Part shown: positions 1 through 64,000 of the stretch, one piece after another
Layout of the letters: the number at the start of each line of letters is the position of its first letter
Position numbering within the stretch: position 1 is the stretch's first letter
NCBI GenBank assembly: GCA_041738935.1
Contig: JBGSOV010000002.1
Span: forward strand, 92,469-156,468
Direction of reading: 5' to 3'
Source of the DNA: Candidatus Altimarinota bacterium
GTDB lineage: Bacteria; Patescibacteriota; Gracilibacteria; CAIRYL01; GCA-016699755
Length of the DNA stretch: 64,000 nucleotides
The notes under the pieces: generated by a model
What the model was told of the DNA's origin: nothing
Database searches by the model: none
What the model saw: only the letters and a program-made list of their open reading frames with translations
Made by a program: the position numbers and the translations under genes

Positions 1-1
1 T

Positions 2-199
2 CGTATGAATCTGTGGGGAGGATCATTTTTGGGACTGATTGCCTTGGTGCCGATTGTATTTACCATGTTTACGACCCTTACTTCGAGCGATTTGATTATT
101 TCTGGCTCGGGACTAATTATCGTCGTTGGTGTGGTACTCGAATTGATTCGACAAATCAATGCACAATTGATTACCCACAATTATGACAAACTCGCCTGA
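2..199 (+). CDS. secY: SecY preprotein translocase subunit, C-terminal fragment (5' end outside window)
   Basis: Reading frame is open from the window edge. The tail GSGLIIVVGVVLELIRQINAQLITHNYDKLA resembles the conserved last helix and C-terminus of SecY. adk follows, as in the spc operon. Confidence 0.8.
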   Translation, partial: RMNLWGGSFLGLIALVPIVFTMFTTLTSSDLIISGSGLIIVVGVVLELIRQINAQLITHNYDKLA

Positions 200-203
200 T
201 CAT

Positions 204-755
204 ATGCAAAAAGACATTATTCTTTTTGGTGTGCAGGGCTCGGGAAAGGGGACACAAGCCCAACGTATTGCCAAAGAATTTGGCTATCAGATTTTTGAAG
301 CTGGTGCCGAATTGCGCAAGATTCGCGAAAGCGATACTGATTTGGGCAAGCTCGTCAAAAGTATTATCGACAAAGGTGACCTTGTGCCAAATGAAATCGT
401 GATGGAAATCGTAGCAGAGTTTTTGCGCAATATTTCTGCCGATACAAAGGTGATTTTTGATGGCTTGCCACGGAGCATGCTACAAAAAGAATCGCTCGAT
501 GACTTGCTCAATGCTGCAAATCGAGACGCAGTCTGTCTTTTTTTAGAACTGCCACGTGATATCGCTATTGAGCGGATGCAAGAGCGCGGTCGTGCTGACG
601 ATACTGACGCAGTTATCAAAACTCGAATTGACAATTTTGAAGCTCAGACGATGCCGGTTATTCAAACATATGCTGACCAATCAACGCTCTTTTGTATTAA
701 TGGAAATCAGCCAATCGAAAAAGTCACCGCGGATATTTTTGCAATTCTTCGCTAA
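204..755 (+). CDS. adk: adenylate kinase (short form, no zinc lid)
   Basis: P-loop IILFGVQGSGKGTQAQ, then LVPNEIVMEIV and FDGLPRS motifs typical of Adk. ATG at 204 lies 5 nt after the secY stop. An upstream ATG at 183 is possible but gives an atypically long N-terminus. Confidence 0.9.
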   Translation: MQKDIILFGVQGSGKGTQAQRIAKEFGYQIFEAGAELRKIRESDTDLGKLVKSIIDKGDLVPNEIVMEIVAEFLRNISADTKVIFDGLPRSMLQKESLDDLLNAANRDAVCLFLELPRDIAIERMQERGRADDTDAVIKTRIDNFEAQTMPVIQTYADQSTLFCINGNQPIEKVTADIFAILR

Positions 756-781
756 GTTTTCTCAATTCTAAGCACTCCCTA

Positions 782-1369
782 TTATTCGCAGCAACAGCCA
801 GATGGTTTGTGATGTTTTGTGGTGGGTATTTTTTGACTTGGCGTGTAACAGCTTTTTTGAACGGCTGACATTTTGCCACCTGCTCCATTGATGGTGGCAA
901 GTTTTTCTTGCAATGTCGTATCACAATCAAAAACCACAGTCCGCTTGCGCACATCAATAATGCGTTCAAACGAGAAGATGCGTCTCGAAATGGGCACAAA
1001 TAAAAACTTTTGTGTGACAGTAAGTGCGCTCATAATTTTGAGATCTGGTACAAACTGAATATCGGAAATCATACCCAAGGAATCGCCTTTTGCAGTTTTG
1101 GCAGCAAATTCCAACCAATTCTCTCCTTGTCGTGGTGATGATTCATCAGAATAAGTTTCTGTTTTGGTATCTTGAAAAAAAATATGTTCACCAGCAAAAA
1201 ACTTCCGTGTATGAGTTTGCACACCAGCAAACTTACCGGTTTCGGTAAAAAACAGCACGGCGCTGATGGTACCGATTTCTTGGTTATTATAAAGAAGCGG
1301 TTTTCCCAGAAGAGATTGTACGCTGATGCCCATTGCCCACAGTATGCATATTCTCACTTTATCTTGCAA
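782..1369 (-). CDS. hypothetical protein (195 aa, C-terminal CCC)
   Basis: Only long ORF in this interval. No motif recognised. It interrupts the usual secY-adk-map-infA order. Confidence 0.45.
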   Translation of the reverse strand: MQDKVRICILWAMGISVQSLLGKPLLYNNQEIGTISAVLFFTETGKFAGVQTHTRKFFAGEHIFFQDTKTETYSDESSPRQGENWLEFAAKTAKGDSLGMISDIQFVPDLKIMSALTVTQKFLFVPISRRIFSFERIIDVRKRTVVFDCDTTLQEKLATINGAGGKMSAVQKSCYTPSQKIPTTKHHKPSGCCCE

Positions 1370-1464
1370 TTTTTTTGCAACTAATGAAAAATAGGGAGGC
1401 TCAAAAGTTGTTTGCTTACCTTTTTAAAAGCGAGCTTCAGTACCAGAGAGCAATTACATGACGT

Positions 1465-1540
1465 CGGGGCATAGCTCAGTTGGTAGAGTGCGCGGTTTGG
1501 GACCGTGAGGTCGCAGGTTCGAGCCCTGCTGCCCCGACCA
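1465..1540 (+). tRNA. tRNA-Pro (anticodon TGG), CCA encoded
   Basis: Acceptor CGGGGCA/TGCCCCG, D arm GCTC..GAGT, anticodon stem CGCGG/CCGTG with loop TTTGGGA, T arm GCAGG TTCGAGC CCTGC, discriminator A plus CCA. Confidence 0.9.
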
Positions 1541-1753
1541 CTCTTTGTTTCAGAAGCACGCGTGTCGTATCTCTCCTCTCTAATATCCTTGCATGATTTT
1601 CGCTTGTTCTTTTTGCTGACACTTCTGCATGTAGCTGATTACTGTTTGTTTTCAATAATGGTGAAAAGTACCGAGTTTTTTCTGAGCAATCCTTTCCAGA
1701 TTTGCTATTCACTTTCCAAAACGTCAAAATCTAATCGATTTTTTAATATTCAA

Positions 1754-4411
1754 ATGTCACGATTTCTCCCTCTTGGTGTCTTTGTCGGGTTTCTTTTGCT
1801 CTTGCCGCTGCAAACTTTTGCTCAGCAACCAGTTGTTTTTAGCGATATCGCCGGCACAAATGCTCGCACGGCAGTCGAGTTTTTGCACGACAAAAAGATT
1901 GTCGAAGGTTTTGCTGATGGTTCGTTCCTTCCTGATAAGTCCATTACACGTGCCGAATTTCTCAAGATCGTGCTCAAGTCCAAGTCCGACATTGCTGCCG
2001 ATTGTGATGCAAAGAAGACATTTACCGATGTTACGGGCGAAGATTGGTTTTTTCCATTTGTGTGTGCCGCTGTAAACAGTGATATTATTCAAGGATACGC
2101 TGATGATACTTTTCGTCCGCATGACAATATCAATTTTCGCGATGCAGCCAAAATTGTCGCCAAGGTAAACGAATTGGTAATCACTGACAAAAATACTGCT
2201 GATTGGTCGGCTCCATTTACTGATGCGATTAAACGTGAGCGCGTTTTACCTGGTTCTATCAGTGATTCTGCTGCACTTCTTACCCGTGGCGAAATGGCGC
2301 AAATGGTTTGGGGAATTAGCACTGGTAACGAAGTAACCAACGATTCTCTGGGCGAATTGCCGCGCATCGCTAGTTGCGACGAGTTGGGGGCACAATTACA
2401 CAAATTTGAGCAGCGCAATGCGAATGGCGGGCGTCCAGCTTTTGGCAGAGCAGGCGAAATGATTGTTGATGACATGGCAATGGACAGAGCAGAGACAGAA
2501 ATCTTGCCGACCTTGAGTGCAGAAAGCGATAAGGCCGCTGATGATTTTTCAGGTACAAATGTGCAAGAAGAAGGTGTCGATGAAGCGGATATCGTCAAAA
2601 ATGACGGTTCGCATATTTTTCTCGTCAAAAATAATACGCTCCGAATTATTCGCGCCTATCCTGCCGATCAACTGAGACAAGAAGCGATAATTACTTTGAG
2701 TGACAGCCAGATTACTCCGCAAGAATTATTCTTGGACAACAACACATTGACTGTTATTGGATCACACCAGCAAGCCTGGGAAAATCCGGGCAAACCAGTG
2801 CCGATGATGGAGGATTTTGCGCCAAGCGACCGCATGATTATGCCGCCGTACTGGTCACAACCGCAGCAAACAACGGTGATTGTCTATGATATTACTGACC
2901 GAGCGAATCCAAAAAAGCTGCGTTCGGTCACCATCGATGGCAGCTATCTGTCTGCGCGTCGGATTGATGAGACGGTTTTTGTTGCAACTTCGCGTTATAA
3001 TCAAATCTACGGACTTCCGCAGCCTTTTGACCCCGAGCCATTTTTGCCAATGATGGAAGACAGCGCATTTGTTGACATGCCCACAAAAATTGGCTGTGCA
3101 GATTTTCGTTATGTTCCTAATTTTTCTAGCAATTCGACACTCATTGTAACTGGCATCCCAACGAACAATCTTGGCAAACAAGCCTTTCGCGAAGTCGTGC
3201 TTGGCGCAGGTGAAAGCGTCTATGCGTCTCTCAAAAACATGTTTGTGACGCATACGACGTGGGGAGAAAATTTTCTCGATAATGGCACTGATTCTGGCTG
3301 GTTTAACGAAGAACAAACCGAAGTCTATCGTTTTGCACTTGCTCCTGATTCCGTCACATTTACCGGCAAAACCGAAGCCCGCGGACGCGTCCTCAATCAA
3401 TTTGCTATGAGCGAATTTGACGTCTATTTTCGTATTGCCACGCAAGCCGGTGATGCGTGGGGAAATAACCTTTCTGAAACGCTCGTAACGATTTTTGACA
3501 AAGACCTCAAACAAACCGGCGTTATCGACAAAATTGCTCCGGGTGAGAATATCAAGTCAGCGCGTTTTATCGGCAATCGCGCGTTTTTGGTGACTTTCAA
3601 AACCGTTGATCCGCTCTTTGTTATCGACCTTTCTCCTACGAATCCAACTATTCTTGGCAAACTCAAAATCCCTGGTTGGTCGGATTATTTGCATCCATGG
3701 GACGAAAATCACCTGATCGGCTTTGGCAAAGAAGTTGACGAATCAATCGATGCCGACAAAGTCCATTCTGATTCTGCCGTCTATTACACCGCAGTTTTGG
3801 GCATGAAAATCGCAATCTTTGATATTTCGGACGTGGCAAATCCTAAAGAAATTCACAAACAAATTATTGGCAATCGCGGCACAACGAGCGAAGTTCTCAC
3901 AAATCACAAAGCGCTTTTGGTTGATACAGAAAAAGGAATTATTGGTTTTCCAATCACTATCACCGAAAACAAGAATGGCAAAGTCGGCTCTGATGCCGAT
4001 ATTCAAACGACTTTTGCTGGTGCGCAAGTGTATGACGTCAGCCTTGCCGATGGGTTTTCGCTTCGCGGTGAAGTAAGCCATTACGAAGATGATGGCATCT
4101 ATCAAAAATCCGGTGAATATTTCTATGGAGATCCCGACCTCAATATTCAGCGGATTATTTATATCGGCGAAAACTTCTATTCGATTTCACCAAACATCAT
4201 CAAGGCGCTCAATTGGCAAAATCTGGGCGTGCTCAAGACGCTTATGCTCGATAAACGTACCTGCGAACAAATCGGTACAGAAAACGAATGCAGCTCGCGC
4301 AGTGATTGCACGGCAGTGTTTCAAACATTTGAAGAATGTCGGCGTAACTTTGGTGAAGAGGTTGTCTGCGAAGGCGAACCACAATTCGCTCGCTGCGAAG
4401 CGGCAAAATAA
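1754..4411 (+). CDS. secreted SLH-domain protein with C-terminal beta-propeller (Beta_propel-like) domain and Cys-rich tail
   Basis: Signal peptide MSRFLPLGVFVGFLLLLPLQTFA. SLH-like repeats (FSDIAG..AVEFLHDKKIVEGFADGSFLPDKSITRAEFLKIV; FTDV..WFFPFVCAAVNSDIIQGYADDTFRP). GTNVQEEGVDEADIVKNDGSHIF and IKSARFIGNRAFLVTFKTVDPLFVIDLSPTNPTILGKLKIPGWSDYLHPW resemble the secreted beta-propeller family. ATG 1754 was chosen because the upstream in-frame stretch overlaps the tRNA. Confidence 0.7.
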   Translation: MSRFLPLGVFVGFLLLLPLQTFAQQPVVFSDIAGTNARTAVEFLHDKKIVEGFADGSFLPDKSITRAEFLKIVLKSKSDIAADCDAKKTFTDVTGEDWFFPFVCAAVNSDIIQGYADDTFRPHDNINFRDAAKIVAKVNELVITDKNTADWSAPFTDAIKRERVLPGSISDSAALLTRGEMAQMVWGISTGNEVTNDSLGELPRIASCDELGAQLHKFEQRNANGGRPAFGRAGEMIVDDMAMDRAETEILPTLSAESDKAADDFSGTNVQEEGVDEADIVKNDGSHIFLVKNNTLRIIRAYPADQLRQEAIITLSDSQITPQELFLDNNTLTVIGSHQQAWENPGKPVPMMEDFAPSDRMIMPPYWSQPQQTTVIVYDITDRANPKKLRSVTIDGSYLSARRIDETVFVATSRYNQIYGLPQPFDPEPFLPMMEDSAFVDMPTKIGCADFRYVPNFSSNSTLIVTGIPTNNLGKQAFREVVLGAGESVYASLKNMFVTHTTWGENFLDNGTDSGWFNEEQTEVYRFALAPDSVTFTGKTEARGRVLNQFAMSEFDVYFRIATQAGDAWGNNLSETLVTIFDKDLKQTGVIDKIAPGENIKSARFIGNRAFLVTFKTVDPLFVIDLSPTNPTILGKLKIPGWSDYLHPWDENHLIGFGKEVDESIDADKVHSDSAVYYTAVLGMKIAIFDISDVANPKEIHKQIIGNRGTTSEVLTNHKALLVDTEKGIIGFPITITENKNGKVGSDADIQTTFAGAQVYDVSLADGFSLRGEVSHYEDDGIYQKSGEYFYGDPDLNIQRIIYIGENFYSISPNIIKALNWQNLGVLKTLMLDKRTCEQIGTENECSSRSDCTAVFQTFEECRRNFGEEVVCEGEPQFARCEAAK

Positions 4412-4442
4412 TCATCGGTTAGCTTTTTACTTCCGATTATTA

Positions 4443-4475
4443 ATACAGCGGCTCAGTTGAGCCGCTGTATCTTTG
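4443..4475 (+). terminator. intrinsic terminator hairpin after the SLH/propeller gene
   Basis: Perfect 12-bp stem ATACAGCGGCTC / GAGCCGCTGTAT with loop AGTT, followed by CTTTG. The T-tract is weak. Confidence 0.6.
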
Positions 4476-4527
4476 CAAATAACGATTCAAAATTTGTTTG
4501 GCAAGATTTATTCCGCTAGACTTCCTC

Positions 4528-5472
4528 ATGCTTTTTCAATTTCGCTTGGATATTATTGCTGCGCTGCCACAAGGATACACATGGGCGTTCTTTATTATTG
4601 CGCTCCTTTCGAGTCTCGGATATGCAATCCAAGGAACCTTACTCGCACAATATGCGCGATTGTTTGATCCATTTTTGGTGACTTCGTGCCGTAATCTTGC
4701 TTTTATTTTTACGCTGTCACCACTCTTGCTCCTTGCGCCACCCGGAAGCTTACAATCTCTTGCTCCACATTTTCCTTTGCTGCTCCTTGCTGCTTTTTTT
4801 GGTGCTTTGGGTGTCACCTTTATTTATGCATCCCAACGAGCTTTTCCTGTTGGCGTGGTATCGGGATTTCAGCAAATGCTACAAGTGTGGATGTTGATTT
4901 TTGGCTATCTGTTTTTACAAGAACGGATTGGAATATTGCCGGCAGTGGCGATATCGATTATCATGGGCGGAGTATTATTTTTGGCACTTCAAAAATCGTC
5001 ATTACCCCATTTGAATCAAGTAAAACCCTTTCATCTTTTTCTTGTTTTCCTTTTTCCATTGTTGCAGGCACTTGGATTTTTTCTCATTGCCATTATCGGT
5101 CGTGAAACAAATCTGCTTGCTGCCGGATATGCGTGGGAGTTTTTGATTGGAGTTTTTGCTTTTGCAATTTTCTTAATTCGTAAGTTTTTGAACAAATCTC
5201 CAATCCTAAGCCCCAAGCAAAAATTTCGCATAAAAGATGCATTCTGGATTGCTGTCATCGGAACAGGTACTCTGTTTGGTACTGGTGGTACGATGATTCT
5301 CTATGGACTTGCTTCTCCGGGTGTTTCGCAAACAGTAATTAGTGCTCTTCAAATTGTCATTATTTGTCTTCTTGCTATCTGGCTTTATGGCGAATATCTC
5401 AAGAAGAAGCAGTGGCTCGCAATGACCGTAATTGTTATTGGACTTATTCTGCTCAAGCTTGCGACTGGTTGA
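4528..5472 (+). CDS. DMT/EamA-like 10-TM permease (paralog A)
   Basis: Hydrophobic throughout with about 10 predicted helices. Clear paralog of 28014..28940 (LPQGYTW, FDPxLVTSCRNL, SQRxFPVGxVSGFQQM, NLLAAGYAWE conserved). Start is uncertain: ATG 4528, or TTG 4546 by analogy with the paralog N-terminus. Confidence 0.65.
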   Translation: MLFQFRLDIIAALPQGYTWAFFIIALLSSLGYAIQGTLLAQYARLFDPFLVTSCRNLAFIFTLSPLLLLAPPGSLQSLAPHFPLLLLAAFFGALGVTFIYASQRAFPVGVVSGFQQMLQVWMLIFGYLFLQERIGILPAVAISIIMGGVLFLALQKSSLPHLNQVKPFHLFLVFLFPLLQALGFFLIAIIGRETNLLAAGYAWEFLIGVFAFAIFLIRKFLNKSPILSPKQKFRIKDAFWIAVIGTGTLFGTGGTMILYGLASPGVSQTVISALQIVIICLLAIWLYGEYLKKKQWLAMTVIVIGLILLKLATG

Positions 5473-5524
5473 CTAATTTTTCCTACCGAACAAGCAAGAA
5501 GTTTTTATAGAGATTATAAAAAAT

Positions 5525-8218
5525 CTATACTTCTTGCTGCCCGTGACATTTCTTAAACTTTTTTCCGCTGCCGCAAGGACACGGATCATTACGTCCGACA
5601 AGCGGTGTGTCACTGCTTTTTGGCGCACCGCCATCTGCCCGAATACGCTGTGTCACCGTAGCGGTTGGCGTTTGTGCAGAAGTCCCCGTAGAAGCAAAAC
5701 TTGCAGATTCGCGATGCGGACCGGCACGCTCGACGGTGTCGCGTGCGCTGAGCGCTTCGGCGATTTGCGCAGCGTTGGTCATGATATTTTGAGGTCTTTG
5801 TGCAGGCATTTCGTCGCCAAATTTGAGTTCGATATTCATCTGCAACAATGTGCGAATAACCGTGCTCTCGATGTTGCTAAGAAGAGATCTAAATTTTTCA
5901 AAACCGAGCGATTGATATTCGTGGAGAGGGTTTTTTTGCGCATAACCAGCAAGCGAAACCTGCTCGCGCAGATGCGTCATTTCGTCAATATGCTCCATCC
6001 AAAACTGATCGATGGTGCGCAAGGTAACGACCCGCTCGGCTTGGCGAAAGTATTTGGGATCGGGCAAGGATTGCTCTTTTTCGTGGAAAACTTTCTGCAA
6101 AAATTCTTGCGCACGCGCGACAATCGCAGTATCGGTCTCGAGTGTTTCAAATTCTTTAATCGTTGGCGCGTCTGTTTTGTGAATTGCACTTATACCTGCT
6201 TCAAAAGCCTCCAAATCGTATTGATGCGGCTCACGTCCACGAATATGCAAGAGCGCAAGCGTTTGCACTTCGTTTTCGAGCCACTTAACAATTTCGTCAT
6301 GAATATCGGCTTGATCCAAAATCTTGCGGCGGCGGCGATAGATAATTTCGCGCTGCTTGTTCATCACGTCGTCGTATTGCACCACATGTTTACGGACATC
6401 AAAGTGATGCCCTTCCACCTTCTTTTGCGCGGATTCGATCGAATTGCTGATAAGTTTGTTTTCAATCGGCATATCATCCGGAATGCGCAGAGTGTCCATC
6501 ATCCGTTGCAAACGATCCGAGCCAAAAAGGCGCATGAGCGAATCTTCGAGTGAAATAAAAAACTGTGTTTCGCCGGCGTCACCTTGGCGTCCGGCGCGTC
6601 CCCGCAGCTGATTGTCGATACGGCGCGATTCGTGCCGCTCGGAACCGAGAATACAAAGTCCGCCCAAATCTGCCACACCTTCACCGAGTTTGATGTCGGT
6701 TCCGCGTCCTGCCATATTGGTCGCAATCGTCACAGCACCCATTTGTCCAGCTTGCGCTACAATTTCGGCTTCACGAGCATGATTTTTGGCATTCAAAATC
6801 TCATGACGGACACCTTCGCGTTTCAGGAGCTCCGACAATAATTCTGACCGTTCAATCGAAATCGTGCCAATAAGCACTGGTTGTCCAGTCGCATGTTTTT
6901 CTTTGACCTTTTGCGCAATCGCCATAAATTTGCCCCGCTCATTTTTGTACACTTGATCGTTGAGGTCTTTTCGCGTGACTTCGCGATTGGTCGGAATCAC
7001 CGCGACTTCGAGCCCATAAATACGCAAAAATTCCTCCTCCTCCGTTTTGGCAGTACCAGTCATGCCAGCAAGCCGTTTGTACATACGAAAGTAATTTTGA
7101 AAAGTAATCGTGGCGAGTGTGCGACTTTCACGTTTGATCTCCACTCCTTCTTTCGCTTCGAGCGCTTGATGGAGTCCATCCGAATAGCGGCGTCCGGGCA
7201 TCAGGCGTCCGGTAAATTCATCCACAATAATCACTTCGTCATCTTTGACCACATAATCGACATCTTTCTGAAACACCGCTTGTGCTTTGAGCGCGGACTC
7301 GATGTGGTGAACTTCGGCAAAACCGGCATCGGTATAAATATTCTCGACACCCATGAGTTTTTCCATATGCTTGATTCCATCCTCGGTCAAAACCGCAGTT
7401 TTGCGCTTTTCATCAATCACAAAATCGTGGTCTTTGGTGAGCTGCTTCACGAGTAGGGCATATTTGCTGTATTTGGAGGTCGATTCTTCTGCTGGTGATG
7501 AAATAATCAGCGGCGTTCGGGCTTCGTCAATCAAAATCGAGTCGACTTCGTCTACGATAGCGAAATGCAAATCACGCTGTACGATATCGCGAGGAGCTGT
7601 CGCCATATTGTCGCGCAAATAATCAAAGCCATATTCGTTATTCGTGCCATAGGTAATATCGGCAGCGTAGGCATCGCGTCGCTCGCTCGGACTGACACCA
7701 TGGATTACGATTCCGACACTCATTCCCAAAAATTCGTAAAGCGCACGCATCCATTCGGCATCGCGTTTGGCGAGATAATCATTGACGGTTACAACATGCA
7801 CGCCTTTGCCAGCGAGCGCTTCGAGATAGGTCGGCAACGAGGCGACGAGAGTTTTTCCTTCACCGGTTTTCATCTCCGAAATGCGTCCACTGTGGAGCAT
7901 AATTCCGCCCAAAAGCTGAACATCAAACGGTACCATCACCCATTTTTCTTCTTTGTTCGCGACCATAAAAGTTTTTCCGACAAGTCGACGACAGGCGTTT
8001 TTTACGACGGCAAACGCTTCGGGCAAGAGTGCGTCCGTGGTTTCGCCATTTGCAATACGATCTCTAAATTCTTGCGTTTTTGCCTTCAATTCTTCATCAC
8101 TCAATTGTTGTAATTTTTCTTCGAGTACGTTGATTTCGCTAATTGTTTTCCATTTGCTTTGGACAATTTTGCTCGTGGGATCGCCCATTATTTTTTGCAG
8201 GTAGGTGGTAAAGCTCAT
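5525..8218 (-). CDS. secA: preprotein translocase ATPase SecA
   Basis: 897 aa. Contains [11 protein letters not shown] (Walker A), [31 protein letters not shown] and the C-terminal zinc motif [14 protein letters not shown]. Confidence 0.97.
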
Positions 8219-8638
8219 TTTTGTTCAAATTTATTCCGCGCAATACTATCAGTTTTGTGAGAAAAAAGCGAATTCGGTTTCGCTGTAAAATCCAGTCCGA
8301 TATCTTCTTTTTAGTATGGTGCCTCTTTGTGCTTGGAGCACGGTAGTGCATCTCCTTGCTTCTCAATCCGCTTTGTATGTAGTTGTTTGATTTTTTGAAA
8401 ATATCTTTTAATAAAATATTAACCCTGTTTTATCTGACTAATTCGGCGTTTACTCTTCCGCCATTTTGTGGCAGACTCATTTCCGAGCACTTTTCCATGC
8501 AAATAAGGAACCAAGGAAAGCAAGATGCTTGAGCGCTTATTGTCATCAAATTCTGCACTGAGTGTTCGATTGTCTCGCTTTCTCCAAGGAATCCGTTTGA
8601 AAAGAAATGTGTCTCGCACATTTCTTTCTTTTATCTTT

Positions 8639-10741
8639 ATGAATACCGAACAGGTTTTCACCTTTGACCTTCATGGCAAAGAGCTCACGATTCGTACGGG
8701 CAAACTCGCGCAAATGGCGAATGGCTCGGTTGTCGCGCAAATGGGCGGCACATATGTTTTGGCAACCGCTGTTATGAGCGGCAAGGCGCGCGATGGCATC
8801 GATTTTTTACCACTCATGGTAAATTATCAAGAAAAATATTATGCCGCTGGTATGATTAAAAGCAGTCGCTTTCAGAAGCGCGAAACTCGTCCTGCTGATG
8901 ACAAAATCCTCATGGGACGCGTGATTGATCGCCAGATTCGTCCGCTTTTTCCGAAACATATTCGTCACGATATTCAAGTCATGGCGACGACACTTTCGTA
9001 CGATCGCGAAAACGAGCACGACATGCTCGCTGGTATTGGTGCGAGCGCGGCACTCGCGATTTCGGATATTCCGTGGAACGGTCCAACCGCCAATGTGCGT
9101 GTGGGACTGATTGACGGGCAACTTGTCCTTAATCCGACTCCGCAAGAGCGCGAAGTTTCAACACTCAACCTCGTTGTTGCCGCCGATGCCAACGAAGTGA
9201 TTATGATCGAAGCTGGCGCTCTAGAGGTCAGCGAAGCGGAGATGATGCGCGCCATCGAATTTGGTCGTGAGTGGTCGGGTAAGATTTCACTCTTTATCAA
9301 GTCGATTGCCGACAAAATCGGCAAACCCAAAATCGTCGTACCAGCACCCGAAAAAGACACCGAACTCGAACAATTTGTCGCCGATAACTTTACTCAAGAG
9401 ATGCAAGACTGCATTTACAACATGCCTGGCAAGTTAGCGCGGTTCGCTCGTAAAGCCGCAATTGCTGAAGGAGCGAAAAAAGTTGTTCTCGAAAAATTTG
9501 GTGAAGATCGCGACATGTCTCAATTTGGTGAAGCATTTAATACTTTATTCTCAAACATTATCCGCAAATCAATCCTCGAAAAAGAAGAACGCATCGCTGG
9601 TCGAAAACTGACCGAAATCCGTCCACTCAATTGCGAAGTTTCACTCTTCCCACGCGTGCATGGCTCTGGTCTTTTTCAGCGCGGCGAAACGCAAGGACTT
9701 TCGATCGCAACACTCGCCTCACCTGGGAACGAACTGATTCAAGATGGTATCGAAGGCGAAGCCAAAAAACACTATATGCACCATTACAATTTCCCACCGT
9801 TTTCTGTCGGCGAAGCGAGTAATCGCCTCTTTACAGGCAATCGCGAAATTGGTCACGGTGCGCTTGCCGAAAAAGCGTTGGAGCCGGTTTTGCCAGAGCG
9901 CAAAGACTTTCCGTATGTTATTCGTGTCGTGAGCGAGATTTTGCAATCCAATGGCAGTAGCTCGATGGCAGCAACTTGCGGCAGCACACTCGCGCTCATG
10001 GACGCTGGCGTGCCAATCAAATCGCCAGTCGCAGGAATCGCTATGGGACTGATGACCGACAAAGCTACAGGCAACTTCAAAGTCCTCAGCGATATTCAAG
10101 ACGAAGAAGACTCGGGCGGAGATATGGACTTCAAGGTCGCTGGTACTGCCAAAGGAATCACTGCGATTCAGATGGATATCAAAATCACCGGTATCTCACT
10201 CGAAATCTTCCGCACCGCCCTCGAACAAGCGCGCACTGGACGACTCGAAATCTTGGAGGCGATGCTGAAGGCGATTGCTGCTCCACGCGCCAATACTTCT
10301 GAATATGCTCCACGCCTGATTGTCATGAACATTAAGCCCGAAAAGATTCGCGAAGTTATCGGCAAAGGCGGCGAAGTTATCAACAAGATTATTGCCGAGA
10401 CTGGCGCCGAAATTAATATCGAAGACGATGGCACAATTTATGTTTCTTCCGTCGACGAAGAGTCCGCAATGCGCGCAAAAGCTTGGATCGAATCAATTGT
10501 CGCAGAGCCAGAAATTGGCAAAATCTACGACGCTAAAGTTGTTCGTATCGAAGAATACGGCGCTTTTGTCGAAATCATGCCGGGCACGCAAGGACTGGTG
10601 CATGTTTCGCAGATTTCTAACGAGCGTGTCGAAAATGTAAGCGATTATCTCAAAGTCGGACAAGCGATTCGTGTAAAACTGAGCGAAGTTGACAATCAAA
10701 ATCGTCTCAAGCTTGTGATGAAGGGCGTTCCACAAGAATAA
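8639..10741 (+). CDS. pnp: polyribonucleotide nucleotidyltransferase (PNPase)
   Basis: Two RNase PH-like domains (GSVVAQMGGT, REIGHGALAEKAL, SNGSSSMAATCGSTLALMDAGVP), a KH domain (IGKGGEVINKI) and an S1 domain (YGAFVEIMPGTQGLVHVSQI). ATG 8639 gives the usual N-terminus; the upstream in-frame extension has no homology. Confidence 0.95.
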   Translation: MNTEQVFTFDLHGKELTIRTGKLAQMANGSVVAQMGGTYVLATAVMSGKARDGIDFLPLMVNYQEKYYAAGMIKSSRFQKRETRPADDKILMGRVIDRQIRPLFPKHIRHDIQVMATTLSYDRENEHDMLAGIGASAALAISDIPWNGPTANVRVGLIDGQLVLNPTPQEREVSTLNLVVAADANEVIMIEAGALEVSEAEMMRAIEFGREWSGKISLFIKSIADKIGKPKIVVPAPEKDTELEQFVADNFTQEMQDCIYNMPGKLARFARKAAIAEGAKKVVLEKFGEDRDMSQFGEAFNTLFSNIIRKSILEKEERIAGRKLTEIRPLNCEVSLFPRVHGSGLFQRGETQGLSIATLASPGNELIQDGIEGEAKKHYMHHYNFPPFSVGEASNRLFTGNREIGHGALAEKALEPVLPERKDFPYVIRVVSEILQSNGSSSMAATCGSTLALMDAGVPIKSPVAGIAMGLMTDKATGNFKVLSDIQDEEDSGGDMDFKVAGTAKGITAIQMDIKITGISLEIFRTALEQARTGRLEILEAMLKAIAAPRANTSEYAPRLIVMNIKPEKIREVIGKGGEVINKIIAETGAEINIEDDGTIYVSSVDEESAMRAKAWIESIVAEPEIGKIYDAKVVRIEEYGAFVEIMPGTQGLVHVSQISNERVENVSDYLKVGQAIRVKLSEVDNQNRLKLVMKGVPQE

Positions 10742-10760
10742 ATTCCCACATCAAAAAACG

Positions 10761-10792
10761 AAAGAGCGTTTACGAAGGTGGACGCTCTTTTT
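10761..10792. terminator. bidirectional terminator between pnp and the convergent DUF389 gene
   Basis: AAAGAGCGT / ACGCTCTTT stem with a 12-nt loop. An A-run lies upstream and TTTTTATTT downstream. Confidence 0.6.
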
Positions 10793-10794
10793 AT

Positions 10795-11610
10795 TTATGT
10801 ATTTTTGGTTTGATCGAGCTGTTGCACAGTTTCGGCACCGGCTGTTTTTTGCGAAAAACCAAGAATCATAAACGCAATCACTGATCCCAAAATAATTAGC
10901 AGAAGATTAAAAATAAACAGGAGCGAAAAGAGGTCAAATTCGGCCACTTCGCCCATGCCCAGCAATATTCCAAAAAAACTCACAAAAGGAATCAGCGAAA
11001 CTGCAATCGCGACGCCAACAAGATTCAGTTGATTTGTCGGGCGCAGCCACGCGTATACTCCCGAAAATCCCGAGATAAATGCCGCAAGTGACAGATAGAG
11101 ATTGTGACTGCGGAATTTTTCCAAAAATACACTTATATCAATTGTTTGTCCGGTAAGCATAAAAATCTTAACAGCAATTGCCGAAAGGATGATGACGAAG
11201 AGCATCGCTCCAACAAGACTCTTGATCGAGTAGAGTACGAGGCGCACATTCATCAGCGAAATACCGGCAGCTATCGCCAAGACTGGATTGATCAGCGGTG
11301 CGAGAACCATCGCGCCAATCAAGATGGCGGTGTCGTTCAGTAAAATTCCCAAAGTGGCGAGCAACCCAGACAGCCCGCACATCACAAAAAAATTCAATTT
11401 GAGGCGCGAACTGGTGATAAGCTGCTCGACCGCTTCGCGTGCGCGCTTGTTCTTTTCGTAATAATCGGGATTAAACATCCTGCCGATTCGCATCGATCCG
11501 GTTGTCTTGCCCAGCCCGAAAAATGTTTTTTTATGTTTGAACATCCGCCTATTGTAACGGATTTCTTTGTAAATCTCAATGGTGGATTCACACAAATGAA
11601 CATAATTCAT
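10795..11610 (-). CDS. DUF389-family integral membrane protein
   Basis: LLNDTAILIGAMVLAPLINPVLAIAAG is typical of DUF389/TIGR00271 proteins. Multiple TM helices. Start could be an internal ATG (11544). Confidence 0.6.
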   Translation of the reverse strand: MNYVHLCESTIEIYKEIRYNRRMFKHKKTFFGLGKTTGSMRIGRMFNPDYYEKNKRAREAVEQLITSSRLKLNFFVMCGLSGLLATLGILLNDTAILIGAMVLAPLINPVLAIAAGISLMNVRLVLYSIKSLVGAMLFVIILSAIAVKIFMLTGQTIDISVFLEKFRSHNLYLSLAAFISGFSGVYAWLRPTNQLNLVGVAIAVSLIPFVSFFGILLGMGEVAEFDLFSLLFIFNLLLIILGSVIAFMILGFSQKTAGAETVQQLDQTKNT

Positions 11611-11611
11611 T

Positions 11612-11650
11612 CAGCCCCACCCAACCTCCCCCGACATCGGGGAGGAGCTT
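11612..11650 (-). repeat. G/C-rich hairpin motif copy 1 (CTCCTCCCCG ATGT CGGGGGAGG TTGGGTGGGG on minus strand), immediately after tyrS stop
   Basis: 8-bp stem with one bulged C and a 4-nt loop. Sequence-similar to motifs at 48886..48985. Confidence 0.6.
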
Positions 11651-12826
11651 TTATTCCGCAACAAATTTCACAAACTTGCGCTTGCCGACTTGCAAGACTT
11701 TTGGATCGTCATTGATTAAAATCGGCTCATCGAGTTGATTATATTTAATGTCGTCGATTTTCACCGCACCTTCGCCGATCTTGCGGCGGGCTTCGCTATT
11801 GCTGACGCAGAGTTCCGATTTTATCACGAGATCAAGCAACGGATATTCGCCTTGCGCCAGTTTCATCTCCGCAATATCGCTCGGGAGTCCGCCTTGGGCG
11901 AACACATTTAAAAACTCTTCGCGAGCCTTATGCGCCGCTTTTTCATCATGCAGCATCGTCGTAATTTCTTCGGCAAGTTGCAGCTTGGCATCACGTGGAT
12001 GTCCAGCAAGGAGTTGATCAATATCGTGACGACTGAGGTCCGTCAAAAGCTCAAAATACTTACTCATCAAATGATCGGGAATCGACATTGTTTTGCCAAA
12101 GATTTGCTTGGACGATTCCATTACGCCAATGTAGTTGTCGAGCGATTTACTCATTTTTTCCACGCCGCTCGTGCCTTCCAAAATCGACATCGTCATGATA
12201 TTTTGCGGTGTCATTCCGTAAGCTTCTTGGATTTTGCGCCCCGCCATTAGATTAAACAGCTGATCGGTGCCACCAAGTTCGACATCGGCTTTGATTGCAA
12301 CCGAATCGTAGCCCTGCATCAGCGGATAGAAAAACTCGACCATATTGATATCACGATTATTCTTCAGCCGCTCTTGGAACATATCGCGCTGAATCATCTG
12401 CGACACCGTAAAGCTCCCTGCGAGCTTCAAAATATCTTCAAAATTCATCTTTGCGAGCCAATCACCGTTTTTCACCACTTCCGTTTTCGATATATCGAGC
12501 ACTTTGCCCGCTTGCTCCAAATACGACTGCATATTCTTATTTATTTCCGCATCAGTCAGGGGTTGGCGCATTTTGTCTTTGCCGGTTGGATCACCGATTT
12601 TTCCCGTAAACGTTCCAAAAAGAAGTACGACTTGATGTCCCAACTTTTGAAATTCTGCCAATTTTCTGAGCGCCACAAGATGTCCGAGATGGAGGTCAGA
12701 ACCAGTTGGATCGATACCTAATTTGATTCGTAGTTTCTTTCCAAATCGCAATTTTTTCTCCAAATCAGCTTTAATATTTATTTCCACAACTCCTCGAATT
12801 AGTAATTGCTCGATTTTATCGTTCAT
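11651..12826 (-). CDS. tyrS: tyrosine--tRNA ligase with C-terminal S4-like domain
   Basis: HIGH-type motif DLHLGHLV, ELGGTDQLFN and KMSKS are present. C-terminal RRKIGEGAVKIDD is an S4 fold. ATG 12826 (MNDKIEQLL). Confidence 0.9.
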   Translation of the reverse strand: MNDKIEQLLIRGVVEINIKADLEKKLRFGKKLRIKLGIDPTGSDLHLGHLVALRKLAEFQKLGHQVVLLFGTFTGKIGDPTGKDKMRQPLTDAEINKNMQSYLEQAGKVLDISKTEVVKNGDWLAKMNFEDILKLAGSFTVSQMIQRDMFQERLKNNRDINMVEFFYPLMQGYDSVAIKADVELGGTDQLFNLMAGRKIQEAYGMTPQNIMTMSILEGTSGVEKMSKSLDNYIGVMESSKQIFGKTMSIPDHLMSKYFELLTDLSRHDIDQLLAGHPRDAKLQLAEEITTMLHDEKAAHKAREEFLNVFAQGGLPSDIAEMKLAQGEYPLLDLVIKSELCVSNSEARRKIGEGAVKIDDIKYNQLDEPILINDDPKVLQVGKRKFVKFVAE

Positions 12827-12865
12827 TTCTGTAAAAATTCTTGTGTTTATTGTAGCCAAATTCTG

Positions 12866-13786
12866 GTGGAGAAAGCAAAACAAGTCGTAGTAAGTGAATC
12901 AAAACAGCGGCTTGATGATTTTGTTGCCGCACATTTTTCGATCACGCGTTCGCAATCTAAAAAGTTAATCGAACAAAAAATGGTTTTGCTCAATGACGAG
13001 GTTGTCAGCAAAGCCGGCTCACTCGTAAAAAATGGCGACTGCGTCGTCGTCACGCTCCCTGACAAAATACAACCTTCTCTCGCCTCGGACCTGCCGTTGT
13101 CGATAGTTTTTGAAAATGCCAATCTGCTCATCGTCGACAAACCTGCCGGAATTGTGACGCATCCCGATGCCCATTACCAATCCGACTCACTCGTACAGCG
13201 CGTACTTGCACATACAGCGCTTTCATCCATTGGCTTGCCCGAGCGCCCAGGTGTGGTGCATCGACTCGACAAAGATACTTCGGGGCTTGTAATCTTCGCC
13301 AAAAATGATGCCGCACATCTCGCGCTCACCAAAATCTTCGCTGATCGAAAAATCGCCAAATATTATGTGGCACTTGTGCATGGCGGGAGCAAACTTCCCG
13401 ACAGTGGCACCATCAATTCACCGATTGATCGCAATCCGCGTGACCGCAAAAAAATGGATGTCTCCGCTTCGGACAAAGCCAGGCACGCCCTTTCTCACTT
13501 CACCGTTCTGCAAAGGTTTCCGCAGGCGACTCTCGTCGAAGTCAAAATCGAAACCGGTCGCACGCATCAGATTCGTGTGCATTTTTCTGCCATCAATCAT
13601 CCAGTTGTTGGCGATGTTACTTATGGAAATTCCAAACTCGACCGCCAGTTGGAAAAAATCTTAGAACACAAAATTCCCCGCATGATTCTTCATGCTCAAA
13701 GATTGCAATTCGTTTTGCCCGGCGAACAAGAAGCAAGAGAGTTTGTGGCGGAGGCTCCACCAGATATTGCTTCGTTTTTAGCGTAA
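12866..13786 (+). CDS. rluD: RluA-family 23S rRNA pseudouridine synthase with N-terminal S4 domain (RluD-like)
   Basis: S4 domain RLDDFVAAHFSITRSQSKKLIEQKMVLLN. Catalytic HRLDKDTSGLVIFAKN. ETGRTHQIRVHF. Start is uncertain: GTG 12866 is proposed because the 12806 start would overlap tyrS. Confidence 0.85.
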   Translation: MEKAKQVVVSESKQRLDDFVAAHFSITRSQSKKLIEQKMVLLNDEVVSKAGSLVKNGDCVVVTLPDKIQPSLASDLPLSIVFENANLLIVDKPAGIVTHPDAHYQSDSLVQRVLAHTALSSIGLPERPGVVHRLDKDTSGLVIFAKNDAAHLALTKIFADRKIAKYYVALVHGGSKLPDSGTINSPIDRNPRDRKKMDVSASDKARHALSHFTVLQRFPQATLVEVKIETGRTHQIRVHFSAINHPVVGDVTYGNSKLDRQLEKILEHKIPRMILHAQRLQFVLPGEQEAREFVAEAPPDIASFLA

Positions 13787-13913
13787 ACAATCGCGCTACC
13801 GCACGCCTTATTCTTGATTAAATTACAAGTTTCTGCTTGCGAACGAACCTATTTTTTTGTAGTTTGTCTCTTGATTGATAATTTTTCAATCACACCTTCT
13901 TTTTTTTATCAGC

Positions 13914-14537
13914 ATGATAAACTCTTCTCAATCTTTGGTACGATACGCCGCGACAATCGCAATCATTGCATCTGTACTCGTTCTTTTTTCTGGCTGCAAT
14001 AGTAATATTGAAGATAACCAAAAAACTAGTCCTACTCCAATGGCGAGTGCGACAGATGTGACTGAAGATGGCGAAACAAATATCGAGTCGGATACAACGG
14101 TAAGAGCAACTTTTGAATCAGAACTGCAAGAACAATACAGTAATATTCAAAGCGGAATCGCAATCGCTCAAAACCAACTTGATGAAATCGGTGCGAGTGT
14201 AAGTACTGAATCGCAGCAAGCAATGGCAACTCTCAAGGCTCAGCAAGAAGATTTTGAGGCAGATTATGAAGACTTCAAAAGTGCTTCTGCTGACAAATGG
14301 GAAGCTGCACGCGCCCAAGTCTCCGCCAGTTTTAACGCGCTTGTCGAGAGTACCCAGTTGACAATGCAAACCATTCAAAATAATTATGATGCAGTGCAAA
14401 GTGGCAACACTGTCGATGCTTCACCAGAAGCAGCTACTGAAGCAGAAGCAACTGCCGAAGTCGAATTAAGTACTGAAGCAGAAGTAGATGGTAACCCTGA
14501 CACAGAGCCAACAACTTCGCCAGTCGTAGCGGAATAA
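13914..14537 (+). CDS. acidic lipoprotein, low complexity
   Basis: Lipobox VLVLFSGC after a hydrophobic N-terminus. The rest is E/A/T/Q-rich with no recognisable domain. Confidence 0.55.
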   Translation: MINSSQSLVRYAATIAIIASVLVLFSGCNSNIEDNQKTSPTPMASATDVTEDGETNIESDTTVRATFESELQEQYSNIQSGIAIAQNQLDEIGASVSTESQQAMATLKAQQEDFEADYEDFKSASADKWEAARAQVSASFNALVESTQLTMQTIQNNYDAVQSGNTVDASPEAATEAEATAEVELSTEAEVDGNPDTEPTTSPVVAE

Positions 14538-14552
14538 AGTTTGATTTTTTCT

Positions 14553-14589
14553 AAAAAAAGCTCCGAGGAATTTTCTTGGGGCTTTTTTT
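14553..14589. terminator. bidirectional terminator between lipoprotein gene and ispG
   Basis: AAAAAAAGCTCC / GGGGCTTTTTTT stem (one G-U) with a 13-nt loop. A/T runs lie on both sides. Confidence 0.55.
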
Positions 14590-14593
14590 GTAT

Positions 14594-15796
14594 TCAGACT
14601 TTTGTTTGCAAGTAGTTTTCTACAATTTCCAGAAAGCGTTTCTTGATTCCCTCTCCGCTGAGTTCGGTAACTTTTTCACCATTCGTGTAGACAATCGCCA
14701 ATTTGCCTTCGCCTTTGCCGGGAAAAAAAATCCCGATATCTGCCGCGCGTGCTTCGCCGGGACCATTGACTACGCAACCCATCACCGCGATGCGGAGTTT
14801 TTCGGAATCACGATATTTCTGCTTCCAATCCTTTCTTCGTTTCTCGATTTCTGCCTTGATTGTTTCCGCAAAAAGTTGGAATTCGTTCCCTGTCGTTCTA
14901 CCACAACCCGGGCAGCTTGTGATTTTTGGCGCAAAATTTCTTAGCTCTAATGCTTGTAAAATCTCTTGCGCGACCAAGACTTCTTTGGTGCGCCCTTCGT
15001 CGCGCTCGGGTGTAATTGAAACGCGAATCGTGTCGCCGATACCATTTTGCAAAAGAACACTCAGTGCTGCTGCGCTGCTGACGATTCCGCTTGCGCCACC
15101 ACCGGCTTCGGTGAGCCCCAAGTGGATTGCCAAATCGGTTTTGTCCGCCAGCGCTTCGTGAATCCGAATCAGTCCTTGTACATCCGAGGTTTTTGCCGAG
15201 AGAATAATTTTGTTTTTCGGAATACCAAATTGCAGCGCAAATTCGGAGGAGATAATCGCGGATTGCACCATGGTTTTCTGGAACACTTCGCCATCCGAAA
15301 GGGGAAACCCCTGCGCGCGATTCGTCTCCATATTTGTATCCAGCAGTTCTGGATCGAGCGAACCACCGTTGACGCCAATGCGAATCGGTTTGTCGTACTG
15401 TTTTGCAATCGCAAGAATCGCTTCAAAATTATTGTCGTGCCCTTCGCCGCGCCCGACATTACCCGGATTGATGCGATATTTGTCGAGTAACTGGGCAGTC
15501 TGGGGAAATTTTTCCAATAAAATATGTCCGTTAAAATGAAAGTCACCGACAATCGGTACAGCAGTTTTTTTGCGCACAATTTCCATAATTTGCGGAACTG
15601 CCGCCGCCGATTCTGGTCGGTCAACGGTAATTCGCACGAGTTCGCTGCCGGCTTCCGTCAGCTCGATGATCTGCTTGGTTGTTGTCTCGATATCCGCCGT
15701 GTCGGTGCTTGTCATCGATTGCACGACAATTGGATTATCGCCACCGATGGCGATATTGCCGACTTGTACCGCTATGGATTTTCTGCGAGGAGTCAT
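14594..15796 (-). CDS. ispG: 4-hydroxy-3-methylbut-2-en-1-yl diphosphate synthase (IspG/GcpE)
   Basis: VQVGNIAIGGDNPIVVQSMT, LVRITV, RINPGN, and the C-terminal 4Fe-4S ligand region SCPGCGRT...GCVVNGPGE. ATG 15796 (MTPRRKS). Confidence 0.93.
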   Translation of the reverse strand: MTPRRKSIAVQVGNIAIGGDNPIVVQSMTSTDTADIETTTKQIIELTEAGSELVRITVDRPESAAAVPQIMEIVRKKTAVPIVGDFHFNGHILLEKFPQTAQLLDKYRINPGNVGRGEGHDNNFEAILAIAKQYDKPIRIGVNGGSLDPELLDTNMETNRAQGFPLSDGEVFQKTMVQSAIISSEFALQFGIPKNKIILSAKTSDVQGLIRIHEALADKTDLAIHLGLTEAGGGASGIVSSAAALSVLLQNGIGDTIRVSITPERDEGRTKEVLVAQEILQALELRNFAPKITSCPGCGRTTGNEFQLFAETIKAEIEKRRKDWKQKYRDSEKLRIAVMGCVVNGPGEARAADIGIFFPGKGEGKLAIVYTNGEKVTELSGEGIKKRFLEIVENYLQTKV

Positions 15797-16108
15797 ATTT
15801 TGATTGTAGCGGATTTTGATTATCGAGACAGTGCAAAAATACTGTTGACTTCTTTTTATCGAAACAGTTACAAATGACTCTTCCTGTATTTTTACAAAAA
15901 TGAATAGAGAAGGTTCGCCAAATCGAAAGTTTAATTCTGACTTTAACCGCGGCAAAGGTTTGCGTAACCCCGCCCCTGGACACGATGAAATATTGTTTAA
16001 AAAGTTTCAGGATTTTGCAGGGGCTTTCCACCGAAAGCTTACCAAATGGCATAGCAATGTTTTTGGCAAAAGATAAATTTGAGCCATTATTTCTATCAGA
16101 TAAAAACT

Positions 16109-17221
16109 ATGGATTCTACAAATCCTATTGATCAGCTCAAAAGTACTATCGAAGGGTACGATTTATTTTATGCTGGACTTCCGGGTTTTCCACGCAATTT
16201 TACGCGTGACAGTATTTTGTCTGCGCTGCTTTTAGAAGATAAGGCGATGCTTCGCGAACAATTGCGTTTTTGTGGTAAGATGCAGGGCAGTAAAAATGAT
16301 CCGCAAACTGGCGAAGAAGTCGGCAAGATTTTTCACGAATACCCAGGTTTTGTGATGGAAAATGGGTTATCGACGCTCTACAATGCATGCGATACAACGG
16401 CACTGTATCTGATTGGTCATCAAAAATATCGCGAACTGAGCCAAGATGATACATTGCTTCAAAGCGATTATGCTCACATCAAAGAGGCAGCCAGCTATAT
16501 TTTGCGTCATCTTCGTGATGGGATTTTTTATGAAGATCCAGCGCATTGCGGCGCGAAAGAATTTGGACTCAAAGTCTCGTATTGGAAGGATTCTACCTTA
16601 CTCGAACGCAAAGAAGGCAAGCCAATATATCCAGTCGCCTATCCGCTGGCGCATATCCAAAATCTGGCAGGATTGCGGAGCGCCGCCAAATTACTTGCTG
16701 CGGATGATGTTTTGCAAAACGAGATCCAAAAACAAATTGCAGCCATGCAACAGGCACTTGCGGAAAAACTTTTTGACGATGCAACGGGAATGTTCTATTT
16801 GGCGATTGATGAATATGGAACCATTTCGGGAGTTTCAACCGATGGACTCCACGCTCTCTATTACCTCGAGCAGGGCGATATTTCTCCCGAACAAATCCAC
16901 CAAATCGTCCACGCATCTGAAAATCTCGAAACTCCATGGGGGTATCGAGTTTTAGACTCAGAAGCAGCAGCACGAAATCAGACGAATGATGATTATCACG
17001 CCAATACACTCTGGTGTTGGGAGCAGGCAATTATTCATGCTGGCGCTAAATTTTTTGAACTTCAGCACCCGCAAGAAATTACTCTCCGAATAGTGCAGGC
17101 TCTCGGCAATACAAATGCAGAAATTTTGCAATTGCAAGGCGAAAGTTTTGCATATGCCGGTTGTGATCCACAGCTTTGGACAATCGCTGCGAAGGACTAT
17201 TTTGCTCGTCAAGTAGCTTAA
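16109..17221 (+). CDS. glycogen-debranching-enzyme-like (amylo-alpha-1,6-glucosidase / six-hairpin glycosidase family) protein
   Basis: Motifs appear in the order expected for GDE_C-type proteins: AGLPGFPRNFTRDS, VGKIFHE, ACDTTALYL, SYWKDS, YHANTLWCWEQ. Confidence 0.6.
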   Translation: MDSTNPIDQLKSTIEGYDLFYAGLPGFPRNFTRDSILSALLLEDKAMLREQLRFCGKMQGSKNDPQTGEEVGKIFHEYPGFVMENGLSTLYNACDTTALYLIGHQKYRELSQDDTLLQSDYAHIKEAASYILRHLRDGIFYEDPAHCGAKEFGLKVSYWKDSTLLERKEGKPIYPVAYPLAHIQNLAGLRSAAKLLAADDVLQNEIQKQIAAMQQALAEKLFDDATGMFYLAIDEYGTISGVSTDGLHALYYLEQGDISPEQIHQIVHASENLETPWGYRVLDSEAAARNQTNDDYHANTLWCWEQAIIHAGAKFFELQHPQEITLRIVQALGNTNAEILQLQGESFAYAGCDPQLWTIAAKDYFARQVA

Positions 17222-17257
17222 TACATTCTCAGTCCATCGTACTTTTTTGCTCAGCGC

Positions 17258-17285
17258 TTGACAAAATTTTTAGGATATAGAAAAT
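17258..17285 (+). promoter_or_regulatory. candidate sigma70-type promoter for the Met-leader transcript
   Basis: TTGACA (17258-17263), 16-nt spacer, GAAAAT (17280-17285). The leader ATG is 9 nt further on. The -10 element is weak. Confidence 0.35.
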
Positions 17286-17294
17286 AACAGCACG

Positions 17295-17378
17295 ATGACA
17301 ATTGAAAATCCCTCCTTCGGCACAATGACAATGCGCATGATGATGCCGCGGCAGTCGGGAGGTGTTTTGGTACGCTGA
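17295..17378 (+). CDS. 27-codon Met-rich leader peptide MTIENPSFGTMTMRMMMPRQSGGVLVR
   Basis: ATG...TGA ORF with Met codons at 17325, 17331, 17337, 17340 and 17343. It is positioned relative to alternative hairpins exactly as in classical attenuators. Confidence 0.6.
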   Translation: MTIENPSFGTMTMRMMMPRQSGGVLVR

Positions 17379-17414
17379 GAATCTCAAACTGACTCAAAGC
17401 CACACACCTCCCGG
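17355..17414 (+). promoter_or_regulatory. antiterminator pairing (segment 2 : segment 3)
   Basis: TCGGGAGGTGT (17355-17365) is complementary to ACACCTCCCGG (17404-17414): 11 bp including one G-U. It shares its 3' arm with the terminator. Confidence 0.6.
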
Positions 17415-17431
17415 ACAAAGGAGGTGTTTTT
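17404..17431 (+). terminator. attenuator intrinsic terminator (segment 3 : segment 4)
   Basis: ACACCTCC (17404-17411) / GGAGGTGT (17420-17427) with an 8-nt loop, followed by TTTTTGATTTATTTT. Confidence 0.7.
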
Positions 17432-17456
17432 GATTTATTTTCTATTTCTTCTATTC

Positions 17457-18395
17457 ATGATAATTTCAGTTCCTCAAAATCTACGACATATTACCGATGT
17501 CGGTGCGTCTTCTGGAAATGGTATAGATTCGACTTTGCGAATCATAGACCAGTATCAAAGGGCAGGAATTAGTTTTCCTGAAATCATATCTGCCGGACAA
17601 TCTCCGTTTCATGTGGCTTTTGCTGCAATTACTACCGTGTCTCCAAAGGCAAGGGATAGCGCAGATAGGGTACGTCAATTACTAGCTCAAAACGATTATT
17701 CGACTGTCCCAGTAGCGTTGAATAGTGCACCAAGAAATGAAGGACAACAGCTTGCTGATAGCCAAGAATCGCACATTTTTCGATTGCGTTCCGGCAACAA
17801 AGTAGAGCTTATATATGGACCACAAGTCGTGGCGTGGATACAATTGTTTCGAGGAAAGATTGATGCGTTGGAAGTGATTGAATCCGTCGGTATTGATTCG
17901 GTTAATGATTTAATCGAAAATACATCCAATGGTTCACAATTTCGTTCGGCTGAACATCTTCCACTTGTTCATGCTTTGCAAGCGGCAGGAAGGCTTGATG
18001 AACGCGCATCAACAAGAGAAGTCGATCCTTCTGAGATCCAAGAAGCCTTCGCAGACCAATTTAATAGAGTAGTAATTGTTCCTCCCGATGAATACGACAA
18101 CGGAAGAGTCGTGGCAAATCGGGGTACTATCCAACGAATTTTGGACTCTCAAACGGTTTGGATTCCCGGAATTACAGACCATGAGTTGGATGTAAGGGAT
18201 TCATTAACAAAGGTTCATTCGGGGAGGCTAAGTATTTGGCCAAGCTCAAACCACTTCCCTAATGAAGATTTGGGTGTCCTAAATGTTGGTACACGCTGGC
18301 GCCCAGGAACTACAAGCACTACCGATCAGGTTGTAATTGCCCTCTCGAAAAAACTTAAATCCACTGTTGGTGATCAACATAAGGTACAATTCTAA
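17457..18395 (+). CDS. hypothetical protein, first gene of Met-attenuated operon; weak positional resemblance to SAM hydroxide adenosyltransferase (DUF62) family
   Basis: ATG 17457 is the first ATG after the terminator; the GTG at 17424 lies inside the hairpin. Ordered weak matches to DUF62 landmarks: ITDVG, ELIYGPQ, NGSQFRSAEHLPLVHALQAAG, DEYDNGRVVAN, LSIWPSS. The family assignment is tentative. Confidence 0.5.
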   Translation: MIISVPQNLRHITDVGASSGNGIDSTLRIIDQYQRAGISFPEIISAGQSPFHVAFAAITTVSPKARDSADRVRQLLAQNDYSTVPVALNSAPRNEGQQLADSQESHIFRLRSGNKVELIYGPQVVAWIQLFRGKIDALEVIESVGIDSVNDLIENTSNGSQFRSAEHLPLVHALQAAGRLDERASTREVDPSEIQEAFADQFNRVVIVPPDEYDNGRVVANRGTIQRILDSQTVWIPGITDHELDVRDSLTKVHSGRLSIWPSSNHFPNEDLGVLNVGTRWRPGTTSTTDQVVIALSKKLKSTVGDQHKVQF

Positions 18396-18422
18396 CTGCT
18401 GGTAATTCCTTTTTCTAATCCG

Positions 18423-19331
18423 ATGCCCATCAAAATCCCCAAATCTCTGCCGGCGTTCAAAATTCTCCAAGAAAAAAAAGTCTATGTAATGGACAGTGAT
18501 CGTGCCGAGCGTCAAGATATTCGTCCGCTCAAAATCGGTATTGTCAACCTCATGCCAACCAAAGAGGCGACCGAAGCGCAGTTGATGCGCATGATTGGCA
18601 ATAGTTCGCTTCAAATCGAACCGGTGCTGATCCGTATGGCGAGTTACAATCCTAAAAATACCAGCCAAACCCATTTGGATGCTTTTTATACGACTTTTGA
18701 TGAGGTCAAAAAAACCGGACTCGATGGTCTTATTGTCACTGGCGCGCCGATTGAGATGATGCCTTTTGAGCAAGTCGAATACTGGGACGAGCTTTGCGAG
18801 ATTATGCGATGGAGTAAAGAATATGTCAGCTCAAATCTCTTTCTCTGTTGGGGCGGACAAGCGGCGCTCAAATTTTTCTACGACATCGAAAAATATCCGC
18901 TCGCGCAAAAGTGCAATGGCATTTTTCCACACACACACTCCTCTTGCCCCGAGCTACTGCGCGGTATGGACGACATAATTTTTGCGCCACATTCGCGTCA
19001 TACCGAAATTCGCAAATCCGATATACTTGCTCATCCTGATCTGGAGATTCTAATCGAATCCGAGCAAGCCGGACTGCTGATTGTCGCCAACAAAAGTCGC
19101 TCCCTCATCTTCGATTTTGGACACATGGAATATGATCGCAACACGATTGCCCTCGAATACAAGCGCGACAAGGATAAGGGCATGAATCCAGAAATTCCTT
19201 ACAATTATTTCCCGAATGACGACCCAACACAAACGCCCAAATTGATGTGGCGTGCCAATGCCGAGATGTTTTTTCGCAACTGGGTCAATTTCGTTTACCA
19301 AGAAACACCGTACAAACTCCGCCACGAATAA
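18423..19331 (+). CDS. metA: homoserine O-acyltransferase (MetA/HTS family)
   Basis: MPIKIP..L, RPLKIGIVNLMPTK, GLIVTGAP, catalytic-Cys context NLFLCWGGQAAL, FAPHSRHTE. 27 nt after the preceding ORF. Confidence 0.92.
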   Translation: MPIKIPKSLPAFKILQEKKVYVMDSDRAERQDIRPLKIGIVNLMPTKEATEAQLMRMIGNSSLQIEPVLIRMASYNPKNTSQTHLDAFYTTFDEVKKTGLDGLIVTGAPIEMMPFEQVEYWDELCEIMRWSKEYVSSNLFLCWGGQAALKFFYDIEKYPLAQKCNGIFPHTHSSCPELLRGMDDIIFAPHSRHTEIRKSDILAHPDLEILIESEQAGLLIVANKSRSLIFDFGHMEYDRNTIALEYKRDKDKGMNPEIPYNYFPNDDPTQTPKLMWRANAEMFFRNWVNFVYQETPYKLRHE

Positions 19332-19390
19332 GAAAACAATTGTCTTTTCTTAATTGTTTTGGAAAAATCTGTTTCGGTGTTTTTACAACT

Positions 19391-20662
19391 ATGACGAGAA
19401 TTTTTTCTGGCGTTTTGGCAACAAGCCTTTTGCTTTTTGTGTCTGGACTTCCGGTCTTTAGCCATTCCGCTCAAGCCGCAAGTGAGGAGCCGACAATCTA
19501 CATTTTTTCACAAGAATCTTGTGGTCATTGTCAGGATGAACTCGCATTTTTGGCGCGCGAATTACCGGATATTTCCGTAGTTGATATGGAATTGAGCGCC
19601 GATCCAAAGAATCGCGAATGGTTTACTCAAGTTGCCGAGCGCTTCGAGCTTGTCAAAGGTACCCCAATTACCATCGTTGGCAAAACTGTTATTGGTGGCT
19701 TTCGTGATGGTTCGCGCATCACAAAAACATTGGAAGAGTCGACAGTATTTTTGTCGCCTGAAGAGATTTTAACCGACCCTTGCGCACGCGCTTATGGCGG
19801 TTTGGCAATCGAACCAAATGTTTGCACCGAAGAAGTCGTCGTCGACCCAAATGCTCAGACAGATGCCGATACGTGTGACGATGGCGAACTTTGTGCACCG
19901 AAGCAAGCCGATGTCGAAACAATTTTGCAAGGATTGCCATTGGTCAGTGGATTTTTGGGGAGCGAATATTCGCTTCCGACAATTGCTGCTGTTCTGGGTG
20001 TCATCGACGGTTTTAATCCGTGCGCAATGTGGGTGCTTGTTGTGTTTTTACTCGCGCTTGTTCAGATTGGTGATCGGGTCAAAATGACGCTTGTCGCTGG
20101 GACATTCTTACTGGCAGAAGCGCTCATGTATACCTTGATTTTGACACTGTGGATGAAGACCTTCGATTTTGTCGGAATTTCGAATGTCGTTACGGTGATT
20201 GTCGGTATCGTTGCGATTGGCGCGGGTGGATTTTTTCTGTGGGAAGGGATTTTTACCGATGGAACATGTAAAGTAACGAACATTCATCAGCGACGAAAAA
20301 TTTCTTCAAAAATTCAAGCGATTGCGAATAATCCACTCAGTTGGGGCATGTTTGCGGCTATTTTAGCACTTGCCTTTTCGGTTAATGTTATCGAATTTGC
20401 TTGCAGTATTGGGATTCCACAATCCTTCACTTTGATTCTCAGTCAGTCAGCGCTGAGTGGCATCGAAACAGCTGGACTCATTGCTGTCTATATTGTCGGC
20501 TATATGATTGATGACTTGATTGTATTTGGGATTGCACTCTACTCCATCGAAAAAATCGGTATCACGCACAAATTCAGCAAGGCCACGAATATTTTGGGTG
20601 GTGCACTCATGCTGCTCCTTGGTCTTCTGCTAATTTTTGCGCCAGATATTTTAAGATTTTAG
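19391..20662 (+). CDS. secreted glutaredoxin/thioredoxin-like domain (CGHC) fused to a CcdA/DsbD-like transmembrane thiol-disulfide transporter domain
   Basis: Signal peptide MTRIFSGVLATSLLLFVSGLPVFSHSAQA. IYIFSQESCGHCQDE. Membrane domain with GFNPCAMWVL and IEFACSIGIP Cys motifs. Confidence 0.6.
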   Translation: MTRIFSGVLATSLLLFVSGLPVFSHSAQAASEEPTIYIFSQESCGHCQDELAFLARELPDISVVDMELSADPKNREWFTQVAERFELVKGTPITIVGKTVIGGFRDGSRITKTLEESTVFLSPEEILTDPCARAYGGLAIEPNVCTEEVVVDPNAQTDADTCDDGELCAPKQADVETILQGLPLVSGFLGSEYSLPTIAAVLGVIDGFNPCAMWVLVVFLLALVQIGDRVKMTLVAGTFLLAEALMYTLILTLWMKTFDFVGISNVVTVIVGIVAIGAGGFFLWEGIFTDGTCKVTNIHQRRKISSKIQAIANNPLSWGMFAAILALAFSVNVIEFACSIGIPQSFTLILSQSALSGIETAGLIAVYIVGYMIDDLIVFGIALYSIEKIGITHKFSKATNILGGALMLLLGLLLIFAPDILRF

Positions 20663-20752
20663 GGTGGCAACGGAAGCTGGTTGACTGCAAATGACGGTTT
20701 TTGACTATGATGTCTTTGCAAAGCTTGCTCTGTATCGACTATAGTTTGAGGC

Positions 20753-22195
20753 ATGGTTTACATGCCGATGCGAAATATTCATAAATGTCCCGTGTCGAGA
20801 GTGGTTATCGAGGCAGCAGATAGATTTGGACATTCAACACAAGATGTAGGTCAGATTGAAGCTCTTATTAATGATGAGGAGAAGAAATTTTTAGAAACTA
20901 TAATAGGTAATTTGCCCGAATTAAAAATAGGAATGACATTTGGAGCACATCCATATGAGGCGCTTCGGGATGGACAGCTCCTCTATTTGACCGAGCAAAT
21001 GCGGTCTGCTTTTGAACAGTTTCTACAAATAGACTCACCCCAACAAGCTGACCATGGAGGCATCGAACAACCAAGGTTTGGTACTTATAGTGAGAATGAA
21101 GCATTCGCAATCGAAAAGGATTGGCAGCTGCTTCTCTCGAGAGCTCAGCAATTACGAGAAAAGATTATGGAAAGTATTGTGGAAAAAGGTATCCATTTGC
21201 TGCACGATATGCCGGTGCCATTTGAATATGCAGAAAATACCGGTATTGATCCGGATACAAAGTTGTTTGATGCCATTGATGTACAACAACGGAGGTCAGA
21301 ATTGCAAGAAATTCGTGCTACTGGCGATAGTGAGTCGATTGCTGCAAAAGAAAATGAAATCGCTGATGCGGTTCAAAACATTCTACGGCTCTACAAATTT
21401 CAACCAAATTCGAATTTCCCCAGAACAAATCTGAAAACTCGCGAAACCAATTGTATTGCTTTAGCAATTATTGCTGCGGAAATATTTGAAGAAATCGGTA
21501 TAAAACATGTTGTTGTAGATTTTGATGATGGTGCGCATACTTTTAATATGATAATTACCAGCAATGATGAAGTTCGAGTAAAAGAAATGCAGTTTCGCCC
21601 TCATGCTAGCGAGGTTCTGCAAGACGATGAAATTATTAATGGAGGAGATACACAAAGCATTCTTGACTTCGCAAATTCTCATGATGAAAACGGTCCAGTG
21701 CTCACCGTCAAACTCAAGGGAAAATCAATAAAGACGCAGCGTCATATCGATATTTGCAAAATGCGTGTAATTGATTCAAAGCTGGCGAGTAAAGTCATGC
21801 TCCTCAATGCTCTTGGTTGTCAATTAAACAGAGAAGGAAAACAAGATGCTGCTATTGAAGCTTTTCTTATGGCACAGAGTTATGGGACTATCGATGCCAC
21901 ACCTCAAATAGGGATGGCTATATCTTATGATCAACTCAACAACATGCAGGCTGCTACCATTATTTTTGCAAAATCGATATTGCAAAATCCCGACAAGGCA
22001 TATCCTTACTACGGACTTTCTGTCGTACTCCAAAAAGCTGGTTATCTCACCGAAGCAATAGCTGCGTGTAAAAAGTGTATAGACTTGGGTGGAACAGCAT
22101 GTTCACATAAGCATCTTGAAAATCTTCTCAGCCAAGAGCACGGTCCGTCTACATCTGATACATCTGCCACCGAATTGTCTCGCGTAGCCGCATGA
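20753..22195 (+). CDS. hypothetical protein with transglutaminase-like Cys/His core and C-terminal TPR-like repeats
   Basis: ETNCIALAIIAAEIFEEIGIKHVVVDFDDGAHTFNMII has the Cys..His spacing of transglutaminase-like proteases. C-terminal helical repeats (AIEAFLMAQSY.., AYPYYGLSVVLQKAGYLTEAIAACKKCIDLG). Confidence 0.4.
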   Translation: MVYMPMRNIHKCPVSRVVIEAADRFGHSTQDVGQIEALINDEEKKFLETIIGNLPELKIGMTFGAHPYEALRDGQLLYLTEQMRSAFEQFLQIDSPQQADHGGIEQPRFGTYSENEAFAIEKDWQLLLSRAQQLREKIMESIVEKGIHLLHDMPVPFEYAENTGIDPDTKLFDAIDVQQRRSELQEIRATGDSESIAAKENEIADAVQNILRLYKFQPNSNFPRTNLKTRETNCIALAIIAAEIFEEIGIKHVVVDFDDGAHTFNMIITSNDEVRVKEMQFRPHASEVLQDDEIINGGDTQSILDFANSHDENGPVLTVKLKGKSIKTQRHIDICKMRVIDSKLASKVMLLNALGCQLNREGKQDAAIEAFLMAQSYGTIDATPQIGMAISYDQLNNMQAATIIFAKSILQNPDKAYPYYGLSVVLQKAGYLTEAIAACKKCIDLGGTACSHKHLENLLSQEHGPSTSDTSATELSRVAA

Positions 22196-23780
22196 GTTCT
22201 GGATACGCATAAAAGAACCGAATTTTATCATACGCCGGAGTCCTTTGGATGGGCAAGTCGCTCCAAACAAATACCGCAAAACTTTCGGCAAAATCTTCTT
22301 CCGAACTCCACAACGCATAATCTGTCAAAAAATCGGCAGCATATTTTTTGCCGAGTGCTTCCATTATTGCGCGACGATTTTTGTCATCAAGCGCTTCTTC
22401 GAGTTGTAAAAATTTTTCTCCATACGGCAGCCAAAACTGTTTCCGAAATTCTTTCAGATACGAATCACGCATTTTTGCTTTGCCTGCAAAATTCTCATCT
22501 TGGCAAATATCGGCAATACTCCCTATTTGATCTTCTTGTTCTGACAGAGCAATCATGTGCGCATATTCGTGTGTGAGGACAAAAATAAGATCAGCGATAT
22601 CAATCGGATCAAAACGCAAGGTGATGCCATTATCATCTGTATTCCGCAGGGTGTCGCTTACTGAGCCATCGACACCGTCAGAAAAAATTACAAAATCTTT
22701 TACAGCAGCGAGATATTTATGCGGAAAAATATTCACAAGTGTTGACCAGATTTTGGCATGAATAGCTTTGTCTTCTTGTAATATTTCCAGATGCTGCGGT
22801 ACGCGAAAATCTTCATGCTTCGAAAATCCAAAATTCTTAATTTGGTAGTGAGTGATTTTGATGGGTGTGTCTTCATGAAAATAATATTCATCTGGAACCG
22901 GCGCAGTGCTAAAAGTCAAAATAGTTTGGGCAAAATCCGCGATGGCTTTTTCATCGCGCTGGCATGCGTCATTACTTTGGCAATTTTGTTCGCAGCTTTG
23001 CCGAGCGGCATCAAATGTTTCATTCTTCAGACAATCGGCAGCAGTTTGCTTCTCGGCAGTAAAAACTTTTTCAACGAGCACCGGGCACGTATCAACAGAC
23101 AAATCGATACTCGGCAAAGATGGAATTTTGTAATTGCTAGATGGCGTAGCATTCAGTGAGACAGCTTTTGTTTTTGTAACAGGTAATTGCCGTTTTTGAT
23201 AAAAAACATGAGAGAGCAGCAGTGCGGTGTCGCCACGCGAGATGAAAGCAAGAGGCGAAAAATCGATATTTTCCAATGAATATTCTTGGCTGAGTGCACT
23301 CCAATATTTATGATGCCATTCGCCCGCAAGCGGCACTTTTACGCCAGCTGCTTCTGCCACAATTTTCGCAGCTTCGGCATAAGTAATCGCAAGTTCGGGG
23401 CGAAAAGTTTGGTCGGAATAGCCATTAATCAAGTTTTTTTTCTTTGCAATACAAATATACGGTGCAAACCAATCGGTCAAATCAACATCACGAAAGGTTT
23501 GAGTGAATCCTGAATCATATAGACAAGTTGCGATTTCTGTTTTTGTAAAAACGACACTTGTCACCATTTTGGTGAAAGCAGCGCGGCTTATTTGTTTGTG
23601 CGGCAAAAAAATATTCCCCGCAAATCCCTGAATAATATCTTGTTCTTGCAATGTTGTTATTGCTTTTCCTAATTCGGTTTGCGCATCAACGTCTCTAAAA
23701 TCTGCGAACGCCTTTGGTGCGATTAACGCAAAACCACAAAATAAAAACAAAAATATAAACGCTGACAAAATTCTTCTCAT
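22149..23780 (-). CDS. secreted SLH-domain protein with C-terminal HExxH putative zinc metallopeptidase domain
   Basis: Signal peptide MRRILSAFIFLFLFCGFALIAPKAFA. SLH repeats (FRDVDAQTELGKAITTLQEQDIIQGFAGNIFLP; FRDVDLTDWFAPYICIAKKKNLINGYSDQTFRP). LTHEYAHMIALSE. Its 3' end overlaps the convergent gene by 47 nt. Confidence 0.6.
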   Translation of the reverse strand: MRRILSAFIFLFLFCGFALIAPKAFADFRDVDAQTELGKAITTLQEQDIIQGFAGNIFLPHKQISRAAFTKMVTSVVFTKTEIATCLYDSGFTQTFRDVDLTDWFAPYICIAKKKNLINGYSDQTFRPELAITYAEAAKIVAEAAGVKVPLAGEWHHKYWSALSQEYSLENIDFSPLAFISRGDTALLLSHVFYQKRQLPVTKTKAVSLNATPSSNYKIPSLPSIDLSVDTCPVLVEKVFTAEKQTAADCLKNETFDAARQSCEQNCQSNDACQRDEKAIADFAQTILTFSTAPVPDEYYFHEDTPIKITHYQIKNFGFSKHEDFRVPQHLEILQEDKAIHAKIWSTLVNIFPHKYLAAVKDFVIFSDGVDGSVSDTLRNTDDNGITLRFDPIDIADLIFVLTHEYAHMIALSEQEDQIGSIADICQDENFAGKAKMRDSYLKEFRKQFWLPYGEKFLQLEEALDDKNRRAIMEALGKKYAADFLTDYALWSSEEDFAESFAVFVWSDLPIQRTPAYDKIRFFYAYPELMRLRETIRWQMYQM

Positions 23781-23874
23781 GCCAAAAATAATAATCATGC
23801 AATAAATATCAAATTTTGGAAGAAAAAGAAAAAGATTCTTCTATGTTTTTCTTTAGGATGACAATTGCTTCAAC

Positions 23875-26214
23875 TTGCTTCTCTCTGGCATACTGCAAGC
23901 ACTTTTTTACGGACATTTGGAACCGATACTTTCTATCATCGACAAGGACGATGACACGATTGCTAATATTTTTGCAGATAATCTGGTAGCGCTTACTCCT
24001 GACGAAGGGCGCCAAGTTGCTGCGCTTCTGGGACGAAATCCGACTTTGACCGAAGCGACGATTTGGGGAATTCAGGGCTCAGAACATTCAAGCTACAAAT
24101 CATCACGCAAATATCTCAGATTATTACCAACCACAGGAAAACACGTTTTGATGGGTCCGGGTGAAGATGCAGGCGTCGTCAAATTTCACGAATCCAAAAC
24201 AACCGGCGAAACCTACGGAATCGTCTACGCGCACGAATCGCACAATCATCCCAGCCAAGTCGTGCCGTTTGAAGGCGCGGCAACTGGAGTCGGCGGTATT
24301 TGCCGCGATATTGCGTGCATGGGCGGCAGAGTTATCGGCGCACTAGATGCTTTGCGTTTTGGCGATATCAATCGACCAGAAACCAAACGTATCGCTGCTG
24401 GCGTTGTGGCAGGAGTCGGCGGCTATGGAAACCCACTCGGCGTGCCAAACTTGGGCGGCGATGCTTTTTTTGAAGAAACTTTTAACAACAATTGTCTCGT
24501 CAATGTCGTGGCGCTTGGTGTGCTCAAGTGGAAAAACTTAATTCACTCATATGCACCCGACAATGCAGCAGATGATGGCTATGAGTTTGTTCTGGTTGGT
24601 AAACCGACGGATCGTAGTGGATTTGGTGGCGCATCATTTGCGAGTGCAAATCTCAAAGAATCTGATCAAGAAAAAAACAAAGGTGCCGTACAAGAGCCGA
24701 ATCCATTTTTAGAACGTCACCTCTTCGCTTCATTTTACGATCTCTTTGAGCGACTCGAACAATCTGGCGACTTGGGCAGAATCGCATTCAAAGACCTTGG
24801 TGCTGGCGGCAATTTGTGCGCTACTGTCGAACTCGTTGCAGAGAAGGGTTTTGGTGCCGAAATCGATGTTGCCAAAATTCATGTGGCAGAGGCAGGTTTA
24901 CCAGCGGCAGTTATCTTGTGCGCCGAAACGCAAGAGCGCTTTTGTTTTGCCGTTCCGCCAGATTTGACCGAAATGCTGCTCGAACATTTTAACGAGCGAT
25001 GGGATTTTCCCAATGTTATGACGGGCGCGCGCGCCAGTCGTATCGGTAAAGTCACGCACGATGGTATTTATATCGCGCGTTATCAAGGCGAAGATGTTTG
25101 TCATGCCAAGGCAACAGATATCACCGAAGGAATTGTCGTTGACCGGCCCTTTGCTGAGCAAAAAAATGAGCAGCAGAATTTTCAAATGCCGACAGATTTC
25201 GACAAACAAGATTTCTTTTGGCAATTACTCGCTTCCGAAAATATCGCGAGTCTGCGACCTTTTACCGAAACTTACGACCAAACGGTGCAAGGCAACACTC
25301 TTCTTACTCGAGACGAAACGGAAGCAGTGGTGTTTACTCCGCTAAGAGATTTTGCTGATCTTCCAGAAATTGAACAAAATTTGTGTGCAGTTGTTTCTGT
25401 TGCTGGCCCAGCACGAATCGGACGGATTTCTCCTCAATTGCAAGGAAAATTGGCAGTGGTGCAGGCAATTCTCAAAACTGTCGCTGTTGGTGCAGAGCCA
25501 CTTTCGCTGACTGATTGTCTTAATTATGGCAATCCCGAAGATCCCGCACAAATGTGGCAATTCAAAACCGGTATTGAAGGTGTTGCCGAAGCCGCCAAAA
25601 TTCTTGACACTCCTTTTGTTTCGGGTAATGTCTCGCTTTATAACTGTTCCGAACATGGCTCAATCAGCGCTTCCGCGATTATTTCGTGCCTTGCAAAAAT
25701 GGGCGAAAATATCCTTCCTCGTCGAAATACTTTTGCCGCAGCTGGTAATCATCTTGTCGTCCTCGGACAACTTGGTAACGAGCTTGCGGGCAGCGAAGCG
25801 GCACGCTTGATGAACAATCAACTCGGCAATACTGGCTTTGACCTCGATTTGCAAGAAATCCGCAGTATCACCGAATTGACACTCGTCGCGGGGAATCGTC
25901 TGCTTTCTGCCGCGATTATTGCCGAAGGTGGTTTGGCAGCGACACTGCTCAAAATGGCTGCGCGTGGCAATATTGGTGCCCAGATTACCACAACCCTTTC
26001 TCTCGAAAACTGGTTCTCAGAAAAGCCCGCGCTGCTTGTCGAAATCGCGAGCGAGGATTTGCCAGTGCTCAAAACAATGGCGAAAGAAAAGCAGAGTGTA
26101 CTGACCGAACTTGGCACAACCGGAGGAAATATTCTCAGTATCGCTGATATTGGTGATTTTGAATTAGAGCGTTTGCACGAAGTGTACTTTCATTCGTTAC
26201 GCGCCAAAAAATGA
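23875..26214 (+). CDS. purL: phosphoribosylformylglycinamidine synthase subunit PurL (FGAM synthase II)
   Basis: GIQGSEHSSYKSS, GPGEDAGVV, AHESHNHPS, GAATGVGGICRD, GKPTDRSGFGGASFAS. No ATG is available, so TTG 23875 is assumed and the start is uncertain. Confidence 0.9.
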   Translation: MLLSGILQALFYGHLEPILSIIDKDDDTIANIFADNLVALTPDEGRQVAALLGRNPTLTEATIWGIQGSEHSSYKSSRKYLRLLPTTGKHVLMGPGEDAGVVKFHESKTTGETYGIVYAHESHNHPSQVVPFEGAATGVGGICRDIACMGGRVIGALDALRFGDINRPETKRIAAGVVAGVGGYGNPLGVPNLGGDAFFEETFNNNCLVNVVALGVLKWKNLIHSYAPDNAADDGYEFVLVGKPTDRSGFGGASFASANLKESDQEKNKGAVQEPNPFLERHLFASFYDLFERLEQSGDLGRIAFKDLGAGGNLCATVELVAEKGFGAEIDVAKIHVAEAGLPAAVILCAETQERFCFAVPPDLTEMLLEHFNERWDFPNVMTGARASRIGKVTHDGIYIARYQGEDVCHAKATDITEGIVVDRPFAEQKNEQQNFQMPTDFDKQDFFWQLLASENIASLRPFTETYDQTVQGNTLLTRDETEAVVFTPLRDFADLPEIEQNLCAVVSVAGPARIGRISPQLQGKLAVVQAILKTVAVGAEPLSLTDCLNYGNPEDPAQMWQFKTGIEGVAEAAKILDTPFVSGNVSLYNCSEHGSISASAIISCLAKMGENILPRRNTFAAAGNHLVVLGQLGNELAGSEAARLMNNQLGNTGFDLDLQEIRSITELTLVAGNRLLSAAIIAEGGLAATLLKMAARGNIGAQITTTLSLENWFSEKPALLVEIASEDLPVLKTMAKEKQSVLTELGTTGGNILSIADIGDFELERLHEVYFHSLRAKK

Positions 26215-26771
26215 ATATTCTAGAAATCGTTGTTCTGCTCCTTCTCGTTTTTATCAATTTGTCCGTTGCATTTCTTTCAATCGGAGTTTTGTTTGGTGCT
26301 AGTTTTGGTGCACCGTTTGTGCCCAGTTCGCGCAAGTCGATCGACAAAATGCTCGAACTCGCTGGACTGCAAACAGGCGATGTCATTTTTGATTTGGGCT
26401 GTGGTGACGGGCGCATTGTTTTTGCCGCTGCAAAATGCGGCGCTGCCAAAAGTATTGGCATCGAGATTTCACCACTCGTGTACATTATCGCGAAAGTAAG
26501 AAATCTATTTTCTGGGAACAAACACACCGAAATCCGCTTTGGCAATATTTTTTCACAAACGGATTACAATGAGGCAAATGTAATATTTGCCTTTTTGATG
26601 CCGCATTTGATGCAAAAAGTCTTTGCCGAAATTTGGCCACAATTAGCGCCCGGCGCGCGGATTATTTCGTCTTCGTTTTTTTCGAAAGATATCACGCCCG
26701 ATCTCATTATTCCTCGCGACAAAGGTCAAAACAAGATTGCCGTCTATATCAAAAAAGTCGCTGCTGAGTAA
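26211..26771 (+). CDS. class I SAM-dependent methyltransferase, N-terminal TM helix
   Basis: Motif I VIFDLGCGDGRIV. Its start overlaps the purL stop (ATGA). Confidence 0.7.
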   Translation: MNILEIVVLLLLVFINLSVAFLSIGVLFGASFGAPFVPSSRKSIDKMLELAGLQTGDVIFDLGCGDGRIVFAAAKCGAAKSIGIEISPLVYIIAKVRNLFSGNKHTEIRFGNIFSQTDYNEANVIFAFLMPHLMQKVFAEIWPQLAPGARIISSSFFSKDITPDLIIPRDKGQNKIAVYIKKVAAE

Positions 26772-26841
26772 TTGAGCGCTTCTACGCGCCTCTTGTTCCA
26801 CCACGGCAAATCTGTCATACTTGCAGTCGATTTTATGACAC

Positions 26842-27510
26842 ATGGCAGAAGGAGAATCCAATCCCAACTTTGACGCGTTTCCTGGTTCGGCAAGTGGCTC
26901 AGAAAAAGTCCGCGAAACCGATGAACAGTTTCAAGAACGCTATCGGCAAGCCCAAGCTGCTGTCAAAAAAATTCGACAAGAAGAACAAAAAAAGAAAGCG
27001 CAAGACAATTCACTTGCCACAATCATTACCGCTTTTTTGCAAGACGGCAATCGAACGGCATTTTTTATTCTCATCACGCGTTTATCCGCTCGTGATATTC
27101 CGAGCGATTTGATTTTGGCCGTGATTGCACTCGTTTTTGCGCCCGCTGCCGAGCAAATCGATCACAAACTGCTTTTGCTCCCCGAAGCCAAACCAGAAGA
27201 ATCTTCCAGAGAAAAACATGCGCTGTTTAGTGATGTCGAAAAACAACGCATTGATGCATGGACAAATGGAATTTTGCGGATTGCTCGCACCGAGCCACAA
27301 CAGATTCTTGTAACAGCCCGAGAAATCGATGGCGAACCTAATCGTTCGCTTGTGCAACTTTTTGCCTTGGTGCTGCGCGAATTTTTAGAAACTGGCGAAC
27401 ATGGCGATCTCGAAATCGAAAATCTACAAGCCTTTGGTGAAACTTTTTTTGGCACTGTGATGGCTGATTTAGAACAACAAGTAGGAGAAGAATATTTGCT
27501 CGAAGAATGA
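26842..27510 (+). CDS. hypothetical protein (charged N-terminus, one hydrophobic segment)
   Basis: 222-aa ORF with no recognised motif. Its stop overlaps the ribH start (ATGA). Confidence 0.5.
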   Translation: MAEGESNPNFDAFPGSASGSEKVRETDEQFQERYRQAQAAVKKIRQEEQKKKAQDNSLATIITAFLQDGNRTAFFILITRLSARDIPSDLILAVIALVFAPAAEQIDHKLLLLPEAKPEESSREKHALFSDVEKQRIDAWTNGILRIARTEPQQILVTAREIDGEPNRSLVQLFALVLREFLETGEHGDLEIENLQAFGETFFGTVMADLEQQVGEEYLLEE

Positions 27511-27983
27511 GTCTCTGGCGAGCAGAATTCCCTCGGCTGATTGATCCTACAGCGCGGATTTGTATCGTGGCGGCAGAATTTAATGATAGTTTTGTCGAAC
27601 CCCTGCTCGAGCAAACCATACGCGGGCTCAAACGCTGCGGCGTGGACGAAACCCATATCGAAGTCGTAGATGTTCCCGGTAGTTTCGAATTACCATTTGC
27701 CTGTCGCAAGGCAGCGCTTTGCGGTCAATTTGATGCGGTGATTGCTCTTGGCGTCATTATTCGCGGAGAGACATTCCATTTTGAGCTGGTGGCGAATGCA
27801 GCTGAGGAAGGAATTTTACGCATCAATCTTGAAGCACCAACGCCAGTAATTTTTGGCGTGCTCGCATGTGAGACGCCCGAACAAGCCGAAGTACGCATCG
27901 AATTGGGACTGGAATTCGCGAAAGCAGCGGTCAAGATGATCAACTTTGATGCAGAGTTTCCACCCATCTTTAAAAGCGAATAG
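27507..27983 (+). CDS. ribH: 6,7-dimethyl-8-ribityllumazine synthase
   Basis: RICIVAAEFNDSF, VPGSFELPFA, FDAVIALGVIIRGETFHFELVANAAEEGI and PVIFGVLACETPEQA align with B. subtilis RibH landmarks. Confidence 0.88.
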   Translation: MSLWRAEFPRLIDPTARICIVAAEFNDSFVEPLLEQTIRGLKRCGVDETHIEVVDVPGSFELPFACRKAALCGQFDAVIALGVIIRGETFHFELVANAAEEGILRINLEAPTPVIFGVLACETPEQAEVRIELGLEFAKAAVKMINFDAEFPPIFKSE

Positions 27984-28013
27984 TCTGCAATATTTTTTAC
28001 TGAAAAAGTATAT

Positions 28014-28940
28014 TCACGCAGCAAAGATTTTGAGAATACCAAGTCCCGCAAGAATGACAAAGATTGCCAGCCATTGCCCAAGTTTAAGCCGTTCTTTATA
28101 GAGAAGTATCGCCAACAAGGACATTGATATCATCTGAATCGAACTGATTGCGGTTTGTCCGACTCCGGGCGAAGCAATACCGTACAATAGCATAGAACCC
28201 CCTGTTCCCAATAATGTGCCTGAAGAATACAAGCCAATCCAAAATACATCTTTTGCCGTCAGCTTTTGTTCTTTTTTTGAGGCGTTATTTTTTATGAGCA
28301 ATTTGCGTATCCAAAAAATTGCGAAAGCAAATACTCCAATCGAAACTTCCCAGGCATACCCTGCTGCCAACAGATTACTTTGCCGTCCGACCCATGCGAC
28401 CAACAAAAATGCTGTTCCCAAAAAGAAGGGGAACAAAAAGACATAAAAAAGCGCCAGCAAATTTACTTCCTTTAAATGCGGCATAGACGACCTGCGTATG
28501 GCAAGAAAAATTACGGCACACAGTATCAAAACAATTGCATAACTTGCTGGCAAGCCAATGCGTTCTTCAAACACAAAATAGCTGAGCAGCAAAAGCCAAA
28601 TCTGTGTCATTTGTTGAAATCCCGAAACAATTCCCACTGGAAAAGTCCGTTGCGACACAAAAATCAGCGTAACCGCAAGCCCACCAAATAGCCCTGCTAA
28701 GAGCAAATAGCCAACAAAAGGCAAAAGACTTTGCAAACTTCCGACTGGCGCAAAAAGCAGTAAGGGCGAGAGCGTCACAATAAAAGAAAGGTTGCGGCAA
28801 GATGTGACCAAGAGTGGATCAAAGCGGCGTCCATAACTGGCGACCAATGTTCCTTGTACTGCATAGCCACACCCTGCGATTACAGCAATAAGCAAAAATA
28901 CCCATGTATAGCCCTGCGGTAAAATAGCGGCAATATCCAT
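28014..28940 (-). CDS. DMT/EamA-like 10-TM permease (paralog B)
   Basis: Collinear and highly similar to 4528..5472 along its whole length. Confidence 0.65.
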   Translation of the reverse strand: MDIAAILPQGYTWVFLLIAVIAGCGYAVQGTLVASYGRRFDPLLVTSCRNLSFIVTLSPLLLFAPVGSLQSLLPFVGYLLLAGLFGGLAVTLIFVSQRTFPVGIVSGFQQMTQIWLLLLSYFVFEERIGLPASYAIVLILCAVIFLAIRRSSMPHLKEVNLLALFYVFLFPFFLGTAFLLVAWVGRQSNLLAAGYAWEVSIGVFAFAIFWIRKLLIKNNASKKEQKLTAKDVFWIGLYSSGTLLGTGGSMLLYGIASPGVGQTAISSIQMISMSLLAILLYKERLKLGQWLAIFVILAGLGILKIFAA

Positions 28941-28998
28941 ATAAACTCAATGAAATTTGTTCTCAAATACATCACGAGCGTATTTTTTTCTCAAGCAC

Positions 28999-29745
28999 TT
29001 ACTCCATCACCTTATCCAAAAGTTCCTCCGAAATATCAAAATTTGCTGAAACATTACTCACATCATCATCATCTTCGAGAGCTTGCACAAGACTGATGAT
29101 TTTTTTTGCCGTTGCTTCGTCAGTGATTTCGACAGTTGTTTGCGGAATCAAGCGGATTTCGGCGTGTTCAATCGTCGCGCCAGCTTCTTCGAGCGCTGTT
29201 TTGACTACAAAAAGCTCTTTGGCTCCGGTGGTGATTTCCAGATTTCCGTCTTCGACTTGTACGTCCTCAGCACCGGCGTCGATTGCAACCAATTCTAAAT
29301 CTTCACTGGCATTACTCACGACAATGACTCCTTTTTTATCGAACAAAAAAGCAACAGAACCCGATTCACCCAGATTGCCATTGTGTTTGCCAAAAATCGC
29401 GCGAATGTTTTGCACAGTGCGATTTTTGTTGTCAGACAATGTCGAAACGAGTACGGCGATTCCGCCGGAAGCGTAGCCTTCGTAGCTGCTTTCGACAAAA
29501 ACCGAGCCGTCTTTGTCGTCGCCAGTACCTTTTTTGATTGCCCGCTCGATATTGGCATTGGGCATATTGTCTTTTTTGGAGTTGTCGATTGCGAGCCGAA
29601 GCGTCGGATTGCTATCGGCGTCGCCACCGCCATCACGTGCAGCGATGGTAATCAGTTTGGCGTGACGAGTAAAAACCTTGCCGCGAGCGGCATCGGCAGC
29701 ACCTTTTTTGTGACGAATCGAATGCCATTTGCTGTGCCCAGACAT
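28999..29745 (-). CDS. yebC: YebC/PmpR-family transcriptional regulator
   Basis: MSGHSKWHSIRHKKGAADAARGK, NPTLRLAIDNSKKDNMPNANIERAIKKG. ATG 29745. Confidence 0.92.
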   Translation of the reverse strand: MSGHSKWHSIRHKKGAADAARGKVFTRHAKLITIAARDGGGDADSNPTLRLAIDNSKKDNMPNANIERAIKKGTGDDKDGSVFVESSYEGYASGGIAVLVSTLSDNKNRTVQNIRAIFGKHNGNLGESGSVAFLFDKKGVIVVSNASEDLELVAIDAGAEDVQVEDGNLEITTGAKELFVVKTALEEAGATIEHAEIRLIPQTTVEITDEATAKKIISLVQALEDDDDVSNVSANFDISEELLDKVME

Positions 29746-30013
29746 AATTTTTGGAGAAATGTTCCCATGCATTTTGGCGCAAAATGTGTTTGCTTGCAAC
29801 TGCCTAAAATATCAATGACACAAAAAAAGAGTCAGAGTAGTTTTCACTCTGAAGGTTCAACCCTCCTGAGTTAAACCATAATGTTTCTTCGTCTGAATTT
29901 TCAAAAAAAGAAATATATACAGAATTTGTAATCTGCAATCTCTCATTTGCAATTACTACCACCTTCTTGCTTTTTGAATCCTAAATCTTGAATCTTGTTT
30001 TGGAGCGATCAGA

Positions 30014-31333
30014 TTATTCTTCCACGATCTTGCCATCGACAAAGCGGATGCCGTCACCGCGTGATTCGCGCGTGGCAACAGGATTGATATCTGCCTTTGG
30101 TTTGACAAACATCTTATCCAAAAACGAACGCTTTTTTTCAGTGACATCATTTTGCGCAGCGATCGGATGCTGATTCGCTTCGTTTTGATCAGCCGGAAAA
30201 ACGTATCCTGCTTGTTCGTTTGGCTGAGCTTGTCTATTTGGATCGACAAAAGGGGATTGTTCGGTTGTTTGTTGCTGAGAGATTCCGCCATTTGGTTGTT
30301 GATTGGCAGGATTATTCGGGTTTGCCAATTCGCCTTTCTCGGCAAATGGATCTTCGAGGTCGTTCTCTGTGATGTCGTCTTGTTCATTAGATTTTTCTGC
30401 GGATTCGGATACCGCTTCTTCTTGTTTCTTTGTTTCGTCGAGTACAGCAAACGGATCTTCGACTTTGCCGTTGCCGACATCTTTTTTAAATTCGAGCTTG
30501 CCGCTGATTGCATCACAAAAAATAATATCTCCGGCGGCAAATGCACCTTGGATGAGCAAATCAGAAAGGGGATCTTCTAAATATTCCTGAATTGCACGGC
30601 GAAGTGGGCGCGCACCAAATGCTGGGTTGTAGCCTTTTTCGGCTAAAAAGGCGCGCGCGGCGTCGGTTAACTTCAGCTGCAGGTTTTTTTCGCCGAGCAT
30701 TTCGCGAGTCTCGCGCAGCATAACATCAACGATTTTGATGAGATCTTCCATACGCAGCGGCGTAAAAAAGATTAATTCGTCAAAACGATTGAGAAGCTCT
30801 GGACGGAAAAATTTCATCAATGTTGGCAGCAAGTCTTCTTTGAGTTGTGCTTGAAATTCTTTTTCGGTAATGACCTGAAACTCTTCCATGTCTTCATCTT
30901 CCATCTCGCCATTAACTCCCTCGGCGCCGTCTTTGCGACCATCGTCGATTTCATCGAGTTCTTCTTTGACTTCGTAAGCGGCTTTCCATTCGACTTCTGG
31001 ACTGTCGGTTTGTTCGGTTTTAAATAACTCTATGTCCCATGGTTCTTCGGGTTCGCTTTTTTCTTTTGTTTCTTCCGGTTTTTCTTCGGCTACTGTTTCA
31101 TTCGCGTCAATCTTTTCTCCTTCTTCGGGAATGTCTTCAATATTTTTGGCATCAGCGACATCTGGCTCTTGCGGAGCCTCGACATATGGCGGAGTATTTT
31201 GCACTTCATCTCCCACAATCGGCGTGTCAGAATTATTTTCTGGCATATCACCTGCTTCGGAAGAAGCGAGTTGTTTTTTGAATTGCTGACTAAACAGCTC
31301 TTCGGGGCTGATGGCGTCGATATCTTCTGGCAT
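30014..31333 (-). CDS. Clp/Hsp100 ATPase, C-terminal fragment: acidic low-complexity region + D2 sensor-2/small domain + Q/N/P-rich tail
   Basis: FRPELLNRFDELIFFTPL and GARPLRRAIQEYLEDPLSDLLIQG are the end of an AAA+ D2 module. In the same frame as 31349..33799, separated only by one TAA. Confidence 0.7.
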   Translation of the reverse strand: MPEDIDAISPEELFSQQFKKQLASSEAGDMPENNSDTPIVGDEVQNTPPYVEAPQEPDVADAKNIEDIPEEGEKIDANETVAEEKPEETKEKSEPEEPWDIELFKTEQTDSPEVEWKAAYEVKEELDEIDDGRKDGAEGVNGEMEDEDMEEFQVITEKEFQAQLKEDLLPTLMKFFRPELLNRFDELIFFTPLRMEDLIKIVDVMLRETREMLGEKNLQLKLTDAARAFLAEKGYNPAFGARPLRRAIQEYLEDPLSDLLIQGAFAAGDIIFCDAISGKLEFKKDVGNGKVEDPFAVLDETKKQEEAVSESAEKSNEQDDITENDLEDPFAEKGELANPNNPANQQPNGGISQQQTTEQSPFVDPNRQAQPNEQAGYVFPADQNEANQHPIAAQNDVTEKKRSFLDKMFVKPKADINPVATRESRGDGIRFVDGKIVEE

Positions 31334-31348
31334 GGTGAACAAAAAAGA

Positions 31349-33799
31349 TTAGGCTTGTGGAGGAGTAACTGGATCATCGGCGAGCGGATCAGTAGGAACG
31401 TCATCGGATGGAATATCCCCTGCAACAACGGTATTTGCTGGCAGAGTCGGATTGATTGGTGTAGTAGTTGGTTTTGTTTCGGTTGCTGATTCGTCATTTT
31501 GTGCGACTTGCGGCTGTTGCGTTTGCGCATCATTTGCGATTGGCGCCGCTTCAGGCACTTTTGCTTCTGCTTGAGCCGCCGCTTCTTGTACTGCCGCTTC
31601 TTGTGCTGCTGTGGTGGCTTGTTCGGCTTCGCGCGTGCTAGCTAAGCGAACTTCCATGGCTTCGCGCACTTTGGCATTACGGGCTTCGACTTTTTGCTGT
31701 CCGTCCCAAAATTCTAAATAGCGTTTGCTGATTTCCATCGAACCAATATTCGAAGTACAAATGATTATCGTATGTTTAAAAGTAATCGTGCGGCCGTGAT
31801 TGTCGGTCAAGCGTCCATCATCCAAAACCTGTAAAAGGAGGTTAAAAACATCAGGATGCGCTTTTTCGACTTCATCAAAAAGTAAGATTGTATATGGTCT
31901 TTTGCGGACGGCCTCGGTCAATTCGCCGCCTTTTTCGTAGCCGACATACCCTGGAGGCGAACCGGTTAGACGCGAGACGGTGTGTTTTTCCATAAACTCC
32001 GACATGTCGAAACGAATCGCCGTATCTTCAGAGCCAAACAGTGTTTCGCCAAGCGTTTTGGCAAATTCGGTTTTACCGACTCCTGTTGGTCCCATAAACA
32101 AAAACGAGCCGATTGGTCTTTTGGGTTTACGAATCCCCGAGCGTCCACGGCGAACCGCCGATGCAACTGCTGTCACAGCATATTCTTGACCAATAAGGCG
32201 TTGATGCAATTCGTCTTCGAGTTTCATCAACCGTTCGGCTTCCGATCCAGCGACATGTTCCATCGGCACGCCACTCCAGCGAGAAATAATTCGTCGCACG
32301 TGTTCCTCAGTAATTTCATCATGACTGCGCGATTTTGCCTCTTCGGACATGGTACGAATATCTTCGAGTTCTTTAATCTTGTCACCGACTTTTTTCTCAA
32401 TGCGTGTTAGCTCTTCAATATCTACCACACCTTTGGCACGTTCTTGTTCGGCGCGCAGTTTTTGGATTTCTTTCTCGAGTTCTTTTTCTTTTTGTGGTGT
32501 CGAAATCGACGGCATGCGCGCCATGGCAGCAGCTTCATCAATCAAGTCAAAGGCTTTGTCCGGCAAATAGCGGTCGTTGACATAGCGGGTCGAAAGCGTG
32601 ATGGCGAGACGAATAATCTCTTCCGGAATTTTGACTCCGTGAAATGCTTCGTATTTGTCGCGCGAACCCATCAAAATCTGATAGCTTTCGTCATAACTTG
32701 GTTCGGGCACCATCACCAGCTGAAAGCGGCGTGAAAATGCGCCGTCTTTTTCGATATATTGATGATGCTCTGCTAGCGTGGTGGCGCCGATACAATGGAT
32801 TTCTCCACGGGCAAGCGGCGGCTTCAAGATTTGCGCGGCATCGCCAGCACTATCGGACAAAATGGTGTGAATCTCGTCAATAAACAAAATCACTTCTCCC
32901 GCGCTATGAACAGCTTCTTTGATGACGCCTTCGAGACGCTTTTCAAATTCGCCACGTTTGCTCGCGCCAGCAACCAATGTGTTGATCGAAAGCGAAATGA
33001 GGCGCTTGCTTTTGAGGACTTCGGGCACATCACCATGAATAATTCGGTCAGCGAGTCCTTCGACAATCGCGGTTTTTCCGACACCAGGTTCACCGACGAG
33101 CAGGGGATTGTTTTTTCTACGACGCGCCAAGATATGAATCGTACGCTCAATTTCTTCTCCACGTCCGATGACTGGATCGATTTTGCCTTCGCGCGCCATT
33201 TGACAGAGGTTGATACCATATTTATCAAGGAGTGGTGTGCTTTCTCCCGAAAGCACGTCTTTCTCTTTGCCTTCACCGACTATGTTCATAATCTCTTTGC
33301 CGACGACTTCTTCGTTCATGCCGTGCTTTTTCAAAATCTTTGCCGCGACACCATCGACCGACAGCAATCCGAGCAGCAAATGTTCCCCCGCCGTAGCATG
33401 ATGACGCCACTTGCGGCGCTCGATATCAGCTTTTAAGAGTGCGCTTTTGGTGCGTGCCGAAAATGGCAAAAATTCATCAGGATTCTTGTTCTTCCCAGGA
33501 TGGATTTCTTGTTTTGTTTCTGCAGTGATTTCTTCCAAATCAATTTTGAGTCCCTGAAAAATCCGATTAAGGACTTGATCAGTTTTGGCATTGCGCAATA
33601 TTCCCATCAACGCATGTTCGGTATCAATATCGATGGCATGAGAATTTTTGGCTTCTTCATTCGCAAAAATCAAAATCCGACGCATCGAATTGCTAAAATA
33701 TTCGTCAATCGACTGAAGCGATGGCGGATTCGCTGTCTCAGGCTGAGTTTTGATAACTTCTTCCTTGGTAGGTGCATTGGGATTTGCTGCGTTTGCCAT
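31349..33799 (-). CDS. ClpC-type Clp/Hsp100 ATPase, N-terminal fragment: Clp_N repeats, D1, short M-domain, D2 Walker A/B up to TSNIG, then low-complexity tail
   Basis: [17 protein letters not shown] (D1 Walker A), [27 protein letters not shown] (D2 Walker A), [19 protein letters not shown]. Ends at TAA 31349-31351. Confidence 0.85.
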
Positions 33800-33873
33800 G
33801 TTTGTTTTTGATATGAATGTTCTTCATATTATCTCACTTTTTGTTCGAATTTGCAAGACTGAAAGTGCGTTTT

Positions 33874-34755
33874 CTATTCTTCTTTTGAGAAGCCTGCATT
33901 TTGTAATAATTGTCCGATTGCTGCCGTAATTTCTGCATCCTCAATCTGTTGCTCGCGTTCTGCTTGAAAGCGGTATTGAGGAGACTTACTTTTGTACCGA
34001 CGATTAACAGTTGAGGTTGTCTTATCCTCTGACAATACTCCCAAAATATCTAGAATTTGTATGATATTTTTTCGAGTAAGATGTGGAGAGTTTTCTATTT
34101 TGTTATTTAGAAAATTCTCAATTCTTCCTGCTGTTACGGCACCGTTGTCTCCAAACAGCAATCCTTGCAATTGGCCTGTATTATTTCTATCGCCGGGTCG
34201 AATGAGTTCGATAGTCAAGCGTACAGCAGCAATAATATTAACGACATGGTTGTGATTTTCGAGATCAAGCTTTCCTAGCTTTGAGTTATTTTTACTGCTT
34301 TTTCGTTCTTTTTTCTGAGAACATTTCGGCTCAAAACTTTTAAAAAGCGCAATTTCTTCTTTCCTCTCCCTTACTTTCCCCGCGAGTCTCATTTTGTGAT
34401 TGCACAAATTAAACAAAAACTTTATATGCATATTTGCAAATTCTATGAGTTGAGCTCTAAGCAAATTGTCAAATTCATTTTCATGTGATTCATCAAAAAT
34501 GCCGAGTAATTGAGGATGTTGAAATATCTGTAAGGAAACCCTTTCGGAATTTGCAAAAAATTGTGGGCGAATGTTTTTCTTGTTTGTCAGAAGGGCTTGT
34601 CTCACTTCTTTGAAAATTTCATTAATCCGAAATACCAGTCTTTCTTCGATGATATAATCATCGACAGTCATTTTTAGTTCTGCCTTTTTTTCTGCTGCTG
34701 CTGCTTCATCTGTAGCGGAGGCTTGCTCGTCAATATCTATTCTATCCGGTCGCAT
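33874..34755 (-). CDS. hypothetical protein (293 aa)
   Basis: Single long ORF, AT-rich by eye, no motif recognised. 74 nt upstream of the Clp gene on the same strand. Confidence 0.5.
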   Translation of the reverse strand: MRPDRIDIDEQASATDEAAAAEKKAELKMTVDDYIIEERLVFRINEIFKEVRQALLTNKKNIRPQFFANSERVSLQIFQHPQLLGIFDESHENEFDNLLRAQLIEFANMHIKFLFNLCNHKMRLAGKVRERKEEIALFKSFEPKCSQKKERKSSKNNSKLGKLDLENHNHVVNIIAAVRLTIELIRPGDRNNTGQLQGLLFGDNGAVTAGRIENFLNNKIENSPHLTRKNIIQILDILGVLSEDKTTSTVNRRYKSKSPQYRFQAEREQQIEDAEITAAIGQLLQNAGFSKEE

Positions 34756-34911
34756 GATTTTTTTGAAATTTGATAAGAGTGAATACTTTCTTATATTTAA
34801 AAATATGTCAAAAGATATTTATTAACAACCGTTCGTTGTCAAAAAATGGAACTTCGAAAGACTTGACAAGAATATTTATTAAGTCTAAAAAATACTACTT
34901 TAATCACTCCA

Positions 34912-35736
34912 TTGCTCAAAAAAACATGGTTTTTGTCGGCGGCCGTCACATGTGGATTTCTGGTGCTTGTCGGCGGCGGATATGTTGCACTTGCCAAGAC
35001 CGAAATCATCATACCCACACCAAATCCTATTTCTTCTGAAGTGCAAAGCGGTATTATCATTGCTACAGAATTCGCGAAAGACTCGATTTTTTATGATTCT
35101 ACCGCAGGAAAAAACGGTATTTTTATCAGTGCGCAATTGGCGCAAACGCCGCTACAACCTTCTTTTTCTGCTAACGATGCAGGGATTATTTTATCGCAAC
35201 AACTTGCCGAAGAAGACGCTTTATTCGGTGGTAGATTTGCGGTCGAACTCGATCTCCTCAAACGTCTGACCTTGCTTGCTCGGCTCAATATTTGGCAAGC
35301 ACTCGAATCTGTCCATAATCGCACGACCGGAGTTCAACAACTAGAGCGAGAATATGCGGATGCTCTTGCCGCCGCGGAAGAGGCAAAAGCACAAGTTGTA
35401 ATGGTCGGGAATAATGCCAAGTCCAAAATCGATATCCTCGAAAAAGAGATCAGCACAGCTGAGGCAGATTTTTTTGATGCCCTCGGAAACTTTCGCTCGG
35501 AAGTCGCCGAAGAAAAATACACACTTTTTGTTGCCAAAAAACAGCATCTCGTGGTGCTCAAAGCCGAATTTGGACGCTTTAAATCTCTTAATGACCGCTT
35601 TAATGAACTTCTTCCGCAAGTCAAAGCGAAAGCAACTGCGCTCAGCAAAAATCGCGAAGCGCTGATTCAGGGCATTCAGGTCGACAAAGATACCGCCGTT
35701 CGTGCCGGAGTTGTCAAAGATACTGCTGCCAAATAG
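34912..35736 (+). CDS. hypothetical N-terminally anchored coiled-coil protein
   Basis: TM helix WFLSAAVTCGFLVLVGGGYVAL, then heptad-like A/E/K/L-rich sequence. TTG start assumed. Confidence 0.5.
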   Translation: MLKKTWFLSAAVTCGFLVLVGGGYVALAKTEIIIPTPNPISSEVQSGIIIATEFAKDSIFYDSTAGKNGIFISAQLAQTPLQPSFSANDAGIILSQQLAEEDALFGGRFAVELDLLKRLTLLARLNIWQALESVHNRTTGVQQLEREYADALAAAEEAKAQVVMVGNNAKSKIDILEKEISTAEADFFDALGNFRSEVAEEKYTLFVAKKQHLVVLKAEFGRFKSLNDRFNELLPQVKAKATALSKNREALIQGIQVDKDTAVRAGVVKDTAAK

Positions 35737-35795
35737 GAGAGTCTTGTATTTTCTCAAAAAAACAGACACAATGCCTCCCGATATTTACTTTGGCA

Positions 35796-37658
35796 ATGGC
35801 TTTTAAGCTTTTTTCAGCAAAACACGAAGGGCAAGGAGAAGGAGTTACTGTCTTTTTTCATGAAAAGAAGACCGATATCGGCACTGTGTGGCTCTTCGGT
35901 AATCTTCCTTACACTGATGAAAGCGCCAAACGCATCGAAATCGGTCTGCAAGAAGTTTTTACGAAAGAACTCTTGGGAGTTTTTTCTAACGAAGAAACGC
36001 ATGAAGATCGCTTTGAATCCGCGCTCAAGTATGCCAATGCTTTTTTGGCAGAACACGTGGGAGACAAAGCCGAAGATATTTTGCGTACGGGAGCACTACT
36101 CGTTGGTTATCTGGTGGGAGACGAATTACTCGTTTCTAACTTTGGTCAAGGCGAAGTCTTTTTGTTGCGCGACCGCGCTTTGATCGAGATTTCCGAAGGG
36201 CTTTCACCAATCAAAGTGAGTGATGAGTTTTTTCTCAACATCAGCAGTGGCGATTTGCAAAGCAGCGACAAACTGATTTTTTCTACCATTCGCCTGCAAC
36301 GCTATATTACCGAACGTCAATTATCCGGTTTTTTGGAAGATGGCGTTACGGAGGCGATGGAATCGATTGAAAGCACGATGGGCTCAGCAGAACCAGGAAC
36401 GGTGTTTCTCGTTAATGTCAAAGCGCCCGATACTTTGCCGTTTGCATCTGCCACCGGCAATACGCCTGCGTTTGCGCGTGAGAGCGAATTTTCACTCTCT
36501 AAATTTACTCCACAAATCTCCGCTTTTTTTGCTCGATTTAGCTCTGGGAGACGCAGCAGTAATTTTCGCAGCAAACCATGGATGCTCATTGGTGCCGGGC
36601 TAGTCGGAGTCATACTTATCCTCATTTTTGTCAATCTCCTTTCGGGAGAATCCGCGCCTACTAATTCGCTCAAATATGAGGATTTCGTCAAAAATGTTGA
36701 TAAAGAATTTTCAATGGTCGAAACGCGTTTACAAGAAGACAAAGCTGATCAAGCAAATCTCATTCTCAATCGTATTGAAGAACAAGCGCGGCAGATGCTC
36801 CTTGATCGTGTTGAAGTCAGTAATGCCGAAACGATTTTGGGACTCGTTGGTGAAAAGCGCGAATTGGTAAATCGTATTATGCGTATAACAAATCCTGATA
36901 TTGCGACTGATTTACAAATCGCCAAAGCCGGAGTAGTGGCACGCGGGCTTTTTTTCCTCGAGAGTGAATTATTTGCGTTTGATGCAACGTCACTCTTTCG
37001 GATATTACTTGCTGGCACCAATCCAGAATCTCTGGGAGAACTAACAACAAATGATGAGATTGCTACAGGGTCGGCATTTCCGAGTAAAAACGAGCTCATC
37101 TTTGTGACCAAGGGTGGAAGTGTCGTTGAATGGGCAAATAGCAGCGCTGTAACCGCTGTGACGGCTGATAAAACCTGGAAGCCGACAGTTGATATCGCGC
37201 CATTCTCCAAGTTTATTTATTTTTTAGATCCTGTTGGCAATCAAATCTGGAAATACGAACGGCGTGATAGTGGTTTTACGGTGGCTGAAGCATGGATTGC
37301 CGACCAGACCGATGTGACTGCCGCAAATTCTTTTGCGATTGATGGCAATATTTATGTTCTAACGACCAACGGACAAATTATCAAGTTTTATCGTGGCAGC
37401 CGCGTAAATTACGAAGTAAAAGGCGTACCCGATGGTAATCTCAAAGGCGATATTCTGTTTACCAACGAAACCAGTAATGAGATTTTTATCTTAGACAAAG
37501 CGGAAAAAACCGTATTCGTCTTTGATAAAGGCGAAAACGAAGCAGTCTACAAAAAGCAAATCATAATCGAAAATACCGAGGCACTCGTTGACATCTACGC
37601 CCGTGAGGGACGTTTGTTTGTTTTAGGTGAACAGAAAGTCTACGAAATTAAATTGTAA
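35796..37658 (+). CDS. hypothetical bitopic membrane protein: degenerate PP2C-like N-terminal domain, TM helix, beta-rich C-terminal domain
   Basis: GALLVGYLVGDELLVSNFGQGEVFLLRDRAL resembles the PP2C core strand pair but lacks the metal-binding Asp residues. TM helix PWMLIGAGLVGVILILIFVNLL. C-terminal repeats of Y/W/F-rich strands. Confidence 0.5.
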   Translation: MAFKLFSAKHEGQGEGVTVFFHEKKTDIGTVWLFGNLPYTDESAKRIEIGLQEVFTKELLGVFSNEETHEDRFESALKYANAFLAEHVGDKAEDILRTGALLVGYLVGDELLVSNFGQGEVFLLRDRALIEISEGLSPIKVSDEFFLNISSGDLQSSDKLIFSTIRLQRYITERQLSGFLEDGVTEAMESIESTMGSAEPGTVFLVNVKAPDTLPFASATGNTPAFARESEFSLSKFTPQISAFFARFSSGRRSSNFRSKPWMLIGAGLVGVILILIFVNLLSGESAPTNSLKYEDFVKNVDKEFSMVETRLQEDKADQANLILNRIEEQARQMLLDRVEVSNAETILGLVGEKRELVNRIMRITNPDIATDLQIAKAGVVARGLFFLESELFAFDATSLFRILLAGTNPESLGELTTNDEIATGSAFPSKNELIFVTKGGSVVEWANSSAVTAVTADKTWKPTVDIAPFSKFIYFLDPVGNQIWKYERRDSGFTVAEAWIADQTDVTAANSFAIDGNIYVLTTNGQIIKFYRGSRVNYEVKGVPDGNLKGDILFTNETSNEIFILDKAEKTVFVFDKGENEAVYKKQIIIENTEALVDIYAREGRLFVLGEQKVYEIKL

Positions 37659-37676
37659 AAGTATTACATCAATCAT

Positions 37677-38198
37677 ATGGAACCGCTATCTGTTCCACTG
37701 ATAAAGCAAAACCCTTTGGAATGTGGACCAGCCGCACTCGCGATGGTTTTGCGGTACTTCAATAAAAATATTACTCCGGAAGTCATTGCGAACACGACTG
37801 GCATTATCAAAAATTTTGGGGTAAAAACGATTGCACTCGCAGAATTTGCCAAAGAGGAAGGCTTTGAAACAATTTGCTATTCGTATAACAAGAGAATATC
37901 CAAAGGGTTAGCAAAAATTAGAAAACCGAGTACAAAGGATATCATTAGGTTTTTGAAACAAAAATTACCGGTCATCATTTCAGTAGGATTATTTTTGTTG
38001 TATGACGAAAAGCCATCTGAGATGGGACATTTCATCGTTATCACTTGTTACCAAAAGGGAGTCTTTTTGTAAAACGATCCAAAAGATGGGAAGGCACACG
38101 AAATAAACGAGGAAGCATTATTATTTGCTTGGTACAATAATATACTCGACTCGAGCGCCTATCTTTTGGTGATTACACCTTCACATACAATACAGTGA
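37677..38198 (+). pseudogene. C39-like (papain-fold) peptidase domain protein interrupted by one in-frame TAA (38070-38072)
   Basis: QNPLECGPAALAMVLRYF (catalytic Cys context) and GHFIVITCY (His). After the TAA the same frame continues NDPKDGKAHEINEEALLFAWYNNILDSSAYLLVITPSH to TGA 38196-38198, completing the domain. Confidence 0.6.
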
Positions 38199-38286
38199 TT
38201 CATGATTGCCTTAAAATGTCATCGCAGATGACAATCTTAAAGCCCCCGGGGTTTTTGCCTTATCATGGAGATAAGCGGTAGCGCTC

Positions 38287-40446
38287 TTAAAAGACTTCTT
38301 CACGGATAGCGTCTTTGCGAATACGTTTGGTGCGCGATTCGAGTGATTCGGTCAGTGCTGTATGCACGCGCTGTGTAATAATATCACGCTCAAAATAATC
38401 ATTGATGAGCTCCTTTTCCAAATTGAGGCAATTACGTTTCGTTAAATAATACTTGCGGTGTTTCAAAAACTTCGTGAATTCGCGCTCTAATTCTAACTGC
38501 TTTTCTTGCGCGTTTAGATGCCATTTCTCGTACTGATTACGGACGATGCTTAGCACACGTTCTTCCAAAAACAGGTCGTTTTTTTCGAGTTCATCTAAAT
38601 ATTTGATTACATTCCATGCCGAAATGCGTCGAGCACGATAGCGTTCGTGTTTATGAATAATCTGACGACGCTTCCACGAATTTGTAAACCGTTCGACAAA
38701 ATCAATTTTTGCGAGGCTCCCCAAAAAATAATTGATACGATTTTCCGTTTGTTTCATTCGCTTTGTAAAGGGCATGGACGAACGATTGCGTTCTTGTTTT
38801 TTATCAAACAATAATCGCTCACGCTGGCGCTCGATACTATTCGTCAATTCGGACAAGGTGTGTTCCGAAATCTCTTCGGAGGCAAACAACTGGTTAAAGA
38901 CTTTACGCTCGACACCCAGGCAATGCTTGCGCAAAATAAAAAGAAGTTCGTGCATTGTAAAAGATTCTTCCTTGTGAAAGAGCTGCTTGATTTTATCCCC
39001 TGCTTTTTGCTCGGCTTTTTCGTAGTTTTCAGAAATATTGCGAAAGACATCTTCACTGACATAGCCCTTGTGATAGATTTTTTGCAAATGATCACGCATC
39101 GAATGTGCTACAAGGACATGGCTTTCCTCGATTTCCAAAATATCGACAGGTGTAAAATTCATCAGACCAAATTTTTCGAGTAGCCAGCGAATAGTCGTGG
39201 CATTAAAAAGAAACAGAAAAATAATCACGGTAACTGTCATTGCTTGTAGCAATTGTAATCCCGGAAATTCTGGCGGTAAAAGCAGCAGCATGACAACCGC
39301 AAGCGCGCCACGCAGACCGCCGTGCGCGATAATAATCTGCCACGAAAATGGGATACGAAAAATAGTTTTCTTTGTAAAATAATTTGTCACACTAAGAACA
39401 GGAATCACCGAAACAAAGCGCGCAACGATTACAATTCCGACGGCAGCGAGCGAAAGCACCCAGTAGTCAGTAATATCGACTTGCACAACAGAAATACCAA
39501 TCAGCAAAAACACCAAACTATTGACGATAAACGCCATGTGATCCCAAAAATGCTGCATCGTTTCGAGCACGCTGGGCGAAATCTTGTTGCGTCCAAAATT
39601 CCCAAGTACGACGCCGGCTGCTACAGCGGCAATGATTCCCGAGACGCCGATATATTCTGCAAACAAAAAGGTAGAATGCGCCAAAATCAGTACGAGTGTC
39701 ATTTCGACATTGCGATTTTCGCGCACCATTTCAATAGCTTTCGAAAAAACATAGCCAATCACTATACCAAAAAGTCCGCCACCAATTACCATTACAGCAA
39801 AATCCCAGACGGCGCCCACTTTTGAAAAAGTAGTCTCACCATCAAAATGCTCAGAAATAAACATCGCTAACAGGATGTTAAAGAGTACCAATGCTGTTCC
39901 GTCATTAAACAGACTTTCCCCTTCAACAATCGTACGCAGGCGGCGGGGCGCGCCGACTTCTTTAAAGATGCCCAACACTGCTACTGGATCGGTAGCAGAA
40001 ATAATGACGCCAAAAAGCAATCCGATGAGAAGGTCAATGCCAAAAAGGAGGTGCAAAAGTAATCCTATGATTCCTGATGACAGAATCACCGAAAAAATCG
40101 CTAAACCGCTGATGTGCAAAAGTGCATTGCGCAATTGAATAAAGCGAATATTAAAAGCAGATTCAAAAACCAGTGTCGGTAAAAACAAATAAAATACGAT
40201 TTGTGGCGAGAGTCTAAAATTTTTGATGTTCTTAATATATTGACTAAAAAAAGAGTGAAGCGATTCTTCATCAGTCACTGGACCCAAGTGAATAAGCGAG
40301 CTCAAATAAGCAATACCGACGCCGGCAAAAACCATCAAAAAAGTAAAAGGAACCCGAGTGCGATTGCTCACGAGTTGTAACATCGCTCCTGTTAGTAAGA
40401 AGGTCAGTAAGACTAATAACGTAAAGAACACCTGATGTTCGTTCAT
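38287..40446 (-). CDS. CPA1-family Na+(K+)/H+ antiporter with long cytoplasmic C-terminal domain
   Basis: SATDPVAVLGIFKEVGAPRRLRTIVEGESLFNDGTALVLF is the canonical NhaP/NHE motif. About 12 TM helices, then about 300 aa of hydrophilic tail. Confidence 0.85.
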   Translation of the reverse strand: MNEHQVFFTLLVLLTFLLTGAMLQLVSNRTRVPFTFLMVFAGVGIAYLSSLIHLGPVTDEESLHSFFSQYIKNIKNFRLSPQIVFYLFLPTLVFESAFNIRFIQLRNALLHISGLAIFSVILSSGIIGLLLHLLFGIDLLIGLLFGVIISATDPVAVLGIFKEVGAPRRLRTIVEGESLFNDGTALVLFNILLAMFISEHFDGETTFSKVGAVWDFAVMVIGGGLFGIVIGYVFSKAIEMVRENRNVEMTLVLILAHSTFLFAEYIGVSGIIAAVAAGVVLGNFGRNKISPSVLETMQHFWDHMAFIVNSLVFLLIGISVVQVDITDYWVLSLAAVGIVIVARFVSVIPVLSVTNYFTKKTIFRIPFSWQIIIAHGGLRGALAVVMLLLLPPEFPGLQLLQAMTVTVIIFLFLFNATTIRWLLEKFGLMNFTPVDILEIEESHVLVAHSMRDHLQKIYHKGYVSEDVFRNISENYEKAEQKAGDKIKQLFHKEESFTMHELLFILRKHCLGVERKVFNQLFASEEISEHTLSELTNSIERQRERLLFDKKQERNRSSMPFTKRMKQTENRINYFLGSLAKIDFVERFTNSWKRRQIIHKHERYRARRISAWNVIKYLDELEKNDLFLEERVLSIVRNQYEKWHLNAQEKQLELEREFTKFLKHRKYYLTKRNCLNLEKELINDYFERDIITQRVHTALTESLESRTKRIRKDAIREEVF

Positions 40447-40577
40447 GGAATTTTGACTTATGTTACATCGATTGTAACGATATTCTTTTTTATTTTATCT
40501 TGCAAAGAGTTTTCACTTTTTCTTGCCACTTGTGCGACTTCTCGCCAAAATCAAAAGTGCATTCTTCCACAATTTTT

Positions 40578-41555
40578 ATGACGGCATCTTCCTCTTTTTT
40601 TGAAGAGCACATCAACGCTGCTCTCGAGTCTGTCGATTTGCAGGGTTTTCGCAAAACGCATGCCGGCAAAGTCCGCGATATTTTTGAAAAAGATGGTACG
40701 CAGATTATCGTTACGACTGATCGTCAATCGGCTTTTGATCGGATTTTAACAACAGTTCCGTTTAAAGGGCAGATTCTCAACCGTATTTCGGCATTCTGGT
40801 TTGAGCAAACGAAAGACATTATTGCCAATCATCTGATCGCTGTGCCTGATCCGGCTGTTTCTGTTGTGCGTAAGGCAAAGGTTTTTCCGGTCGAATGCAT
40901 TGTTCGTGGATATATGACAGGAAGCACTGATACGTCTGTCTGGATAAATTATCAGAAAGGCATTCGTAATTATTGCGGAGTCGAACTGCCCGAAAACATG
41001 GTCAAAAATCAGCCGTTTGCTACTCCAATCATCACGCCAACAACCAAGCCACAAGTGGGACATGACGAATTGATTTCACCGGACGAAATCATCGAACGCG
41101 GACTGATGACGGCGGACGAATGGCAAACAGTTAGCGATGCTGCCCTCCAAATCTTTTTACGCGGACAATCGATTGCTGCACGACAAGGACTGATTTTAGT
41201 CGACACCAAGTTCGAATTCGGACGTGCGCTCGATACTGGCGAAATCTTGCTTATCGACGAAGTATTGACTCCGGATAGTTCGCGCTTTTGGATGCAAGCT
41301 TCCTACAACGAGCGATTTGCTGCTGGCGAAGAACCACAGAGCTTTGATAAAGAATTTTTCCGCCTCTGGTATCAAGAGCGCTGTAATCCTTACCGAGACG
41401 AAATATTGCCACAAGCGCCAAATTCTCTGCGCGCCAAACTGGCGAGTATTTATGCCGAAGCGTACGAAATTATCACCGATGCTGAGTTTGTACCAGAGTT
41501 GAATGGAACAGCGCGCATCCAGAAAAACCTGGACGAATATTTTGCTTCGCGGTAA
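40578..41555 (+). CDS. purC: phosphoribosylaminoimidazole-succinocarboxamide (SAICAR) synthase
   Basis: GKVRDIFE, TDRQSAFD, VRGYMTGS, LILVDTKFEFG, DEVLTPDSSRFW. Confidence 0.9.
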   Translation: MTASSSFFEEHINAALESVDLQGFRKTHAGKVRDIFEKDGTQIIVTTDRQSAFDRILTTVPFKGQILNRISAFWFEQTKDIIANHLIAVPDPAVSVVRKAKVFPVECIVRGYMTGSTDTSVWINYQKGIRNYCGVELPENMVKNQPFATPIITPTTKPQVGHDELISPDEIIERGLMTADEWQTVSDAALQIFLRGQSIAARQGLILVDTKFEFGRALDTGEILLIDEVLTPDSSRFWMQASYNERFAAGEEPQSFDKEFFRLWYQERCNPYRDEILPQAPNSLRAKLASIYAEAYEIITDAEFVPELNGTARIQKNLDEYFASR

Positions 41556-41577
41556 TATTAGCTTTGTAGCAAACCAA

Positions 41578-41652
41578 AGGGGCATGATGTCAATGGTAGC
41601 ATGGCGGTCTCCAAAACCGCTCGTTCGGGTTCGAATCCTGATGCCCCTGCCA
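41578..41652 (+). tRNA. tRNA-Trp (anticodon CCA), CCA encoded
   Basis: Acceptor AGGGGCA/TGCCCCT, anticodon stem GCGGT/ACCGC with loop CTCCAAA, T arm TCGGG TTCGAAT CCTGA, discriminator G plus CCA. Confidence 0.88.
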
Positions 41653-41749
41653 GATATTGTTTTGTAGAGATGTTATATTCTTTTGTATGAATCAGCTCGG
41701 ATTTTTTTTGCAATAACAGGCTTTTTTGAAAAATAAAAACCCAGAAACC

Positions 41750-41778
41750 TTGACATAAAATAATTATTTATTTATAAA
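41750..41778 (+). promoter_or_regulatory. near-consensus sigma70-type promoter of the peroxidase-like gene
   Basis: TTGACA (41750-41755), 17-nt spacer, TATAAA (41773-41778). The ATG lies 24 nt downstream. Confidence 0.6.
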
Positions 41779-41801
41779 GAAACATCTCTTCTCTGTATAT
41801 C

Positions 41802-43778
41802 ATGCAAAAACTTTTTTCGTTCTTGTCGCTTCTTCTACTTATACAACCATCTTTGGCATTTGCTCAGATGGGAGAAGAGGCAAGCACTTTACCAACACCC
41901 GAACCTACTGTTTCACAATCGGTAACTCTTCCAACACCAACACCGCAGATTTTTGTTTCACCAAGTCCAACTACTACTCCCGAGCCAAGCACATCACCTG
42001 ATGAGGTACTTCCTGTCGATTTGGACAATATACCAGCAGATTTTTTTGATGACTTCGACGAAAACGATTTTTTGGATGGAACCAGTTTCTTGCTCTACGA
42101 AGAACCGCCTTCGCCCGAAGAAATCTTTTTAAGCATTTATCAAAAACACATTCGTGATTGGTTGAGCGGAGATTCTGCTTGGTGGAAATCTACTCCGCAT
42201 GTTGTCCGCGCTCGCACAGATTATCCCGTGCGGCGGTTTTTGTTCAGGTCGCTTGATGGTTTTCGCACGAATGTTTTTTATCCTTCTTGGGGACAAGCTG
42301 GCAAAGTGTTTGCACGCTATCTGGCGCCGGTATATGGCGATACTATCGCTTTTCCTGCTGGTTCGAATCGTCCATCGGTACGCGAAATCAGTAATCTTGT
42401 CGTGCACCAAAACGAACCAATTCCCAATCAACAAGGACTCACTGATTTTTTTTGGTTGTGGGGACAATTTGTCGGTCAGGATCTCGTTCTCATCGAACCA
42501 TCTGTTCAAGAGTTTGAACAATTTAAAATTCGTGTTCCGATTGGCGATTCAGTTTTTGATCCTGAAGCAACGGGCACCGAATGGCTTAAGTACTCACGTT
42601 CAGACTTTGACGCCACTACCAGTAACATACTTCCACGCGAACAAAAAAATCTAACGACGCCATATCTTGATGCTTCGATGATTTATGGCGTCGATGAATA
42701 TCGCAGCAATGCATTACGTACTTTTGTCGATGGCAAACTCAAAATGACGAATGATGCCATGTTGCCCTACAACACAACTGGTTTACCAAACGTCGGTGGA
42801 GATAGTCCATATCTTTCGCTGTCGGGTGATGTTCGCGTCAATGAACACATTGGGTTGGTGGCACTTCACACACTATTTTTTCGCGAACACAATCGTCTTG
42901 CTGCAGAAATCAAGCGCCATTTTCCTAATTATTCCGATGAAGAAATTTTTTTCTTTGCGCGCGAGCTTGTTACTGCTGAAATTCAGGACATAACCTACAA
43001 TGAGTTTTTACCGCTCTTGTTGGGCGAAAAGCTTCCTGCGTATAGCGGATATGATCCTCAACTTGATCCGACGGTGCGCAATCTCTTTGCGTCAGCAGCA
43101 TTTGAACTGTGGTATACAATGATGTCGCCACAGATTACTTTTGCTGATAATGACGGTGTTCCTGTTGGCAAAAGCCCTTACAGCTTGCGCACAACCTTTT
43201 TTCAGCCATGGCTTTTGTGGTACAAGCATGATCTTGATTTCATCTTAAAAGGGTTTTCGATGCAGCCGGCGCAAGCAATCGACCCGTATGTCGATGATGC
43301 ACTGCGCAATTTTACTTTTGAAGAATCAGGTCTGAAACCCGTCGATCTGATTGCTGTCTCATTACAGCGTGGTAGAGATCATGGATTACCGGATTATAAT
43401 CAAATCCGCAGCTTTTTTGGGCGCGAACCAATGAAAGATTTTAGCGAACTCAGCAGTGATATCGAGCTCAACGAAAAAATACGTTTGGCATATCGCGATG
43501 TCGATGCAATCGATGCTTGGGTTGGGCTGCTTGCCGAAGAAAAAGCCTCGGACGCACCAATTGGTGAAACACTCAAAGCCATTGTGACAGACCAGTTTTT
43601 GCGGATTCGAAATGGAGACCGGTTTTGGCACGAGCGTGCTTTGCGTCCAGAGCTTGCTGCTCTCATTCCCGATACTTCGTTGGCTCAGATTATCAAAAAT
43701 AATACTGATCTCACCAATCTGACGGAGAATATTTTTGTACTCGCAATACCCGAATTTTCTTCTGAAATAGAAGAGTAG
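41802..43778 (+). CDS. secreted animal-haem-peroxidase (peroxidase-cyclooxygenase superfamily) homolog with non-canonical distal site
   Basis: Signal peptide MQKLFSFLSLLLLIQPSLAFA. GDVRVNEHIGLVALHTLFFREHNRLAAEI (proximal His region). LQRGRDHGLPDYN. DAIDAWVGLLAE. RNGDRFWHE. The distal motif reads WGQFVGQDL rather than WGQF.DHD. Confidence 0.8.
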   Translation: MQKLFSFLSLLLLIQPSLAFAQMGEEASTLPTPEPTVSQSVTLPTPTPQIFVSPSPTTTPEPSTSPDEVLPVDLDNIPADFFDDFDENDFLDGTSFLLYEEPPSPEEIFLSIYQKHIRDWLSGDSAWWKSTPHVVRARTDYPVRRFLFRSLDGFRTNVFYPSWGQAGKVFARYLAPVYGDTIAFPAGSNRPSVREISNLVVHQNEPIPNQQGLTDFFWLWGQFVGQDLVLIEPSVQEFEQFKIRVPIGDSVFDPEATGTEWLKYSRSDFDATTSNILPREQKNLTTPYLDASMIYGVDEYRSNALRTFVDGKLKMTNDAMLPYNTTGLPNVGGDSPYLSLSGDVRVNEHIGLVALHTLFFREHNRLAAEIKRHFPNYSDEEIFFFARELVTAEIQDITYNEFLPLLLGEKLPAYSGYDPQLDPTVRNLFASAAFELWYTMMSPQITFADNDGVPVGKSPYSLRTTFFQPWLLWYKHDLDFILKGFSMQPAQAIDPYVDDALRNFTFEESGLKPVDLIAVSLQRGRDHGLPDYNQIRSFFGREPMKDFSELSSDIELNEKIRLAYRDVDAIDAWVGLLAEEKASDAPIGETLKAIVTDQFLRIRNGDRFWHERALRPELAALIPDTSLAQIIKNNTDLTNLTENIFVLAIPEFSSEIEE

Positions 43779-43953
43779 ACTCTTTCCATCAAGAATCACT
43801 TCTTTGTGTTTCGATGTACCTTGGCTCTATCAGATAAATGTTGTTATCGCCGCCAAAATTCAGGGCAGAGTAAATGCCCGCCAAATTCCAACTTTTGCAA
43901 GGCTTGTCTTTCTTAATCGCAGAGAGTATTTTGCAAATACTTTTTATAAACAG

Positions 43954-44361
43954 ATGAAATCCAAAATCTCGATTATCACTCTTGGTGTCAGTGATTTGGC
44001 GCAAGCAATCTCTTTTTATCAGCGCTTGGGCTTTCGACTGGAAACCGAAAAGGATACCGACAAAGTCGCCTTTTTGTATCTCGAAGGTGCGGCAGCGCGA
44101 CTGGCGTTATTTCCGCGTGCAGAATTAGCAAAAGATATCGGGGTAACCGAAGCGGGGAGTGGTTTTCGAGGGATTACCTTGGCGCACAATGTTGCTTCTG
44201 CGGAAGCAGTCGACGCGATATTGTTAGAGGCAGAAGCAGCAGGGGCGACTATTGTCAAAGCTGGACAGAAGGTTTTTTGGGGAGGGTATTCAGGATATTT
44301 TTCCGATTTGGACGGTTTTTATTGGGAAGTAGCATATAATCCGTTTATGGATTTGGTTTGA
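43954..44361 (+). CDS. VOC/glyoxalase-family protein
   Basis: ISIITLGVSDLAQAISFYQRLGF ... GYFSDLDGFYWEVAYNP is the typical glyoxalase/bleomycin-resistance fold signature. Confidence 0.75.
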   Translation: MKSKISIITLGVSDLAQAISFYQRLGFRLETEKDTDKVAFLYLEGAAARLALFPRAELAKDIGVTEAGSGFRGITLAHNVASAEAVDAILLEAEAAGATIVKAGQKVFWGGYSGYFSDLDGFYWEVAYNPFMDLV

Positions 44362-44402
44362 TGGCAAAAGGATAAAGCTCCATTAAGTAAAAATTGTGTA
44401 TC

Positions 44403-44430
44403 AAAAAAAGTCCCCGAAGGGACTTTTTGT
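44403..44430. terminator. bidirectional intrinsic terminator
   Basis: AAAAAAAGTCCC CGAA GGGACTTTTTGTT between convergent genes. Confidence 0.8.
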
Positions 44431-44455
44431 TGTTCTCTCATGGAAATAATCCAGA

Positions 44456-44737
44456 TTAGAAATTGCGTGGTGGTCGCTCTTCTTTTGGTCGAGCGATGTT
44501 TACCGCGATTTCGCGTCCTTCGTACTCTTGGCCATCGAACATTTCGACAGCTTTTTGAGCTTCTGCAGGCGAAGACATTTCGACAAAGCCGAAGCCTTTG
44601 CTGCGTCCAGTTGCGCGATCAGAGATGATAGCGACAGATACAACTGTACCTGCTTGCGAGAAGTGCTCTTGGAGCGCTTCCTCCGTTGTGCGCCATGGGA
44701 GGCTTCCAACGAAGAGTTTTGAATTTTGGTCGGACAT
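44456..44737 (-). CDS. RRM-type RNA-binding protein
   Basis: RNP-2 KLFVGSL and RNP-1 KGFGFVEM. ATG 44737. Confidence 0.88.
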   Translation of the reverse strand: MSDQNSKLFVGSLPWRTTEEALQEHFSQAGTVVSVAIISDRATGRSKGFGFVEMSSPAEAQKAVEMFDGQEYEGREIAVNIARPKEERPPRNF

Positions 44738-44948
44738 AGTCCAATTGAAAAAAGAAAGTGTAAGCACTCTACTAGCCACTATCGCTTACACTCACTTTCG
44801 CTCTATGCAAGGACCGGGAACCGAAATGCTCACCTACATTTTTCTGATTTTTTGCGCTTTTGTCAACTAATTTTCTCCTTTTTGCTATATAATGTCGAGT
44901 TTTTTGAAAAACAGTTACAGTCTTATTGTGATTTCTTTTTGTTAAAAA

Positions 44949-45245
44949 ATGCAATTTGTCGTAATTGGTCGAGACGGTGACGATGTCCCAGCATTACAGC
45001 GTCGTACAAATGCCCGCGAAGCGCATCTCACGCAGTGTGCATCGATGAAAAATACTAAAACACTTCTCTATGCGGCAGCGCTTAAAGATGAAAATAACAA
45101 TATGAATGGCTCAATTATGATTGTGGATTTTGCTTCTCGAAGCGAGCTGGATGCTTGGTTAGAGCGCGAACCATATGTAATCGGTAAGGTTTGGAAACAG
45201 GTTGAGGTGACTCCTTGCGCAGTTGCGCCGATTTTTGCTGCTTAG
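44949..45245 (+). CDS. YciI-like protein
   Basis: 98 aa. MQFVVIGRDG..., AREAHL, PYVIGKVW resemble the YciI family. Confidence 0.55.
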   Translation: MQFVVIGRDGDDVPALQRRTNAREAHLTQCASMKNTKTLLYAAALKDENNNMNGSIMIVDFASRSELDAWLEREPYVIGKVWKQVEVTPCAVAPIFAA

Positions 45246-46186
45246 TATCCTTTTGTAAAATCAACGGTGTAGAGCAATTCTTCGCCGTTGCGAAAGCGGT
45301 GATAGTTTTCTTCAAACACATCAAAAATACGGTCAGACAAAATATAACCAGAATTGTGTGGAGTAATATAGACGTTTTGCATATCCCAAAGCGGGCTCTT
45401 GGGTGCAAGTGGTTCCTCTGCAAAAACATCAAGGACTGCGGCGGCAATGCGGTGGTGTTTCATGGCGCCGACAAGTACTTTTTCATCTACTATATTTCCA
45501 CGCCCGACACTTATAAAAATTGCTGTTTCTTTCATTTGTTCAAATGCAACAGTATCAAGCAAATGAGTAGTCGCCTGTGTTGCGGGTAATGTTGCAATGA
45601 TATAATCTGAAGCACGCAAGAGTTCTTGCAAGTCTTCTCCAGAGACAATCCTGTCAAAATTTTCTTGTGGTTGATTTGAAGAACGATACCCGATTGTCTG
45701 CAACCCGAATGCTTTGGAGATTCTAGCGATTTCGCTTCCGAGTGATCCAGTACCAAGAATACCAATGATTTTTCCGGTAAGTACATTTGTGGGGCGCTGT
45801 TCCCAGCGTTTTTGCTGTTGATAGTGTTGATTGAGCGCAATCTCTTTCTCCAAATATAAGATGTACCCCATCGTATACTCGGCAATGGCAGTGCCATATG
45901 TTTCGCGAAGATTGGTGAGAAGATAATTTTGACGAAGTCCTGAAGCCATCATCGCATCAACTCCAGTAAATGTTGACTGCATCCATCGTAGTTTTTTCGC
46001 ATGATTGATCCATTTTGCAGCAAGCGGTGGTTCGGCAAGTAAAATATCTGCAGAAGTAATTACTACTTCTATTTCCATATCATTTTTGGGATAACTGATA
46101 TCCAGTTCTGGCAAATTTTTCGACTGTAGATTTTTAGAATAATCATCCTGATCACGACTAAGGACGACGAGGTGCGACAAAGACAT
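45242..46186 (-). CDS. D-isomer-specific 2-hydroxyacid dehydrogenase family protein
   Basis: NAD-binding GILGTGSLGSEIARISKAFG, FISVGRG, VFAEEPL, ITPHNSG. Its stop overlaps the YciI stop (TTAG). Confidence 0.8.
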   Translation of the reverse strand: MSLSHLVVLSRDQDDYSKNLQSKNLPELDISYPKNDMEIEVVITSADILLAEPPLAAKWINHAKKLRWMQSTFTGVDAMMASGLRQNYLLTNLRETYGTAIAEYTMGYILYLEKEIALNQHYQQQKRWEQRPTNVLTGKIIGILGTGSLGSEIARISKAFGLQTIGYRSSNQPQENFDRIVSGEDLQELLRASDYIIATLPATQATTHLLDTVAFEQMKETAIFISVGRGNIVDEKVLVGAMKHHRIAAAVLDVFAEEPLAPKSPLWDMQNVYITPHNSGYILSDRIFDVFEENYHRFRNGEELLYTVDFTKGY

Positions 46187-46319
46187 ATTTTCTGAATAAA
46201 AACTTCGATCTTAGTATAAATTATCACGCTCTGATATGCGAGCGGCGATATTAACCAATATCACTGATTTTTGCTTGATTTTCACGGAGGAAAGCGCAAA
46301 AATATCCTGGCATTTTTAT

Positions 46320-46396
46320 GGTCGCATAGCTCAGCTGGTTAGAGCGCAACACTGATAATGTTGAGGTCCCTGGTTCAAGTCCAGGTGCGACCACCA
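46320..46396 (+). tRNA. tRNA-Ile (anticodon GAT), CCA encoded
   Basis: GGTCGCA/TGCGACC acceptor, anticodon stem CAACA/TGTTG with loop CTGATAA, T arm CCTGG TTCAAGT CCAGG. Confidence 0.9.
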
Positions 46397-46538
46397 TTTG
46401 CAACTGCTTATTTCATTCCTTCTTTCATATGAAGGATGGCTTTTGCAACTTGCGTGTTTTTTGGCAAAAGCAAACTAGTTTTCTCTGTTTTTTTTCGGTA
46501 CAATAAGAGCTGATTTTTTGTACTCACAAACAAAAGTT

Positions 46539-47693
46539 ATGCACAATCGAATCCGTCTTTTACGGCAGTTTCTTCCCTTCTTCAAATATTGTGTTGTTGG
46601 TGTGCTCGGTACATCAATCGATTTGTTTACCGTCTATTTACTCGTAGAACGACTTGAACTGATGCATCCGATTGGGGCGGCGACTGTTGGCTTTTTTTTG
46701 GCGGTCATCAACAATTTTTTCCTGAATAAGGCGTGGACATTTCAAAACCGTTCCAAAAATTATCGAAAACTCTGGGTAAAATTTCTTCTTGTTTCGCTCG
46801 TCGGCTTACTGCTGACGTGGATGTTTATGTATATCTTTTATGAAAGGTATGGCATTGCCGCAGTACCAGCGAAAGCAATTACTTCGGTAATCGTCTTGTC
46901 ATGGAATTTTTTTGCCAACAAATATTGGACGTTTACCACGACCAAACTCAATCTCAATATTCCCACCTCGTTTCCATTTGAGCTTTCGATTATCGTTCCT
47001 GCATACAACGAAGAAAACCGTATCAAAAATACGTTGATTCTCTTTAATGATTTCATTTTATCCCAAAAGATCAATGCAGAAATCATTGTGGTGAGTGATG
47101 GAAGCACAGATGGAACCGTCAAACTTGTCAAAAACTTGCAAGAGAAGATTTCGCATTTGCGGGTGATTGCGAACAAAAAAAACCGTGGTAAAGGTTTTGC
47201 CGTCAAAACGGGGATTGAAGCGGCGCGAGGCAAGTTAATTCTTTTTGCCGATGCGGATAATTCCACACCAATCGAAGAATACCTCGAGCTCAAAAAACAG
47301 ATTTCCAAGCATGATATTGTCATTGGTTCGCGCTGGCTCAAAAACAGTAAAGTCAAACGCAAACAATCAACAGCACGGATTTTTATTGGGCGTTTTGGCA
47401 ATATGATTATCCAAATGTTTTTGATTGATGGAATTATCGACACACAATGTGGTTTCAAACTGTTCACTCACGAAGCTGCAAAGCAAATTTTTGCGCGGCA
47501 AAAAGTGTTTGGCTTTGGTTTTGATGTCGAACTGCTTGTTATTGCCAAAAATCTCAACTATCGCATTGCCGAAGTTCCGGTGAGCTGGTTTAATTCTGTC
47601 GAATCACGCTTTCGTCCAGTACGTGACGCGTTGCGGACAGTCTTTGACCTCATTTATATCAAGCTGAATTTGTGGAGTGGGCGGTATTTCTAA
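46539..47693 (+). CDS. GtrA-like membrane domain fused to family-2 glycosyltransferase (dolichyl/polyprenyl-phosphate hexosyltransferase-like)
   Basis: FFKYCVVGVLGTSIDLFTVYLLVE plus 4 TM helices (GtrA). LSIIVPAYNEENRI, VVSDGSTDGT, FADADNS (GT2 DxD). Confidence 0.8.
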   Translation: MHNRIRLLRQFLPFFKYCVVGVLGTSIDLFTVYLLVERLELMHPIGAATVGFFLAVINNFFLNKAWTFQNRSKNYRKLWVKFLLVSLVGLLLTWMFMYIFYERYGIAAVPAKAITSVIVLSWNFFANKYWTFTTTKLNLNIPTSFPFELSIIVPAYNEENRIKNTLILFNDFILSQKINAEIIVVSDGSTDGTVKLVKNLQEKISHLRVIANKKNRGKGFAVKTGIEAARGKLILFADADNSTPIEEYLELKKQISKHDIVIGSRWLKNSKVKRKQSTARIFIGRFGNMIIQMFLIDGIIDTQCGFKLFTHEAAKQIFARQKVFGFGFDVELLVIAKNLNYRIAEVPVSWFNSVESRFRPVRDALRTVFDLIYIKLNLWSGRYF

Positions 47694-47808
47694 AATTACA
47701 AATTTCAAATGACAAATTCAGAACCGGAATGAACGCGATTTGGTCATGCATTTCTTTATATTGTTCCACGAGCTGCATAGAGTTGTTGTGTGGTATATTC
47801 CTAAGGCA

Positions 47809-48336
47809 TTACAGACCAATCTTAATTTCAAACTCTTTCAGTACCTCTTCTTCTGATAAATTGCTGGTCTCAATTATCGATGTGCCCAATTCGCGAGCTT
47901 GATTTCTTAGAAATTGCAGCCAACTTTTCATATCATCAGTTAACAACTCTGGCTTATTTCGTTTATGAGTAAGTCTATTTGTCATTTCTTCTATATTGCA
48001 ATCCACGAGAATTATCTTGTAATTTTTGAAATTGTGTTTTGCAAAACCGTCGTAAATGAATTGTAAATTGACTTGACCTTCTAAAAAGACCTTTTCGTCA
48101 TGACATTGGTTTACAATTTTATCTAACCATTCATAGGTTTTTGCTTCCTGCCAGCCAGAAGGTGAGCCAAACTCTTTCTCCATATCTTCAAAAGAAGGAA
48201 CTCCAATTGAATCAAAGTGAAGGAATGACCAGGTCGTATTTGCATACTTCTTCTTCAGCTGCGCAATCAGAGTTGTTTTTCCGACTCCAGACGCGCCAGT
48301 TATGAAATAGATAGTTTGTTGTTCGGAATTATTCAT
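47809..48336 (-). CDS. P-loop NTPase / small-molecule kinase-like protein
   Basis: Walker A ITGASGVGKTTL. About 175 aa, the size of nucleoside/shikimate-type kinases. Specificity not assignable. Confidence 0.6.
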   Translation of the reverse strand: MNNSEQQTIYFITGASGVGKTTLIAQLKKKYANTTWSFLHFDSIGVPSFEDMEKEFGSPSGWQEAKTYEWLDKIVNQCHDEKVFLEGQVNLQFIYDGFAKHNFKNYKIILVDCNIEEMTNRLTHKRNKPELLTDDMKSWLQFLRNQARELGTSIIETSNLSEEEVLKEFEIKIGL

Positions 48337-48364
48337 GTACTTACAATATCAACCTTGAAGATAT

Positions 48365-48871
48365 TTAACACACATCTGTATTATACCCAAACCAATCCGG
48401 TTTGATTGCTTGGGTTTTATCAGTGGGAACCAACTGAACATGCCAGGTTTCGATTTTGCTCAGCGCGAGGCAATCATCAATATCATACAAATCATCTTTG
48501 TGCCGAATTGCTTTTCCCAATAGTAATTCATCAAGTGCGCGCTTTTTTGCCTCTGCTGCTGAATGTGCCACATAAAAACAGATTTCGTGATTTTCAGCAA
48601 AATGCTCAGCATCATATCCGCCAGTATTCACAAAGTAGAGTCGCTTGTCAGTACTAGACTTTGTTTCTGCCAAACGTATCTCAAAGCCATCGACATATTG
48701 CAAAACAAGATATGCATCAATATGAAGTGATTCTGGAGACCCAACCCATTGATCGCGTAACTGCGGATAGCAGTCTTCAATTGTTTCGCCTACAGCAAAA
48801 CGAATATCATGCATTTCGATATTGCATCCGTCTACCTCACCGCCAAGGAGGACGACAAAAAGCTGGGGCAT
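48365..48871 (-). CDS. DUF1543-like protein
   Basis: LFVVLLGGEVDGCNIEMHDIRFAVGETIEDCYPQLRDQW matches my recollection of the DUF1543 signature. Not verified. Confidence 0.45.
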   Translation of the reverse strand: MPQLFVVLLGGEVDGCNIEMHDIRFAVGETIEDCYPQLRDQWVGSPESLHIDAYLVLQYVDGFEIRLAETKSSTDKRLYFVNTGGYDAEHFAENHEICFYVAHSAAEAKKRALDELLLGKAIRHKDDLYDIDDCLALSKIETWHVQLVPTDKTQAIKPDWFGYNTDVC

Positions 48872-48885
48872 AATTTGGACTGAGA

Positions 48886-48985
48886 TTGCTCTCCCCCTAA
48901 GTCAGGGGGAGTTGGAGGGGGTTGTTGCAGCTGAATTTCTAACCCTCCCAGACATCCCCCCCCCCTTGCCTAGAGGAGGAGCGAT
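48886..48985. repeat. two inverted copies of the G/C-rich hairpin motif, the second carrying a C11 homopolymer (48955-48965)
   Basis: CTCTCCCCCT AAGTC AGGGGGAG TTGGAGGGGG (48888-48920) resembles the reverse complement of 11612..11650. AACCCTCCCAGACATC...GAGGAGGAGC (48940-48982) resembles its forward strand. Confidence 0.55.
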
Positions 48986-48990
48986 TCGCG

Positions 48991-50418
48991 CTAAGCCGCT
49001 ACTGGCTCGCGTTCTACTTCAACTGCTTCGACTTTTACCTCTTCTTTGGGCATATATTTGTCAATCATCTCCTTTTTGACACGCTTGAGTTCTGACTTTG
49101 GAATCATCGTCAAAAGCTTCCAACCGATGTTAAGTGATTCTTCAATCGAACGGTTTTCGTATTCGCCCTGATTGATAAATTTTTTTTCGTAGAGGTCAGC
49201 AAATTTCAAATGCGCTTTGTCTGCATCATCCAAAGCAGATTCGCCAAGTACCACAGCGAGTTCGCGTACGTCTTTACCGCGCGCATAACTGGCGAATAGT
49301 TGATCCTTGAGTCCGCTATGATCCTCACGAGTTTTGCCTGCACCTACTCCGGCAGACCAGAGGCGCGAAAGTGATTTGAGCACATCTACTGGTGGCATTA
49401 CACCTTTCTGATACAAACTGCGGTCGATTACAAACTGTCCTTCGGTGATATAGCCGGTCAAGTCAGGAATCGGGTGAGTAATGTCGTCTTCTGGCATTGT
49501 TAAAATCGGAATCTGCGTTACCGAACCAGCTTTGTTTTTGATGCGTCCAGCACGCTCGTAAATAGTCGAGAGGTCAGTATACAAATAGCCCGGATACCCA
49601 CGACGACCAGGAACTTCTTTGCGCGCAGCCGAAACCTCACGCAGAGCTTCACAGTAATTGGTCATGTCGGTCAAAATCACAAGTACGTGCATTCCCTTTT
49701 CAAAAGCCAAATATTCAGCAGCAGTCAATGCAAGGCGTGGAGTAGCAATACGCTCTACCACTGGGTCGGCAGCGGTGTTTACAAACAAGATTGCGTTTTC
49801 GAGAGCTCCAGTACGTTCGAATTCGCGTTGAAAGTATTGTGCTTCTTCAAAAGTCACACCCATCGCACCAAAGACAACCGCAAATTTGCCCCCGTCTTTT
49901 ACTGCTGCTTGACGGGCGATTTGCGCGGCAAGTTTGTTATGTGGCAAACCCGATCCCGAAAAAATTGGTAGTTTTTGTCCGCGCACGAGTGTGTTCATCG
50001 TATCGATTGTCGAAACGCCAGTTTGAATAAAGTCGTTCGGAAATTCGCGACTCACGGGATTAATCGCTAAGCCATTGATATCGACGCGTTTTTCAGGAAT
50101 TACGTCTGCCCCTCCGTCAATTGGTTTACCAGCTCCATCAAAAACACGCCCCAGCATTTCTTCCGAAACACCAAGCTTCATTGGTTCTCCCAGAAAACGA
50201 ACCTTTGTGTCCAACACTTGCAGTCCGTCGGTGGATTCAAACATTTGGAGCATTGCGCGACCTTTACTTGCCTCTAGTACTTTTCCCAAACGCGTGCGGC
50301 TTTCTCCTGGTACTTGTACTTCGGCGATTTCGTCATAACCGACGGTTACGCCTTCGGGCAAGTCAACGAACAAAAGTGGACCGGCAATATCTGAAACGGT
50401 TTTAAACTGCTTTTGCAT
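48991..50418 (-). CDS. ntpB: V/A-type ATPase subunit B (non-catalytic)
   Basis: [75 protein letters not shown]. No P-loop GxxxxGKT, as expected for subunit B. Confidence 0.88.
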
Positions 50419-50591
50419 CGGAGAAGGAAAGAAAAATATCGGCGAACATTCTGCCGCAATTTTTTAATTCTGCAAAGCATTTTTCTCGACATTTTTTTTC
50501 CTCTTTTTAAGTGCAACTTTTGTTCTTACAGGTACACGATTCTCGAGCATTCGTACGCCTTTTTTCCAAAACTATTTCTCGAAGAAGAAGA

Positions 50592-51755
50592 TTATTTTTT
50601 GCATTTTGATTGGTGTGATTTGCGCGCAAAGAGTGGTACTTCGGCATGACACCATGTGCATTTTGGCGGCAATCCAGAACGCCATTGTCGGTAGATAAGC
50701 CACAGTCCATAGGAGACAAGCGTCAACAAAACACACTCGATCAAAAGTCCAAATAGTGTGGGAGGCACCACAAACCACAATGTACCAGAACGGAGATGAA
50801 CAATATTTCCATTCGGATTTGTCCAAAGAGACGGATTTGTAATATCGATGCGCAGATCCTGACTTTTGTTTAAAAAAGTTGGAGTTGTAAAGTTTTTTTG
50901 ATACTTTTGCGCGTCATCTAGAGGGATGATGTGGGGATAATCGGCAGTGTGTTCCGCTCGATAGATTCCTCCCCAAAAAGATGATTCCATCTCAAAACGC
51001 CACTCTGTTGTTCGTCCCTCAGGAACGCTGACATGCGTTTCTACTGTCTGGATGGCATTTCCTAATAATGGGCGAATTATGACTGCTGCGCTGATTTCGG
51101 CAGCTTTATTGCCGTTGTTTTCGAGGGTGGATGCAAACACAATTGTTGCTGGTAAATCATCGTGCTGCGGTTTTTCAAAAATCGAAAATCGCTGCATGCT
51201 TACTTTTTGTACGGTCTGATTTGTCACCGAAATGTGAACGGGGATACCTTTGCGAAAAACAGCCGCTTCATCCGCATTTCCATCTGCAAAAGATATTGTC
51301 TCTTCAATAAAAATGCACGCATCATATTCACCAGGAAGAGTTTTTGGGGGAACTTTGACGTTAAAATCAATGATTCTTTTTGCTTGTGGAAGTGATTGTA
51401 CAACATTCTTTCGAGAGAAAAGCCATGCGCCAGCGCCGTTTTTTTCTGAATATGGTTCCTCACAAAGATAACTGCCATCAGGCAATAGTGCTGCATCAAC
51501 AGCAAAGAGGCGCAATATCTTTTTTTGCGATGAATTATTTTCGATTTCGATACCGTCTTGAACAATTTCACCGGGTGGTAAGCTCAGCTTGATAATCGTG
51601 TTTGACTCTGCATCGTCCACGACAGGATGTGCCGGGCGTGCAACCACTTCTAAAAACCCCAAACTGATACTCGGAAAACTCATAACAGCAAACATAATCA
51701 TTCCAACTAATGTGAATGATGGGCGTAAAAAAGAGAAGGAATATGTGTGTTTCAA
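50592..51755 (-). CDS. hypothetical secreted protein with C-terminal TM anchor and short Cys-containing cytoplasmic tail
   Basis: N-terminal hydrophobic segment, beta-rich body, TM helix WFVVPPTLFGLLIECVLLTLVSYGLWLIY, tail CTWCHAEV...CKK. Loosely reminiscent of DUF916-type surface proteins. Confidence 0.45.
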   Translation of the reverse strand: MKHTYSFSFLRPSFTLVGMIMFAVMSFPSISLGFLEVVARPAHPVVDDAESNTIIKLSLPPGEIVQDGIEIENNSSQKKILRLFAVDAALLPDGSYLCEEPYSEKNGAGAWLFSRKNVVQSLPQAKRIIDFNVKVPPKTLPGEYDACIFIEETISFADGNADEAAVFRKGIPVHISVTNQTVQKVSMQRFSIFEKPQHDDLPATIVFASTLENNGNKAAEISAAVIIRPLLGNAIQTVETHVSVPEGRTTEWRFEMESSFWGGIYRAEHTADYPHIIPLDDAQKYQKNFTTPTFLNKSQDLRIDITNPSLWTNPNGNIVHLRSGTLWFVVPPTLFGLLIECVLLTLVSYGLWLIYRQWRSGLPPKCTWCHAEVPLFARKSHQSKCKK

Positions 51756-52002
51756 GCAGTTATTTAAAATTTATTTTTTAATGAGCAGTCTGAGCATCGA
51801 TAGAAAATGAAAGCTTATTTCAATTCCGTATTAATAGTATTTTACAATAAAAAAACTTTTAATGCAATAAATTACGCGAACGCTCCTTTTTAGATAAGTG
51901 TGCACGAACGATAGAATTATTTAGATTTCGGATATTTCTTCTCCAAAAAATATGTATATTTTCTCAGATTTTATCATATTTTCTTTGGAATATAATTTTG
52001 TG

Positions 52003-52030
52003 TTGATTTTTTATCACGAGTGCATAGAAT
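52003..52030 (+). promoter_or_regulatory. near-consensus promoter giving a leaderless mRNA for the GGCT-like gene
   Basis: TTGATT (52003-52008), 16-nt spacer, TAGAAT (52025-52030), then 6 nt and ATG 52037. Confidence 0.5.
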
Positions 52031-52036
52031 AGTGCC

Positions 52037-52468
52037 ATGTTCTTTTCGAGACAAAAACCTTGGCAAGAAGAAATACCACAATTGCAGCGACTATTTGTTT
52101 ATGGAACACTTGGTTTTCCAGAAATCCTCTCTGCGGCAATCGGGCGTAAAATTGAATCTAAAGACTATCTTCCTGCGACGCTTCATGGTTTTAAACGTTT
52201 GGCAGTAAAAGATGCACGATTTCCTGTGATTCGCAAATGTGAAGCTGCTTGGGTGGAAGGTTTTACATTGTCACCGATTACGACGGAAGAATTTTTAAAA
52301 CTCGACGATTGGGAAGGCGGACTCTACGAACGCATCAAAGTAAATGTCGGCACCGAAGCCGGCGAAAAGTTGGTGGCATGGGTCTATGCTGACGTTCATC
52401 ACAAAGCACCGATTAGTGATAGCGATTGGTGTCCAGAAATTTTTCTCAATACTTCATCTAACAGCTAA
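52037..52468 (+). CDS. gamma-glutamylcyclotransferase / AIG2-like family protein
   Basis: LFVYGTL motif, then a conserved Glu context (DDWEGGLYERIKV). Confidence 0.7.
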   Translation: MFFSRQKPWQEEIPQLQRLFVYGTLGFPEILSAAIGRKIESKDYLPATLHGFKRLAVKDARFPVIRKCEAAWVEGFTLSPITTEEFLKLDDWEGGLYERIKVNVGTEAGEKLVAWVYADVHHKAPISDSDWCPEIFLNTSSNS

Positions 52469-52475
52469 ATACGAT

Positions 52476-53597
52476 TTATGCGGTGGTTTTTTCTTGCTGC
52501 ACAAAAAGTGTCTGCGTCGGGAACGCCATGATAATCTCTTCTTTTTCAAAGGATTTTTTAATGCTCAGGTTGATTTCTTGTTGCGTATCCATATAGTCAT
52601 TGTATTCAGCAGAAGCCACATAATAGACCACTTCAAAGATGAGGCTAAAATCTCCAAACTTTAAAAAATGCGCTCTGTCAAAATCGGCAAGCGGTGCTTT
52701 TTCGATAATCTGTTTGATGATGCCAGGAATCTTCTCGAGCTTGTTTGTCGGCGTCGAATATTCCACCCCGATACTAAAAACGATGCGGCGTTTTTTCATC
52801 CGTTTAAAATTGAGAACACGAGTCGAAGTGAGTTCTTGATTGGAAATAATCAGCTCTTCTCCGCGCAAAGTCTCGATACGTGTTGTCTTGAGCCCGATTT
52901 TTTTGACGGTTCCCATGTCACTACCGATAATAATAAAATCGTCGATCTGAAATGGCTTGTCCATGTAGATCGAAAAGCTCGAAAACAAATCGCCCAAAAT
53001 ATTCTGCGCTGCGAGCGCAATCGCAATTCCGCCGATTCCGAGTGAAGCGGCAAGCGCGGTGATATCAAAACCAAAATTCGACAAAATCAGCAAGATTCCA
53101 ATCACCCAAACGACAATCCCAGTCACGAGTCGCAAGGCATTGAGCATCGTCTGATCCTTTGTACTGCTCGTCTTAAAAAAAGCAATTTCTACCAAGATTT
53201 GAAAAAAACGCGCTGCTTCATAGACAATCAAAATCACAAACAGCGCATCAAAAATATGATTTATCGTTTCCGAAAGATGTAACGTTTTGACAGTAAGAAA
53301 GACCGACAAAAACACATAAAAAAAATGTGAAATTGCACTAAGTCCTTCGACAAGTCGATTGTCATATTTGGTGCGAGTCTTTTCTACCAGTGATTGCAGT
53401 CTGACGAGAATGATGGTGCGGAAGACGATAATCGCCATCCAAATTGCTACAAAAATAAAAAAGGCGACGAGATATTCTGCCAACGAATTTCCAAAGTATT
53501 CCGTAGTAAGAAAAGGGAATCTATCGATGGGGAACAAGTCATAAACGAGCTTTTTTGTCGAGACCTCAATCATGTTCGGTATGTTTGTCGAATCCAT
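52476..53597 (-). CDS. MscS-family mechanosensitive channel
   Basis: Several N-terminal TM helices. NILGDLFSSFSIYMDKPFQIDDFIIIGSDMGTVKKIGLKTTRIETLRGEELIISN is the MscS pore helix plus beta-domain signature. Confidence 0.85.
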   Translation of the reverse strand: MDSTNIPNMIEVSTKKLVYDLFPIDRFPFLTTEYFGNSLAEYLVAFFIFVAIWMAIIVFRTIILVRLQSLVEKTRTKYDNRLVEGLSAISHFFYVFLSVFLTVKTLHLSETINHIFDALFVILIVYEAARFFQILVEIAFFKTSSTKDQTMLNALRLVTGIVVWVIGILLILSNFGFDITALAASLGIGGIAIALAAQNILGDLFSSFSIYMDKPFQIDDFIIIGSDMGTVKKIGLKTTRIETLRGEELIISNQELTSTRVLNFKRMKKRRIVFSIGVEYSTPTNKLEKIPGIIKQIIEKAPLADFDRAHFLKFGDFSLIFEVVYYVASAEYNDYMDTQQEINLSIKKSFEKEEIIMAFPTQTLFVQQEKTTA

Positions 53598-53785
53598 TCA
53601 TTTGTAAAATATCATCTGTCAGAGTACAAAAAGAACTCTGCATTTGCAAAACCAATATCAGTTTTCCTTGCACTTTATTCCTGCTCTCTTGTCAAGAGGA
53701 AAGCGGCGGAGTCCGTGAGCTTGTCTTGAAAAAAGTGCCATGATTTAGTACAATTTTTAGAAATCTTAGTAAAAACAAAAACCCT

Positions 53786-56116
53786 ATGCCCGATAATACA
53801 CAGCCAGCAACAGCAGCTTTTCGCCCGACAGTGCCGGGCGCTCCTCCGCCACAAAGCACTTCTCCCCAAAATTCTTCCGCGGTAACACAAACACAGGGGT
53901 ATCCACTTGCTCAATCTTCGTCGGTAACAAATTCTGCTGCGCCGCAACCACAAGCGCAAAATGTACCTCCAGTCTCACAAAACCCTTTACCGACTCCTGC
54001 TGCATTTGATGCTAATCCGCTTCCCAATTTTCGCCAAACTTCGCCGCTTGCTGCAATAACACAAAATAGTGAAACGATACCAGTGGACACCACAAATGCG
54101 CCTGCACCTTTAGCAGAACCAGTGCTTGATCTTAAAAAGCCGAAAGAAAAAAAGGGACTCCTGGGTGGACTCTTCGGCAAAAAAAGTAAGAAAGGTTCTA
54201 AACAAGATATCGAGGATGCTCGCCAAAAACTAGTGGCGGGTGATGCGACTGCTAAAGCAACTGAAGCAGAACAAATTCCGCCAGAAAAACTGAGCGGGAA
54301 AGAGCGCAAAAAAAATGCTGTTATCGAACAAAAGCGTCTCAAAGAAGCCGAGAAAATGTACAAAGACGGTATGGCGACTATTCGCGATTTGATTGCGCCG
54401 AGTTCGATGGAGGTTACTTTTCAGTGGATTCGTATTGGCGATACGTATGCGAAGACGTTTTTTGTCTATTCGTATCCGCGTTATATTGAGGCGAACTGGT
54501 TGTCGCCGATTATCAATTTTGACGTGACGATGGATATTTCGATGTTCGTGTATCCGAGCGAATCTGCGGCGGTGATGAAAGTGCTCAGAAACAAAGTCGC
54601 TCAGATGCAATCGTCTGTTCATATGAACCAAGAAAAAGGCATGGTGCGTGATCCTGCGCTCGAAGCGGCTTTGCAAGATGCCGAAGAACTGCGCGACCAA
54701 TTGCAGCGCGGGCAAGAAAAATTTTTCCATTTTGGACTGTATTTTACGATTTACAGTGATGATCCTGAGAAAATAAAAAAAACCCAAACAAATTTCGAAT
54801 CGATTCTCGGCGGAAAACTTGTTTTGACCAGGCCAGCCGACTTGCAACAAGAACACGGTTTTAACTCTGTTTTGCCGATTTGTACAGACGAACTTGAGAT
54901 TATTCGCAACATGAATACCTCGCCGCTGTCTACCAGTTTTCCATTCACCAGTTCTGAGCTCACTTCCAATGAAGGAATCTTGTATGGGCTGAATCGTCAC
55001 AATGATTCGCTCGTGATCTTTGATCGCTTTTCGCTCGAAAATGCCAACTCCGTAATCTTCGCTAAGTCTGGTGCTGGTAAATCGTACGCTATCAAGCTCG
55101 AAGTGTTGCGTTCGATGATGATGCAAACGGACGTGATTATTATCGACCCAGAAAACGAATACGAAAAACTTTGCACTGTGGTCAATGGAACGATTCTCAA
55201 AGTTTCACTTAATTCGGATCGCCGTATTAATCCATTTGATTTGCCAAAACCACTCAAAGACGAAGTTGTCAAACCCGGCGACTTACTCCGCGCCAACATC
55301 ATCACTTTGCACGGACTTTTTAATCTGATGATGGGCAAGATGAATCCAACCGAAGAAGGACTGATGGATCGCGCGCTGCTCAACACTTACGCTTTGCGCG
55401 GTATTACAATGGATACCGAAGATCCGGGCGACATTCCGCCGCCCACGATGCAAGATTTGCAGGATGTGCTTGAAGGAATGTCGGGCGCCGAATCGCTTGC
55501 CGAGCGGCTCGAAAAATACACACGTGGAACGTTCAGTGGACTCTTCAATCAGCCGACAAATGTCGACATGGATACGCGCTTGGTGGTTTTTCAAATCCGC
55601 GATCTCGAAGACTCACTGCGTCCGATTGCGATTTTTGTCATTCTCAATTATATCTGGAATCGAGTACGAAGTTCGCTCCGCCGCCGTATCCTGGTCATTG
55701 ACGAAGCGTGGAGTTTGCTGCAACACGAAGACTCGGCAAAATTTTTGTATGGACTCGTTAAGCGCGCGCGCAAATATTATCTCGGTGTTACCACGATTAC
55801 ACAAGACGTCGAAGACTTTATGCGCTCGGATTATGGCAAACCGATCATCAGTAACTCCTCATTGCAACTTTTGCTCAAACAATCACCCAGTTCGATTGAA
55901 TCTCTCCAAAAAGTCTTTAATCTGACCGATGGAGAAAAATATCTACTGCTCAATTCGGGCGTTGGACAAGGCATTTTCTTCGCGGGACTCAAGCATGTTG
56001 CGATTCAAGTCATTGCGAGTTATACCGAAGACAAGATTATTACCACCAATCCAGAAGAAGTGCTCAAGGCGCAAGAGGCAACAGCCGCCGCCAATCAAGC
56101 TCGCGCCAAATCGTAA
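53786..56116 (+). CDS. VirB4/TraE-like type IV secretion (conjugation-type) ATPase with about 170-aa P/Q/A-rich N-terminal extension
   Basis: YAKTFFVYSYPRYIEANWLSPI, Walker A IFAKSGAGKSYAIK, Walker B RRILVIDEAWSLLQHE, GVTTITQDVEDF. Confidence 0.8.
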   Translation: MPDNTQPATAAFRPTVPGAPPPQSTSPQNSSAVTQTQGYPLAQSSSVTNSAAPQPQAQNVPPVSQNPLPTPAAFDANPLPNFRQTSPLAAITQNSETIPVDTTNAPAPLAEPVLDLKKPKEKKGLLGGLFGKKSKKGSKQDIEDARQKLVAGDATAKATEAEQIPPEKLSGKERKKNAVIEQKRLKEAEKMYKDGMATIRDLIAPSSMEVTFQWIRIGDTYAKTFFVYSYPRYIEANWLSPIINFDVTMDISMFVYPSESAAVMKVLRNKVAQMQSSVHMNQEKGMVRDPALEAALQDAEELRDQLQRGQEKFFHFGLYFTIYSDDPEKIKKTQTNFESILGGKLVLTRPADLQQEHGFNSVLPICTDELEIIRNMNTSPLSTSFPFTSSELTSNEGILYGLNRHNDSLVIFDRFSLENANSVIFAKSGAGKSYAIKLEVLRSMMMQTDVIIIDPENEYEKLCTVVNGTILKVSLNSDRRINPFDLPKPLKDEVVKPGDLLRANIITLHGLFNLMMGKMNPTEEGLMDRALLNTYALRGITMDTEDPGDIPPPTMQDLQDVLEGMSGAESLAERLEKYTRGTFSGLFNQPTNVDMDTRLVVFQIRDLEDSLRPIAIFVILNYIWNRVRSSLRRRILVIDEAWSLLQHEDSAKFLYGLVKRARKYYLGVTTITQDVEDFMRSDYGKPIISNSSLQLLLKQSPSSIESLQKVFNLTDGEKYLLLNSGVGQGIFFAGLKHVAIQVIASYTEDKIITTNPEEVLKAQEATAAANQARAKS

Positions 56117-56170
56117 TTTCTCAAAATAATTGAACAGGATTTTTCAGGTGAAGTATTTTTAAAGAATCAG

Positions 56171-56202
56171 GCGGAGTAATTCCGAAGAATCACCCCGCTT
56201 TT
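56171..56202 (+). terminator. possible intrinsic terminator after the VirB4-like gene
   Basis: GCGGAGT / ACCCCGC stem (one mismatch) with a 14-nt loop, followed by TTTT. Confidence 0.4.
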
Positions 56203-56562
56203 ACATCATAAACTTTTACAGCTTAGAACTCACAAGATCGACGGGAATCGTCATATGCTTGTCTTGCATCGACAACTGCAACATCAAATTCCTTATCATA
56301 TCCCGGAAGATCATTTGGTGATTCGAATCCTGACAATTTTCCAAGATCATATTTGGCAAATCGCCCTCTTCCTGTTTCGTGACTGTTTCCCATATTTTTA
56401 AAAAAAGAAAAAATGAGAGCGCACTTTATTGCGCATTTTGTATCTTGTCAAATATTTTATTGTGTTTGCAAGCTTGTTCAAATGCTTTATTTTTTCTTCA
56501 TTCTACAAATATGAACAAAACTTTGTACATAAATGCATAATTTGCATCTGTTAATAAGCATT

Positions 56563-57159
56563 TTATAACGGAAAACTACGCAAATGCTGAGCGATTGTGC
56601 CCACTGGCAAGCCAATAATATTGTGATAATCACCACTTGTCATCTGGATGATCTGTTGCATTTGCTCGCCTTCAATGCGAAGTGCGCCTGCAACATTCAA
56701 CCATTCACCTGAGTGCAAGATATTTTTGATTTCGGCATCGCCAAATTTTTTGTAAATAATCTCAGACACTTCTGCACCAGAGACAATGCCGTGTTCTGAT
56801 AGCAAACAATAACCAGTAATCACTTGTTCTTTCTGCCCGCTTTTGCCGCGCAGCATGCGCTCGGCATCATTGTGATCAAGCGGCTTCCCGAGTATTTCGC
56901 CCGCTGCCGACACGACAATTGTATCTGCACCAAGGACAATAAAATCCGGAAAACGAGGCGCGACAATGCGCGCTTTGCGAATTGCCAAATCTTCGGCGAT
57001 AGCAATTGGCGTAGCATTTGGATCAAAAGTTTCTTCGATATCCGCCGGAAAAACCCGAAAGCGAAACCCATATTCCTTCAGCAGCGCCGCACGTTGTGGC
57101 GAAGCGGAAGCCAAGATTAATTCGGTGTACAAAAAGTTAGCGGCAAATCGGTCTTCCAT
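56563..57159 (-). CDS. maf: Maf-family nucleoside triphosphate pyrophosphatase
   Basis: LILASASPQRAALL, LGADTIV, GKP, GAL... Its start ATG overlaps the stop of the upstream small membrane gene (TGATG). Confidence 0.88.
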   Translation of the reverse strand: MEDRFAANFLYTELILASASPQRAALLKEYGFRFRVFPADIEETFDPNATPIAIAEDLAIRKARIVAPRFPDFIVLGADTIVVSAAGEILGKPLDHNDAERMLRGKSGQKEQVITGYCLLSEHGIVSGAEVSEIIYKKFGDAEIKNILHSGEWLNVAGALRIEGEQMQQIIQMTSGDYHNIIGLPVGTIAQHLRSFPL

Positions 57160-57503
57160 CACAGCTTGGGGAACGGAAAACGATTTGGCAAAATCAAATC
57201 AACATATACGAGTCCCAAAAACAGTGAGAAAGCAAGAAACAAAATGAAGAGATCCACAAACGAAAAGTGTGCGGTGGCGGCTTTTTCGGGATTGGTAAAT
57301 TTTTCAGAAAGCGAAATCCGCATACTTGTAAGCCCCAGCAGCAAACCAAAAAATCCCAATGGCAAATCGGCGAGTCGCAAAAAGATTTCGGTCTCGAACG
57401 GATAATAATTGTTACGCCAACTTAAATATGCTGCCAGATAAGTGGCTCCTAATCCCAGAAACAAAAACTCTGCCACGCGGTTGATATTGACCATCAGTTT
57501 CAT
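57159..57503 (-). CDS. small 3-4 TM membrane protein (114 aa)
   Basis: MKLMVNINRVAEFLFLGLGATYLAAYL... is hydrophobic and translationally coupled to maf. The longer ORF-track version would run into the divergent PBP gene. Confidence 0.5.
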   Translation of the reverse strand: MKLMVNINRVAEFLFLGLGATYLAAYLSWRNNYYPFETEIFLRLADLPLGFFGLLLGLTSMRISLSEKFTNPEKAATAHFSFVDLFILFLAFSLFLGLVYVDLILPNRFPFPKL

Positions 57504-57620
57504 GACTTTACAAAGACGCAGACAAATCGACTCATATTGTCGCAGATTATTCCGCGCTTTTCCATGCTTTCTTTGAATGCAGTCGCTGATCGTTTCGCCT
57601 CGTGATATGATGAGTGGCGA

Positions 57621-59651
57621 ATGTATTTTCAAAAAATCGCCGCTGGCATTTGTTTCACACTTGCATTTGCGAGTGTGCTCCTCTTTGTTTGGTTTCGCAT
57701 TCCCTTCGCCGATGATTTTATTACGCAAAAAAATGGTCATTTGATACTTGATCGCAATAGCAAAGTCTTGTTTTTTGACACGTCCGAAGCAGATGAATAT
57801 GTTTTGCCAGCGGCATCTGTAGAAGAGGTTGCACCTGCATTTGTCAACGCCGTGCTGCTTCTTGAAGACGAAAATTTTTATCGTCACAATGGCATCGATT
57901 TTGCAGCCGTACTACGTGCGCTTCAGCAAAATATTCGATCGCAAAAAGTTGTATCGGGTGCGAGCACAATTTCGTTGCAACTTGCCAAAAATCTCCTTGG
58001 CAATCAGCAGCGAACATGGTTACACAAAGCGCAAGAGGCTTTGTATGCGTTGCGACTTGAAGCACAATTTGGCAAAGAAGAATTGCTGGCAATGTGGGCA
58101 AATCGAGCGCCGTTTGGCAGTAATATTGTCGGCATCAATGCTGCGAGCCAGTATTATTTTCACAAATCACCGCGCGACCTTTCACTCGCGCAAGCAACAT
58201 ATTTGGCAGGAATCCCCAACAATCCCGATCGCTATTCGCCACTCAAGCATCCAAATGCTGCTTTGGAGCGCGGCAGAGATATTCTTTCTCATTTGCGTAC
58301 AAAAGGATTTATTACTGCTGCTGACGCCGAGCTCGCAAGTGATGAAGATTTGGTCATCTACGAGCGTCCACCGCAAATTGCAGCACCGCATTTTGTGATG
58401 CGCATAATTGCAGATGGACTTAAAAAAGATATTATCAAGACTTCGCTTGATGTGGGGTTGCAAAACCAAATCGAAAGTATCGTCAAACGTCATCTCGATT
58501 TTTTAGGCGGACACAATGCGCGTAATGCTGCGGTGATTGTTATCGAAAATGCTTCGGGCGCGATTCGCGCATACATCGGTAATGCTGATTTTTTTGACGC
58601 CAAAACTGCCGGACAAGTTGATGTGTTGCGCTCGTATCGACAAGTTGGTAGCACACTCAAACCTTTTTTGTATTATCTCGCATTTCGTGATTTGGGTTGG
58701 ACGGCCGACACAATCGTGCTCGACGAGCCAACGGGATTTCGTACAGCGATTGGAACGGATTTTGCGCCCAAAAACTTTGATCTTACGTATCGTGGCGAAA
58801 TGACCGTGCGCGATGCCTTGGCAGAATCGCGTAATATTCCGGCGGTGGCGACGCTCGCCGCGATTGGCGAGTCCAAACTGTTCGCGCTTTTTGATGCACT
58901 CGACATCATTCCCCTACAAACAGCAGCAGATGCTGGACTTTCGGCGGCACTCGGCGCAGCAGAGATTCGCCCTCTTGATTTGGCACGCGGGTTTACGATT
59001 TTGGCGCGTGACGGCAAATCGCTGCAATTGTGCTCAATCGAGCCGTGCTTGCCCCAACTTGGCAAAACAATACTCGAACCAAATTTGGCGCTCGAAATTA
59101 CCAATATCCTTGCAGATAATGTCGCGCGTATTGATGCCTTTGGCGAAGAATCAGCGCTGACATTCGATTTTCCGGTAGCGGCAAAAACTGGCACTTCACG
59201 CAATTTTCGCGATAACTACGCGGTGGGTTACACCCCGATCTTTACCGTGCTCGTCTGGGTAGGAAATTCGGACGGCAGTGCAATGCAAGAAGTATCGGGG
59301 ATTGCTGGCGCCGGGCCGATTTTTCATGAAGCGATCAAAACCGTAACACGCACTTCGTCCCCGCAAAAATTTGCTGATCCGCAACCACGTCTCGAAACCA
59401 CAAATATTGTTGCGCCACTACGAATTCTTGCGCCGCTTGCGGGAGCAGTATTTTCGCTTGATGCAGCGCGTTTGCCGACGACACAAAAAATCCGTTTTAC
59501 GACAAACAAGCCTGCGACTTTTGTACTCGATGGAGCCATCTTGGGCTCTGGGGACGAAATCTTGTGGACTCCAACAGTCGGCGAACACATACTCCGGGTT
59601 GCGGATAGCGACAATAATAATGCCGAAGCAACATTTGTAGTACATGAATAA
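57621..59651 (+). CDS. class A penicillin-binding protein (GT51 transglycosylase + transpeptidase), PBP1C-like C-terminal domain
   Basis: LLLEDENFYRHNGID and GASTISLQLAKN (GT51). STLKPF (SxxK), SRN, KTGTSRNFRDNYAVGYTP. C-terminal beta domain LRILAP...FVLDG...GEHILRV. Confidence 0.88.
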   Translation: MYFQKIAAGICFTLAFASVLLFVWFRIPFADDFITQKNGHLILDRNSKVLFFDTSEADEYVLPAASVEEVAPAFVNAVLLLEDENFYRHNGIDFAAVLRALQQNIRSQKVVSGASTISLQLAKNLLGNQQRTWLHKAQEALYALRLEAQFGKEELLAMWANRAPFGSNIVGINAASQYYFHKSPRDLSLAQATYLAGIPNNPDRYSPLKHPNAALERGRDILSHLRTKGFITAADAELASDEDLVIYERPPQIAAPHFVMRIIADGLKKDIIKTSLDVGLQNQIESIVKRHLDFLGGHNARNAAVIVIENASGAIRAYIGNADFFDAKTAGQVDVLRSYRQVGSTLKPFLYYLAFRDLGWTADTIVLDEPTGFRTAIGTDFAPKNFDLTYRGEMTVRDALAESRNIPAVATLAAIGESKLFALFDALDIIPLQTAADAGLSAALGAAEIRPLDLARGFTILARDGKSLQLCSIEPCLPQLGKTILEPNLALEITNILADNVARIDAFGEESALTFDFPVAAKTGTSRNFRDNYAVGYTPIFTVLVWVGNSDGSAMQEVSGIAGAGPIFHEAIKTVTRTSSPQKFADPQPRLETTNIVAPLRILAPLAGAVFSLDAARLPTTQKIRFTTNKPATFVLDGAILGSGDEILWTPTVGEHILRVADSDNNNAEATFVVHE

Positions 59652-59687
59652 AATGCGATTCCTCCCACTCTTATTTTTTGTTTGTTC

Positions 59688-60269
59688 ATGAAAAAGCGCC
59701 ACAAACTCCTCTCCTTCTTTTTAATTTTGGCGTTTATTCTCGCGTGGAGCGCACTGCTTTATTTTGTCGGACCGGACAAACTGGTGGAGCTGATTGGTGT
59801 GCAAAACGGCTATCTTTTTGTATTTTTGGTCGCCTCTTTTGGTGGCTTTTCTTCGCTAACGATTCCTTCGCTGTATGCGACACTGGCTACTTTTACGCTC
59901 GGCGGACTTGATCCGCTGCTCCTCGGAGTTGTTTCTGGCTTTGGAGTCACAATTGGCGACAGCCTTTTTTATTTGTTGGGTCATCACGGACGACAGATTG
60001 TGTCTGGTAGGTTTCAAAAGCTTTTTCGTAAAATTGCGCTTCGGCTTGCGCAAACACCGCGCTGGCTGATTCCACTCGTTGTTTTTGTCTATGCTGGTTT
60101 GACGCCGTTGCCCAACGACATTTTGACGATTTCGCTCGCAATTTCCAAAATCAGTTGGCGGCGCATTATTATCCCTTTACTCCTCGGAAATATTGTCCTG
60201 ATGACATTAATCGTTTTGGGGACGCAAAAAGGCGCACAGTATTTAGAATCGCTGCCGCTGTTTGATTAA
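59688..60269 (+). CDS. DedA/VTT-like small membrane protein
   Basis: Five or so TM helices. GVTIGDSLFYLLGHHG resembles the DedA/SNARE-associated motif. Confidence 0.5.
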   Translation: MKKRHKLLSFFLILAFILAWSALLYFVGPDKLVELIGVQNGYLFVFLVASFGGFSSLTIPSLYATLATFTLGGLDPLLLGVVSGFGVTIGDSLFYLLGHHGRQIVSGRFQKLFRKIALRLAQTPRWLIPLVVFVYAGLTPLPNDILTISLAISKISWRRIIIPLLLGNIVLMTLIVLGTQKGAQYLESLPLFD

Positions 60270-60393
60270 TATTTCGCTTACAAAAAATTCTTGCAAGAAA
60301 AGTGTTACTTTTTTTATCACATCTGCGTATTTGCTTATGCACGGAAAAAATGGAAGATTTCTGCAGAACAAAATTTCTTTTCCCGCGTCTGTT

Positions 60394-60951
60394 ATGACTG
60401 ACGAAGCTATTGTGCTCGAATGTCAATCCGGTGACTTTGCTCACTTCGATACGCTGTATGATGCTTATTTGCAAAGAATCTATGATTTTATTTACTTCAA
60501 AACGCATCATCGCCAAACCGCCGAAGATCTTGCATCGCAAGTATTTTTTAGTCTTGTCGAAAATATTGACAGTTTTGACAGCAGGAAAGGAGTTTTTGCG
60601 GCATGGATTTTTCGCATCGCACGCAACAAAGTCATCGACCATTATCGAACGAATAAACACACGAGCGATATTGCAGACGCGTGGGATCTTGCCGCCGACA
60701 GCAATGTCGAAAGCGATGTTGATGCCAAACTTACGCTTGGCAATCTGCACGATGCCATGCGCCAATTGACAGCCGAACAGCGCGAAATTGTTTTACTCCG
60801 CATCTGGCAAGATTTGCCGTTTGCAGAAATTGCGCGTCTGCTCGGCAAAAAAGAGCCAGCGGTCAAAATGGCATTTGGACGCGCGCTCCAAAAAATCGAA
60901 ACTGACAAGCTGCTGCCACTATTCGTTCTTTTCTTTTTCTCCCACCAATGA
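60394..60951 (+). CDS. ECF-type RNA polymerase sigma-70 family factor
   Basis: Region 2 YDFIYFKTHHRQTAEDLASQVF...WIFRIARNKVIDHYR. Region 4 LTAEQREIVLLRIWQDLPFAEIARLLGKKEPAVKMAFGRALQKI. ATG 60394 preferred. Confidence 0.85.
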   Translation: MTDEAIVLECQSGDFAHFDTLYDAYLQRIYDFIYFKTHHRQTAEDLASQVFFSLVENIDSFDSRKGVFAAWIFRIARNKVIDHYRTNKHTSDIADAWDLAADSNVESDVDAKLTLGNLHDAMRQLTAEQREIVLLRIWQDLPFAEIARLLGKKEPAVKMAFGRALQKIETDKLLPLFVLFFFSHQ

Positions 60952-62552
60952 ACAAGAATACACAGCAAATTTTGGCAGAACTGTACGCCTTGGATGCAGG
61001 GCTCAAATCACGCGAAAAAGAACTGCTCGTGATTCTCGACAAACTGCAAAAATCACGCCCCACAACCACACTTGATTCCGCTTTTGTTGAAGCGTTACGT
61101 GCTGATCTCAAAATCGAAATCGCTGCTCTTCCTCTTGCTACTTCTCCAGACAATTCTGGACAAAAAAAACTTTTTTCTTTTTCCTTTTCATATATGCAGG
61201 CACTTGGACTTGCAACCGCAGGCGTCATGCTCGGCGTGACCGCCTTCAACTTTCCTTTTAGCGGCGACGGCTATATCCGCGAACGCCGACCAGATCCCAC
61301 GCCGCAACAAATTGTGATGGGTTCGAATATCGAGCTTGTCCCCGTTGGTGCGGACGCTTTTGGTAAAATCACTATCGATGTGACCGCTCAAGAGGGTGCG
61401 GCAAATGCCAAAGGCACCGGCGGTGGTGGTGCCGTCCAATATATGTTGAGCGATGCAAAAATGATGCCGCCGATGGATGCGACGCGCTACGAATATATTT
61501 ATACTGGCGAACTCGTTCTGCCGACTGCGAGCGAACTGCCGGTTTACAAACGCGTCGGACACAATGACACTGGCAGCGCGATTGCCAACATGCTTTCGGG
61601 CTATGATTTGAAACTGTTTGACGCCAAAAAATTATCGAACCTCGAAGTGCAAAATATCAACCTCGTCGAAAACAAAAAGATGGGCTACATGATTTCCGTG
61701 GATTTTATCAACGAATCAGCCTCTATCAATCCCAATTATGACACGTGGACAAATCCATCAAGCACATGTTGGGAAGGTGACAAAAGCCCCGAAGATGCCG
61801 AAAAATGTGCTCAACAATACGCGCTCAATCTGAGTGATATTCCTGCCGAAAGCGAAATGATTGCGATGGCGGACAAATTTTTGAGCGACTATGGCATCGA
61901 TGCTAGCGGCTACGGCGCGCCATATGTTAATGACGAATGGCGTGTGTATTACGATCAAACAGTCGCCGAGCGTGCTGCTGCTTCGACAGACGACGCAGCA
62001 ACCATGCCAGCGCCGTGGGTGCCCGAACAGATGCAAGTGGTGTATCCTTTTGTCTTTGATGGGCAAATGGTTTACGACGCAAGCGGCAATCCGAGTGGAT
62101 TATCGGTTACGATTGATATTCCCAACAAAAAAGCTTCTGGCATTTACAATCTCACCACGCGTCGCTACGAACAATCAGATTACGCTGTCGAAAACGATGC
62201 TGCCGCAATTCTCGAACTTGCCAAAAAAGGTGGTGTCTGGCCATCGTGGTATGGGTCTGATGCGGACAAGGTCGAGCAGGTTGCATTGGGCGAGCCACAA
62301 CAAGGAATGATTCAGCATTGGGTTTATGAAGATAATATCTCGAGCGAAATCTTTGTACCAGCGCTGATCTTTCCGGTAGAAGAAAAATCGACACCCGAGC
62401 ACTTTATTCCGCAGGTGGTGATTGTGCCACTCGTCAAAGATGCGGTAAACATCCCCGACGTTTATCCGATTATGTACCGCGAAGAAGCGGTGATTGAAGC
62501 AGATATTGCCCCAGCGACCGAGCAAGTAACGCCTGAGCTAAACACCAAATAA
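60948..62552 (+). CDS. putative anti-sigma factor: short cytoplasmic N-terminus, one TM helix, large extracytoplasmic domain
   Basis: Start overlaps the sigma stop (ATGA). TM helix ALGLATAGVMLGVTAF at about residue 90. No homology recognised in the ectodomain. Confidence 0.5.
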   Translation: MNKNTQQILAELYALDAGLKSREKELLVILDKLQKSRPTTTLDSAFVEALRADLKIEIAALPLATSPDNSGQKKLFSFSFSYMQALGLATAGVMLGVTAFNFPFSGDGYIRERRPDPTPQQIVMGSNIELVPVGADAFGKITIDVTAQEGAANAKGTGGGGAVQYMLSDAKMMPPMDATRYEYIYTGELVLPTASELPVYKRVGHNDTGSAIANMLSGYDLKLFDAKKLSNLEVQNINLVENKKMGYMISVDFINESASINPNYDTWTNPSSTCWEGDKSPEDAEKCAQQYALNLSDIPAESEMIAMADKFLSDYGIDASGYGAPYVNDEWRVYYDQTVAERAAASTDDAATMPAPWVPEQMQVVYPFVFDGQMVYDASGNPSGLSVTIDIPNKKASGIYNLTTRRYEQSDYAVENDAAAILELAKKGGVWPSWYGSDADKVEQVALGEPQQGMIQHWVYEDNISSEIFVPALIFPVEEKSTPEHFIPQVVIVPLVKDAVNIPDVYPIMYREEAVIEADIAPATEQVTPELNTK

Positions 62553-62584
62553 GCTTCGCTCTTCTCATTGTGGAATAAACAAGC

Positions 62585-62612
62585 AAAAAGCCGCTCAATC
62601 GAGCGGCTTTTT
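62585..62612 (+). terminator. intrinsic terminator after the sigma/anti-sigma operon
   Basis: AAAAAGCCGCTC AATC GAGCGGCTTTTTG. Confidence 0.85.
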
Positions 62613-62858
62613 GCGAAATCGATACTCTGGTTTTTTGTCGCTGCCAATTTTCCTCTATTTTGAAATTAATAAAAATATAGTCAATACATGATCTACCCTT
62701 TAATATTTAAAATTTTTGAGTAATACAAGAGTACGGGCTTGATAGCTATATATTGCGTAGCATAGACTGCAACGAAAGCAAGTAAATTTTGATGACAGTT
62801 TTTTCGAAACTTTATACTGTGAATTTGCTGCTTTTTATTTACTTTTTCTTTTTCAATT

Positions 62859-64000
62859 ATGAAAACAAATTTTTCTGGTTATTCCTTAAAAAACAACAAA
62901 TCTTCGTTTTTGGGAATGATACTTTTTGTGGTCATTTGTCTATTGTTAGCTGCTTCAACTAGACATAATGAAGTATTTGCTTCAATAGATGAAGATTACC
63001 CGCAAATCATCAGTGTAGCTTCAGATGGTACTATTGGAAATGATTCATCACAATTACCTTCTGTCTCTGCCGATGGTCGCTTTGTAGCATTCAGTTCCGC
63101 TGCTACCAATCTTGTTCCTAACGACACGAATAATAGAGATGATATCTTTGTCCATGATCGCGTCACACATACTACCGAACGCATCAGTATTGCCTCTGAT
63201 GGACAACAGGGAAATAGCTATGCAGAATTCCCTGTTATCTCTGCCGATGGTCGCTTTGTAGCATTCAGTTCCGCTGCTACCAATCTTGTTCCCAACGACA
63301 CGAACAATATATCGGATATCTTTGTCCATGATCGCGTCACACATACTACCGAACGCATCAGTATTGCCTCTGACGGACAACAGGGAAATAGCTATGCAGA
63401 ATCACCCTCTGTCTCTGCTGATGGTCGCTTCGTAGCATTTCGTTCCGCTGCTACCAATCTTGTTCCCAACGACACGAATGATACTGAGGATATCTTTGTC
63501 CATGATCGCGCAACACATACTACCGAACGCATCAGCGTCGCCTCCGATGGTCAACAGGGGAATAGCTATACAGACCTACCCTCAATTTCTGCCGATGGTC
63601 GCTTCGTAGCGTTCTTTTCCGACGCTTCTAATCTCGTTCCCAATGACACGAATAATAGAGATGATATCTTTGTCCATGATCGCGTCACACATACTACCGA
63701 ACGCATCAGTATTGCTTCCGACGGACAACAGGGAAATAGTAATAGTAGTGCAGAATCACCCTCTATTTCTGCCGATGGTCGCTTCGTAGCATTTAGTTCC
63801 CTCGCATATAATCTTGTTCCCAACGACACGAATAATGCTGCGGACATCTTTGTCCATGATCGCGTCACACATACTACCGAACGCATCAGTATCGCTTCCG
63901 ACGGACAACAGGGAAATAGCTATGCACATTTTCCTTCTATTTCTGCTGATGGTCGTTTTGTAGGTTTCTTTTCCGACGCTTCCAACCTTGTTCTTGGTGA
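62859..64000 (+). CDS. secreted PD40/TolB-like beta-propeller repeat protein, 3' end outside window
   Basis: ATG 62859, N-terminal TM/signal FLGMILFVVICLLLAAS. At least 5.5 repeats of SADGRFVAFSSAATNLVPNDTNNxxDIFVHDRVTHTTERISIASDGQQGNS. Frame is open to the window edge. Confidence 0.8.
   Translation, partial: MKTNFSGYSLKNNKSSFLGMILFVVICLLLAASTRHNEVFASIDEDYPQIISVASDGTIGNDSSQLPSVSADGRFVAFSSAATNLVPNDTNNRDDIFVHDRVTHTTERISIASDGQQGNSYAEFPVISADGRFVAFSSAATNLVPNDTNNISDIFVHDRVTHTTERISIASDGQQGNSYAESPSVSADGRFVAFRSAATNLVPNDTNDTEDIFVHDRATHTTERISVASDGQQGNSYTDLPSISADGRFVAFFSDASNLVPNDTNNRDDIFVHDRVTHTTERISIASDGQQGNSNSSAESPSISADGRFVAFSSLAYNLVPNDTNNAADIFVHDRVTHTTERISIASDGQQGNSYAHFPSISADGRFVGFFSDASNLVLG
63060..64000 (+). 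repeat. tandem coding repeats, unit 174 nt (one unit 180 nt), near-identical at DNA level
   Basis: The G of GC(C/T)GATGGTCG recurs at 63069, 63243, 63417, 63591, 63771 and 63945. Confidence 0.9.

Follow-up and report, generated by a model that had tools for sequence, protein, structure and literature searches.

A probable methionine-codon leader-peptide attenuator upstream of ORF2 and metA in a candidate-phyla-radiation bacterium

Results

Organization of the locus

The window, i.e. the whole stretch of 64,000 nucleotides that was analysed, comes from an uncultured, Peregrinibacteria-like bacterium and contains a promoter-like site, a short leader ORF rich in Met codons, a set of RNA segments able to pair in alternative ways, and two genes, ORF2 and metA (Table 1). 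The translation of the leader ORF is MTIENPSFGTMTMRMMMPRQSGGVLVR followed by the stop codon, as the first-pass annotation had it. Its regulatory Met codons begin at 17325, 17331, 17337, 17340 and 17343, so the earlier description of five Met codons within seven, three of them consecutive, is exact. The octamer ATGACAAT, reported as a repeat, is found both at 17295 and at 17325, and the small hairpin overlying the Met run (17333–17349) is present as well. All sequence statements of the first-pass annotation proved correct, coordinates included, and the position at which it let the element begin, 17258, is the first base of the -35 hexamer.

Table 1. Features of the leader region and of the genes behind it (positions within the window).
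Feature	Positions	Strand	Basis
Promoter-like site, sigma-70-like: -35 TTGACA (17258-17263), 16-nt spacer, -10 GAAAAT (17280-17285)	17258-17285	+	Promoter scan, 10/12 matches
Leader ORF, MTIENPSFGTMTMRMMMPRQSGGVLVR, 27 codons, stop TGA	17295-17378	+	Translation of window ORF
Segment 1 (AU.CCUCCU), partner of segment 2, putative anti-antiterminator	17308-17316	+	Fold of leader ORF alone
Putative regulatory Met codons, five ATG in seven codons, last three consecutive (17337-17345)	17325-17345	+	
Segment 2 (UCGGGAGGUGU), inside leader ORF	17355-17365	+	Pairing and fold analysis
Segment 3 (ACACCUCCCGG), partner of segment 2 (antiterminator) or segment 4 (terminator)	17404-17414	+	
Segment 4 (GGAGGUGU, 17420-17427) and U-rich tail (17428-17441)	17420-17441	+	Terminator scan
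ORF2, first gene under putative control, 312 aa from ATG 17457	17457-18395	+	Start inferred from homologue N-termini
metA, homoserine O-acyltransferase	18423-19331	+	Pfam HTS, E 3.9e-124

The spacing of the promoter-like site predicts a transcript start 0–4 nt 5' of the leader ATG, which would make the leader ORF almost leaderless. In the type-A leaders defined below (n = 4) TTGACA is invariant and the -10 element is conserved, and a TTGAC[AT] -35 hexamer lies upstream of each related leader. The absence of a Shine-Dalgarno sequence at the leader is normal for this genome; in the window an SD-like motif precedes only 4 of 36 long ORFs. The GGAGG present in segments 2 and 4 is unlikely to serve as a Shine-Dalgarno site because the genome hardly uses such sites.

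Since the leader and ORF2 share one frame across a single TGA, reading of TGA as a sense codon (code 25) was considered. It was rejected: TGA terminates 7 of the 36 long ORFs of the window, the homologous leader ORFs of loci L024, L046 and L049 (27–28 codons) all end with TAA at the same position, and homologues of ORF2 carry no N-terminal extension.

The first-pass annotation named an unknown ORF and metA as the controlled genes. Both do lie downstream of the leader, and only the word "unknown" has to be amended for ORF2. The gene-caller start of ORF2 is TTG 17430, giving 321 aa (database protein P0001). Its AlphaFold model (pLDDT 85) was compared with the PDB by Foldseek, and 24 of 24 matches at E<=0.001 belong to the SalL/fluorinase/SAM hydroxide adenosyltransferase (DUF62) family, with a best E of 5.9e-10 and TM of 0.5–0.65. 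As modelled, ORF2 matches the two-domain fold of SAM-cleaving enzymes (SalL, fluorinase, SAM hydrolase). Enzymes of the SalL/fluorinase type release L-methionine. At the sequence level no tie to DUF62 was seen: Pfam, including the SAM_HAT domains, gave no match to 28 ORF2 family members even at E<=10, and a profile search of PDB sequences with ORF2 returned nothing relevant. The NCBIfam MetA models score below their curated cut-offs on the metA product.

Alternative folds of the leader RNA

Three mutually exclusive pairings are available to the leader RNA, namely 1:2, 2:3 and 3:4. The 2:3 pairing, claimed previously between TCGGGAGGTGT (17355–17365) and ACACCTCCCGG (17404–17414), is confirmed with 11 bp including one G-U, and the antiterminator hairpin of the window amounts to about -26 kcal/mol. 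The intrinsic terminator is formed by positions 17404–17411 (ACACCTCC) paired with segment 4 (GGAGGTGT, 17420–17427) and followed by TTTTGATTTATTTT; this claimed structure was recovered by the terminator scan, with a hairpin energy of -12.6 kcal/mol. The motif CCTCC (17311–17315), which had been pointed out as the basis of a possible 1:2 structure, is present, and the helix itself is supported by compensatory changes described below.

Folding of the 161-nt region gives z = -2.96 against shuffled sequences. For the complement of the terminator 5' arm within the window ORF the value is z = -3.65, and none of 500 shuffles was as good. Segment 2 starts 12 nt past 17343, where the last of the three consecutive Met codons begins, and its end is 11 nt 5' of the stop. 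Constrained folds concur with the ribosome geometry proposed earlier, in which segment 2 is free when the ribosome is stalled at the Met codons and covered when it is at the stop; when stalling occurs at the last of these codons, segment 1 is left behind the ribosome, uncovered. The equilibrium fold of the full-length leader favours 2:3 plus a 1:4 pairing, and therefore termination in the methionine-replete state would hinge on kinetics and ribosome position.

Related leaders

Short ORFs of the same kind, 13 further distinct ones with 21–29 codons, were found in related contigs of Peregrinibacteria, Peribacteria and Gracilibacteria (L024, L046, L049, L043, L001, L010, L033, L037, L002, L003, L030 and a tandem pair in L018). 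Conservation of the Met run and of the pairings in relatives, a check proposed in the first-pass annotation, is seen across 14 distinct leaders. The motif ATGATGATG occurs in all 14 with a stop 9–12 codons downstream, and in 274 kb of non-redundant related DNA it is found 22 times against about 3.4 expected from composition. The number of internal Met codons per leader is 3–7. In type A the extra Met codons shift position (M.M.MMM, MMM.MMM, MM.MMM), and 8 to 14 codons precede the Met run, depending on the leader. Ahead of the Met run many leaders encode Phe-Gly, with codons that vary synonymously (TTC/TTT, GGC/GGT/GGA).

A hairpin with a T-run stands behind 14 of 14 leader-type short ORFs versus 0 of 5 other short ORFs with ATGATGATG, and in the eleven leaders tabulated it lies 44–67 nt past the stop. 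The geometry was analysed in 12 leaders (L046 and L049, found later, were left out). A complement of the terminator 5' arm is located in the 3' part of the ORF in all 12, beginning 10–17 nt past the first base of the third Met codon and ending 1–17 nt before the stop; in 10 of them it exceeds 500 dinucleotide shuffles at p<0.02.

The leaders fall into four sequence types whose helices are unrelated: GGGAGG/CCUCCC, CGUGG/CCACG, GCGAAGGC/GCCUUCGC and GGAGAUCUC/GAGAUCC. Within type B, L010 and L002/L003 read the sequence 3' of the Met run in frames that differ by +1, with the RNA sequence kept, and the type-B alignment has indels of 3, 6 and 12 nt 5' of the Met run, all multiples of three. The varying helices, the frame change and the indel pattern therefore indicate that the Met run, the open frame and the RNA pairings are under constraint, and not the peptide or an aptamer.

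The leader loci were retrieved via homologues of ORF2 and metA, and the cargo association holds for these loci; among them the gene most often found behind the leader is ORF2, more than metA. The latter lies downstream of the leader in the window, L046 and L049, and in L049 it is accompanied by a homocysteine S-methyltransferase gene. None of the first 23 ORF2 loci has an adjoining metA; the link emerged only from the search started with metA. The cargo is methionine-related (metA, homocysteine S-methyltransferase and, if the modelled fold is a guide to its function, ORF2), and msrB adjoins ORF2 at locus L041. A leader of this kind is absent from about two thirds of ORF2 loci. Weaker Met-rich short ORFs were sought upstream of ORF2 at the loci lacking the leader and none was convincing, and in a metagenome scan the ORF2 profile matched 5 loci, none of which has a leader.

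Covariation

In type A (alignment A4) helix 1:2 is paired in 90.6% of cells, compared to 47–78% in controls with a slid partner, and 4 of its 8 pairs are changed on both sides. A search for compensatory changes in relatives had been suggested in the first-pass annotation, for segments 2, 3 and 4. On the same alignment the antiterminator is paired in 74% of cells versus 35–53% when slid, and the terminator in 87.5% versus 38–72%. For type B, RNAalifold gives a 1:2 hairpin that contains the last Met codons, each of its pairs being either invariant or altered on a single side, and a terminator in which 3 pairs are compensated. The type-B antiterminator is described from single-sequence folds, without pair counts, because the variable loop that separates segment 2 from segment 3 is badly aligned in A2 (MAFFT). 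Covariation is based on 4 and 7 sequences, and the shuffle controls are only modestly exceeded (23/500 for helix 1:2).

Discussion

Proposed mechanism

We propose, with a probability of about 0.85, that the element in the window is a leader-peptide transcription attenuator sensing charged elongator Met-tRNA via the ribosome. A Met leader in the style of trp, his and leu with alternative hairpins had been suggested in the first-pass annotation, and this suggestion is supported by the Met run, the stop distance, the terminator and the 2:3 complement of the 14 leaders. Transcription would begin at or just 5' of the AUG of the 27-codon leader. When methionine is plentiful, the translating ribosome would pass the five Met codons and arrive at UGA 17376, masking segment 2 in its 3' portion together with the upper antiterminator. 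Upon its release segment 1 would pair again with segment 2, leaving segment 3 free to form the 3:4 hairpin, which together with the U-run would make RNA polymerase terminate before ORF2. When Met-tRNA is scarce, the ribosome would stall with a Met codon (17325–17345) in the A site. The stalled ribosome would separate segment 1 from segment 2 and leave the latter exposed from 17355 on, so that segments 2 and 3 may form the long antiterminator before segment 4 is synthesised and polymerase would continue into ORF2 and metA. Several points speak against the attenuator: the equilibrium preference for 2:3 with 1:4, the uncovered position of segment 1 during stalling at the last Met codons, the small number of sequences behind the covariation, and the lack of a leader at about two thirds of ORF2 loci. 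Moreover, methionine starvation should also lower fMet-tRNA, which would cut initiation at the leader and favour termination.

Alternative explanations

The same layout could be produced by a small undescribed SAM- or methionine-binding riboswitch with 1:2 as its P1 and a pocket of about 40 nt containing AUGAUGAUG, where the ligand would stabilise P1 and the terminator would form. Much here is arranged as in an OFF riboswitch: helix 1:2 closes off a compact stretch, carries compensatory changes and is in competition with the antiterminator. The cargo, too, is related to methionine and SAM. The explanation is nevertheless very improbable. The Rfam search, proposed in the first-pass annotation as a means to exclude a known riboswitch, gave no riboswitch and no T-box (RF00230) match in 16900–17800 at E<=10, and no cis-regulatory RNA match in the whole window at gathering score or in seven related leader loci at E<=1; what it did return was at chance level (snoRNA and 7SK fragments, and a sub-threshold suhB match on the L043 terminator). 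Across the four sequence types AUGAUGAUG alone is conserved in the supposed pocket, and in type B 1:2 is a simple stem-loop, whose loop of about 6 nt leaves no room for a pocket. Moreover, an ATG upstream of AUGAUGAUG and a stop 9–12 codons downstream invariably share its frame, the type-B indels 5' of AUGAUGAUG preserve the frame, and the extra Met codons of type A vary in position like codons, unlike fixed nucleotides. Recognition of the AUG repeats by a protein or a tRNA acting in trans, in a TRAP-like or T-box-like manner and with the short ORF being incidental, has an equally slight chance. By analogy it could be imagined, as TRAP-type proteins bind repeated triplets and AUG complements the CAU anticodon of tRNA-Met. 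Against it stand the negative T-box search (E<=10), the modest size of the leader (about 140 nt, with neither a specifier loop nor a T-box sequence) and the fact that no more than three triplets are contiguous, with no spacers between them. The open frame and the stop position are kept over 14 leaders and a frame change, and an untranslated element needs neither.

It is just as improbable that the hairpin 17404–17427 acts mainly on translation by sequestering GGAGG (17420–17424) as the ribosome-binding site for TTG 17430, in which case translation of the leader would control translation of ORF2 and not its transcription. This GGAGG is indeed located 5 nt 5' of the in-frame TTG from which P0001 starts. 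However, the homologues align from the position of ATG 17457, the GGAGG of L046 and L049 is 25–33 nt away from the next start codon, SD-like motifs are rare in the genome, and the U-run directly 3' of the hairpin in all 14 leaders would be needless for sequestration alone. Such sequestration could supplement transcription attenuation, not replace it. Least probable is a functional Met-rich micropeptide with the hairpin being merely the terminator of its gene. The recurring Phe-Gly with its synonymous codons would fit a functional peptide, but downstream of the Met run the peptide lacks conservation and the reading frame changes between leaders, and the part preceding the Met run varies in length by up to six codons. 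Furthermore, a plain terminator needs no conserved complement of its 5' arm within the ORF, and the short spacer provides no separate promoter for the genes that directly follow.

Comparison with known systems

Leader-peptide attenuation is a textbook mechanism, represented in enterobacteria by trpL, hisL, leuL, thrL, pheL and ilvL. The present leaders share with these a short ORF in which cognate codons form a run, four segments able to pair as 1:2, 2:3 or 3:4, an intrinsic terminator that precedes the first structural gene, regulatory codons within or beside segment 1, a stop beside or within segment 2, and cargo that belongs to the pathway of the amino acid sensed. They differ in that methionine would be sensed, that the host is a candidate-phyla-radiation (CPR) bacterium, and that the leader has no Shine-Dalgarno sequence and a transcript start predicted at or near the AUG. 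In addition, segment 1 of type A precedes the Met codons and therefore helix 1:2 encloses them, unlike in enterobacterial attenuators. The usual RNA controls of met genes are SAM riboswitches and Met T-boxes. These are likewise found upstream of met genes and also have a terminator/antiterminator output, but the conserved element here is a Met-codon run, predicted to be translated, and not an aptamer or a specifier loop.

The first-pass annotation went too far in stating that no Met-codon attenuator had been described, as such control was proposed before metBA of Campylobacter jejuni and before metNIQ of Streptomyces lividans. MetL of C. jejuni (20 aa, 3 Met codons) lies upstream of metBA (Porcelli et al. 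2013, PMC3847290), and its translation start was confirmed by TIS profiling (bioRxiv 10.1101/2022.11.09.515450). The latter work also reports CJsORF19 (MMYQMR) upstream of a methionine transporter. As in the window, MetL is a Met-rich short ORF on a short terminated RNA before a metA-containing operon, and ribosome stalling with antitermination was proposed for it; the likeness is a functional analogy only. In contrast to the present leaders, MetL belongs to an unrelated lineage and a ribosome-binding site is described for it. Neither of its publications (PMC3847290 and the bioRxiv preprint) includes an analysis of alternative structures. In S. lividans the short ORF upstream of metNIQ, metL, is leaderless and carries the annotation of a methionine-dependent leader peptide (PMC8079986). 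It has only two internal Met codons, set among codons for Cys and Thr, compared to 3–7 in the present leaders, and according to its authors no typical intrinsic terminator (PMC8079986), whereas the terminators described here are canonical. Further parallels are the leaderless polycysteine short ORFs of mycobacteria (bioRxiv 10.1101/834739) and, in Deinococcus deserti, leader peptides that are likewise leaderless (PMC4007540). Both resemble the present leaders by their start at the transcript 5' end, the run of cognate codons and the control of a downstream operon. Their amino acids are Cys and others, while the amino acid here would be Met and leaderless initiation is only predicted, from promoter spacing.

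Implications

Met-codon attenuation is known in its mechanism, rare for methionine and unreported in this bacterial group. For no other amino acid is leader-peptide attenuation so poorly documented as for methionine; the literature we found offers predictions in Campylobacter and Streptomyces only, and the 14 leaders with clear terminators and alternative pairings are the best comparative case we found. They raise the mechanistic question of how a sensor which is itself started by fMet-tRNA could report a shortage of Met-tRNA. They are also the first indication found of ribosome-mediated attenuation in CPR bacteria. Such attenuation would imply that transcription and translation are coupled there, and that initiation is efficient in an SD-independent or leaderless mode.

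The leader may serve as a functional label. It would mark a CPR family with a SAM-cleaving fold, as well as a 365-aa protein of unknown function, as methionine-starvation genes, and thus provide testable functions for "hypothetical" proteins of uncultured organisms. A broader reading, which we consider speculative and rather doubtful, would combine all these elements. According to it, Peregrinibacteria and some Gracilibacteria would possess a methionine-starvation regulon run entirely by leaderless or near-leaderless, SD-independent Met-codon attenuators; its core cargo would be an unrecognised CPR-restricted branch of the SalL/DUF62 fold hydrolysing SAM, possibly derived from the host, to L-methionine; and Phe-Gly would tune stalling via the nascent chain. 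If true, this would represent a new methionine-salvage route in organisms with minimal biosynthesis.

Leader anatomy and folding

The methionine-rich leader described in the first-pass annotation is really present in the window. The open reading frame at 17295-17378 encodes MTIENPSFGTMTMRMMMPRQSGGVLVR, and ATG accounts for five of the seven codons across 17325-17345. The claimed complementarity of segment 2 (17355-17365) and segment 3 (17404-17414), the antiterminator, extends over 11 bp, and the hairpin of segments 3 and 4 (17420-17427), followed by TTTTGATTTATTTT and proposed as a terminator, was also reported by a terminator scan. The same scan revealed a promoter-like site at 17258-17285 (TTGACA, 16 nt, GAAAAT) with the leader ATG 9 nt past its -10 element. 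The annotated feature had been given a start at 17258, which is therefore the position of the -35 hexamer.

The 161-nt leader region (z = -2.96) folds better than 200 of 200 shuffled sequences. Constrained folding with ribosome-covered nucleotides masked, which had been suggested as a check, gave the outcome that the attenuator model requires: when a ribosome occupies the Met run, the RNA preceding segment 4 forms the 2:3 hairpin (-26 kcal/mol), and when the ribosome sits at the stop, the terminator is the sole remaining structure. At equilibrium the full leader favours 2:3 together with pairing of segments 1 and 4, and therefore the outcome in replete cells would be kinetic.

Leaders in related genomes

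Loci around ORF2 homologues (ORF2 is the first gene after the window leader) and around the nearest metA homologues were collected and scanned for short ORFs with ATGATGATG. This motif occurs 22 times in 274 kb of non-redundant sequence against ~3.4 expected. The scan resulted in 14 distinct leaders of four sequence types, the window counted in. A hairpin plus T-run lies within 95 nt of all 14 leader-type ORFs versus none of five other short ORFs with the motif, and a TTGAC[AT] hexamer is found upstream of the leaders. For the eleven leaders with tabulated distances, the stop follows the Met run by 9–12 codons and the T-run follows the stop by 44–67 nt.

Leaders and operon features in the window and in related loci (L numbers)
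Feature	Location	Strand	Peptide or remark
Type A leader	window		MTIENPSFGTMTMRMMMPRQSGGVLVR
Type A leader	L024		MITPRFSAGTMVMQMMMPRAAGRFLQS
Type A leader	L046		MKSVRLPFGAMMMRMMMSPQYGGVLVS
Type A leader	L049		MNIKHLPFGIPMMEMMMPRQSGGVMRIM
Type B leader	L010		MTNSVLNQSRFEMMMSPTDFVVSSSNA
Type B leader	L001		MIDSVLSASYFGMMMSSTNFVVSSSGV
Type B leader	L033		MTNSVLNPSGFSMMMSPTDFVVSSSDD
Type B leader	L037		MTNSVLNQSCFSMMMSPTDFMVSSS
Type B leader	L002		MINSILNKMMMSTHGSRGELF
Type B leader	L003		MNINTLQFGLMMMSPTELRGVLF
Type B leader	L030		MNNSSPTQFGLTMMMSAATSWKALRT
Type C leader (tandem, Gracilibacteria)	L018		MNLASNTNTMMMSAVSAEISV
Type C leader (tandem, Gracilibacteria)	L018		MKQRISYILMMMVTSRWRMRLFV
Type D leader	L043		MNPNTSNFGAQSSNMMGMMMSSLRRPHLR
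ORF2	window 17457 or 17430 to 18395	+	no Pfam or NCBIfam match
metA	window 18423-19331	+	Pfam HTS, E 3.9e-124
A+T-rich inverted repeat	window 19333-19360		AAAACAATT ... AATTGTTTT, directly after metA stop
ispG (GcpE)	window 14594-15955	-	upstream of met operon, opposite strand
ispG (GcpE)	L049:1156-2358	-	upstream of met operon, opposite strand
Zn-ribbon plus HTH_7 gene (96-111 aa)	L030:4687-4980		type-B operon
Zn-ribbon plus HTH_7 gene (96-111 aa)	L033:4679-5008		type-B operon
Zn-ribbon plus HTH_7 gene (96-111 aa)	L037:4669-5004		type-B operon
Zn-ribbon plus HTH_7 gene (96-111 aa)	L036:598-888		type-B operon

The two type-C leaders form complete tandem attenuators (L018:3724-4006), and both have an MMM ORF and a terminator of their own. 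They lie in a Gracilibacteria bin, upstream of a remote ORF2 homologue (29% identity). A Phe-Gly pair stands 0–8 codons ahead of the Met run in the window, L046, L049, L043, L003, L030 and L001, its codons varying synonymously (TTC/TTT, GGC/GGT/GGA). This recurrence suggests that types A, B and D share an ancestor or that the nascent peptide affects stalling. The L043 attenuator hairpin (2911-2990) gave a sub-threshold Rfam match to suhB/mmgR (29.1 bits versus a gathering score of 41, E 0.044), probably by chance through the hairpin plus U-run.

Pairing and covariation

The Met-codon run is the only element common to all four types, and the helix sequences are unrelated. A complement of the terminator 5' arm was found in the ORF tail of all 12 leaders tested (p<0.02 versus shuffles in ten); it starts 10–17 nt past the first base of the third Met codon and ends 1–17 nt before the stop. 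Pairing counts, which with four type-A and seven type-B sequences are supportive and not decisive, are as follows: type-A helix 1:2, enclosing the Met codons, shows two-sided changes with pairing kept in 4 of 8 pairs and has 90.6% of cells paired versus 47–78% in slid controls (23 of 500 shuffles were as high); with the partner slid, the type-A antiterminator falls from 74% to 35–53% and the terminator from 87.5% to 38–72%; and the type-B terminator is predicted by RNAalifold with three compensated pairs. The type-B 1:2 hairpin from RNAalifold (GAUGAGC-CCACG / CGUGG-U-GAGCUC) contains the last Met codons in its 5' arm, placed as the Trp codons are in trpL.

The RNA stretch CGUGGUG.GCUCUUC is conserved in type B, with the frame of L002 and L003 one base off relative to L010, L001 and L033; the shifted frame is still open and its stop nearly unchanged in position. 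On the 5' side of the Met run, the type-B alignment has indels of 3, 6 or 12 nt.

Mechanism

The leader is best explained by classical ribosome-mediated attenuation that responds to elongator Met-tRNA (probability roughly 0.85). Comparative evidence from the 14 leaders supports the Met-codon attenuator proposed in the first-pass annotation. In replete cells transcription would terminate at 17428-17435, and in starved cells 2:3 would form and the polymerase would read into ORF2 and metA. The transcript is predicted to start at or near the leader ATG, and methionine shortage should depress leader initiation too.

The leader might instead be a new riboswitch or the target of a trans-acting factor, both very improbable; they leave unexplained the conservation of the open frame, the position of the stop or the U-run. 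Purely translational control via the GGAGG of segment 4 has the same difficulty and is to be given just as little weight. Least probable is a functional micropeptide, which would likewise not account for one or another of these features.

Genetic code, initiation and genome context

TGA is the stop of 7 of the 36 long ORFs in the window, and its genetic code is standard. The leader ORF and ORF2 share a reading frame with the lone TGA at 17376 between them (17295-18395); the two would be fused under code 25, but the evidence, these TGA stops included, favours the standard code. An SD-like motif precedes the first ATG of only 4 of the 36 long ORFs, metA being without one, and the genome seems to depend on initiation without SD sites. 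The missing SD before the leader ATG is therefore no argument against leader translation. From the promoter spacing, transcripts of types A, C and D are predicted to be leaderless or nearly so. Regulatory short ORFs that are leaderless have been described in mycobacteria (bioRxiv 10.1101/834739), Deinococcus (PMC4007540) and Streptomyces (PMC8079986).

The inverted repeat after metA was not among the hits of the consensus terminator scan; the leader-ORF2-metA operon may end there. Since ispG is present in both the window and L049, the met-operon neighbourhood is partly syntenic; even so, the two operons begin with different genes.

Comparison with known attenuators

The architecture shows all computationally testable defining features of leader-peptide attenuators; the system joins them and is not new in kind. 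Methionine-specific leaders have precedents. For C. jejuni, Porcelli et al. 2013 (PMC3847290) put forward MetL, a 20-aa leader peptide with three Met codons that is encoded on a short terminated RNA ahead of metBA; its start codon was later detected by translation-initiation profiling in a study that also reported a second Met-rich uORF, this one preceding a methionine transporter (bioRxiv 10.1101/2022.11.09.515450). A weak metL is annotated in S. lividans (PMC8079986). Earlier attenuator surveys give no Met case among those listed (PMC2965389; PMC1262725), and no paper combining CPR bacteria with leader-peptide attenuation was found in the literature searched. The present case is of value for three reasons: the comparative evidence for a Met-codon attenuator is unusually clear, the system occurs in CPR bacteria, and the leader puts a functional label on an uncharacterised SAM-enzyme-like family.

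Operon genes and the ORF2 family

The closest relatives by metA, L046 and L049 (80% and 79% identity), both have a type-A leader with differing first genes. In L049 a homocysteine S-methyltransferase (PF02574, E 1.3e-14) stands between leader and metA. In L046 its place is taken by a 365-aa protein (1826-2923; also in L047 and L048) that resembles neither ORF2 nor, at E<=1, any Pfam family; its gene is a candidate for the methionine pathway or for salvage. At the other loci the leader stands ahead of ORF2, and in type B the small Zn-ribbon/HTH_7 gene lies in between. In L001 and L002 this protein is reduced to a 23–35-codon remnant of its C-terminal helix-turn-helix, located between the terminator and ORF2, and the gene separating leader from ORF2 in L003 and L010 has the same helix-turn-helix.

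All ORF2 homologues found came from metagenome bins of Peregrinibacteria, Peribacteria and Gracilibacteria; their invariant motifs include HITDVG, NSAPRN, SQFRS and PPDEYxNGR (alignment A1 of the family). All 24 PDB matches of the ORF2 AlphaFold model (pLDDT 85) with E<=0.001, the best at 5.9e-10, belong to the SalL, fluorinase and SAM hydroxide adenosyltransferase (SAM hydrolase) family, to which no sequence-level link was found in Pfam or PDB sequences. Enzymes of this family liberate L-methionine by cutting SAM at C5'. ORF2 would make sense as a SAM-cleaving enzyme induced by methionine shortage, an activity suggested by the modelled fold.

Three homologues in A1 (P0056, P0058 and P0059) have W in place of a conserved G, a pattern characteristic of Gracilibacteria genes with UGA=Gly that the source database translated by a UGA=Trp table. 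In L041 (3001-4303) ORF2 has no Met leader and is directly followed by msrB (SelR, methionine sulfoxide reductase B), which is another methionine link of the family.
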